In this document: positions 1-34,545 of the stretch, in pieces
Numbering within the stretch: position 1 is the stretch's first letter
How the letters are laid out: the number at the start of each line of letters is the position of its first letter
IMG/VR virus record: IMGVR_UViG_3300045988_033283
Location: 1-34,545 of that record
Source: a virus
Length of the DNA stretch: 34,545 nucleotides
Reading direction: 5' to 3' (one strand)
Notes under the pieces: model-generated
What the model saw: the letters and a program-made list of their open reading frames with translations, nothing else
What the model was told of the DNA's origin: nothing
Database searches by the model: none
Translations under genes and position numbers: made by a program

Positions 1-112
1 AGAAGACCGCAAGTTCCGGGCTTGTCGATACCTACACCGCAACTTTTTCGGACGGTACCGCCGCTGGCAGCTTCACGGTAACCAACGGCGCAAAGGGAGA
101 CAAGGGCGAAAA
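1..112. repeat. Terminal duplication: bases 1-112 are identical to 34434-34545 (circular-assembly overlap or direct terminal redundancy); unique genome length 34,433 bp
   Basis: Direct comparison of the two window ends; every base from agaagaccgcaagttcc... to ...gacaagggcgaaaa matches. Confidence 0.95.
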
Positions 113-695
113 GGGAGACACCGGGCCGCAAGGGCCGAATGGAGCGACGGGGCCAACCGGAGCGACGGGAGCCACGGGCCAGCGCGGCAGTCAATGGTAC
201 AGCGGGACCGCAGTGACGGGCACGTCCACAACCGGTGCCGTATTCTCAACGGGCATCTCGTCGGCACTCGTCGGCGACTACTACCTCAACACGTCCACGG
301 GCGCGGTGTACCGCTGCACGGTATCGGGCGCGGCGAGCGCGGCGAAGTGGGCCTACGCGGGCTCCATCAAGGGAGCGACGGGAGCTCAAGGCCCACAGGG
401 GCCGAAGGGGCTCAAAGGCGACACGGGCGCGACCGGGCCCACCGGAGCACAAGGCGCCACTGGGCCCCAAGGCCCAAGGGGGAACACCGGCCCGCAGGGA
501 ATTCAGGGTGTCAAGGGCGATACCGGCGCGAAGGGAGAAAAGGGAGACGCTGGCATTACGGTGCCTATATCTGGGCTTTTCTCGCTTGGCGTAGATGACG
601 CTGGCAATCTTGTCGCATATTACAGCGACGCAGCAAGCAGCGCCCCCAAATTCGAGTATGATAAAAGCACTGGAAACGTTTATTATATAATTTAG
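1..695 (+). CDS. Collagen-like (Gly-X-Y) tail fibre protein, 3' part; the ORF starts at ATG 34361 and wraps across the junction (255 aa in total)
   Basis: The frame is open from base 3 to TAG 693-695 and is in phase with ATG 34361 through the 112-bp overlap. Two Gly-X-Y runs: 87-188 (11 triplets) and 372-554 (20 triplets). Confidence 0.85.
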   Translation, partial: KTASSGLVDTYTATFSDGTAAGSFTVTNGAKGDKGEKGDTGPQGPNGATGPTGATGATGQRGSQWYSGTAVTGTSTTGAVFSTGISSALVGDYYLNTSTGAVYRCTVSGAASAAKWAYAGSIKGATGAQGPQGPKGLKGDTGATGPTGAQGATGPQGPRGNTGPQGIQGVKGDTGAKGEKGDAGITVPISGLFSLGVDDAGNLVAYYSDAASSAPKFEYDKSTGNVYYII

Positions 696-705
696 GAGGG
701 ATAGA

Positions 706-1389
706 ATGGCCAAAATCATCATCGGAAACGTGAAGGGCAAGGACGGGCGCGGCATCACGGAAATTACTAAGACCGCTAGCACGGATACCGTTGATACCTA
801 CACAATCACATACACCGACAACACAACGAGCACTTTCACTATCAACAAATCAAGCAGCGTTTTGCTTCAGCGCCAAATCGTTCCGAGCGCTGCGGTCGAA
901 TCTTCGACCACGGCATCGCAGGCGTACACCGCTGGGGATTACGTTGTCGTTGGTGGCGTGCTGCGCAAGGTGAAGTCTTCAATCGCGAAGGGTTCAACAA
1001 TCAGCGATTCAAACTCCACGTCAACCACCGTGGCGGGAGAGATTAAGACCGTGCGGGATTCCGTATCCCGCGAGGTTGGCTATCAGTTCTTATATGGGAA
1101 AGACTTCTCGAGCGCCCATGTCGCTTACCGTAAAAAAGGCTTCTTGGTAGAGATGTATTGGAATTTCGCGCAGGAAACGGCAGAAATATGGACTGCCGGG
1201 ACGCTGCCCGTTGGATTCCGTCCGACCAAATCATTCCTCGCTCCGGCCGTGCGTACACAACCAAACGGCATTGTCGACAACAGCACTGCTGAAGTTGAGG
1301 TCATGGATTCTGGCGCAGTTAACTTTATTTGCGCAGCAGCTGTTACAGGAGGGCGCAACATTGGGCACTGCATCTGGATTGCCGCATAG
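706..1389 (+). CDS. Tail fibre / receptor-binding-like protein whose N-terminus is paralogous to the collagen-like fibre
   Basis: ORF track 227 aa; RBS aggaggg upstream. N-terminal KGKDGRGITEITKTASTDTVDTYTITYTD mirrors KGERGAGIQKIEKTASSGLVDTYTATFSD of the preceding gene. Confidence 0.7.
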   Translation: MAKIIIGNVKGKDGRGITEITKTASTDTVDTYTITYTDNTTSTFTINKSSSVLLQRQIVPSAAVESSTTASQAYTAGDYVVVGGVLRKVKSSIAKGSTISDSNSTSTTVAGEIKTVRDSVSREVGYQFLYGKDFSSAHVAYRKKGFLVEMYWNFAQETAEIWTAGTLPVGFRPTKSFLAPAVRTQPNGIVDNSTAEVEVMDSGAVNFICAAAVTGGRNIGHCIWIAA

Positions 1390-1448
1390 CATTCCATATC
1401 CCGCTCCATGCAAGCGGTAAATATTCCACAGAGAACAGGAGATAAACA

Positions 1449-1769
1449 ATGTCAAAGGCTTACAAGTTCGCAAATGGCAAGACTTATGATTTTACTGATT
1501 CGAGCACAGCGCTCGATTGCGTTGCGGTGGTTAAGACCTTCGCTGAGCTTGACGCTATCCGCGCGGAGTTCACCGAGGACAACCTGAAGGGCGCTACGTT
1601 CGACAGCGCCGTTGTGCAGCACCTCGTGCCCGTTTCCGTGAAGGCAGAGACGGACGGCGAGAACATCGTTGCCCATTTCGCCAACCGCGTGAAGGGTCAG
1701 GACGAAATCAACGCTGAGCAAATCAGCGAGTTGCAGGAAGCTGTAGCAACCATCGTGGAAGGGGCATAG
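1449..1769 (+). CDS. Hypothetical protein in the fibre module
   Basis: ORF track 106 aa; RBS caggag upstream of ATG; tightly packed with its neighbours. Confidence 0.6.
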   Translation: MSKAYKFANGKTYDFTDSSTALDCVAVVKTFAELDAIRAEFTEDNLKGATFDSAVVQHLVPVSVKAETDGENIVAHFANRVKGQDEINAEQISELQEAVATIVEGA

Positions 1770-1770
1770 A

Positions 1771-1893
1771 ATGGGTTACATCTACGCGCGATTGATTTAC
1801 AAGGGTCTTCGCACTTTCGACAGCGTTCCCGAGAAGTACAAGGACGCCACGAAGGCCGCGTACAAGGACATTTACGGCATCGAGCTGAAATAG
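1771..1893 (+). CDS. 40-aa protein (MGYIYARLIYKGLRTFDSVPEKYKDATKAAYKDIYGIELK), resembling the XkdX/CD1375-type mini-proteins of Firmicute phage tail-fibre modules
   Basis: Not in the ORF track (<60 aa). ATG lies 1 nt after the previous stop, with RBS ggaagggg 6 nt upstream. The pattern hydrophobic-x-x-G-x-x-T-x-x-x-VP-x-x-x-K is typical of that family (from memory). Confidence 0.5.
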   Translation: MGYIYARLIYKGLRTFDSVPEKYKDATKAAYKDIYGIELK

Positions 1894-1976
1894 CGCCCAT
1901 GCGCAACGGCGGAGCATGACCGCCAGAAAACAACATGCCAACTGCGCGACATGAGACAACGCGCTGCTAGAATGAG

Positions 1977-2000
1977 GGGGGGTGCAGCGATGCGCCCCCC
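1977..2000 (+). terminator. GC-rich hairpin (10-bp stem, GCGA loop) closing the fibre module; only a short T tract follows
   Basis: ggggggtgca-gcga-tgcgcccccc followed by tt. Confidence 0.4.
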
Positions 2001-2023
2001 TTGGCATATAGGGAGGTGCATCT

Positions 2024-3670
2024 ATGATTAGGGTTTTCGAAGCGACCGACAAGAGCTTCACCACCAACGGCGACATGGTTGTTCTGCCTACTAAGGCCAA
2101 GGTCACGAAGAAGGACAACGGCGATTACTACCTCGATTTTGAAGCGAGCACCAAATATGCCGACCATCTTACGAGCGGGAAGATAATCGTCGCGGACACA
2201 CCGCAGGGCGCGCAGGCGTTCCGCATATCGGACGTTACCAAGAAGAGCACCAAGGTTTCGCTCAAGGCGTGGCACGTGTTCTACGATTCCAAGAACTACC
2301 TCATAGCCGACTCGTATGTCGTTGACATGACGGCAAACTCGGCGCTCGACCACCTGAACGAAGCCACGGAGCCGAAGAGCGAGTTCGTAACCATCTCGGA
2401 CGTGCAGACGATTGACTCGTTCCGCTGCGTCAGAAAGTCGCTTTACGAAGCGATTCAAACGGTTATCGAGCGCTGGGGTGGGCATCTGGTGCGCGATAAT
2501 TTCCGCATCGAGCTTCGCCAGTCAATCGGGGCAGACAACGGCGTGACCGTCAGGTACCGCAAGAACCTGAAGGAACTCACGTGCAAGTACGATTGGAGCA
2601 GCGTCGCAACGAAGCTGCTGCCAGTCGGCAAGGACGGCATTCTGCTGAACGACCAAGACCCGAGCGCGTCAATCTACGTCGAGAGCGAGCAGAAATGGGA
2701 CATACCGTTCACCAAGACCGTCTCGTTCTCGCAATCCTCAATCGAGAAAGACGATTACGGCAACGACGAGACGGCATACCGTAAAGCCCTTGTCGATGAC
2801 CTGAGAAGGCAGGCACAGGACTACGTCAACGCAAACTGCGTGCCGAAGGTCAACTACACGTTGAAGGCCAACCTCGAACGCGTGACCGACATCGGGGACA
2901 CGGTGGAAGTCATCGACGAGCGCCTTGGCGTTCACATCCTGACAAACGTTATCGGGTTCACGTATGACTGCATCCTCGGCAAGTACACAGAAATCGAGTT
3001 CGGAAACTTCACCAAGACGCTCAGCGGCCTTGCTGGAACGCTGCAATCGTCTGCGCAAAGCGCGGCACAGAGCACGGTCAACAGCGCCATTCAGGGCGTT
3101 ACGGATACAGTCACGCAGACCATCACGCAGTCGATGGGCGCTTCGTACGTCATCTACGACGGCTCCAAAATCATGGTGCTGGACGCGCTGCCGAAGGAGG
3201 AAGCGCACAACGTCATCATGATTAACGACAACGGCATCGCGTTCTCGCGCAACGGCATCGCTGGGACTTTCGAGAGCGCATGGGGCATCGACGGCACGAT
3301 GAACATGCAGAATATCAACGTCATCAATTTCGTGGCCGATTTAATCAAGGGCGGAACGCTGAAGCTGGGAGGTACCGAAAACGGCAACGGCGTGATGGAG
3401 GTTCGCTCGGCGGGCGGCTCGCTGCTTGGACAGCTCGACAAGGACGGGCTTCGCATGTGGGCCAACGACGGCTCGCGAATCGAAATCAACGCTTCGCAGG
3501 GGCTTGTCGGCTACGACGCGCAGGGAAACGCGACCTACGGCGTTACCGACGGCGTGTTCTACATGGCGAACGGGTACATCAACAGCTCGCTCGCTGTCGG
3601 CGGCTTGCTCAAGATGGTACCCATCAAGACGGACGCGAGCACGGGAATCGCGTTCGTAGCACTCGCATAG
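2024..3670 (+). CDS. Tal-like tail protein (phage minor structural protein N-terminal region / prophage tail endopeptidase family)
   Basis: ORF track 548 aa; RBS gggagg. N-terminus MIRVFEATDKSFTTNGDMVVLPTKAKVTKKDNGDYYLDFEAS... matches the conserved start of Gram-positive siphophage Tal proteins (from memory). Confidence 0.8.
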   Translation: MIRVFEATDKSFTTNGDMVVLPTKAKVTKKDNGDYYLDFEASTKYADHLTSGKIIVADTPQGAQAFRISDVTKKSTKVSLKAWHVFYDSKNYLIADSYVVDMTANSALDHLNEATEPKSEFVTISDVQTIDSFRCVRKSLYEAIQTVIERWGGHLVRDNFRIELRQSIGADNGVTVRYRKNLKELTCKYDWSSVATKLLPVGKDGILLNDQDPSASIYVESEQKWDIPFTKTVSFSQSSIEKDDYGNDETAYRKALVDDLRRQAQDYVNANCVPKVNYTLKANLERVTDIGDTVEVIDERLGVHILTNVIGFTYDCILGKYTEIEFGNFTKTLSGLAGTLQSSAQSAAQSTVNSAIQGVTDTVTQTITQSMGASYVIYDGSKIMVLDALPKEEAHNVIMINDNGIAFSRNGIAGTFESAWGIDGTMNMQNINVINFVADLIKGGTLKLGGTENGNGVMEVRSAGGSLLGQLDKDGLRMWANDGSRIEINASQGLVGYDAQGNATYGVTDGVFYMANGYINSSLAVGGLLKMVPIKTDASTGIAFVALA

Positions 3671-3685
3671 GAAGGGGGGAATCGA

Positions 3686-5494
3686 ATGGCATCAAGCGGA
3701 AGCATCACAGGCGCATATCGCGGCTACACGCTACGCGCTGATTGGAGCGCGGTTCAGAACGCGGCTGGCAATTATTCCGACGTGACGGTCAAGCACACGC
3801 TCGTCATCGGCCCCGCGTACTCGCTGAACATCGCTTCTCGCACGAACACATGCTCTGTCGGAGGTGTCTCGCAGGGATACACTTCTGGGGCCATCAACCA
3901 GAAGGGCGGCTCCGTCCTTCTCGGTACGACCGTCCACAGGGTGTCGCATGACGCGGACGGAACCAAGACCGCGAAGCTTTCCGACACGTTCAACATCAAC
4001 GCCACGATTGACGGCAAGAAGGTCGGGAGCATCACGGCATCTGGCTCCATCACTCTTGACAGGATAGCCAGAAACGCGACCATCGTGACCGCCAACGACT
4101 TCACCGACGAGACGGACCCGACGCTCACCTACAGCAACCCGTCTTCGTTCTCGTGCGACGTCTCAATCGAGTTCGAGGGCTGGAGCATCACGAGGGCCGG
4201 AGCGATAAGCGGGGCAAGCGGCTCGTACACGATGCAGCTCACCGATTCGGAGCGCACGGCCCTGCGCAACGCGAGCAAGAAATCGCAGACGCTGAAGGTC
4301 ACATACGTTCTGGAAACGACCATCGACGGCACGGCGTACTACTCGCGCGCTGATAGGAAGATGAACATCGTCGATGCAGCGCCCGAGCTTGGGGCGGTCT
4401 CATATGAGGACGCCAACGCGGCAACGGTGGCGGTGACTGGGGATAAGTCGCGCATCGTCCAGAACCATTCGACGCTTGCGGTGAAAGTGCCCACCGCGAC
4501 AGCAAAGAAGGGCGCGACCATCGCGAGCTACACCGTCGCATTCGGTGGGGTATCAAAGACAGTTAAGAGTTCTGGGACAGTCTCGCTCGGTGCTGTTGAC
4601 GTCTCGTATTCTCAGGCGCTGACAGTCACGGCAACGGACAGCCGTGGGTTCACTGCGAGCAAATCGGTTCAGGTGACCGTCGATGATTACAGCGCACCTA
4701 CTGCGGTCATCGACCTGCACCGCCTGAACAACTTCGAGCCTACGACGTACATCACCGCGAACGCGCGCTACTCGTACCTTAATGGCAAGAATGCCGTGAC
4801 AATCGCGGCGAAGTTCAAGAAGGTCTCGGATTCGAGCTACGGAACGCCAATCGAGTTGGCCGATTCCATCCAATCCACGGTGACGTGCGACAGGGATTCG
4901 GCCTATGACTTCGCCGTGACCGTCGCGGACAGGCTCGAATCGACCGAATACAACCTCACACTCGGCAAGGGCATCCCGTCGTTCTTCATCGACACCAAGA
5001 AGTCGAGCGTCGGCGTGAACTGCCTTCCCAGCCAATCGGACGTTCTGCAACTCGGCGATTCGGCATGGCTGACGGCTCAGGGAGCCTACCCGGTCGGGGC
5101 AATCTACCTGAGCGTGACCGACGTGAATCCCGCTGCATTGTTCGGTGGGACGTGGGAGCGAATCTCGCAAGGCCGATTCCTCATCGGAGCTGGCTCTAAT
5201 GTGGCCAATACCACAGACTACTGGGGTAGCTATGCGGCTGGTGCCGAGAATTTCCCGGCAGGGGAAATGGGCGGCGAGGTCACACACACTCTCACAGTTG
5301 ACGAGATGCCGTCCCACACTCACCCTGAGAGGCTTGAGTGGAGCAACACCAAAGCGTGGGGTCTTACTGGTACTGGGCAAGATGCAAATGCTGTTGTTGA
5401 CCAAGGCAGCTCGACGGAGGCGGCTGGCGGCGGCAAGCCACACAACAACCTTCCTCCATATCTGGTCGTGTTCATGTGGAAGCGGGTAAGCTAA
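3686..5494 (+). CDS. Receptor-binding / baseplate fibre protein with a C-terminal tail-collar (MdpB/COG4675-like) domain
   Basis: ORF track 602 aa; RBS aagggggg. C-terminal motifs GGTWERI, GGEVTHTLTVDEMPSHTH and GGGKPHNNLPPYLVVFMW. Confidence 0.8.
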   Translation: MASSGSITGAYRGYTLRADWSAVQNAAGNYSDVTVKHTLVIGPAYSLNIASRTNTCSVGGVSQGYTSGAINQKGGSVLLGTTVHRVSHDADGTKTAKLSDTFNINATIDGKKVGSITASGSITLDRIARNATIVTANDFTDETDPTLTYSNPSSFSCDVSIEFEGWSITRAGAISGASGSYTMQLTDSERTALRNASKKSQTLKVTYVLETTIDGTAYYSRADRKMNIVDAAPELGAVSYEDANAATVAVTGDKSRIVQNHSTLAVKVPTATAKKGATIASYTVAFGGVSKTVKSSGTVSLGAVDVSYSQALTVTATDSRGFTASKSVQVTVDDYSAPTAVIDLHRLNNFEPTTYITANARYSYLNGKNAVTIAAKFKKVSDSSYGTPIELADSIQSTVTCDRDSAYDFAVTVADRLESTEYNLTLGKGIPSFFIDTKKSSVGVNCLPSQSDVLQLGDSAWLTAQGAYPVGAIYLSVTDVNPAALFGGTWERISQGRFLIGAGSNVANTTDYWGSYAAGAENFPAGEMGGEVTHTLTVDEMPSHTHPERLEWSNTKAWGLTGTGQDANAVVDQGSSTEAAGGGKPHNNLPPYLVVFMWKRVS

Positions 5495-5504
5495 GCACAA
5501 AAAA

Positions 5505-5529
5505 GGCGGGTAGCACTACGCTATCCGCC
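5505..5529. terminator. Bidirectional intrinsic terminator between the convergent fibre and integrase genes
   Basis: ggcgggtagc-actac-gctatccgcc (10-bp stem, one G-U), flanked by aaaaaa on the left (a U tract for the - strand) and a T-rich stretch on the right. Confidence 0.7.
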
Positions 5530-5552
5530 TATGTTTGTCTATATTCTCTGTC

Positions 5553-5598
5553 TGTTTATCATCGCGTGCCCTATAAATCTGGCACAAGATGATAAACA
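5553..5598. other. Candidate attP: 46-bp imperfect palindrome abutting the integrase stop codon
   Basis: TGTTTATCATCGCGTGCC (5553-5570) and GGCACAAGATGATAAACA (5581-5598) match as reverse complements at 16 of 18 positions, around a 10-bp AT-rich core ctataaatct. No U tract follows, so it is not needed as a terminator. Confidence 0.45.
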
Positions 5599-5599
5599 T

Positions 5600-7078
5600 T
5601 TAGATTCTGAGAGTTACGCGCAGGCGTGGGTTCAATCCCGTGCCGCGCTCGGTCTTTTCATATTCTATTCGTTCCGCCATGCCTTTCAGCAGGCGGTTGC
5701 GGTCTTCACTGTCGAGTGTCCAGTATTCGTCCAATGCCTTGGACAGCACCGGGATTCGTTTTATGTCGCGTTCGGGTTCGGCGGCTTGCAATGCTTCAAG
5801 GCGCGCCGTCAGTTCGGCCTTTTCCGCGTTGACCTTTTGCACCCTTTGCAGGTATGTGGTTCTGTCGTATATGCCTGTTTCGTAGGCTTCGCAGGCGCGT
5901 TCGAGCATTTTCTGCCGTTTGTCTATCTCTGCCTCTAGGACTTGCAGTTCGTTGGTGTTGTCATTCGCTTTTGTTTCGTATTCCGCCCACACGTAGGTCA
6001 GGCGTTCCAATTCAGCTTGTATGGCGTCCACCGTCAGCCGTTCCACTATGTCGAGTTTCGTGCTTTTGGTCGTGCAGCCGAACGTCTTGCATATGAGGTA
6101 TTCCGCTTGCGCGCCGTTGGTGCGTTGCATGGTCTTGCCGCATTGAGCGCATACGACCAGTGATGCCAACGGGTTGCGGTTTGTGTGTGCGTAGCGTGTG
6201 CGTGTTTCCATGGTGCGCAGGCGTGCGGCGCATTGGTCGAAAGTGTCTGTACTGACTATCGGCTCGTGTCTGCCTTGCACGTATTCCATGCCGCTGTTAC
6301 GTATGTAGGTTTCTTTTATTTCCCCGTCGATTATTCGGCGGTTTTTTATTTTTCGTTTGGTTTGCAGTTCTCCGAGGTATGTGCGGTTTCGCAGTATTTC
6401 GCCGATTCGTGTGCGGGTGAAGTCGTTGCCTGTTCGTTGTTTGACGCCGGACGCTTGGAGTTCGCGAAGAATATCGTTGATTTTTGCACCTTGAGCGTAT
6501 CGGTCGAATATTAGGCGCACGATGTGCGACTCGTGTGGGTCGGGGCATAGCGTCCACCCTTTCCCGTCCTTGCGTTTGCCATACCCGTATGGTGGAACGC
6601 TGCCGATGAAATATCCGTCGCGTTGCGCTTGGAGTCTACCGCGCAGCAGACGGCGTTTTATCGTCTTGTATTCGCGGCGGCTCATGAACAGTCCAAACTC
6701 GAAAAATTCTTCGTCAAACTCATCATCACCTGCAAGGTCGTACACCTTGTTAAGCGTTAGGATTTTCGTGCCGCTGAATTGGAATGTTCGGAGTATACGC
6801 GCTTGGTCCTCCCCGTTTCCGCGGCTGAGGCGTTCGAGTTCGACACATAGGACGCCGGTATACAGTCCCATCTCCACGGCCTTCAGCAGGCGTTGCATTT
6901 GAGGTCGCGCGTCTATGCTCTCCCCCGATACTATTTCACGGTATATGTGTCTTTCGTCTACGTGTATGCCCATGTTCGCGGCCATGTCGCGGAGCATGGT
7001 TTCGTGTTTGCTTAGCGTGTTTTCAAGTCCCGCTTCTTCGTCTATGCGGGATTTTCGCAGGTACATTGCGTATGCCAT
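5600..7078 (-). CDS. int: Large serine recombinase (phage integrase)
   Basis: ORF track 492 aa. N-terminal resolvase domain with YLRKSR catalytic-serine motif, recombinase domain, Cys-rich zinc ribbon (CAQCGK...CKTFGC) and C-terminal coiled coil. Confidence 0.95.
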   Translation of the reverse strand: MAYAMYLRKSRIDEEAGLENTLSKHETMLRDMAANMGIHVDERHIYREIVSGESIDARPQMQRLLKAVEMGLYTGVLCVELERLSRGNGEDQARILRTFQFSGTKILTLNKVYDLAGDDEFDEEFFEFGLFMSRREYKTIKRRLLRGRLQAQRDGYFIGSVPPYGYGKRKDGKGWTLCPDPHESHIVRLIFDRYAQGAKINDILRELQASGVKQRTGNDFTRTRIGEILRNRTYLGELQTKRKIKNRRIIDGEIKETYIRNSGMEYVQGRHEPIVSTDTFDQCAARLRTMETRTRYAHTNRNPLASLVVCAQCGKTMQRTNGAQAEYLICKTFGCTTKSTKLDIVERLTVDAIQAELERLTYVWAEYETKANDNTNELQVLEAEIDKRQKMLERACEAYETGIYDRTTYLQRVQKVNAEKAELTARLEALQAAEPERDIKRIPVLSKALDEYWTLDSEDRNRLLKGMAERIEYEKTERGTGLNPRLRVTLRI

Positions 7079-7085
7079 TCATCAT

Positions 7086-7385
7086 CTAGTCCTTTCTTCG
7101 GTGTAGTAAAAATTGTGCAAATAGTTGTATTTCTTCAAGTTCTTTGTCGGTGTAAATCCGGTTTGAAAAAGTTATCTCCCGTTGCGGCGTGCCATGCACT
7201 AATTCCTCAATCGTTACACCGAAATACTCGGATAATTTGAGCAATGTCGGCAAGCTGATATTTTCGGCGCTCCGGTTGAACCATGAATTAACCGCCGATG
7301 GGCTGATTCCGCAGTCTGCCGCCATCTTTCGACGTGAAACGCCTTTTGCGCTCATAAGTGCGCGAAGATTGTCGCAAAATGCCAT
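7086..7385 (-). CDS. XRE/CI-like HTH repressor (no peptidase domain)
   Basis: HTH KGVSRRKMAADCGISPSAVNSWFNR. I start it at MAFCDNL (ATG 7385) because aaggggg lies 9 nt upstream; the ORF track allows an extension to 7430. Confidence 0.8.
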   Translation of the reverse strand: MAFCDNLRALMSAKGVSRRKMAADCGISPSAVNSWFNRSAENISLPTLLKLSEYFGVTIEELVHGTPQREITFSNRIYTDKELEEIQLFAQFLLHRRKD

Positions 7386-7441
7386 GTCGTAAAACCCCCT
7401 TTCGTGTCGAAACGTCGTCGTCCCGTGCATTTCGCCTCTTT

Positions 7442-7470
7442 AATATATCATGTGCGATTTGCAATGTAAA
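7442..7470 (-). promoter_or_regulatory. Candidate repressor promoter: -35 TTTACA, 17-bp spacer, extended -10 TGATATATT (read on the - strand)
   Basis: + strand aatata 7442-7447 and tgtaaa 7465-7470; correct spacing and orientation for the repressor gene. Confidence 0.5.
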
Positions 7471-7483
7471 CACAATCGCGCGC

Positions 7484-7501
7484 AAAATTGATAGCAATTT
7501 T
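7484..7501. promoter_or_regulatory. Candidate operator palindrome AAAATTG-atag-CAATTTT
   Basis: Perfect 7-bp inverted arms, located between the divergent promoters. Confidence 0.4.
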
Positions 7502-7514
7502 CGCAAATCTGACT

Positions 7515-7531
7515 AAATTGTGTTGCAATTT
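7515..7531. promoter_or_regulatory. Candidate operator palindrome AAATTG-tgttg-CAATTT overlapping the -35 of the rightward early promoter
   Basis: Perfect 6-bp inverted arms with the same half-site as 7484-7501; centres about 30 bp apart. Confidence 0.45.
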
Positions 7532-7551
7532 GAAATTTATGGGTGTATAGT
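7523..7551 (+). promoter_or_regulatory. Rightward early promoter: -35 TTGCAA, 17-bp spacer, -10 TATAGT
   Basis: ttgcaa 7523-7528 and tatagt 7546-7551; about 60 nt upstream of the Cro-like gene. Confidence 0.6.
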
Positions 7552-7612
7552 GAAGCCATACGAGATGCACACGAATGTGCGCATCGTGAACACATATGAG
7601 GAGGTGCAACGG

Positions 7613-7834
7613 ATGTATCGCAATCTAAAAGCGGAGATAGCTCGCGCAGGCATGACCACTTGCGAGTGTGCGGAAGCCGCAGGAGTAAGCCTTGGGACTT
7701 TCTACAGGTTGCTAAATGGCTCCAGCGAGTGGAGGCTTGACGAAATGCTCAAGCTGTCACAGGCAATCGCCATGAAAAACGGCCACGCAGGTCTTGACTA
7801 TCTTTTCGGGGGTGATTCAGACGGAACGGCATAA
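7613..7834 (+). CDS. Cro-like small HTH protein
   Basis: ATG 7613 is preceded by gaggagg. HTH MTTCECAEAAGVSLGTFYRLLNG. The upstream extension to 7520 in the ORF track runs through the promoter. Confidence 0.75.
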   Translation: MYRNLKAEIARAGMTTCECAEAAGVSLGTFYRLLNGSSEWRLDEMLKLSQAIAMKNGHAGLDYLFGGDSDGTA

Positions 7835-7853
7835 ACCATCAAGGGAGCATCTG

Positions 7854-7961
7854 GTGGCACTCTATGACCTGATAAATGAGCTACTGCCTGAAGCGCCGGT
7901 CTACTACACCGACGAAGAATTGAAAGAACTAACCAATAAGGAGGGAATCGAACTGCTATGA
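7854..7961 (+). CDS. Possible 35-aa ORF (VALYDLINELLPEAPVYYTDEELKELTNKEGIELL)
   Basis: GTG start with gggag upstream; its stop overlaps the next ATG (ATGA). Below the ORF-track cutoff; weak evidence. Confidence 0.3.
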   Translation: MALYDLINELLPEAPVYYTDEELKELTNKEGIELL

Positions 7962-8440
7962 GTATGAGCATTTACGAGATAGACGATTCAATCTTGTCGC
8001 TGGTCGACATGGAGACGGGCGAGATTGAGGACGAGAAGCGCTTCGACGAGCTGCAGATGGAGCGCACGCAGAAGGTCGAGAACATCGGCTGCTTCTATAA
8101 GAACCTCGTGGCCGAAGCGAAGGCGATGAAGGAAGAGGAAGCGAACCTCGCACAGCGTCGCAAGGCCGTGGAGAACAAGGCCGAGCGCATCAAGGCCCTT
8201 CTGGTTTACGCGCTGAAGGGCGAGAAGTTCGAATCTCCAAGGCTCCGTTGCAGCTACCGCAAGTCGTCGAGCGTTCAGGTCGATGATTCCTTCATCGACT
8301 GGGCGCGTAAGAACGCAGGAGATTTGCTAACCTTCAAGGAGCCTACGCCGAACCGCGCGGCAATCAAGGCGGCTCTTGCTGACGGGCGCGAAATCGAGCA
8401 CGCCGAAATCGTCACCAACGAGAGCCTTCAGGTGAAGTGA
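7958..8440 (+). CDS. Siphovirus Gp157-like protein
   Basis: ORF track 160 aa. IYEIDDSILSLVD...EEEANLAQRRKAVENKAERIKALL...PNRAAIKAALADGREIEHAEIV fits the Gp157 pattern, as does its position ahead of the annealase and SSB. Confidence 0.8.
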   Translation: MSMSIYEIDDSILSLVDMETGEIEDEKRFDELQMERTQKVENIGCFYKNLVAEAKAMKEEEANLAQRRKAVENKAERIKALLVYALKGEKFESPRLRCSYRKSSSVQVDDSFIDWARKNAGDLLTFKEPTPNRAAIKAALADGREIEHAEIVTNESLQVK

Positions 8441-8441
8441 C

Positions 8442-8948
8442 ATGCGCGAGCTGAGGGCAGACGAAATCGAGGTTCGCGTGGGACAGTGCAGCCAGAGGGG
8501 CGTGTCGCTTCTGCTTTACAAAGACAGCCGTTGCGACATGCGCATCCTTGACGAGACTTTCGGCGTGATGGGTTGGCGCGACTCGTACCAGAGCATCAAC
8601 GGCGAGCTGTTCTGCACAATCGAAATCTGGGACGCGGAAAAATCACAGTGGATTGCCAAGCAGTCGAACGGCACGCCGTCAAATATGGAAGCCGAGAAGG
8701 GGCGCGCCTCGGACGCATTCAAGCGAGCCGGATTCATGCTCGGCATCGGGCGCGAGCTTTACACGGCCCCATTCATCTGGGTTCCAGCCGATAAGCTCAA
8801 CATCAAGCAGGGTAAGAACGGGCGCTTTCAATGCTACGACAATTTCCGCTGCGAGAAGGTCAGAATCGAGAGCGGCCAGATAACGGGGCTTAGCATCTAC
8901 AACGACACGAAAGGTTGCAGGGCTTTCGTCTTCGCAACCGGCAAATAG
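8442..8948 (+). CDS. Rad52/Sak-type single-strand annealing protein
   Basis: ORF track 168 aa; motif EKGRASDAFKRAGFMLGIGRELY. Confidence 0.8.
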   Translation: MRELRADEIEVRVGQCSQRGVSLLLYKDSRCDMRILDETFGVMGWRDSYQSINGELFCTIEIWDAEKSQWIAKQSNGTPSNMEAEKGRASDAFKRAGFMLGIGRELYTAPFIWVPADKLNIKQGKNGRFQCYDNFRCEKVRIESGQITGLSIYNDTKGCRAFVFATGK

Positions 8949-8957
8949 AGAGGAACG

Positions 8958-9200
8958 ATGAAAATGGAGAACACGGTTCAAATCACGAACACTGAATACA
9001 AAAACCTGCTGAAGGCGAAATTCGACATGGAAATGGTCAAGGACGTCCTGCTCAACATGGCGGGCACTGATTGGTCGGGAAAATACCTCACATGGAACGA
9101 TGCGACCACCAGCGCCGTCTTCCGCCACATCATGGGGGACGCATACGACAAGAAGCTCGAAGAGCTGAACGGCAAGGGGGCGTCTACTAATGAGCATTAA
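8958..9200 (+). CDS. Hypothetical protein
   Basis: ORF track 80 aa; RBS gagagg; its end overlaps the ssb start. Confidence 0.6.
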   Translation: MKMENTVQITNTEYKNLLKAKFDMEMVKDVLLNMAGTDWSGKYLTWNDATTSAVFRHIMGDAYDKKLEELNGKGASTNEH

Positions 9201-9582
9201 TCATGTTGCATTAGTAGGAAATTTGACGAGGTCACCAGAGCTTCGCAGCACGGCAAGCGGCACGCCTGTGCTGAGCTTCGGCATCGCTGTGAATGACCGA
9301 CGCAAGAACGCTTCGGGGCAATGGGAGGACGTTCCCAACTTCTTCGAGTGCGTCACCTTTGGAAACCGCGCCACGGCGCTGAGCGACATCCTCACGAAGG
9401 GCATGAAGGTCGCAATCGCGGGCAAGCTCCACTATTCGAGCTGGGAGAAGGCCGGCCAGAAGCATTCCAAGGTCGATATCATCGCGCAGGAAATCGAGCT
9501 AATGCAGAACCGCAAGCCGCAGCAGGACTACCAGCCGCCACAGCAGGCGCAGGCCGTCTACGACGAGTACATCCCGTTTTAG
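9190..9582 (+). CDS. ssb: Single-stranded DNA-binding protein
   Basis: ORF track 130 aa. OB-fold start INHVALVGNLTRSPELR, Q/P-rich linker and C-terminal tail DEYIPF. Confidence 0.95.
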   Translation: MSINHVALVGNLTRSPELRSTASGTPVLSFGIAVNDRRKNASGQWEDVPNFFECVTFGNRATALSDILTKGMKVAIAGKLHYSSWEKAGQKHSKVDIIAQEIELMQNRKPQQDYQPPQQAQAVYDEYIPF

Positions 9583-9610
9583 TCTACGTTTTAGTCTACG
9601 TTTTAGTCTA
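9576..9610. repeat. 12-bp tandem repeat GTTTTAGTCTAC x 2.9, beginning inside the last codons of ssb
   Basis: Copies at 9576-9587, 9588-9599 and 9600-9610, read directly. Each copy carries an in-frame TTT TAG. Confidence 0.9.
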
Positions 9611-9613
9611 ATC

Positions 9614-9639
9614 GGCGGGGCGCTTCAGAGCGTCCCGCC
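9614..9639 (+). terminator. GC hairpin after ssb (10-bp stem); no downstream U tract
   Basis: ggcggggcgc-ttcaga-gcgtcccgcc. Confidence 0.35.
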
Positions 9640-9666
9640 CACTCACTTGGAAGGAGGTGACGCGGA

Positions 9667-10131
9667 ATGATTGGTAGCACGATTGGAACAGCCGAGGAAA
9701 TCATTCATTGGCTGTTCTCGCAGCCGAAGGGCGAGCAGCTTTATGAAATCAAGGAGCGCAAGCGCAAGCGCACGCTAACCCAGAACGCATACTATTGGGC
9801 GATGCTCAACCAGCTTGGGCGAGTCCTGAGAATCCCGACTTCCGAACTTCATTTCCGCATGCTGAGGGAGCACGCGCCTTTCGAGGTCGTTAGCGTCCGT
9901 TCAGACATAGACGTCTCCGGGTACTTCCGATACTTCGAGGAAATCGGGACGGGATTCGCTGGCGGGCATGAGTTCACCCATTACCGCGTCTACAAGGGTT
10001 CCTCGCACATGGATTCGACTGAGTTCTCGCGTCTCATCGACGGCGCGCGGGAGGAATGCGAGGCGCAGGGCGTCCCGGTTCTCACCCGCGAGGAAATAGC
10101 AAGGCTGAGGTACGTGGAAGGCGAGGGATGA
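9667..10131 (+). CDS. NinB/Orf-like or HNHc_6-type recombination-associated protein
   Basis: ORF track 154 aa; RBS aaggaggtg; motif RTLTQNAYYWAMLNQL. Confidence 0.65.
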   Translation: MIGSTIGTAEEIIHWLFSQPKGEQLYEIKERKRKRTLTQNAYYWAMLNQLGRVLRIPTSELHFRMLREHAPFEVVSVRSDIDVSGYFRYFEEIGTGFAGGHEFTHYRVYKGSSHMDSTEFSRLIDGAREECEAQGVPVLTREEIARLRYVEGEG

Positions 10132-10445
10132 TGAGAGAGCACAGCATTCTCGGGTGCGGCGAATGGTACGACGAGCGGCACGGTGTCTTGATTGAATGGT
10201 ACGACGAGCGCGAACCGTGGCTCGTGCGACACGAGGTCTTCCACGGACCGAACCGCAAGAAGTCAATCGAGCTTGGCCTGTACGTCTTCCTATCGCCAGA
10301 CGCGCACAACATGAGCGCCTATGCTGTGCATTTCAACCGCCCGTTCGAAGAGTACCTTCAGGCGGTTTCGCAGCAGCGTGCCATGGAGCACTACGGCTGG
10401 ACGCTCGACGATTGGATGCGGGTAATAGGCAGAAACTACGTTTAG
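10128..10445 (+). CDS. Hypothetical protein (105 aa)
   Basis: ATG overlaps the previous stop (ATGATGA). The upstream part of ORF 10056-10445 lies inside the preceding gene. Confidence 0.6.
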   Translation: MMREHSILGCGEWYDERHGVLIEWYDEREPWLVRHEVFHGPNRKKSIELGLYVFLSPDAHNMSAYAVHFNRPFEEYLQAVSQQRAMEHYGWTLDDWMRVIGRNYV

Positions 10446-10458
10446 AAAGGGGGTTGCA

Positions 10459-10698
10459 ATGGTGAGCCAAAAGAAGATGGTTCTCGACTACATCAGGGAG
10501 TTCGGCAGCATCACGCCGCTGGACGCATTCAAGGACTTGGGGGTCACAAGGCTTGCGGCTGTTATCTTCGAGCTTAAGGAGGACGGCCACGACATACACA
10601 CGGAGCGGGAGCGCAGCAAGAACCGCTTCGGACAGGCCACGAGGTACGCACGCTACAGCTTCGGGAAGGGTGAAGACAATGGCAGCGCGGGCAAGTAA
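10459..10698 (+). CDS. Small winged-helix/HTH protein (HTH_39-like)
   Basis: ORF track 79 aa; RBS aaggggg; VLDYIREFGSITPLDAFKDLGVTRLAAVIFELKEDGHDI. Confidence 0.7.
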   Translation: MVSQKKMVLDYIREFGSITPLDAFKDLGVTRLAAVIFELKEDGHDIHTERERSKNRFGQATRYARYSFGKGEDNGSAGK

Positions 10699-11014
10699 GT
10701 ACCACGCGAAGAAGACAACCGTTAACGGAATCGAGTTCGACAGCGCCAAGGAGGCGAAGCGATACGTCAAGCTCCGCGATATGCAGGAAGCTGGAAGGAT
10801 TCGGGGACTTCGCCTTCAGGTGCCCTTCGAGATTCTGCCGAGCTTCGAGTGTGATGGCGTGAGGTACCGTGGAATGAGGTACATCGCCGACTTCGTCTAC
10901 TACCGCGACGGCAAGGTCGTTGTGGAGGACTGCAAAGGCTTCAAGACGCCAGAGTACAAGATGAAGAAAAAGCTCATGGCGTACATCAATCACATCAACA
11001 TCAAGGAATCGTGA
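10679..11014 (+). CDS. DUF1064-like protein (predicted nuclease/resolvase fold)
   Basis: SKYHAKKTTVNGIEFDSAKEAKRYVKL...IADFVY...VEDCKG pattern. Start set at MAARASKY (ATG 10679). Confidence 0.75.
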   Translation: MAARASKYHAKKTTVNGIEFDSAKEAKRYVKLRDMQEAGRIRGLRLQVPFEILPSFECDGVRYRGMRYIADFVYYRDGKVVVEDCKGFKTPEYKMKKKLMAYINHINIKES

Positions 11015-11023
11015 TGCTATAAT
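10995..11023 (+). promoter_or_regulatory. Candidate promoter: -35 TCAACA, 17-bp spacer, extended -10 TGCTATAAT
   Basis: tgctataat at 11015-11023, straddling the stop codon of the DUF1064-like gene. Confidence 0.35.
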
Positions 11024-11091
11024 AGGCCATGTAAGGGCAACAGGCTTACGGATAACACATAATTTCAAGTCGTGAACGCGACATGAAATAG

Positions 11092-11134
11092 GAAACCACG
11101 TCGTAGCTGTTACCTACGGCGTGGTTTCGTTTTG
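11092..11134 (+). terminator. Strong intrinsic terminator ending the early operon; its U tract runs into the RBS of the next gene
   Basis: gaaaccacgtcgtag-ctgttac-ctacggcgtggtttc (15-bp stem, one G-U), then gttttgg. Confidence 0.75.
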
Positions 11135-11143
11135 GAGGGCGGC

Positions 11144-11506
11144 ATGTACAGGCATTCGTACAGCGTCATTCTGGCAAGAAAGCTATCAAAGATGGAAGAC
11201 GTTGAATATCCCGTTGAAATGGCCGTGGTGACGGGGGAACTCATGTACAGAAGGAGCCTGAGAGAAAAAGACAGGTTTCTGATTGACTACCCAGAGTTTT
11301 TCAACAAGTACTCATACTTCAATTTTCCACCGTCCTTGGCTTTGCGTGATATAGACCACGTAGGAATTGCAGACATAGCCATTTTAGGAGAAGGTGGAAA
11401 GCTCATAAACGAAGGAGCTGTATTACCAGCTCCAATTGGTGACGGCGAAATCATCGTCGTAAAAATGAACCCGACGTTCGTTGAAGAATACGAGGGGTGG
11501 ATGTAA
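11144..11506 (+). CDS. AT-rich orphan protein (120 aa), function unknown
   Basis: ATG 11144 follows ggaggg. By hand count, 50 of 120 bases are G/C in 11281-11400, against about 60% in the structural genes. Confidence 0.65.
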   Translation: MYRHSYSVILARKLSKMEDVEYPVEMAVVTGELMYRRSLREKDRFLIDYPEFFNKYSYFNFPPSLALRDIDHVGIADIAILGEGGKLINEGAVLPAPIGDGEIIVVKMNPTFVEEYEGWM

Positions 11507-11508
11507 CG

Positions 11509-12330
11509 ATGAAATACACGATATTCGGCTTCAGCCAAGAGCAAGTCCTTAATCTGTGCGATGAGCATCAATCAATAGACGAACGCGACCTCATGATTCT
11601 GCGATGGATTATGGACTTCTATTTTGGTGGCATGGAGAAGAGGGTAATAGATGGGGTCGAATATGGGTGGGTCAATGCTTCATACGTATGCGACGAGCTA
11701 CCGATTATGCACCTCAACCCCGAAGCCGTAAGGCGCAGGCTCAAGAAGCTGGTGAAGTTCGGGCTGCTATATCATCAAAAAGTCAAGAACAGCGAAGTAG
11801 GCACGCGAGCGTATTACCGCCCAACCGAACAGGCCGTACAACTTCAAAGTGATACCCGTATCACTTCAAAGTGCGACGGGGGTACAACTTCAAAGTGCGA
11901 CCCCGTATCACTTCAAAGTAGCAACAAAGATTCTTCTATCAGTGACCCATCCATCACCAATCCATCTATCAAATGCGATAAGCCCTCGCGAAAGAGGGAG
12001 CCGCGCCACAAGTACGGAGAGTACCAGAACGTCCTTCTCAGTGACTCAGACATGGAGAAGCTAAAAGCCGAGTTCCCAACGGACTGGGAGGGGAGAATCG
12101 AGCGGCTCAGCTACTACATGGAATCGAAGGGCGTGAGTTACAAGAATCATCTGGCAACTATTCGGAACTGGGCACGGAAGGACAAGGAAGAGAAGAGGGG
12201 CACTGTTTCACGTGAAACATCAACAGGATTCAACAAGAAGGTAGACGCCGACTACTACTACCAGAGCACCGGTGACGAGGAGCTGGACAAGGTTCTGGAG
12301 GTCGGAAAGTACGCGCCGAAGACGCGATAG
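11509..12330 (+). CDS. Replisome organiser / DnaD-like replication initiator
   Basis: N-terminal winged-helix-like region (VRRRLKKLVKFGLL), C-terminal DnaD-like region (YKNHLATIRNWARKD), internal iterons, followed by a DnaC-like loader. A GTG at 11497 is an alternative start. Confidence 0.75.
   Translation: MKYTIFGFSQEQVLNLCDEHQSIDERDLMILRWIMDFYFGGMEKRVIDGVEYGWVNASYVCDELPIMHLNPEAVRRRLKKLVKFGLLYHQKVKNSEVGTRAYYRPTEQAVQLQSDTRITSKCDGGTTSKCDPVSLQSSNKDSSISDPSITNPSIKCDKPSRKREPRHKYGEYQNVLLSDSDMEKLKAEFPTDWEGRIERLSYYMESKGVSYKNHLATIRNWARKDKEEKRGTVSRETSTGFNKKVDADYYYQSTGDEELDKVLEVGKYAPKTR
11836..11921. repeat. Iterons: four copies of ACTTCAAAGT(G/A), arranged as two about 45-bp units, inside the replisome organiser gene; candidate ori
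   Basis: 11-mers start at 11841, 11863, 11887 and 11910 (22-24 bp spacing). Extended units are GTACAACTTCAAAGTG and CCGTATCACTTCAAAGTG. Confidence 0.8.
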
Positions 12331-12364
12331 AGACAAAGCCGCGATAGAGAGAGGAAGGATAATC

Positions 12365-13204
12365 ATGGACACGAACGGAATCATCGAGGGGCTTGCCAAG
12401 GCGGCAGCCCAGAACCACAAGCCGCACGAGGGTGACTACATCAAGGACGGCCTGCTCTACTGTGGAAAGTGCCACACGCCCAAGCAGTGCGAGATTGAGT
12501 GCGGCGGCAGGGTACTCAAGCCGTATTGCATGTGCAAGTGCGAGGTAGAGATGGAGGAAAGGCTCAAGGAAGAGGACAGGGCACGCGAGAGGATGCAGCG
12601 CGTGGACAGGATGCGCAGCACCGGCTTCCCGGACTCCGAGATGCGGGAGTGGACGTTCGCCAACGACGATGGCAAGGACGCGAGGACGATGGCGGCTATG
12701 AAGCGCTACGTCGAGAAGTTCCCGCAGATGCTGGAGAACGGCACCGGCCTTATGCTGTACGGGAACGTCGGAAGCGGGAAGAGCTTCGCCGCAGCATGCA
12801 TCGCCAACGCGCTCATAGAGAACGGCACGCCGTGCCTAATGACCAACTTCCAGCGCATCGTGAACAAGCTCTCGAACGGCTTCTCAGGTAGGCAGGAGTA
12901 CATCGACGGCCTCCAGAAGTTCGACCTGCTGGTTATCGATGACTTCGCCACCGAGCGTAAGACAGAGTACATGACCGAGCAGGTCACCGCCGTGATTGAC
13001 GCCCGCTACCGCTCGAAGCTTCCCCTGATAGTCACGACGAACATCAACCCGCGCGACCTCATGGCGGCAGACGGGATAGGCGAGCAGCGTGTGTACAGCA
13101 GAATCATGGACATGTGCGTTCCGGTGGCGTTCAACGGCTGCGACCGCAGGCGCTCCGAGTATGCCGCAAGGACGGCAGCAGCAAAGGAGCTGCTGGGGCT
13201 GTGA
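12365..13204 (+). CDS. DnaC/IstB-like AAA+ helicase loader with an N-terminal Cys-rich zinc-ribbon-like region
   Basis: Walker A GNVGSGKS, Walker B LLVIDD, CGKCHTPKQC...CMCKC. ATG 12365 follows gaggaagg. Confidence 0.9.
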   Translation: MDTNGIIEGLAKAAAQNHKPHEGDYIKDGLLYCGKCHTPKQCEIECGGRVLKPYCMCKCEVEMEERLKEEDRARERMQRVDRMRSTGFPDSEMREWTFANDDGKDARTMAAMKRYVEKFPQMLENGTGLMLYGNVGSGKSFAAACIANALIENGTPCLMTNFQRIVNKLSNGFSGRQEYIDGLQKFDLLVIDDFATERKTEYMTEQVTAVIDARYRSKLPLIVTTNINPRDLMAADGIGEQRVYSRIMDMCVPVAFNGCDRRRSEYAARTAAAKELLGL

Positions 13205-13506
13205 CCGAGCGCGAGCTTTCGCAGGCTCGCAGCCTACAGGCGGAGTTGGACGCGCTCCGCAGGGTTGCGACCCGCGAGCCAAGCAAGGACGTGCTGAGGG
13301 CGATAGACAGGCAGGCGAGGGCCGTGGAGTCGGCAAGGCTTGAGGTGATGGCATTCATAGCGACGATACCTGACCCCGGAATCAGGGCAATCGCGGTTAT
13401 GAGGTTTCTAGAGGGCAAGAGCTGGGAGACGATAGCGAGGCGCATGCACTATGACAGGACTTCGCCCGCGAAGCAGCTCAGGAGGTTCCTCCGTGGTAGA
13501 ATGTAG
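13201..13506 (+). CDS. Sigma-70 region-4-like HTH regulator (RinA/ArpU/DUF1492-type candidate late activator)
   Basis: GTG overlaps the previous stop (GTGA). IRAIAVMRFLEGKSWETIARRMHYDRTSPAKQLRRFL resembles a region-4 HTH. Confidence 0.65.
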   Translation: MTERELSQARSLQAELDALRRVATREPSKDVLRAIDRQARAVESARLEVMAFIATIPDPGIRAIAVMRFLEGKSWETIARRMHYDRTSPAKQLRRFLRGRM

Positions 13507-13535
13507 CCGCACCTATGTCGGTGCTCCTCTCTCTA

Positions 13536-13566
13536 GCGGCTCGCAAGTCACGACCTTGCGGGCCGC
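13536..13566 (+). terminator. 12-bp-stem hairpin after the regulator gene; no U tract
   Basis: gcggctcgcaag-tcacgac-cttgcgggccgc. Confidence 0.35.
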
Positions 13567-13594
13567 ACCCATATATGAGCGAAAAAAGGTTCAG

Positions 13595-13670
13595 ATTCTC
13601 GCTTGCGACTGCTCGTTATAGGTGTATACTAGTAACCGCAATAGGGGAAAGCGAGAGAAAGGAACCCCAA
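13595..13670 (+). promoter_or_regulatory. Promoter/leader cassette copy 1 (-35 TTGCGA 13603-13608, -10 TATACT 13625-13630)
   Basis: Shares ATAGGTGTATACTAGTA and the GAGAGAAAGGAAC leader with the copies at 13897, 14481 and 18350. Confidence 0.6.
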
Positions 13671-13856
13671 ATGGCAAACACAATCTTCGACACCGACTTC
13701 CAGCCCGACGATGAGGTTCTCCTCTATGATGGCTCACGGTTCCATTGGAGCGGAAAGGTCGGGGACATGACGGAATCCGACAAGGAAGACTACGACGTGG
13801 CCACGTGGTTCCTGCTGGATAAGATTGAGGAGTACAAGGCGCTCTTCGTAAGGTAG
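13671..13856 (+). CDS. Cassette-1 micro-protein (61 aa), unknown function
   Basis: ATG lies 5 nt after the conserved aaaggaac leader. The ORF-track extension to 13515 is a read-through of the promoter. Confidence 0.7.
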   Translation: MANTIFDTDFQPDDEVLLYDGSRFHWSGKVGDMTESDKEDYDVATWFLLDKIEEYKALFVR

Positions 13857-13890
13857 GAGAAGGCCCCCAGAAATGGGGGCTTTCTTCTTA
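13857..13890 (+). terminator. Intrinsic terminator (GAAA tetraloop)
   Basis: gagaaggccccca-gaaa-tgggggctttctt, followed by a T-rich tail. Confidence 0.8.
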
Positions 13891-13896
13891 GAAAAA

Positions 13897-13971
13897 CATT
13901 CCATTCTCGCTTGAAACCGAATAGCATAGGTGTATACTTGTTTCAGCAAGTGAGAGAGAAAGGAAACGGCA
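13897..13971 (+). promoter_or_regulatory. Promoter/leader cassette copy 2 (-35 TTGAAA 13911-13916, -10 TATACT 13933-13938)
   Basis: attctcgcttg, ataggtgtatact and gcaagtgagagagaaaggaaac are shared with the other copies. Confidence 0.6.
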
Positions 13972-14193
13972 ATGGGACACAACGACACGATGAAGGCTGA
14001 GCTTGATGCGGTAGTCAGCAGGACGATGAGCGAGTACGGCGAAGCTGGAGCAAAGGTCGTGTACTGCGAGCACAACGAACTCGGGGTGACGTTCGCGGCA
14101 GTTCTCGGCGATAGCGGAACCGTCTACCACTTCGACGCATACGGAGCAGTCACGAGCTACGTGACCACACCCAAGACGGTGGCAAGCTGCTAA
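13972..14193 (+). CDS. Cassette-2 small protein (73 aa), unknown function
   Basis: ORF track; ATG 5 nt after the conserved leader. Confidence 0.7.
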   Translation: MGHNDTMKAELDAVVSRTMSEYGEAGAKVVYCEHNELGVTFAAVLGDSGTVYHFDAYGAVTSYVTTPKTVASC

Positions 14194-14229
14194 TCTCAAG
14201 AACCACGACGATTAGGAAGGAAGTTCGCA

Positions 14230-14448
14230 ATGGTTATCGGTCTTCACAAGTACGGAATGCGCCTACGCCCGTATGGCATTGGTTGCCAGCCGATGCAAGG
14301 ATTCGTTTGCTGCGCTGACGGTGCGGTTGTTGACGGGCATAGATACCACGACTTCATCTACTACACCGAGCGCCTTAGCAAGGAAGATGCGAGCAATTAC
14401 GACCTCGATTATTTCGGCTACACGCTGATGGAAATCAACGAGAAGTGA
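14230..14448 (+). CDS. Small protein (72 aa), unknown function; second gene of cassette 2
   Basis: ORF track; RBS aggaagg 8 nt upstream. Confidence 0.7.
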   Translation: MVIGLHKYGMRLRPYGIGCQPMQGFVCCADGAVVDGHRYHDFIYYTERLSKEDASNYDLDYFGYTLMEINEK

Positions 14449-14451
14449 AAC

Positions 14452-14478
14452 AAGGCCTCGCTTCGGCGGGGCTTTTCA
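14452..14478 (+). terminator. Intrinsic terminator (TTCG loop)
   Basis: gcctcgc-ttcg-gcggggc followed by ttttc. Confidence 0.75.
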
Positions 14479-14480
14479 AT

Positions 14481-14620
14481 GCCAGAAATTCCCCGCAAGT
14501 TCTCCTTGCTTCCAATGTGATATAGGTATATACTTGAAAACAGCGAAAGGGAAAGGGCAAACGGCAGATACCATCGAGATACAGGCCGTCACTGCAAATC
14601 CCAGAGAGAAAGGAAACGAA
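14481..14620 (+). promoter_or_regulatory. Promoter/leader cassette copy 3 (-35 TTGCTT 14506-14511, -10 TATACT 14529-14534), with a leader about 45 nt longer
   Basis: tataggtatatacttg and agagagaaaggaaacgaa are conserved; extra sequence sits between them. Confidence 0.55.
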
Positions 14621-14743
14621 ATGGAGAAAGTGGACGGGCGCGAACGCTACTCGCTGTGCGGCGGCGCGGTCAAGGCCGAGAACTACCTGCATCACGCACT
14701 CACGGGCGAATGGCTCGAGTACCGAATGATGGGCGGAGAGTAG
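14621..14743 (+). CDS. Cassette-3 micro-protein (40 aa: MEKVDGRERYSLCGGAVKAENYLHHALTGEWLEYRMMGGE)
   Basis: ATG 4 nt after the conserved aaaggaaac leader. The ORF-track start at 14534 lies in the leader. Confidence 0.5.
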   Translation: MEKVDGRERYSLCGGAVKAENYLHHALTGEWLEYRMMGGE

Positions 14744-14901
14744 CCTCGACACCGGGCCACATTCCCGGGGCGGCACCGGTTCCGTCGGTCTCCGATAGAC
14801 CATCAGACGGGCGTTCCAGCCGGTGTCGTGCCGGGGGCGTGGCCCCTACACACGCCCCGCCTTCCCGTGGGAGGCACATACGAGAGAACGGAGAAGAGCA
14901 C
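14744..14901 (+). other. Very GC-rich, apparently non-coding structured spacer (four consecutive predicted helices)
   Basis: 86 of 120 bases are G/C in 14741-14860 (hand count). Pairings: 14747-14755/14820-14828 (9 bp); 14782-14791/14797-14810; 14834-14841/14851-14858; 14860-14865/14869-14874. All reading frames are Arg/Pro/Gly junk. Confidence 0.4.
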
Positions 14902-15090
14902 ATGAAGGACATGGCATCGACTGGGGGCGCAAAGGCACCGTCGAGGTGCGGGATACGACACACGCGCCTCCCGTGGAGGGCCGCGTGCGCAGCGGTCGGG
15001 TTCATCGGACTCTGCTGGGTTATCGAGTACGTGTTGATACCGGCTGTGTTGTGGGCGGTACTCGCTCTGTTCGGGGAGGTTCCGGCATGA
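14902..15090 (+). CDS. Small predicted membrane protein (62 aa)
   Basis: ATG follows ggagaagag. Hydrophobic C-terminal half AACAAVGFIGLCWVIEYVLIPAVLWAVLALF. Its stop overlaps the rusA start. Confidence 0.5.
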   Translation: MKDMASTGGAKAPSRCGIRHTRLPWRAACAAVGFIGLCWVIEYVLIPAVLWAVLALFGEVPA

Positions 15091-15482
15091 CGGCCCGCAT
15101 CGAGTTCTCGGTCGGTCCCGTGGCTGGCCTGAGAGCAGAGAGGGAAGTCACGGCGGCATGCGAGGAGGCGATGGGCGCGGCAGATATCAAGGCCCCGGCC
15201 TTCGGTCCGCACGAGCCGGTGATAGCCACCATCGACGTCTACAGGCCGCTGCCGGACAGCAGACAGAGGTGCGTGCGCTCGGAGCCGGACACCTTCAAGC
15301 CCGACGCCGTAAGCGAGGCCAAGCTGGTCATTGACGCGCTGACCGGGGTTGCGTGGGCCGACGATGCGCAGGTCGTAGACCTGCACGTGAGGAAGCACCC
15401 GAGGGTGCGCGGGCAGGCCGAGCGCATGGACGTAACGATAGCGCTTGGATGGCCCGGGCGCGATAACGAAACGGAGGTCTAG
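15087..15482 (+). CDS. rusA: RusA-like Holliday junction resolvase
   Basis: YRPLPDS...KPDAVSEAKLVIDALTGVAWADDAQVVDLHVRKH matches the RusA core pattern. ATGA overlap with the upstream gene. Confidence 0.75.
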   Translation: MTARIEFSVGPVAGLRAEREVTAACEEAMGAADIKAPAFGPHEPVIATIDVYRPLPDSRQRCVRSEPDTFKPDAVSEAKLVIDALTGVAWADDAQVVDLHVRKHPRVRGQAERMDVTIALGWPGRDNETEV

Positions 15483-15484
15483 CT

Positions 15485-15994
15485 ATGGCATACAGCGACT
15501 ACGGCGCGTTCGTGTACCTCAACGGCGAGCGCAGAACCGACAAGGAGGACGTAGGAGTATACGACAGAGACGAGGCTTCCCTGCCTTCTGGACTCCGCGT
15601 GTACGCGAACATCATTAAGCATAGTGACGGATTCGAGTGGTTCGAGTTCTCGCACCATGGAGTCATGGGCGACGGCAATGTCCGCGTCGGGTGCTACAAG
15701 CAGGGTTGGCCAGAGGTCTACAAGTGGGAGGACGGCAAGGACAAGCCGACCCGATACACGTTCGATGACCTTTCCCGCAAGTTCGGGTGGGGCAATTACG
15801 AGGAGTACGGCGACACGAGGTACGCCGCCGACAAGTACGACGAGGAGTTCGACTTCCTTGGATGGCACTTCCACTTCTGGGGCGACAATACCGGCGGCAC
15901 TCCGAAATATGGTGCGACCATGAGCCGCGACGGAGAGACTTGGGAGTGCGATTACGACTGCATGTTCGGAGCTGGTTTTGATGACATTCACTAG
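15485..15994 (+). CDS. Hypothetical protein (169 aa)
   Basis: ORF track; RBS ggaggt. Confidence 0.75.
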   Translation: MAYSDYGAFVYLNGERRTDKEDVGVYDRDEASLPSGLRVYANIIKHSDGFEWFEFSHHGVMGDGNVRVGCYKQGWPEVYKWEDGKDKPTRYTFDDLSRKFGWGNYEEYGDTRYAADKYDEEFDFLGWHFHFWGDNTGGTPKYGATMSRDGETWECDYDCMFGAGFDDIH

Positions 15995-16037
15995 CGACGA
16001 ACGGCGCGAGGGTGGTCGAGAAGGAGGAAGACGAGTG

Positions 16038-16400
16038 ATGCAGGACTATCAAATGCTGGCCCTGAGCTACGCCGATGAGCTAGCCGACCTAAAGCGTCGG
16101 TACGCAAACCTAGAGCGCCATTGCCGGGGGCTTGAATCGAAACTGTCCAAGACGCGCGACCGCATGAAGATGTACCGCGAACGCTGCAAGGCGTGGGAGA
16201 GGGCGCTGGCCAACGTGGACAGTCTTCATTGGTGCTTTATGCGTGATGAAAAACCAACGTCATCGGATATGGCATATGGCGTAGCGGTATGTGCCGCGCT
16301 CATCCGCAAAGAGGTGGCGCCGACCTACCCGAGCGCAGATTGCGCGGAGCTGCTCCGCAAGGTTCTCAACCGCGCCCCAGAAACGGGCAAAACCGAATAA
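16038..16400 (+). CDS. Hypothetical coiled-coil protein (120 aa)
   Basis: ATG 16038 follows aaggaggaag; the ORF track allows a start at 15978. Confidence 0.65.
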   Translation: MQDYQMLALSYADELADLKRRYANLERHCRGLESKLSKTRDRMKMYRERCKAWERALANVDSLHWCFMRDEKPTSSDMAYGVAVCAALIRKEVAPTYPSADCAELLRKVLNRAPETGKTE

Positions 16401-16418
16401 CCGAGTTAAAGGAGAGCA

Positions 16419-16724
16419 ATGGAATATATCGATTTAGGCTATGGCTACAGGCTCCACAGGCGCGATTCCGCGAACTGGGAGTTGCAGGAGTTCCGCAAGC
16501 CGAGCAACAAGGGCTTCGCAAAGAACATGAAGGACAGAAGCCCCAAGTGGTGCGACTGCGGCAAGTTCTTCCAGAGCCTTAGTGCCGCGCTGCTAGCCGT
16601 CTACGAGCTTTTGTTGCGCAACGGCGATGAGGGGGCCGTTCAAATCAGGGATGCACTTTGCCAAGCCGAGAAAATCGAGCGCGACCTAAAAGGCGTGACG
16701 CTCGATTTTCGCAAGTTGCAGTAA
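16419..16724 (+). CDS. Hypothetical protein (101 aa)
   Basis: ORF track; RBS aaaggagag. Confidence 0.7.
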   Translation: MEYIDLGYGYRLHRRDSANWELQEFRKPSNKGFAKNMKDRSPKWCDCGKFFQSLSAALLAVYELLLRNGDEGAVQIRDALCQAEKIERDLKGVTLDFRKLQ

Positions 16725-16750
16725 CGGCATAACGACAGAAAGGAAGTCAG

Positions 16751-17149
16751 ATGAATATCGAACTACCCAAGGATGCGGAGGGTCGAGAGATTCCGCTGGA
16801 TGTTGACGCTCTGTACGACAAGAACGGCAACAGGGTCGAGGTGTTCAGGTGGAACTACGTCCGAGGCAGGAACAACAACTGGACATTCAATCGCCTGTTT
16901 GAGTTTGTCACAGTTCCGCTCTACCCGCAGGATTATTTCCTAACACCGCTAGACAGCTGGGAGAAGCTGGAAGAGGACTTGGGCAGAGCGTCAAAGCGCG
17001 ATGCTGTTGTCTCGTGCTGCCGGTACTTTACTGCCGATAAATGCGCTAATTGTCCGATTCACGGCAACGATAGCTGCTGCTTACACAAAGAAGAGCTCGC
17101 ATTCGGGGACATTCTCGACCGCATCCGCAAACTGAGGGGTGAGGGCTAA
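16751..17149 (+). CDS. Hypothetical Cys-rich protein (132 aa)
   Basis: ORF track; RBS gaaaggaag. C-terminal SCCRYFTADKCANCPIHGNDSCC...DILDRIRKL. Confidence 0.7.
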   Translation: MNIELPKDAEGREIPLDVDALYDKNGNRVEVFRWNYVRGRNNNWTFNRLFEFVTVPLYPQDYFLTPLDSWEKLEEDLGRASKRDAVVSCCRYFTADKCANCPIHGNDSCCLHKEELAFGDILDRIRKLRGEG

Positions 17150-17340
17150 TGTGCGACTACTGCAACGGATATAACCGTATCAATGCTACCGATGTCGGTT
17201 TCGACGTAATAAGCATCTGCTGGATGCCTGACGGACGCCCGGTGATTATGGTTGACCGTCCACACGACTACCATGGGAGCTGGAGCATTCCGATTAGCTA
17301 CTGCCCGTTCTGCGGAAGAAAACTAGGTGAGAGCAAATGA
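17149..17340 (+). CDS. Small zinc-ribbon protein (63 aa)
   Basis: CDYC...CPFC pairs; translationally coupled (TAATG) to the upstream gene. Confidence 0.65.
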   Translation: MCDYCNGYNRINATDVGFDVISICWMPDGRPVIMVDRPHDYHGSWSIPISYCPFCGRKLGESK

Positions 17341-17567
17341 CAACTAGAGCATCAGCCAAATACAAGGTGAGCAAGAGGGCAATCAAGCGCTACCTAGCCG
17401 ACCATGACCTCACGCAGAAACAGCTAGCGAAGATGGCAGGCATCTCGGAGGGTGCGCTAAGCGCCCTCATCCGCTTCCAGCGCGACATGCGCGTGGGTAA
17501 CCTGTTCGCGCTGGCAGACGCAATGCGGATGGACCCGCGCGACCTCGTTGAGAAGGTGGACGAATGA
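17337..17567 (+). CDS. XRE-family HTH protein (76 aa)
   Basis: LTQKQLAKMAGISEGALSALIRFQR; ATGA overlap with the upstream gene. Confidence 0.75.
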   Translation: MTTRASAKYKVSKRAIKRYLADHDLTQKQLAKMAGISEGALSALIRFQRDMRVGNLFALADAMRMDPRDLVEKVDE

Positions 17568-17926
17568 TTACCGACGAGAAGCGCCGTGAGGTAGCGGCGC
17601 GAATGAGAAACCAACTCACATACATGCGAGAAAACGAGGAGTACTACAAAAACGACCTCGACCTTGTGGAATGCGGCAACAGCGCCTATCGCAACATCGC
17701 GGATTCGGTAGAAAAAGGCGGCAACAACTACAAGGGCTATTACATCCCCATCGTCGAAAGGCTCGCCGATTTAATCGACCGCCCGACCACTACGCGCCAC
17801 GGCAAGTTCAAGACCAAGTACGGCAGGGAGACACCGTGCTGCGAGGTCTGCGGATATTCGATTGGCGACATGCGCTGGAACTATTGCCCGAAATGCGGGG
17901 CGGTGATTACAGATGCCAAGCGATAA
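17564..17926 (+). CDS. Hypothetical protein with a C-terminal zinc ribbon (120 aa); paralogue of the next gene
   Basis: DEKRREVAARMR ... ERLADLID ... CCEVCG...CPKCG. Confidence 0.7.
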   Translation: MITDEKRREVAARMRNQLTYMRENEEYYKNDLDLVECGNSAYRNIADSVEKGGNNYKGYYIPIVERLADLIDRPTTTRHGKFKTKYGRETPCCEVCGYSIGDMRWNYCPKCGAVITDAKR

Positions 17927-18143
17927 GGAGAGGCGCGAGGCCGTCGAGTTCCTGCGCACTCACAGGTGCGCCGACGAGGGCAGCGCGTACAAGACCGTAG
18001 GCAACTGCTACGGGTGCATCAAGGCGAGCAGGGCGCTGTTCGGGAACGATGACGCGCTCTGCAACCTAGACAGCTCGGGGCCGGGAATGTGGCAGAGGCT
18101 GGCAGACTTAATCGACGACGGAGGTGACGCGCATGGCAACTGA
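17913..18143 (+). CDS. Hypothetical protein (76 aa); paralogue of the N-terminal two-thirds of the previous gene
   Basis: DKERREAVEFLR ... QRLADLID. Confidence 0.65.
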   Translation: MPSDKERREAVEFLRTHRCADEGSAYKTVGNCYGCIKASRALFGNDDALCNLDSSGPGMWQRLADLIDDGGDAHGN

Positions 18144-18309
18144 AGCTCAAATCAAGGCCCAGAAGAAATACGACGCGGAGAATACGCGGCAGGTTCACCT
18201 GAAGCTGAACCGTCGCACCGACGGGGACGTGCTTGAAAAGCTCGACAGCGTGCCCAGCAAGCAGGGCTACATCAAGAGGCTGATTCGCGAGGACTTGGCG
18301 AAGGAATAG
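18133..18309 (+). CDS. Small ribbon-helix-helix-like protein (58 aa)
   Basis: ATG 18133 follows ggaggtg. KKYDAENTRQVHLKLNRRTDGDVLEKLDSVPSKQGYIKRLIREDL fits a beta-strand plus two helices. Confidence 0.6.
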   Translation: MATEAQIKAQKKYDAENTRQVHLKLNRRTDGDVLEKLDSVPSKQGYIKRLIREDLAKE

Positions 18310-18313
18310 CGAT

Positions 18314-18346
18314 ACGGGAATCCGAAAGGGTTCCCGTTTTCTTTTG
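18314..18346 (+). terminator. Intrinsic terminator (GAAA loop)
   Basis: acgggaatcc-gaaa-gggttcccgt followed by tttcttttgg. Confidence 0.8.
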
Positions 18347-18349
18347 GAA

Positions 18350-18430
18350 AACTTCCGGCGCTGGCTTGCACACCGACTCTATAGGTGTATACTAGTATCA
18401 GCAAGTGAGGGAGAGAGAAAGGAACCCGAA
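18350..18430 (+). promoter_or_regulatory. Promoter/leader cassette copy 4 (-35 TTGCAC 18366-18371, -10 TATACT 18388-18393)
   Basis: ctataggtgtatactagtatcagcaagtgagggagagagaaaggaacc is nearly identical to copies 1 and 2. Confidence 0.6.
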
Positions 18431-18634
18431 ATGCAGAACGTCAACATTACGAGAGTTTTCAAGAAGGACGGAAAGGTAACCACCATTCATTGCGGCGAAT
18501 GGCCCGACATCACTCCTTACACTAGGGTAGAAGTTGACGGAGAAAGGTTCTTCAAGCTTGCACGGTACGGCGAGCACAAGCTGTACAAGCCGAACAAGAA
18601 AACGCGAACGATGGAATTCGTGAAAAGCATCTAA
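18431..18634 (+). CDS. Cassette-4 micro-protein (67 aa), unknown function
   Basis: ATG 5 nt after the conserved leader; the ORF-track start 18344 lies in the promoter. Confidence 0.7.
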   Translation: MQNVNITRVFKKDGKVTTIHCGEWPDITPYTRVEVDGERFFKLARYGEHKLYKPNKKTRTMEFVKSI

Positions 18635-18645
18635 AAAAGAGACGG

Positions 18646-18680
18646 AAGGGGTCGCCAGAAATGGTGGCCCCTTTTCTCAT
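18646..18680 (+). terminator. Intrinsic terminator
   Basis: aaggggtcgcca-gaaa-tggtggcccctt followed by ttctcatt. The ccagaaatgg core is shared with the terminator at 13857-13890. Confidence 0.75.
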
Positions 18681-18746
18681 TCCCACAATTCCCGCTCTAG
18701 CTGTCGTATAATTTAGGAAGCGTAAAAAACCAACCGAAAGAGCTGT

Positions 18747-19139
18747 ATGCAGGAATTCTGGGAAAAACTTCTGTGGGTTTGCATCCCGTGCGCTATTGCC
18801 GCGCTAGCAACGTTCGTGTCGAATCCTAGGCTCGATTCCCAGCTCGCAATCTACTCCGCTGCGGCAATCGTCTCAGTGTTCGGCATCATGCTGTCGCACA
18901 TGCGTTCAGAGAAGCAGAAGGCCGAAGAGGATAACGAGTTAGTCAAATCGGCGCTGCGTGCGCTGCTCAGGAGCGAGCTCATGAGAACCCATCATCATGC
19001 GATGCGCGACGGATACGCCGCCACGGTGGACAAGGAAGTCATGGAGCGCACCTACAGGAGTTATCATCATCTAGGCGGCAACGGCATCGCGACGAACCTG
19101 TATGACGAGATGATGGCGTTGCCTACTAAGGACAACTGA
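18747..19139 (+). CDS. Membrane protein at the head of the lysis cassette (two N-terminal TM segments); possible holin/antiholin-type accessory protein
   Basis: ORF track 130 aa; LLWVCIPCAIAALATFV and IYSAAAIVSVFGIML; position directly before the holin. Confidence 0.6.
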   Translation: MQEFWEKLLWVCIPCAIAALATFVSNPRLDSQLAIYSAAAIVSVFGIMLSHMRSEKQKAEEDNELVKSALRALLRSELMRTHHHAMRDGYAATVDKEVMERTYRSYHHLGGNGIATNLYDEMMALPTKDN

Positions 19140-19153
19140 AAGGAGCAATTTGT

Positions 19154-19381
19154 ATGAAAGAGTATCTTATTCCCGACAAGCCTTACAAAGTATTGAAATG
19201 GGGTGGCCTCATCGCACTTCCCGCAACTGCGGCGTTCGTGGGTACCGTAGGCCCTGCTTGGGGCTGGCCGAACGTCGATAGCGTCGTTTTGACGCTCAAC
19301 GCTGCGGGCGTTCTAATCGGCGCACTAATCGGAGTGAGTACCGCTACTTCAAAGCAGGTTGACGAAGGGAAGGTGGAGTAA
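19154..19381 (+). CDS. Holin (LL-H / Phage_holin_1-like)
   Basis: ORF track 75 aa. YKVLKWGGLIALPATAAFVGTVGPAWGWPNVDSVVLTLNAAGVLIGALIGVS; immediately precedes the endolysin. Confidence 0.85.
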   Translation: MKEYLIPDKPYKVLKWGGLIALPATAAFVGTVGPAWGWPNVDSVVLTLNAAGVLIGALIGVSTATSKQVDEGKVE

Positions 19382-20343
19382 TGGCTATCCATTTCATCGA
19401 CATCGCGTCATATCAGGCTGGGCTTGACTTGCGAGCGGCAGCAGCCGAAATAGACGGAGTTATCATCAAGGTGACCGAGGGCACGGGCTACGTCAACCCG
19501 TCGTGCGACAAGCACTGGGGTCAGGCATGCGATGCCGGCCTGCTTTGCGGCTTCTACCATTTCGCGGGAAATTCCGACCCCGTGGCGGAAGCCGATTACT
19601 TCATGCAGCACGCAGCGGGGTATTTCGGCAGCGGCGTTCCCGTCCTCGACTGGGAGGGCAATCAGGATGTCGCATGGGTCAACGCGTTCGTGCGCCGTGT
19701 GCATGACGTAAAGGGCGTTTGGTGCTGGATTTACGCAAATCCTTGGCGATTCAACCAAGGCGGCGTCGAGCAAAACTGCATGCGCTGGGTCGCGGCGTAT
19801 CCCGCAGCTCCTTCGCCCACATTCGCGCAGGCGGAAGGCTGGGACGCTCCCAGTGCCGATGGCGTTGTCGGCGCGTGGCAGTTCGCTAGCGATGGCCGCT
19901 TGTCGTGCTGGGGCGGAAACCTTGACTTCGACCTGTTCTATGGCGATGCGGCGGCTTGGCGAAAGTACGCGGGCGCGGCAAGCGCCCAGCATGAAGGCTG
20001 GATTCAGAAGGATGGCCGCTGGTGGTACCGCCACGCAGACGGGAGCTACACAAAGAGCGGCTGGGAGAAAATCGACGGCAAATGGTACCTCTTCGATGCC
20101 GACGGCTGGATGCTGACCGGATGGCAGCAGGTCGGCGGCAAGTGGTACTACCTCACCGATTCCGGCGCGATGGCTACCGGCTGGGTGCAAGATGGCGGCA
20201 AGTGGTACTACCTCGACCCGGACTCGGGCGCGATGCACGCGGCTGACGTGCAGAGCATCGGCGGCAAGTGGTATGCCTTCGGCGACAGTGGCGAGATGCA
20301 CTATGGCGTTGATTCTGATGCAAGCGGTGCATTGAAGTTGTAG
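19381..20343 (+). CDS. Endolysin: GH25 muramidase with C-terminal cell-wall-binding (CW_binding_1-type) repeats
   Basis: FIDIASYQAG...IIKVTEGTGYVNP...GFYHFA; five to six GW-x-GGKWYY-type repeats in the last about 120 aa. Confidence 0.95.
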   Translation: MAIHFIDIASYQAGLDLRAAAAEIDGVIIKVTEGTGYVNPSCDKHWGQACDAGLLCGFYHFAGNSDPVAEADYFMQHAAGYFGSGVPVLDWEGNQDVAWVNAFVRRVHDVKGVWCWIYANPWRFNQGGVEQNCMRWVAAYPAAPSPTFAQAEGWDAPSADGVVGAWQFASDGRLSCWGGNLDFDLFYGDAAAWRKYAGAASAQHEGWIQKDGRWWYRHADGSYTKSGWEKIDGKWYLFDADGWMLTGWQQVGGKWYYLTDSGAMATGWVQDGGKWYYLDPDSGAMHAADVQSIGGKWYAFGDSGEMHYGVDSDASGALKL

Positions 20344-20437
20344 AGGGCGGCATTAGGCAGCAGGACAACTGAGCAAGACCACCAAGCGGGTCTCGTCTAA
20401 TCGGCGGGGCCCGCTGCCGGTTGAAGGGGGGACGCAC

Positions 20438-20815
20438 ATGGGAGCATACAGGGCCTGCAGCAGGTGCGGGAAGATGCACGCATACGACGAGCCTTGCCCG
20501 AGGAAGAAACCGACATACAGGTACGAGAGGACGGGAGCTGACAGGCTGCGCTTCACCTCAAGGTGGAAGAGGAAGAGCCTACAGGTGCGGGACGATGCGC
20601 ACTGGATGTGCGAGGTGTGCAGGGACCAAGGGAAGGCAACGACCGAGGGGTTGGAAGTCCACCACATCGAGAAGCTACGCGATGACCCGGACGGGCTGAT
20701 TGAGGACGGCAACCTCGTGTGCCTGTGCAGGCTGCACCATAGGATGGCGGACGATGGCGAGCTTACGAAGGGCTACCTGCGAGGGCTTGCGGCCAAGAGG
20801 ATTGAGGGCCGCTAA
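20438..20815 (+). CDS. HNH endonuclease (terminase-associated type)
   Basis: CEVC...LEVHHIEKL...NLVCLCRLHH; located upstream of the packaging genes. Confidence 0.9.
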   Translation: MGAYRACSRCGKMHAYDEPCPRKKPTYRYERTGADRLRFTSRWKRKSLQVRDDAHWMCEVCRDQGKATTEGLEVHHIEKLRDDPDGLIEDGNLVCLCRLHHRMADDGELTKGYLRGLAAKRIEGR

Positions 20816-21086
20816 TCGTCCTATGTCGATAACCTGTTGAAAACTCTGTCGATAACTAGGGGGGGAAACAATCCCCCCCTACCCTACGGGGAATTCGGGC
20901 GCGCTGCCGCGCTATCAACAAGCCCCTATCTAGACACTAAATTTCCAAGCTGCTGGGCTTTTTTGGAAAACGGCGGTTTATCGGTCAAAAACTGCGATTA
21001 TCATTCAATAAGGGCGATTATCGGGGATTCTTTCGAACGTTTCCCCATAGCGGCTTTCAGAACAACGAGAAGGGGGTTTTCAAGGC
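20816..21086. promoter_or_regulatory. Repeat-rich non-coding spacer; candidate cos / terminase-recognition region
   Basis: TGTCGATAAC x2 (20824, 20847); G7-aaacaat-C7 hairpin (20857-20881); GCGATTATC x2 (20994, 21014); TTATCGG x2 (20978, 21018). Confidence 0.35.
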
Positions 21087-22283
21087 ATGGATAAGACAAA
21101 AGTAACCTACATGGACGTCGATTCGCTGATTCCGTATGCCAACAACCCGCGATTGAACGACAACGCGGTGGATGCAGTAGCGGCGAGCATCAAAGAGTTC
21201 GGTTTCAAGGTTCCCATCGTCGTTGACGGCGAGAACGTCATCATCAACGTGCACACGCGGCTGAAGGCTGCGCACAAGCTGGGGCTGAAGCAGGTTCCCG
21301 TCATCGTCGCTGACGATTTGACGCCAGAGCAGGTGAAGGCGTTCCGCTTGGCAGACAACAAGACTGGCGAGCTTGCCGAGTGGGACTTTGAAAAGCTGGA
21401 CATAGAGCTTGACGGCATAGACGAAATCGACATGGGCGAGTTCGGGTTCGACGATGTTGACTTCGGAAACATTGATGCCGATAGCGACTTGGCTGGGAGC
21501 GACGCAGACGAGGATGTTCCCGAGCCGCCAGCGGAACCCGTGACGAAGCTTGGCGATGTGTACAGGCTCGGCAACCATATCCTGATGTGCGGCGACAGCA
21601 CGAAATCCGATGACGTTCGCAAGCTCATGCAGGCAGGAGATGGGGGGAGCGCTGCGCTCCTTATCACAGACCCGCCTTACAACGTCGACTACACTGGCGA
21701 GAGCGCCAAGGCTATGAAAATCGAGAACGACAGCATGGACACCAGCGCCTTCCATGACTTCCTTCTCGCGGCGTTTGGCAATGCCTACGACGCGATGGCT
21801 GACGGAGCTGCATTCTATGTCTGGTATGCGAGCAAGGAAGTCGTGAACTTCGCAACCGCCGTCGAGGACGCTGGGCTTACCGTCAAGCAGGAGCTGATTT
21901 GGAACAAGAACTCGCTCGTTATGGGTAGGCAGGATTACCAATGGAAGCACGAGCCGTGCCTTTATGGCTGGAAGGAGACTGCACCCCATAACTGGTACGG
22001 GGACAGGAAGCAAACGACTGTCATTGACTGGGATAGGCCGACGAAGGCCGACCTGCATCCGACGATGAAGCCAGTCGGCTTGTTCGACTATCAGATTCGG
22101 AATAGCAGCGCCAAGAACGATATCGTCCTCGACCTGTTCGGCGTCAGCGGTACGACGATTATCGCGTGCGAGCAGAATGGGCGCAGGGCGCGAGTTATGG
22201 AGTATGACCCGAGATATGTCGACGTGATTGTCGGCAGGTGGGAGAAGCTCACCGGCATGGAAGCTGTGAAAGTGGAGGATTGA
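21087..22283 (+). CDS. ParB-like nuclease domain fused to an N6/N4 DNA methyltransferase
   Basis: N-terminal LIPYANNPRLNDN...HTRLKAAHKLG (ParB/Srx-like); C-terminal DPPY motif and LDLFGVSGTT AdoMet-binding motif. Confidence 0.9.
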   Translation: MDKTKVTYMDVDSLIPYANNPRLNDNAVDAVAASIKEFGFKVPIVVDGENVIINVHTRLKAAHKLGLKQVPVIVADDLTPEQVKAFRLADNKTGELAEWDFEKLDIELDGIDEIDMGEFGFDDVDFGNIDADSDLAGSDADEDVPEPPAEPVTKLGDVYRLGNHILMCGDSTKSDDVRKLMQAGDGGSAALLITDPPYNVDYTGESAKAMKIENDSMDTSAFHDFLLAAFGNAYDAMADGAAFYVWYASKEVVNFATAVEDAGLTVKQELIWNKNSLVMGRQDYQWKHEPCLYGWKETAPHNWYGDRKQTTVIDWDRPTKADLHPTMKPVGLFDYQIRNSSAKNDIVLDLFGVSGTTIIACEQNGRRARVMEYDPRYVDVIVGRWEKLTGMEAVKVED

Positions 22284-22287
22284 TAAC

Positions 22288-22662
22288 ATGGCTACTAAGA
22301 TGAACTTACAAGAGCAGGCGGTCGAGATTCTTCGCATCGCCGAAGAGACGGGCGTCCAAACCAACTTCTTCTTCGTGACAACGTTCAAACGATACCAAGT
22401 CCAGCTCAGCAACCTTTCCGAGCTGGAAAAGGCAATCAAGGAGACGGGAACGCTTGTCACGAAGGAGTACGTTAAGGGGCGAGCGAACATCTACGTCAAC
22501 CCAGCGGTCACGGAGTACAACAAGACCACGGACTCGGCCAACCGCACAGTGACCACGCTCATGAAAATCATCAAGGGATTCGCCAAGGAGGACGAGGAAC
22601 GCGATTCTGGGTACGACCCACTCATGGCGATAATCAACGGTGAGGACAATGGCGAGGAATAG
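22288..22662 (+). CDS. terS: Terminase small subunit (P27-family-like)
   Basis: ORF track 124 aa; size and position immediately before terL; call is based mainly on synteny. Confidence 0.65.
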   Translation: MATKMNLQEQAVEILRIAEETGVQTNFFFVTTFKRYQVQLSNLSELEKAIKETGTLVTKEYVKGRANIYVNPAVTEYNKTTDSANRTVTTLMKIIKGFAKEDEERDSGYDPLMAIINGEDNGEE

Positions 22663-24334
22663 GGGCTACGAATACTGCAAGGCCGCGATAGACGCGGACA
22701 CCACGCCCGCGTATGTCAAGAAGCAGATGCGCCTATGGATGGACGTCTGCGAGGGCAAGAGCGACAAGTACGTTGTCAGCGATGCGAAGATTCAACAGGT
22801 CGAATCAATCCTGAAGCTGCTCGTCATGCCGAAGGGCCTGAAGGCGGGGCAGACGCTCTATGAATGCACGACGGGTTACCAATGGCTGCTCTACATCGCC
22901 GTGCTCTGCACCGTCTACCGAGACAATCCCGAGAAGCGACGTTACGAAATCGGGCTGCTTGAAATCGCGCGTAAGAACTTCAAGACGTACACGGTAGCGA
23001 CCATCTTCATCATCCTCATGCTTACCGAGCCGCGATTCGCGGAGTTCTTCTCAGTCGCGCCAGACGGGGCGTTGTCAAAGCAGATTCGCGAAGCAATATC
23101 GCAGACGCTGCGCTCGTCCCCACTGGTCTACGAGTACAAGGGCAACAAGCGATTCAAGATTATCAATCCGTCCATCACGTTCATACCGAAAAGCTCGACG
23201 TACGTTCCCCTGAGCTATTCAACGTCTCGAATGGATGGCCGACTTCCGAGCGCCTTCTGCGCCGACGAGGTAGGGGCGCTGCCGACGAGCTACGCGGTGG
23301 AAGCGATGAAGTCTGGCCAGTTGAACATCTTGAACAAGCTCGGCTTCATCATCAGCACCAAGTACCCGACGATAGACAATCCTTTCGAGGACGAGGTCGC
23401 ATACGCCAAGAAGGTGCTGGACGGCATTGCCGAGGATGATACGCTGTTCGCCTTGCTCTACGAGCCTGACGATACGAAGGACTGGATGACGGACGATTTG
23501 GTCATGCGTCAGTCAAATCCCGTCAGCTTGGAAATTCCCGAAATCTGGGAAGACCTGAAGAAGAAGCGAGCCTACGCAATCGCGGTGGAATCGGCACGCG
23601 AGAACTTCCTAACCAAGCACTGCAACATCATCTATCAGGGTCAGGGCACCGAGACGTTCATCGACGTCGCGGACGTGCAGTCTTGCAAGGTGGCGAACAT
23701 CGACTGGCGCGGGCGCGTGGTGTATCTCGGATTGGACTTGTCTGAGACGAACGACAACACCGCAGTCGCTATGGTGGCGGCAGACGATGACGGCAACATC
23801 CTCGCGGACGTGTTCGCATTCGTTCCTGAAGGCCGAATCACCGAGAAGAACGCCTACGAGAAAATCGACTACAACGAGTTCATCCGTGCCGGAAAGTGCA
23901 TCGCGTGCGGTGACAGGGTTATCGATTACAAGGTGGTCGAGGACTTCATTCTCGGCATCGAGGACAAGTACGGCGTGCAAGTGCAGGCAATCGGCTACGA
24001 CCGATGGAACGCGCTCAGCACCGCGCAGAAGTTGGAGGGCGCGGGATACAACACCGTAGAAATCAGGCAGCATTCGAGCGTGCTCCACCCGCCGACCAAA
24101 CTTCTGAGGGAGAAGATTCTTTGCGGCGAGTTCGAGTACACCGACAACAAGCTGCTCGAAATCAACTTCCAGAACGCACGCTGCTCATACGACACGAATA
24201 AAAACATGTACGTCCATAAGAAGAAGAGCAAAGGCAAGGTCGATATGGTTGTTTCGCTTATCAACGCCGTATACTTGCTTCAGCAGGACGTCGTGTTCAA
24301 TCAAATGCCTGACTTCACGGTTCAGGTTATCTAA
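22649..24334 (+). CDS. terL: Terminase large subunit (HK97/Terminase_1 type)
   Basis: ORF track 564 aa from GTG 22640; the first ATG is at 22649. Recognisable ATPase and nuclease halves, and synteny with the portal. Confidence 0.9.
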   Translation: MARNRGYEYCKAAIDADTTPAYVKKQMRLWMDVCEGKSDKYVVSDAKIQQVESILKLLVMPKGLKAGQTLYECTTGYQWLLYIAVLCTVYRDNPEKRRYEIGLLEIARKNFKTYTVATIFIILMLTEPRFAEFFSVAPDGALSKQIREAISQTLRSSPLVYEYKGNKRFKIINPSITFIPKSSTYVPLSYSTSRMDGRLPSAFCADEVGALPTSYAVEAMKSGQLNILNKLGFIISTKYPTIDNPFEDEVAYAKKVLDGIAEDDTLFALLYEPDDTKDWMTDDLVMRQSNPVSLEIPEIWEDLKKKRAYAIAVESARENFLTKHCNIIYQGQGTETFIDVADVQSCKVANIDWRGRVVYLGLDLSETNDNTAVAMVAADDDGNILADVFAFVPEGRITEKNAYEKIDYNEFIRAGKCIACGDRVIDYKVVEDFILGIEDKYGVQVQAIGYDRWNALSTAQKLEGAGYNTVEIRQHSSVLHPPTKLLREKILCGEFEYTDNKLLEINFQNARCSYDTNKNMYVHKKKSKGKVDMVVSLINAVYLLQQDVVFNQMPDFTVQVI

Positions 24335-24345
24335 GGGGTGGTTAC

Positions 24346-25578
24346 ATGGGATGGTTCAGCGATAGATGGGAGCGCAAGCGCTCCGCCGAGAACGTCATCG
24401 GCAACGACGGCACGGTGAACGACGTGCTCTTGCGTGCGCTGCTCAATGACGAGCCAATCGACCGCGACAAGGCGATGATGCTTCCAGCGGTTTCTGGCGC
24501 GGTTGACTTCATCACGAGCGCCGTGGCCTGTATGCCGGTGCGCCTGTACCGCACCAAGAGTGGCGTTGTCGAAGAGGTGGAAAACGACCCGCGAACGAAG
24601 ATGCTCAACGGGGACACGGGGGACACGCTGGACGGGTTCCAGCTCAAGAAGGCGATGGTCGAGGATTACCTCATGGGGAAGGGCGGCTATTGCTACATCG
24701 AGCGCAGCCGCAACGACGTGACGGGTCTGTACTACGTGAAGTGCGACGCGGTGAGCATCAACATCAACAGCGACCCGATTTACAAGTCGTACGACATCAT
24801 CGTCGGTGACGGGACGTACAAGCCCTTCGAGTTCATCAAGATTCTCCGCAACACGAAGGACGGCGCAAGCGGCGTCGGCCTTACGGTCGAGGTCGCCAAG
24901 GCCCTTGAGACGGGATACCAGACGCTCATGTACCAGCTCGGGCTGGTAAAGGCGGGCGGCAACAAGCGAGGGTTCCTGAAGAGCCAACGCAAGCTGGGAC
25001 AGGAGGAAATCGACGCGCTAAAGAGCGCATGGTCGAACCTTTACGGCAACAGCGAGGAAAACGTCGTGGTACTCAACAACGGCTTGGAGTTCCAAGAGGC
25101 GTCGAGCACTTCCACAGAGATGCAGCTTAACGAGAACAAGCGGACGATGGCCGATGAGATTAACGGCATCTTCCACATCAAGGACAACTTTGAGGAGACG
25201 TGGAAGTTCGCAATCTACCCCATCGTGCGGGCTTTCGAGACGGCGCTAAACCGCGACCTTCTTCTTGAGCGCGAGAAGCGAAATTACTTCTTCGCATTCG
25301 ACAGCCGTGAAATCATCAAGGCGAGCTTCAAGGAGCGTTATGAGACGTACCAGCTTGCAAAAGAATGTGGCATAATGACAATCAACGAAATGCGCCGCAA
25401 CGAGAACATGAACGAGGTTCATGGGCTTGACATCATCGACCTCGGACTCGGCTCCGTTCTCTTCGACACCGCCACGGGAGAGACGTACACCCCGAACACG
25501 GACTCCACGAAGGCGGCTGGCATTTCGGATTCTGGCAGCGCAATTCAGGCGCAAGGGGGTGAAGCAAATGCAGATTAA
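24346..25578 (+). CDS. Portal protein (HK97 family)
   Basis: ORF track 410 aa; position between terL and the prohead protease; conserved N-terminal region LPAVSGAVDFITSAVACMPVRLY. Confidence 0.9.
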   Translation: MGWFSDRWERKRSAENVIGNDGTVNDVLLRALLNDEPIDRDKAMMLPAVSGAVDFITSAVACMPVRLYRTKSGVVEEVENDPRTKMLNGDTGDTLDGFQLKKAMVEDYLMGKGGYCYIERSRNDVTGLYYVKCDAVSININSDPIYKSYDIIVGDGTYKPFEFIKILRNTKDGASGVGLTVEVAKALETGYQTLMYQLGLVKAGGNKRGFLKSQRKLGQEEIDALKSAWSNLYGNSEENVVVLNNGLEFQEASSTSTEMQLNENKRTMADEINGIFHIKDNFEETWKFAIYPIVRAFETALNRDLLLEREKRNYFFAFDSREIIKASFKERYETYQLAKECGIMTINEMRRNENMNEVHGLDIIDLGLGSVLFDTATGETYTPNTDSTKAAGISDSGSAIQAQGGEANAD

Positions 25579-26194
25579 CATCCGTGAGAACAGCGTTGAA
25601 ATCGAGGGCTACGTCAACGCCGTCGAGCGAAACAGCAAGCCGCTGCTTTCGCGCATGGGCAAGTTCATCGAGCGAATCAAGAAGGGCGCGTTCGCGCGTG
25701 CCCTGAAGCGCAACGACGATGTTCACGTCCTGCTCAACCACGACTGGCAGCGCGACCTCGGCAGCACCAAGAAGGGCAACCTCGAGCTGACCGAGGACAA
25801 CATCGGGCTTCGCGCCAAATGCACCATTTCCGACAAGGAAGTCATGGAGATGGCGAAGCGCGGTGATTTGGTGGGCTGGTCTTTCGGTTTCTACGACCGA
25901 GACGTGAAGAACGGCGTCGAGAACGGCATGCTCACCCGCGAGGTGAACGACCTAGACCTCGAAGAGGTTTCCATCCTCGACCGCTCCAAGGTGCCAGCCT
26001 ACGACGGCACGCTCATCATGGCCCGCAGCGAGGATTCCGAGAACGACATGTTTCTGTCGGAATCCTTCGACGGGGATGCCGAACCGCCCGAGACGCGGGA
26101 TGACGGACAGCAGCAGGAACCGCAGCAAGAACCGCAGCAGGAAATCAATTACGACAAGTACAAGGCAATGATTGCCGAGATGAAGGAGGGCTAA
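25568..26194 (+). CDS. Prohead serine protease (HK97/S78 type)
   Basis: ATG 25568 follows gggggtg. IEGYVNAVERNSKP...HVLLNHD...GSTK pattern; acidic/Q-rich tail. Confidence 0.85.
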   Translation: MQINIRENSVEIEGYVNAVERNSKPLLSRMGKFIERIKKGAFARALKRNDDVHVLLNHDWQRDLGSTKKGNLELTEDNIGLRAKCTISDKEVMEMAKRGDLVGWSFGFYDRDVKNGVENGMLTREVNDLDLEEVSILDRSKVPAYDGTLIMARSEDSENDMFLSESFDGDAEPPETRDDGQQQEPQQEPQQEINYDKYKAMIAEMKEG

Positions 26195-26195
26195 C

Positions 26196-27377
26196 ATGCC
26201 GAAGATTTTCCACACCCGCTCCCTGAGCTACAAGAACCTCATGGAGCTGAAGAACGACAAGATTGAGAAGGCCGAGAAGATTCTCGCCGACGCCGAGGTG
26301 AACAAGCGCGAGCTTACCGAGGACGAGGCCGCAGAGCTTGCAGAGATTCGCGACGATGTGAAGCGCATCAAGGAAGCGCTCAAGATTGGCGACGAGCTTG
26401 ACGATTCCAAGGACAAGCAGCCGAAGCAGGAGCCTGCGCCCGCTGGCGGCGAGCCGAAGCCGACTCAGGAGCAGCAGGAGAGCCGCGCCTTCGAGAACTA
26501 CATCCGTGGCCGCATCGTTCACGAGCGTGCCGGTGAGCTGACCAAGACCGACAACGGCTCCGTCATTCCGGCCACCATCGCGCAGCAGATTATCAAGAAG
26601 GTCTACGACGTTTCCCCTGTGCTTCAGCGCTCGCAGAAGTACAACGTCAAGGGCAAGCTCCAGATTCCGTACTACGACACCACCAATGGCGGCATCACCG
26701 TCGCGTATGCCGAGGAGTTCACCCCGCTGACCTCCAGCAACGGCAAGTTCAAGAACATCGAGCTTGACGGCTTCCTCGCTGGCGCCCTGAGCAAGATTTC
26801 CAACTCTCTGATTAACAACTCGCAGTTCGACATCGTGTCGTTCGTTGTCAACAAGATGGGCGAGGACATCGCCAGCTTCATCGAGCATGAGCTTCTTATC
26901 GGAACCAGCGACAAGGTTACTGGCCTTTCCACCCTGACCAACTCCGTGACCACTGCGGCGGGAACCGCAATCACTTCCGACGAGGTCGTGAAGCTCAAGG
27001 ACTCCATCAAGGACGTCTACCAGAACAACGCGATTTGGATTATGTCCCCCGCGACCCGCACGGCGCTCCGACTGCTGAAGGGCAACGACGGCCATTACCT
27101 GCTCAACGATGACATCTCCTCGCCGTTCGACACCGTCCTTCTCGGCAAGCCCGTCTACGTGTCCGACAACATGCCCGACATCGCCGTCAATAAGTCTGTC
27201 ATCTACTACGGCGACATGACTGGACTCGCCACGAAGTTCTCCGAGAACATCACGATGCAGGTACTGCGCGAGAAGTACGCCGACGAGCACGCGACTGGCG
27301 TCATCTCGTGGTTCGAGTTCGACTCCAAGGTGCAGGACGCCCAGAAGCTCGCCAAGTTGGTGATGGCAAGTGCATAA
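26196..27377 (+). CDS. Major capsid protein (HK97 fold) with an N-terminal delta/scaffold-like coiled coil
   Basis: ORF track 393 aa; charged coiled-coil first about 100 aa, then a capsid domain; follows the protease. Confidence 0.9.
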   Translation: MPKIFHTRSLSYKNLMELKNDKIEKAEKILADAEVNKRELTEDEAAELAEIRDDVKRIKEALKIGDELDDSKDKQPKQEPAPAGGEPKPTQEQQESRAFENYIRGRIVHERAGELTKTDNGSVIPATIAQQIIKKVYDVSPVLQRSQKYNVKGKLQIPYYDTTNGGITVAYAEEFTPLTSSNGKFKNIELDGFLAGALSKISNSLINNSQFDIVSFVVNKMGEDIASFIEHELLIGTSDKVTGLSTLTNSVTTAAGTAITSDEVVKLKDSIKDVYQNNAIWIMSPATRTALRLLKGNDGHYLLNDDISSPFDTVLLGKPVYVSDNMPDIAVNKSVIYYGDMTGLATKFSENITMQVLREKYADEHATGVISWFEFDSKVQDAQKLAKLVMASA

Positions 27378-27546
27378 GGCTCTGAAGTCTTTCAGCGGCG
27401 CAATCTCGATGTACGAGGGCGAGACGCGGGAGATTGAGGACGCCGCAATCGTGGCCGACCTGCTGAAGGCGGGCTACATCGAAGAGGTGAAGCCCAAGCG
27501 CGGCAGGAGCGCCAAGAAGTCTGGGGACGCGAATCCCCAAGAGTAG
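27370..27546 (+). CDS. Possible small protein after the capsid gene (58 aa from GTG 27370, or 45 aa from ATG 27409)
   Basis: Open frame ending at TAG 27544-27546; fills an otherwise 179-bp gap; sequence ...GETREIEDAAIVADLLKAGYIEEVKP... Confidence 0.4.
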   Translation: MHKALKSFSGAISMYEGETREIEDAAIVADLLKAGYIEEVKPKRGRSAKKSGDANPQE

Positions 27547-27556
27547 GGGGGATTAG

Positions 27557-27880
27557 ATGAACCAGATTGCGAAAGTCTCGGAGGTCACTTCGACCGACCT
27601 TGCTGAATATCTCAGGGTCGGCGAGGTGACCGCATCAGAGGATGGTTTTCTCAAGACGATAATCGGCGCGGCGACCGCGTACATGTGCAAGTACACTGGC
27701 CTGACTGCGGCTCAGCTCGACGAGAGCGAGGACTTCGTTGTCGCGCTGTTCGTGCTCGCCCAAGACATGTACGACAACCGCGCCCTGTACGTCGATTCGT
27801 CCAACGTCAACTTGGCGGTGCAGAGCATCCTCGACATGCACTCGGTCAACCTTCTGCCTTCGGCGGTGCGAGATGATTAA
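27557..27880 (+). CDS. Head-tail connector protein (gp6-like)
   Basis: ORF track 107 aa; DLAEYLRV...FLKTIIGAATAYMCKYTG pattern and position. Confidence 0.8.
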   Translation: MNQIAKVSEVTSTDLAEYLRVGEVTASEDGFLKTIIGAATAYMCKYTGLTAAQLDESEDFVVALFVLAQDMYDNRALYVDSSNVNLAVQSILDMHSVNLLPSAVRDD

Positions 27881-28202
27881 CGCCGGTAAGTACAGTCACC
27901 GCATCCAAATCGTCAGGCCGAAGGTATCGCACGATACGGAGGGCTTCCCGACCACGGTTGACGAACCCGTTCTCGAAGCCTACGCGAGCGTGAGAACGAC
28001 GAGCGGTTACACGCTCATCAAGAGCGGGACGAGCTTCGAGGCGGCAACGACGAACTTCACGATTCGCTACCCGCTCAAAACGAAAATCGACCGTGATATG
28101 GTCGTCCTGTTCGACGGAAGGCGCTACGAGATTCAGTATCTGAACAACGTGAACTACGCGAACGTCGAGTTGGAGATTCAGGCGAAGGAGGTGACGCACT
28201 GA
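27873..28202 (+). CDS. Head closure / head-tail adaptor protein (SPP1 gp16-like)
   Basis: ATG 27873 overlaps the previous gene. KYSHRIQIVRP...RYEIQYLNNV pattern. Confidence 0.8.
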   Translation: MINAGKYSHRIQIVRPKVSHDTEGFPTTVDEPVLEAYASVRTTSGYTLIKSGTSFEAATTNFTIRYPLKTKIDRDMVVLFDGRRYEIQYLNNVNYANVELEIQAKEVTH

Positions 28203-28621
28203 TGGCAGCATTCGACGAACAGCTCCCGACCGAGCTTATGGAGCAGTTCGAGCTCCTTGATAAGAACACCGACACGATGCTCAAGGAGATGACGCGCGAG
28301 GGGGCGAAGAAGGTCTTGGCGAACGTCAAGGCCAACGTCCCGTCGAGCTTCATGAAGTCGGGCATCATGAAGTGCCTGAAGCTGACCCGCTCGTACAAGA
28401 CGCCTTCCGATGACGGCGTTGCCACCAAGGTCGCGTTCTACGGGTACTTCAAAAACGAGGACGGTACGAAAACGCCCGCGCCCTTGGTCTGCAACCTTTT
28501 TGAGTACGGGCGCAGCACCTCGCCGTATCCGAAGCACCCGTTCATGCGCCGAAGTTTCGTTAGCAGCGAAATCGAATCGGCGATGAAAAAGGTGCAGGAC
28601 AAGTACCTGCCGAAGGGGTGA
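28202..28621 (+). CDS. HK97 gp10-like tail component
   Basis: ORF track 139 aa; LFEYGRSTSPYPKHPFMRRSF motif; position. Confidence 0.8.
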   Translation: MAAFDEQLPTELMEQFELLDKNTDTMLKEMTREGAKKVLANVKANVPSSFMKSGIMKCLKLTRSYKTPSDDGVATKVAFYGYFKNEDGTKTPAPLVCNLFEYGRSTSPYPKHPFMRRSFVSSEIESAMKKVQDKYLPKG

Positions 28622-28625
28622 GCCG

Positions 28626-28973
28626 ATGAACGATGAAATCGTCAAGCTGTTCGACGGCTTCACCGTCAACGGCAAAGAGGTTCCCGTGCGATTCATGGCC
28701 TACGAGGGGCACGGCGAGCCTTACGTCATCTTCAGCCGCGAGTACGATGATAGCTCGTATTCCGGCGATGATTCGTTGCTGGGGTACGTGACATACTACG
28801 ACTTCGACGTGTACAGCAAGGGCAACCACACTGCACTCGTAGAAGCAGTCAAGAAGGCTCTTGAAGATGCGGGATGGACTTGGCAATTGTCCCGCTCTTC
28901 GGGGGACATGTACGAGAGCGACACTGGGTATTTCCACGTGACGCTAAGTTTCGCAAAGGAAAGAGGGATTTAG
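28626..28973 (+). CDS. Tail completion / terminator-like protein
   Basis: ORF track 115 aa; call rests on its position directly before the major tail gene. Confidence 0.65.
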   Translation: MNDEIVKLFDGFTVNGKEVPVRFMAYEGHGEPYVIFSREYDDSSYSGDDSLLGYVTYYDFDVYSKGNHTALVEAVKKALEDAGWTWQLSRSSGDMYESDTGYFHVTLSFAKERGI

Positions 28974-29543
28974 ATGGCAAAAATCGGCCTTACTAACATC
29001 TGGTGGGGTAAGCTCACCGAAGCCGAGGACGGAGCACCTACTTATGATGGCGCGAAGTCTTTCGGCAAGGCGGTGTCCTGCAAGGTCTCCGTGACCAACA
29101 ACGACGCGACGCTCTACGCAGAGGACGCTCTTGCCGAATCCGACAAGAGCTTCAACAGCGCGAGCGTGACGCTCGGCGTTGCCGACGATGACGATACGAT
29201 TTTCGCGCCCATCCTCGGTCACACCGTAGCGAGCGCATCGGAAGGCAAGGGCGAGATGGTGCGCAATGCCAACGACGTCGCACCCTACGTTGGCATGGGC
29301 CGCGTCATCACCAAGATGGTCAACGGCGCGCTGAAGTACAAGGGCGAGTTCCTGTACAAGGTCAAGTTCAGCGAGCCGTCGCAGGAAGACCAGACGAAGG
29401 GCGAGAAGGTCGACTTCAAGACGCCCGAAATCGAGGGGTCTGCGGCGAGCCTTGCGAACGGCAACTGGTCTGCGTCGCAGACGTTCGACACCAAGGATGC
29501 AGCCGTTTCTTGGGTCAAGGACAAGCTCAAGGCAACGGAATAA
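28974..29543 (+). CDS. Major tail protein (phi13-family-like)
   Basis: ORF track 189 aa; MAKIGLTNIWWGKLTEAEDGAPTYDGAKSFGKAVS...ATLYAED pattern; position. Confidence 0.85.
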   Translation: MAKIGLTNIWWGKLTEAEDGAPTYDGAKSFGKAVSCKVSVTNNDATLYAEDALAESDKSFNSASVTLGVADDDDTIFAPILGHTVASASEGKGEMVRNANDVAPYVGMGRVITKMVNGALKYKGEFLYKVKFSEPSQEDQTKGEKVDFKTPEIEGSAASLANGNWSASQTFDTKDAAVSWVKDKLKATE

Positions 29544-29564
29544 TAGCTGGAACATATGTGCGAT

Positions 29565-29599
29565 AATGGGTCATGGCAATCGCCGTGGCCCATTGTTTT
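29565..29599 (+). terminator. Hairpin plus U tract after the major tail gene (likely a partial terminator)
   Basis: aatgggtcatggc-aatc-gccgtggcccatt (13-bp stem, two G-U), then gtttta. Confidence 0.55.
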
Positions 29600-29615
29600 A
29601 AGGAGGAAGGACGAC

Positions 29616-29963
29616 ATGAAAAGCAAGTTGCAGGAAATCGAGTACAACGGCAAGACGTACAAGCTCGCCTTCGACCTCAACGTCATGGAGGCAATTCAGG
29701 ACGAGTACGGCAGCATCGAGGCGTGGGGCAAGCTCGTGGAGCCCGAAGAGGGCGAGCCTAACATCAAGGCGCTCGTTTTCGGAGCCACGCAGATGATTAA
29801 CGATGGCATCGAAATCGCCAACGACGAGGACGGCACCGACGAGAAGCCGCTCACGCATCGCAAGGTGGCCCGCATCCTGACGGCTGTCGGCCTTGAATCA
29901 GTGACGAGCAAGGTGCAGCAGACGGTGGTCGATTCCGCAGCAGATGATTCAAAAAACGCATAG
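29616..29963 (+). CDS. Tail assembly chaperone (gpG-like)
   Basis: ATG 29616 follows aaggaggaagg; acidic protein located between the major tail protein and the tape measure. Confidence 0.8.
   Translation: MKSKLQEIEYNGKTYKLAFDLNVMEAIQDEYGSIEAWGKLVEPEEGEPNIKALVFGATQMINDGIEIANDEDGTDEKPLTHRKVARILTAVGLESVTSKVQQTVVDSAADDSKNA
29951..29957 (+). promoter_or_regulatory. -1 programmed frameshift slippery heptamer A AAA AAC
   Basis: In the zero frame it reads tcA AAA AAC gca TAG. The -1 frame is open from 29948 through 30208. Confidence 0.7.
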
Positions 29964-29977
29964 TCCACGACGAAGAC

Positions 29978-30208
29978 GTGATTTTCGATTATGACCCGAC
30001 TATTGACTTCGCGTGGTACTACTTCATCGGGCGGACGCGCTTGGGGCTTTCGTCCGACAGGGAAGTCGGGAGATTGACGCTCAGACGGTTTCGGGCGCTT
30101 TACCAAGCGTACAAGGACACGTTCGACATCGAGACGCAGTTGCGGGCGAACGGCACGACATACGCAAAGCTCGAAGCGCAGTCAATGAGCGACGAGGAAT
30201 GGTTTTAA
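29978..30208 (+). CDS. gpT-like extension of the tail assembly chaperone, probably made only as a G-T fusion by -1 frameshifting (29616..29957 joined to 29957..30208)
   Basis: The ORF has no ATG or RBS of its own (GTG 29978) and is in the -1 frame relative to the gpG-like gene. Confidence 0.7.
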   Translation: MIFDYDPTIDFAWYYFIGRTRLGLSSDREVGRLTLRRFRALYQAYKDTFDIETQLRANGTTYAKLEAQSMSDEEWF

Positions 30209-30223
30209 ACAGGGGGTGATTCT

Positions 30224-32905
30224 ATGGCAAGTTTCGGTGGCGCGGTCAAGCTACAAGGTGAGAGCGCGTACCGCGCCGCATTGCGCAACATCACGCAAAA
30301 CCTCAAGGAGGTTTCGTCCGAGCTGAAGCTCGTGTCATCGCAGTACGACAAGAACGACACGAGCATCGAAGCGCTGACCGCCAAGCAGGAGGCGCTCACC
30401 CATCGTCTCGAAGAGCAGAAGTCGAAACTCTCGGTGCTGCGCGAGCAGTACGAGAAGATGGGCGGCGAGTACCAGCAGAACAAGGAGAAGCACGAGCAGC
30501 TGGTCGCCTCGTACAACAAGGAGAAATCCGAGCTTGAGCGCATCGGGCGAGAGCTGGGAACGTCTTCGACCGAGTACAAGCAGCAAGCTGAAGTGGTCGC
30601 GAACCTGAAGGAGCAGGTCGAGAAATCGACGCTCGCCAACGACCAGAACGAGCGCTCCATGTCGCGTATGCGCACGCAGATGAACAGCGCACAGACGGAC
30701 ATCAACAAGACGAAAGCCGACATCAAAGACCTCGAATCGCAGATGGGGAAATCGTCCGATTCGAGCGAGAAGCTAGGCGAAGCCGTCGAGGACGCTGGCG
30801 ATAAGGCACGCAGGGCCGAGGGCGGCTTCACCGTTCTAAAGGGCGCTATCGCGAACCTCGCCGGCAACATCATCACGTCGGCAATCAACGGCGTGCAGAG
30901 CCTTGCGGGCGAAGCAATCAACTCCTCCGATGCCCTGAAGAAGTTCGAGTCGACAATGAGCTTCGCGGGCTACGACGATTCGACAATCTCCAAAGCCAAG
31001 GACGATATGAAGACGTACGCCGACCAGACGGTGTACGACCTCGACACGGTTGCCAACACGACCGCGCAGCTCGCTGCCAACGGCATTCAAGACTACACTG
31101 GGCTGACGCAGGCCGCTGGCAACCTGAACGCCGTCGCTGGCGGCAACGCCGACACGTTCAAGAGCGTGGCGATGGTGCTAACGCAGACGGCTGGCGCAGG
31201 CAAGCTCACGACTGAAAACTGGAACCAGCTCGCTGACGCGATTCCCGGCGCGTCCGGCAAGCTGCAAGAAGCGTTGCAGCAGAACGGCGCGTACACGGGG
31301 AATTTCCGCGACGCTATGGCCCAAGGCCAAATCACGGCTGACGAGTTCAATCAGGCAATCATGAGTCTGGGCTTCACCGACGCTGCCCAGCAGGCCGCTA
31401 CTTCCACGTCAACTTTCGAGGGCGCGATGGGAAACATGCAGGCGGCTGTCACTGATGGTCTCATGCAGATTTACGATGCAATCGGCAGCGAGAACGTCAC
31501 TGGCTTCATCAACACAATCAGCGACGGCGTTTCCAAGGTCATCCCGCCAATCAAGAAAGGCATATCGTGGCTGAAGGACAACCTGCCGACGATAGCGCCG
31601 CTGCTGGCGGGAATCTCCGCAGCGCTGGGCGGCATCATGGTCGCGCAGAAGGTCGAAGCGATGGTAACCGCGTTCAAAAGCTGGAAGACCGCGACCGAAG
31701 GAATGACAGTGGCGCAGCGGCTTCTCAATGCCGCGCAGCTCGCGTCCCCAATCGGGCTGGTGGTCGGGCTTGTCGCCGGGCTTATCGCCGCGATAGTCGT
31801 GCTATGGAACACAAACGAGGGTTTCCGAGATGCGGTCATGAACGTGTGGAACGGCATCAAGGACTTCATCGGCAATGCGGTTCAGGCAATCGGGGACTTC
31901 TTCTCTAACCTCGGCACCACAATCTCGCAGCTGCCGCAGATGTTCGCCGACTGGCTGAACAACGTCATCGCAACGGTCACTGGGTGGGTTTCGAACATGG
32001 CGGCACAGGCGGCTAGCGCAGGCTCGCAGTTCGTGCAGAACGTCGTGAATTTCGTCCAGAACCTTCCGTATAACATCGGCTACCTGCTGGGGACGGTTAT
32101 CGGCAACGTCATCTCGTGGGTTGCCGACATGGCGAGCAACGCCGCTTCGGCTGGCTCGCAGTTCGTGTCGAACGCCATCAACTTCATCCAGAACCTTCCC
32201 GCGAACATCGCTAGCTTCCTGAGCAACGTCATTTCCAACGTCGTCAGCTGGGCTTCGAACATGGCATCCAACGCTTCACGCGCTGGCTCGCAGTTCCTGA
32301 GCAACGCAATCAACTTCGTCTCGCAGCTGCCCGGGCGCATCGCAAACTTCTTGGGCAACGTCATCTCGAACCTCGGCTCGTGGGCCGGGCAGATGGCGAG
32401 CAAGGGCGCAGCGGGCGCAAGGAACATGTTCAACGCGGTGGTCAATGGGCTGTCGTCGCTGCCGGGTCGCGTCCTCAGCATCGGCGGTGACATCGTGCGC
32501 GGCATCTGGGACGGCATCAGCGGTGCCGCTGGATGGCTAGCCGGTCAAGTCAAGAGCTTCGCGTCCGGCATCCTCGACGGCATGAAGGCCGCCCTCGGCA
32601 TCCACTCGCCTTCACGGCTGTTCCGCGACCAAGTCGGCAAGTACATCGCCCAAGGCATCGGCGAGGGCTTCACCGACGAGATGGGAAGCGTTGTCGGTCA
32701 GATGCAGGACGCCATGCCCGACCCTTCGGCTTTCGTGAGCTACCAGCAGATTGCCTACAGCGGCTATTCCGCAGCCGGGACGGTCGCCAATTCAAGCGTC
32801 GTTGACGCTGTTATCGAAGCCCTTGGGCGCGTCCACATCGTTCTCGATGACGAGGTGGCGGGCAAGTTCGTGGAGCGCACGGTCACGAACGCGATTTACG
32901 CATAG
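30224..32905 (+). CDS. Tape measure protein
   Basis: ORF track 893 aa; coiled-coil N-terminus, hydrophobic central segment, tandem repeats; position. Confidence 0.95.
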   Translation: MASFGGAVKLQGESAYRAALRNITQNLKEVSSELKLVSSQYDKNDTSIEALTAKQEALTHRLEEQKSKLSVLREQYEKMGGEYQQNKEKHEQLVASYNKEKSELERIGRELGTSSTEYKQQAEVVANLKEQVEKSTLANDQNERSMSRMRTQMNSAQTDINKTKADIKDLESQMGKSSDSSEKLGEAVEDAGDKARRAEGGFTVLKGAIANLAGNIITSAINGVQSLAGEAINSSDALKKFESTMSFAGYDDSTISKAKDDMKTYADQTVYDLDTVANTTAQLAANGIQDYTGLTQAAGNLNAVAGGNADTFKSVAMVLTQTAGAGKLTTENWNQLADAIPGASGKLQEALQQNGAYTGNFRDAMAQGQITADEFNQAIMSLGFTDAAQQAATSTSTFEGAMGNMQAAVTDGLMQIYDAIGSENVTGFINTISDGVSKVIPPIKKGISWLKDNLPTIAPLLAGISAALGGIMVAQKVEAMVTAFKSWKTATEGMTVAQRLLNAAQLASPIGLVVGLVAGLIAAIVVLWNTNEGFRDAVMNVWNGIKDFIGNAVQAIGDFFSNLGTTISQLPQMFADWLNNVIATVTGWVSNMAAQAASAGSQFVQNVVNFVQNLPYNIGYLLGTVIGNVISWVADMASNAASAGSQFVSNAINFIQNLPANIASFLSNVISNVVSWASNMASNASRAGSQFLSNAINFVSQLPGRIANFLGNVISNLGSWAGQMASKGAAGARNMFNAVVNGLSSLPGRVLSIGGDIVRGIWDGISGAAGWLAGQVKSFASGILDGMKAALGIHSPSRLFRDQVGKYIAQGIGEGFTDEMGSVVGQMQDAMPDPSAFVSYQQIAYSGYSAAGTVANSSVVDAVIEALGRVHIVLDDEVAGKFVERTVTNAIYA
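31988..32515 (+). repeat. Four in-frame tandem 132-bp (44-aa) repeats inside the tape measure gene
   Basis: Units start at 31988, 32120, 32252 and 32384. Consensus xSNMASNAxxAGSQFxSNAINFxQNLPxxIAxFLxNVISNVxSW; the fourth copy is degenerate. Confidence 0.85.
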
Positions 32906-32916
32906 GAGGTGTTTAC

Positions 32917-33993
32917 ATGATTAGCTATATTGAATTGAACGGCGAGAAGAGCACGAACGTCAAAGGTTTGATAATCCAATCCCTCCCGCCGATTACGAAG
33001 CCGAAGATGCGAACGAGCAAAGAGGAAATCGATGGGCGCGACGGAGACATCGTAACAAGGCTGGGATATGCCGCCTACGACAAGGAAGTGAGCATCGGCC
33101 TTCACGGTGACTTCGACGTCGATGATGCGATAGCCTTCCTCGACTCTGATGGGGAGGTCGTTTTCAGCAACGAACCCGACAAGTACTACCGCTATCAGAT
33201 TCTCGACCAAATCGACTTCGAGCGCCTTGTGAGGTTCCGCACGGCGAAGGTTAAGATGCACGTCCAACCGTTCAAGTACGACGCGGTTGACAGGACGTTC
33301 GACATCGTTAACCAGTTCTTGCACGTCGAGGATTCGACGGCGAGTAGATTCGGCATCACAGTGACTTCGAGCGACGGCAGCATCAGGGTAGCCGGGAAGG
33401 CAACTGGCGATGTCGATATCGAGGTTCCAATCGAGAGCATGTCGCTTTCCGGGAACTACACTCTAACGGCTTCGGCTAGCGGCAGCGCCGCTGGGTGCGC
33501 GTTAAGGCTCATCGCTGGGTTCCCTTCGGATGACAGGTCTTTCGGCGGTTCGTATATGGAGCTGAAGAGCAACAGCTATTCCATGATAACCGCAGCGGCA
33601 GACTCCAACGTCGCGTACGATGCGCTGTTGCTCGACATCAAAGCTGGCACTTCGGTCGATTTTACGTTGAGCGCTACCATGGCGAGCAACAGCTTCAACC
33701 AAATCGCCCTGACCAATCGCGGAAACGTCATCTCAAGGCCGACCGTCACGGTGTTCGGCAGCGGCAACGTCGAGCTTGCCGTCAACTCAATCACCGTGCT
33801 GTCGTTCTCGATAGATGACGGATACATCACGATAGACGCTGACGAGATGAATGCGTACCATGGTGACACCCTGATGAACCGGCACGTCACCGGCGATTAC
33901 GCCGACTTGGCTCTGAAGGTCGGCGAGAACGCCATATCGTGGCGCGGAAACGTCACGGAAATCAAGGTCGAGGACTTTTCGAGGTGGGTATGA
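32917..33993 (+). CDS. Distal tail protein (Dit) with a C-terminal extension
   Basis: ORF track 358 aa; N-terminus MISYIELNGEKSTNVKGLIIQSLPPITKPKMRTSKEEIDGRDGD is typical of siphophage Dit; follows the tape measure. Confidence 0.8.
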   Translation: MISYIELNGEKSTNVKGLIIQSLPPITKPKMRTSKEEIDGRDGDIVTRLGYAAYDKEVSIGLHGDFDVDDAIAFLDSDGEVVFSNEPDKYYRYQILDQIDFERLVRFRTAKVKMHVQPFKYDAVDRTFDIVNQFLHVEDSTASRFGITVTSSDGSIRVAGKATGDVDIEVPIESMSLSGNYTLTASASGSAAGCALRLIAGFPSDDRSFGGSYMELKSNSYSMITAAADSNVAYDALLLDIKAGTSVDFTLSATMASNSFNQIALTNRGNVISRPTVTVFGSGNVELAVNSITVLSFSIDDGYITIDADEMNAYHGDTLMNRHVTGDYADLALKVGENAISWRGNVTEIKVEDFSRWV

Positions 33994-34346
33994 TGCGGAC
34001 GAATTTCACAATGGAGGACAAGTACATCCGAATGGTTCGCGGCGATACACTTTCGTTCGGTTTGCAGGTCTATGACGATTCTGGCGAGCCTTTCGACCAA
34101 GACTTGGAGCGAGCCTATTTCACGTGCAAGTCGAACAGCAGCGACAACCGATTCCTTTTCAAGAAGTCGCTTTCGGGCGGCGTTTCCAAGGTAGGCAAGG
34201 GGGCTTACGTCGTGAGGGTCGCACCGAGCGACACCGCCAGCGCGAAGCCCGGGAAGTATTTCTACGACTTCGAAATCGGGTGCAACGGTGACGTTTTCAC
34301 GGTCATGCGCGGCGTTATCGAGATAATGCAGGACATTACTTTCTAG
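33990..34346 (+). CDS. Tail-associated hypothetical protein (118 aa)
   Basis: ATGA overlap with the Dit stop; MVRGDTLSFGLQV...YFTCK...GKYFYDFEI pattern seen in Gram-positive phage tail modules (from memory). Confidence 0.65.
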   Translation: MMRTNFTMEDKYIRMVRGDTLSFGLQVYDDSGEPFDQDLERAYFTCKSNSSDNRFLFKKSLSGGVSKVGKGAYVVRVAPSDTASAKPGKYFYDFEIGCNGDVFTVMRGVIEIMQDITF

Positions 34347-34360
34347 GATGGGGTGTTTGA

Positions 34361-34545
34361 ATGGCGAAGATAGACGAGACCGTCAAGGTGATGATGCTCA
34401 AAGGCGAGCGTGGCGCTGGCATCCAGAAAATCGAGAAGACCGCAAGTTCCGGGCTTGTCGATACCTACACCGCAACTTTTTCGGACGGTACCGCCGCTGG
34501 CAGCTTCACGGTAACCAACGGCGCAAAGGGAGACAAGGGCGAAAA
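34361..34545 (+). CDS. 5' part of the collagen-like tail fibre gene (continues at base 1 of the window)
   Basis: ATG 34361 follows gatggggtg; the frame runs off the window end and is in phase with 3..695. Confidence 0.85.
   Translation, partial: MAKIDETVKVMMLKGERGAGIQKIEKTASSGLVDTYTATFSDGTAAGSFTVTNGAKGDKGE
34434..34545. repeat. Second copy of the 112-bp terminal duplication
   Basis: Identical to 1-112. Confidence 0.95.

Follow-up and report, generated by a model that had tools for sequence, protein, structure and literature searches.

A composite promoter-leader module resembling PeSL cassettes precedes unrelated small genes in uncultivated temperate phages of the human gut

What is the role of a promoter and leader sequence that recurs ahead of several unrelated small open reading frames within a single phage genome, and does it belong to a known type of gene cassette? 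The whole stretch of DNA analysed here (34,545 nucleotides of IMG/VR record IMGVR_UViG_3300045988_033283, referred to as the window) is a circularly permuted genome of ~34.4 kb encoding a serine recombinase and a CI-like repressor. The original prediction described a repeated promoter/leader unit in this genome. We searched the window for the shared core ATAGGTGTATACT, which includes a TATACT -10 hexamer, and found it with two or fewer mismatches at positions 13618, 13926, 14522 and 18381, as well as at the early switch promoter (7539), always on the plus strand. These five occurrences compare with 0.13 expected, and none of 100 shuffles attained five. A second element, the Shine-Dalgarno (SD)-like GAGAGAAAGGAA, is present as an exact match at 13653, 13954, 14604 and 18413 (0.25 expected, at a search setting of one mismatch or fewer) and ends 5-7 nt 5' of the ATG in every copy. 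The four units can be aligned across ~95 bp, and a profile built from 63 unique short-leader copies from relatives recovered only these four modules from the whole window (E-values of 1e-17, 2e-14, 7e-11 and 7e-4; module starts at 13577, 13887, 14499 and 18338), with none ahead of the terminase or structural genes. The repetition of one module, in four same-strand copies and far above chance, is therefore confirmed. The promoters, the modules and the neighboring regulator gene are as follows.

7523..7551, plus strand: early switch promoter, TTGCAA-17-TATAGT, with the related core ATGGGTGTATAGT
13201..13506, plus strand: gene for a 101-aa HTH regulator, directly 5' of unit 1, weakly sigma-region-4/DUF1492-like
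13577..13670, plus strand: unit 1 module, with A-rich patch, -35 TTGCGA (13603-13608), core (13618-13630) with -10 TATACT (13625-13630), purine leader and SD-like GAGAGAAAGGAA (13653-13664)
13890..13971, plus strand: unit 2 module, with AGAAAAACATTCC patch, -35 TTGAAA (13911-13916), core (13926-13938), leader and SD-like element (13954-13965)
14481..14620, plus strand: unit 3 module with a long leader, -35 TTGCTT (14506-14511), core (14522-14534), conserved 54-nt insert (14549-14602) and SD-like element (14604-14615)
18338..18430, plus strand: unit 4 module, with GGAAAACTTCC patch, -35 TTGCAC (18366-18371), core (18381-18393), leader and SD-like element (18413-18424)

The hexamers are TTGCGA-16-TATACT in unit 1, TTGAAA-16-TATACT in unit 2 and, as read from the sequence, TTGCTT-17-TATACT in unit 3 and TTGCAC-16-TATACT in unit 4. 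A -35 element at 16-17 bp, as originally described, is thus present in all four window copies, but across the family its conservation is only 50-80%, and it is missing from a distant subgroup (loci L043-L048) that keeps the core. The noted likeness of the -10 region to the switch promoter also holds, since position 7539 matches the core within two mismatches; TGGGTGTATAGT is likewise found at the switch promoter of those relatives that share the window's switch type. This promoter, with its related core, must fire without phage factors, an observation that we count in favor of the explanation preferred below.

Beyond the window, we identified 117 module instances (76 unique) in 50 IMG/VR loci, representing ~38 distinct contigs, together with the window. 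All of them lie on the strand of the regulator gene, between this gene and the lysis cassette, with one to five instances per locus. The genes that follow them fall into 34 BLAST clusters and ~30 unrelated families, most of which have no Pfam or PHROG function. Both the proposed reuse of the module before unrelated small ORFs and the expectation that it would flank different cargo genes in relatives are borne out by these contigs. Within the family GAGAGAAAGGAA is always linked to the promoter core, which lies 15-25 nt upstream of it (69-72 nt in long-leader copies). Searches of INPHARED phages by megablast, blastn and tblastn returned nothing for the region or the regulator, and TerL alone finds cultured relatives, sharing 72% identity with the TerL of Lactobacillus delbrueckii siphophages. 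The module pattern and the regulator profile detected no prophage copy among 185,579 species-representative genomes, and in a full-text search of the literature the core motif turned up only in sequences of eukaryotes and viruses that are unrelated. The phages carrying the module are uncultivated, temperate, siphovirus-like phages of the human gut, and their host is probably Gram-positive.

We examined the boundaries of the units for intrinsic terminators. The terminators found after units 1, 2 and 4 and before unit 4 have folding energies of -16 to -28 kcal/mol and z-scores of -3.6 to -6.0 and are followed by T-runs.

13536..13566, plus strand: GC-rich hairpin without a T-tract in the gap between the regulator gene and unit 1 (-24 kcal/mol, z = -3.9)
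13855..13889, plus strand: intrinsic terminator at the end of unit 1 (-26.9 kcal/mol, z = -5.0), followed by TTTCTTCTT
14454..14479, plus strand: intrinsic terminator at the end of unit 2 (-16.2 kcal/mol, z = -3.6), with a TTTTCAA tail
18314..18347, plus strand: intrinsic terminator at the end of the RusA operon (-18.2 kcal/mol, z = -4.0), its T-tail extending into unit 4
18645..18680, plus strand: intrinsic terminator at the end of unit 4 (-27.7 kcal/mol, z = -6.0), followed by TTTTCTC

The 5' side of unit 1 is a strong hairpin rather than a canonical terminator, and this hairpin is kept in relatives (CGGGCCGCACCCATATATG). Among the 64 unique short-leader modules, a canonical terminator is located within 90 nt upstream in 35 and within 120 nt past the first ORF in 32, so that each side carries one in just about half of the unique instances. 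The original statement that every unit is closed by a terminator applies to units 1, 2 and 4 but not to unit 3, as there is no intrinsic terminator on the plus strand between 14743 and 18314. The absence of a terminator past the first ORF is shared by all ten long-leader units of relatives, and together these two results indicate that unit 3 is an operon promoter and not a micro-ORF cassette; from its sequence context, we conclude that it heads the RusA operon of 3.7 kb. Genes served by the four units are listed below.

13671..13856, plus strand: unit 1 cargo, 61 aa, family F01, no Pfam or PHROG match
13972..14193, plus strand: first cargo gene of unit 2, 73 aa, family F07, no known family
14230..14448, plus strand: second cargo gene of unit 2, 72 aa, family F02, DarA_C domain (Pfam match)
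14621..14743, plus strand: 40-aa first ORF of unit 3, a DUF3310 gene remnant with an internal deletion
14902..18309, plus strand: operon served by unit 3, with a small membrane protein, RusA (15087-15482) and about ten further ORFs
18431..18634, plus strand: unit 4 cargo, 67 aa, family F30, no Pfam or PHROG match

The cargo had been considered unrecognizable, and this is true for the 61-aa and 73-aa ORFs, which have no known family. Homologs of the former form 93 clusters, all on contigs of ~35 kb or less and none annotated, and judged from this distribution F01 is an orphan family limited to this phage group. The 72-aa ORF, on the other hand, matches the Pfam DarA_C domain (8.6e-10, 39.4 bits, with a cut-off of 27 bits), which is the single hint in favor of the suggested anti-defense role of the cargo. 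The region of its ribosome-binding site (14214-14229) looks like a remnant of a module leader; in locus L036 the alignment to the window begins at 14214 and the F02 gene is located directly 3' of a module. The 40-aa ORF is also recognizable: its N- and C-terminal ends match an 89-aa protein of relatives (family F17), to which a Pfam DUF3310 match obtained for one cargo representative (1.7e-7) was assigned by sequence motif. The unit 4 cargo family comprises 14 homolog clusters, some of which are repeat units within large proteins. The GC content of the cargo ranges from 0.475 to 0.63 as compared with 0.564 for the genome, and only the unit 4 cargo (0.475) stands out. In families F01, F02, F03 and F05 variable sites are over-represented at third codon positions, and cargo ORF lengths are held down to 53% identity; both observations argue for genuine coding genes. 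Third-position variation is not in excess in F04.

The extra leader segment of unit 3, which had been taken as a hint of additional control at the RNA level, is real. It is a strongly conserved insert of 54 nt, and its 19-nt "loop" ACATACCATCGAGAGACAG is nearly unchanged among relatives. The evidence for RNA-level control amounts to a hint: a compensatory pair was found once, in one lineage, the insert folds no better than shuffled sequences (z = -0.9), and among metagenome recombinants one breaks the compensatory pair and another does not have the 5' half of the insert. Rfam searches of the whole window and, at permissive settings, of positions 14480-14900 yielded no family; the only matches were sub-threshold, miRNA-like and located on a long hairpin, whose exact central 34-mer is absent from IMG/VR.

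Comparison of related genomes demonstrates, in their sequences, that the cassettes are shuffled and that crossovers occur within the module. The F02 gene occupies the first slot in L036, comes second in unit 2 of the window and is found in a later slot in eight loci, where it is the gene nearest the lysis cassette whenever the map is known. Families F05, F06 and F10 also occupy differing slots, and F07, a unit 2 gene in the window, is in the first slot in L031. Two of these rearrangements have junctions that can be placed inside the module. The F10 cassette occurs with an identical promoter and leader in three slots, with the junction in the GAAAAA patch, while the first slot of L031 consists of the upstream half of the window's unit 1 module (47 of 58 positions identical) up to the invariant core, where it switches to the leader (35 of 38) and cargo of unit 2. 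L027, L029 and L037 lack the entire unit 2 cassette (13884-14519), and their unit 1 terminator abuts the unit 3 promoter. More generally, 45 of 172 homology ends fall within modules, which make up 10.3% of the region (binomial p = 3e-9, with related genomes treated as independent), and mosaic breakpoints are found outside modules too. The suggestion that the repeats serve as recombination handles thus gains support from slot changes, two in-module crossovers, cassette loss and breakpoint enrichment. An integron-like, site-specific exchange was also considered and rejected because the mapped crossovers fall at different places in the module.

We consider it likely that the four units represent a composite element of ~95 bp specific to this phage family, that units 1, 2 and 4 are moron-type cassettes, and that the shared ends of the cassettes act as handles for homologous recombination. 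Read from its 5' end, the composite starts with the T-tail of the terminator before it and continues with an A-rich patch (GAAAAAnTTCC), a -35 that varies between copies and the near-invariant TATAGGTGTATACT that holds the TATACT -10; it closes with a purine-only leader of ~30 nt with AGAGAAAGGAA at its end, 5-7 nt before the ATG. Promoter activity, the form of the polymerase, timing, translation and cargo function are given here as we infer them. Host RNA polymerase with the primary sigma factor would initiate ~7 nt past TATACT, and the resulting leader, having no pyrimidines to pair, should stay unstructured. In Gram-positive bacteria the 3' end of 16S rRNA reads ...CCUCCUUUCU-3', with which AGAAAGGA of the leader can pair. 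Any ORF placed behind the leader would then be translated efficiently, the 5' end may be protected, and flanking terminators would insulate each unit. Units 1, 2 and 4 would therefore be self-contained cassettes for small accessory proteins, and unit 3 would use the same promoter type with a longer leader to drive the RusA operon. Because all cassettes start and end alike, recombination could insert, delete, replace or relocate them while leaving their neighbors unbroken. The initial description of autonomous moron-type units is accordingly retained for units 1, 2 and 4, each with a predicted promoter and terminator of its own, but not for unit 3, where the first terminator is encountered at 18314.

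An unlikely alternative is that a dedicated factor, a protein or an RNA of phage or host origin, recognizes TAGGTG and the conserved leader, including the 54-nt insert, and that the cassettes might move as excised mini-circles. The TAGGTG that abuts the -10 is nearly invariant and is shared with the switch promoter. Relative to the canonical TGn extended -10, which is seen at other promoter-like sites of the window, it is out of register by one base, and this suggests that a dedicated factor may be involved. If this is true, the switch promoter, the accessory cassettes and the RusA operon would constitute one co-regulated circuit and the operon leader would carry an undescribed cis-regulatory RNA.

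Less probable is a regulon of activator-dependent middle or late promoters, in which the HTH protein encoded at 13201-13506 recognizes the module, perhaps through the invariant TAGGTG or through the A-rich patch, and activates all cassettes together. There is a documented precedent in the Ltr late-gene activators RinA, ArpU, LtrA/Sigma70_r4, LtrB/DUF1492 and LtrC, whose families include ArpU, Sigma70_r4, DUF1492 and phi55 ORF34; these ~100-aa proteins turn on a promoter just 3' of their own gene and upstream of terS, from which the operon for packaging, morphogenesis and lysis is transcribed (Quiles-Puchalt et al. 2013, PMC3753634). The window has a similar arrangement, with a ~100-aa, weakly sigma-region-4-like HTH protein encoded immediately 5' of a promoter with a poor -35, and in nearly all relatives the first module is located 115 bp downstream of the regulator gene. 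A poor or missing -35, combined with an invariant element flanking the -10, is typical of activator-dependent promoters, and the HTH segment of the regulator is invariant in both subgroups, as is the core. The position of the array right after the regulator gene is therefore as described in the original prediction, with unit 1 directly 3' of it, but the sigma likeness of the regulator is marginal. It matches PHROG phrog_36, "transcriptional regulator" (9.6e-8). Matches to Sigma70_r4_2 (best E = 0.014, in three of 11 homologs) and HTH_23 (0.003) are both below the Pfam cut-off, the match to ECF sigma factors (region 4) has E = 0.07, and neither the regulator nor its homologs (n = 11) match DUF1492 in Pfam; related database entries bear the names "sigma24 family" and "DUF1492", the latter in one nr record. 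An AF2 model (pLDDT 79) matched nothing in PDB at E < 1 by Foldseek, and the matches of a profile search in PDB sequences were all spurious and due to helical repeats. The regulator thus has neither an Ltr-type Pfam match above cut-off nor a fold match. A 222-nt in-frame deletion removes the HTH in four contigs from two sub-lineages; the modules are intact there, which makes common control by the 13201-13506 protein unlikely as judged from these sequences, and the originally suggested common regulator is not supported. In addition, the switch promoter, whose activity has to precede synthesis of the regulator, contains the same core. Unlike Ltr targets, the modules drive accessory ORFs and the RusA operon rather than terS, morphogenesis or lysis genes, no module precedes the terminase region, and the regulator HTH is dispensable for keeping the modules.

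It is quite improbable that the invariant core doubles as operator and -10, with the prophage repressor (encoded at 7086-7430) or the Cro-like protein bound to (A/G)GGTGTATA(C/G)T in every module as well as in the switch promoter, so that the cassettes are silenced as a group in the lysogen or shut off late. Repeated repressor sites, the stoperators, are found in mycobacteriophage L5, and Streptomyces phage phiC31 has conserved inverted repeats near early promoters; the proposed arrangement resembles these two cases. In the early switch promoter an asymmetric motif of 12-13 bp does overlap the -10, and its other occurrences are confined to the transcribed strand. Its conservation goes well past the needs of a -10 hexamer, and between the two switch types the repressors share 68% identity and have nearly the same HTH segment, which makes a shared specificity possible. 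However, relatives with the other switch type have a plain TATAAT switch promoter without the motif and yet keep the motif in their modules, and the motif is non-palindromic. We rejected the likeness of GGTGTATAC to GGTGTTCAC and GTAAACAC, found near the switch of relatives, as a sign of operator half-sites: the latter two belong to the divergent repressor promoter, of which they form the -35 (TTTACA) and the spacer, and the half-site in its degenerate form, RGTGTWYAC, occurs only in modules and not in the operator region of the window.

It is highly improbable that the repeats function chiefly in translation, with their leader and ribosome-binding site as the part that matters and with the genes transcribed by read-through from the switch promoter: while GAGAGAAAGGAA lies 5-7 nt before the ATG in all copies and all genes belong to a single long rightward direction of transcription, the best-conserved block is not the SD but the -10-containing core, located 30-40 nt 5' of it, a strong terminator directly 5' of most copies would block read-through, the -35/-10 spacing is 16-17 bp in four of four window copies, and the distant subgroup retains the core with a different leader. 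The model for this reading is the start-associated sequences (SAS/ESAS) of cluster K mycobacteriophages, a promoter-independent 13-bp motif, GGGATAGGAGCCC, that precedes start codons by 3-7 bp (Pope et al. 2011, PMC3203893). SAS resemble the module in being asymmetric, RBS-containing motifs a few nucleotides before the ATG of varied gene families, in one orientation and confined to the non-structural half of the genome. SAS, however, occur at many genes and are uncoupled from promoters and terminators, whereas here the RBS is a different motif, GAGAGAAAGGAA, and forms the 3' end of a promoter-linked leader unit; no role in gene shuffling has been proposed for SAS.

Returning to the reading of the units as a recombining composite, its closest counterpart is the promoter-early stem-loop (PeSL) cassette of T4-like myoviruses (Arbiol et al. 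2010, PMC2839356; Comeau et al. 2014, PMC4122927). PeSLs comprise, within ~100 bp, an AT-rich patch, a sigma-70-like promoter, a G/C-rich terminator stem-loop, an SD and a start codon (PMC2839356). The window module shares this composite make-up over ~100 bp. As with PeSLs, multiple copies are clustered beside orphan ORFs in a variable part of the genome, the elements bound insertions, deletions and replacements between close relatives, and crossovers are of two classes, one located in the AT-rich patch and the other in the interval from the -10 to the ATG; both classes are represented here. There are also clear differences. The module sequence is unrelated to that of PeSLs, the stem-loop invariably comes first, ahead of the promoter, strong conservation extends to the 5' UTR, TAGGTG flanks the -10 as an invariant hexamer, and there are only three to five copies per genome. 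PeSLs come from large virulent T4-like phages of Gram-negative hosts, and their early promoters match the E. coli sigma-70 consensus, whereas the window phage is a ~34-kb temperate phage with a serine integrase and a CI-like repressor and is not a T4-like myovirus. Furthermore, promoter and terminator activity as well as mini-circles that form by recombination between flanking elements have been demonstrated for PeSLs; the promoters and terminators described here are predicted. Given the serine recombinase, the CI-like repressor and the siphophage-like TerL, we regard the module as an analog of PeSLs and not as a homolog.

Units 1, 2 and 4 also resemble the morons of temperate phages described by Hendrix and colleagues (reviewed in Cumby et al. 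2012, PMC3594210) in being one- or two-gene units with their own promoter and terminator that are present or absent between genes adjacent in syntenic relatives, as is the case for unit 2 in L027, L029 and L037. Morons are further characterized by expression from the repressed prophage, a benefit to the lysogen and a base composition unlike that of the remaining genome. Classical morons, in contrast, share no flanks and are thought to be acquired by illegitimate recombination (PMC2839356), whereas here one promoter-leader module is common to all cassettes and is the site of recombination; the GC content (0.475-0.58 in this comparison, with 0.564 for the genome) is not clearly atypical.

On the basis of these comparisons, we interpret the module as a PeSL-like cassette type in a further phage group. 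Composite terminator-promoter-RBS elements that express and swap orphan genes would thus extend beyond T4-like phages, to small temperate phages living in the human gut. The module sequence marks the plug-in sites of accessory genes, including candidate anti-defense or host-takeover genes such as the one encoding the DarA_C protein, and ~30 accessory genes can be retrieved from metagenomes by a module search. With its terminator, promoter, unstructured purine leader and extended SD, the module is predicted to be a natural, insulated expression part that functions independently of context.

The repeated promoter and leader module of the original prediction is real, and four copies of it (units 1-4, at 13577-13670, 13890-13971, 14481-14620 and 18338-18430) lie between the regulator gene and the lysis genes. 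As a phage genome, the window is about 34.4 kb long and circularly permuted, with bases 1-112 found again at 34434-34545. Packaging and structural genes come last in the rightward order, downstream of the lysis genes, and the features that precede them are as follows.

5600-7078, minus strand, large serine recombinase
7086-7430, minus strand, CI/RstR-like repressor
7523-7551, switch promoter, rightward start of all remaining genes
12272-13204, rightward, DnaC/IstB-like loader, within the replication genes
13201-13506, rightward, 101-aa HTH protein (the regulator), between the replication genes and the module region
19154-20343, rightward, Dp-1-type holin and GH25 endolysin, after the module region

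With up to two mismatches allowed, ATAGGTGTATACT has five plus-strand matches (units 1-4 and the switch promoter) versus 0.13 expected by chance, while GAGAGAAAGGAA is matched exactly in each of units 1-4. About 95 bp can be aligned among all four units, the -35 and -10 hexamers are spaced 16-17 bp apart, and a profile built from relatives and searched over the whole genome recovers units 1-4 only. Each unit had also been thought to be closed by a terminator, which holds for units 1, 2 and 4: strong terminators are found 3' of these units and 5' of unit 4, with folding energies between -16 and -28 kcal/mol and z-scores of -3.6 to -6.0. Behind the 40-aa ORF of unit 3 there is none; the next plus-strand terminator is at 18314, so unit 3 stands at the head of a roughly 3.7-kb operon with RusA among its genes. 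Unit 1 is preceded by a T-less hairpin that is not a canonical terminator. This strong GC-rich structure (13536-13566, -24 kcal/mol, no T-tract) separates unit 1 from the regulator gene, is followed by the conserved ACCCATATATG, and is kept in relatives.

The large terminase shares 72% identity with its counterpart in Lactobacillus delbrueckii siphophages, the sole organism-labelled relative of the endolysin is from an Olsenella MAG (54% identity), and related contigs come from human-gut metagenomes. The host is probably Gram-positive. No cultured relatives of the module region or regulator were found among INPHARED phages by megablast, blastn and tblastn, and no prophage copy in 185,579 species-representative genomes searched with the module pattern and the regulator profile. 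Between the lysis genes and terminase, a 398-aa ORF (21087-22283) encodes a ParB-like domain at its N-terminus together with an adenine DNA methyltransferase domain. Nine-base periodic repeats (GGnGAnAAG-like) at about 65-562 and 34498-34545 form a run spanning the circular junction; if in frame, they would encode Gly-X-Y triplets, which suggests a collagen-like tail-fibre segment.

The exact core-plus-leader pattern retrieved 23 IMG/VR contigs and the regulator protein query 28 loci. Pooled, these gave 117 module instances (76 unique) on about 38 distinct contigs, always on the strand of the regulator, with one to five modules per locus confined to the interval from the regulator gene to the lysis cassette. 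In the 63 unique copies with a short leader, TATAGGTGTATACT hardly varies, conservation of the -35 (cTTGCa) is only 50-80%, and that of the A-rich patch and leader is moderate. A subgroup of related loci (L043-L048), whose regulator is about 52% identical, retains TAGGTGTATAGT; its modules have a different upstream region with no recognisable -35 and a different leader (...CCAACCGAAAGG...). A fifth promoter-like unit of the window, ahead of the lysis genes at 18690-18746 (TCTAGCTGTCGTATAAT, then a leader ...AACCAACCGAAAG...), resembles this variant (TCTAGATAGGTGTATAGT ... CCAACCGAAAGG) and not the modules of the window itself.

BLAST clustering of the first ORF behind each module gave 34 clusters, of which about 30 are mutually unrelated. 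Few have Pfam matches (DarA_C, DUF3310, pentapeptide repeats with DUF5758, MazG, DUF7659), and the majority of PHROG matches are without function. In the window, the 61-aa ORF of unit 1 (family F01) has 93 homologue clusters, whose members are all unannotated and lie on phage-sized contigs, and the 72-aa ORF of unit 2 (F02) is a DarA_C domain protein (8.6e-10). The 40-aa ORF of unit 3 (14621-14743) corresponds to the two ends, joined together, of a DUF3310-type protein that has 89 aa in relatives (F17), and is therefore a deletion remnant. Locus L037 has the intact gene (89 aa), and in L027 it has been frameshifted or fused to give 152 aa. Several lineages show decay of the first gene of the unit 3 operon. 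The 67-aa ORF of unit 4 (18431-18634) has 14 homologue clusters, which include single-domain small proteins and 5-8 tandem stretches within large proteins of 520-2700 aa, and it looks like a solo copy of this repeat unit. Variable sites are in excess at third codon positions in F01, F02, F03 and F05 and ORF lengths are stable, which argues that these families are real genes; the excess was not seen in F04.

Several cargo families (F02, F05, F06 and F10) occupy different slots in different genomes. F02 fills the first slot of L036 and the later slot of eight loci (the one closest to the lysis cassette, in loci with a known map); in the window it comes second of the two genes of unit 2. The F10 cassette has an identical promoter and leader in three different slots, with identity beginning within the GAAAAA patch, where this first crossover is placed. 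In the first slot of L031, the upstream half is of the type usual for that slot (47/58 identical to window unit 1 versus 33/58 to unit 2), the leader is closer to unit 2 (35/38 versus 29/43 to unit 1) and the cargo is F07, the family of the 73-aa ORF of unit 2; this crossover is located at the invariant core. The entire unit 2 cassette (13884-14519) is absent from L027, L029 and L037. Of 172 homology ends, 45 fall within modules, which make up 10.3% of the region (binomial p = 3e-9, from genomes that are related and not independent); mosaic junctions also occur elsewhere. Cargo relocation, the two located crossovers, the absence of unit 2 and the breakpoint enrichment support the proposal that modules act as recombination handles. 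Since crossover points vary between cases, exchange by homologous recombination is indicated, and site-specific recombination was rejected.

Unit 3 of the window is a hybrid of a long leader and a short-type promoter. Elsewhere, one contig has two copies of the long-leader element (L058, at 6549 and 8168); in L100 the element lies right after a terminator without its promoter half, and in L023 it is joined straight to the middle of the DUF3310 gene with no SD. These arrangements also suggest that this element is often rearranged. In the window, the RBS region of the F02 gene of unit 2 (14214-14229) resembles what would be left of a module leader, which suggests a fusion of two cassettes with loss of a terminator and promoter.

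The short leader extends about 30 nt from the predicted start and is almost pure purine. It ends in AGAAAGGA, 5-7 nt from the ATG, which is complementary to the 3' end of 16S rRNA as known from Gram-positive bacteria. Such a leader would be unable to fold on itself, and strong translation would be expected regardless of cargo sequence. The long leader carries an extra 54-nt insert (14549-14602), conserved in at least 20 distinct sequences, and at least five different genes come first behind it. RNA-level control had been suggested for this segment and is not supported: the predicted three-helix hairpin is no more stable than shuffles (z = -0.9), and only one compensatory pair was found, in one lineage, which in metagenome recombinants is G·U in two and broken in one. 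One recombinant copy is without the 5' half of the insert, and no Rfam family matches the insert (whole window and 14480-14900). Just 3' of the 40-aa remnant lies a nearly perfect long hairpin of about 92 nt (14754-14845; 72% GC, -68.7 kcal/mol, z = -3.5). L038 has it too (96.5% identity across), but in most other relatives the segments that align do not include it. The hairpin has no Rfam family, and a search of IMG/VR for its exact central 34-mer gave no match; it may be a palindromic element that has inserted there, or else serve as a T-less terminator or processing site.

As a promoter the module would suit the primary sigma factor, judging by its geometry and TATACT box. The switch promoter carries a related core, conserved in relatives with the same switch type, and would have to fire without phage proteins. 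The invariance of TAGGTG is unexplained, because its TG is one base too close for a canonical TGn extended -10, and a correctly placed TG is present at other promoter-like sites of the genome. Common control by the adjacent regulator had also been predicted, and its position recalls Ltr activators (PMC3753634), but a profile search of the genome found no module ahead of the terminase genes. Moreover, a 222-nt in-frame deletion (equivalent to window 13262-13483) removes the HTH in four contigs, L051 (7054-7070), L056, L002 and L013, which belong to two diverged sub-lineages, and the modules there are intact. The deletion lies between short CAGG(TT) repeats, takes out residues ~22-95 and leaves a 27-aa mini-ORF. 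We therefore consider it unlikely that the modules depend on this protein. Its resemblance to sigma region 4 is marginal, and its structural model, a long helical hairpin with three short helices, has no fold match (Foldseek against PDB). That the core doubles as an operator is more doubtful still.

The modules have a counterpart in the PeSLs of T4-like phages, composites that measure about 100 bp and combine an AT-rich patch, a sigma-70 promoter, a terminator stem-loop, an SD and a start codon. PeSLs are clustered next to orphan ORFs in variable regions, and their crossovers occur either within the AT-rich patch or in the stretch from the -10 to the ATG (PMC2839356, PMC4122927). This is the closest described system, and the modules share all its sequence-level and comparative features. 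The RBS block is reminiscent of the start-associated sequences in cluster K mycobacteriophages (PMC3203893), but here it belongs to a promoter unit. Units 1, 2 and 4 have the structure that defines a moron (PMC3594210), although classical morons are without shared flanks, unlike these cassettes. With one module ahead of about 30 unrelated cargo families, comparative genomics supports the reading of these units as reusable moron-type cassettes that would double as recombination handles. As phage type and sequence differ from those of PeSLs, we regard the module as a PeSL analogue in a new phage group.
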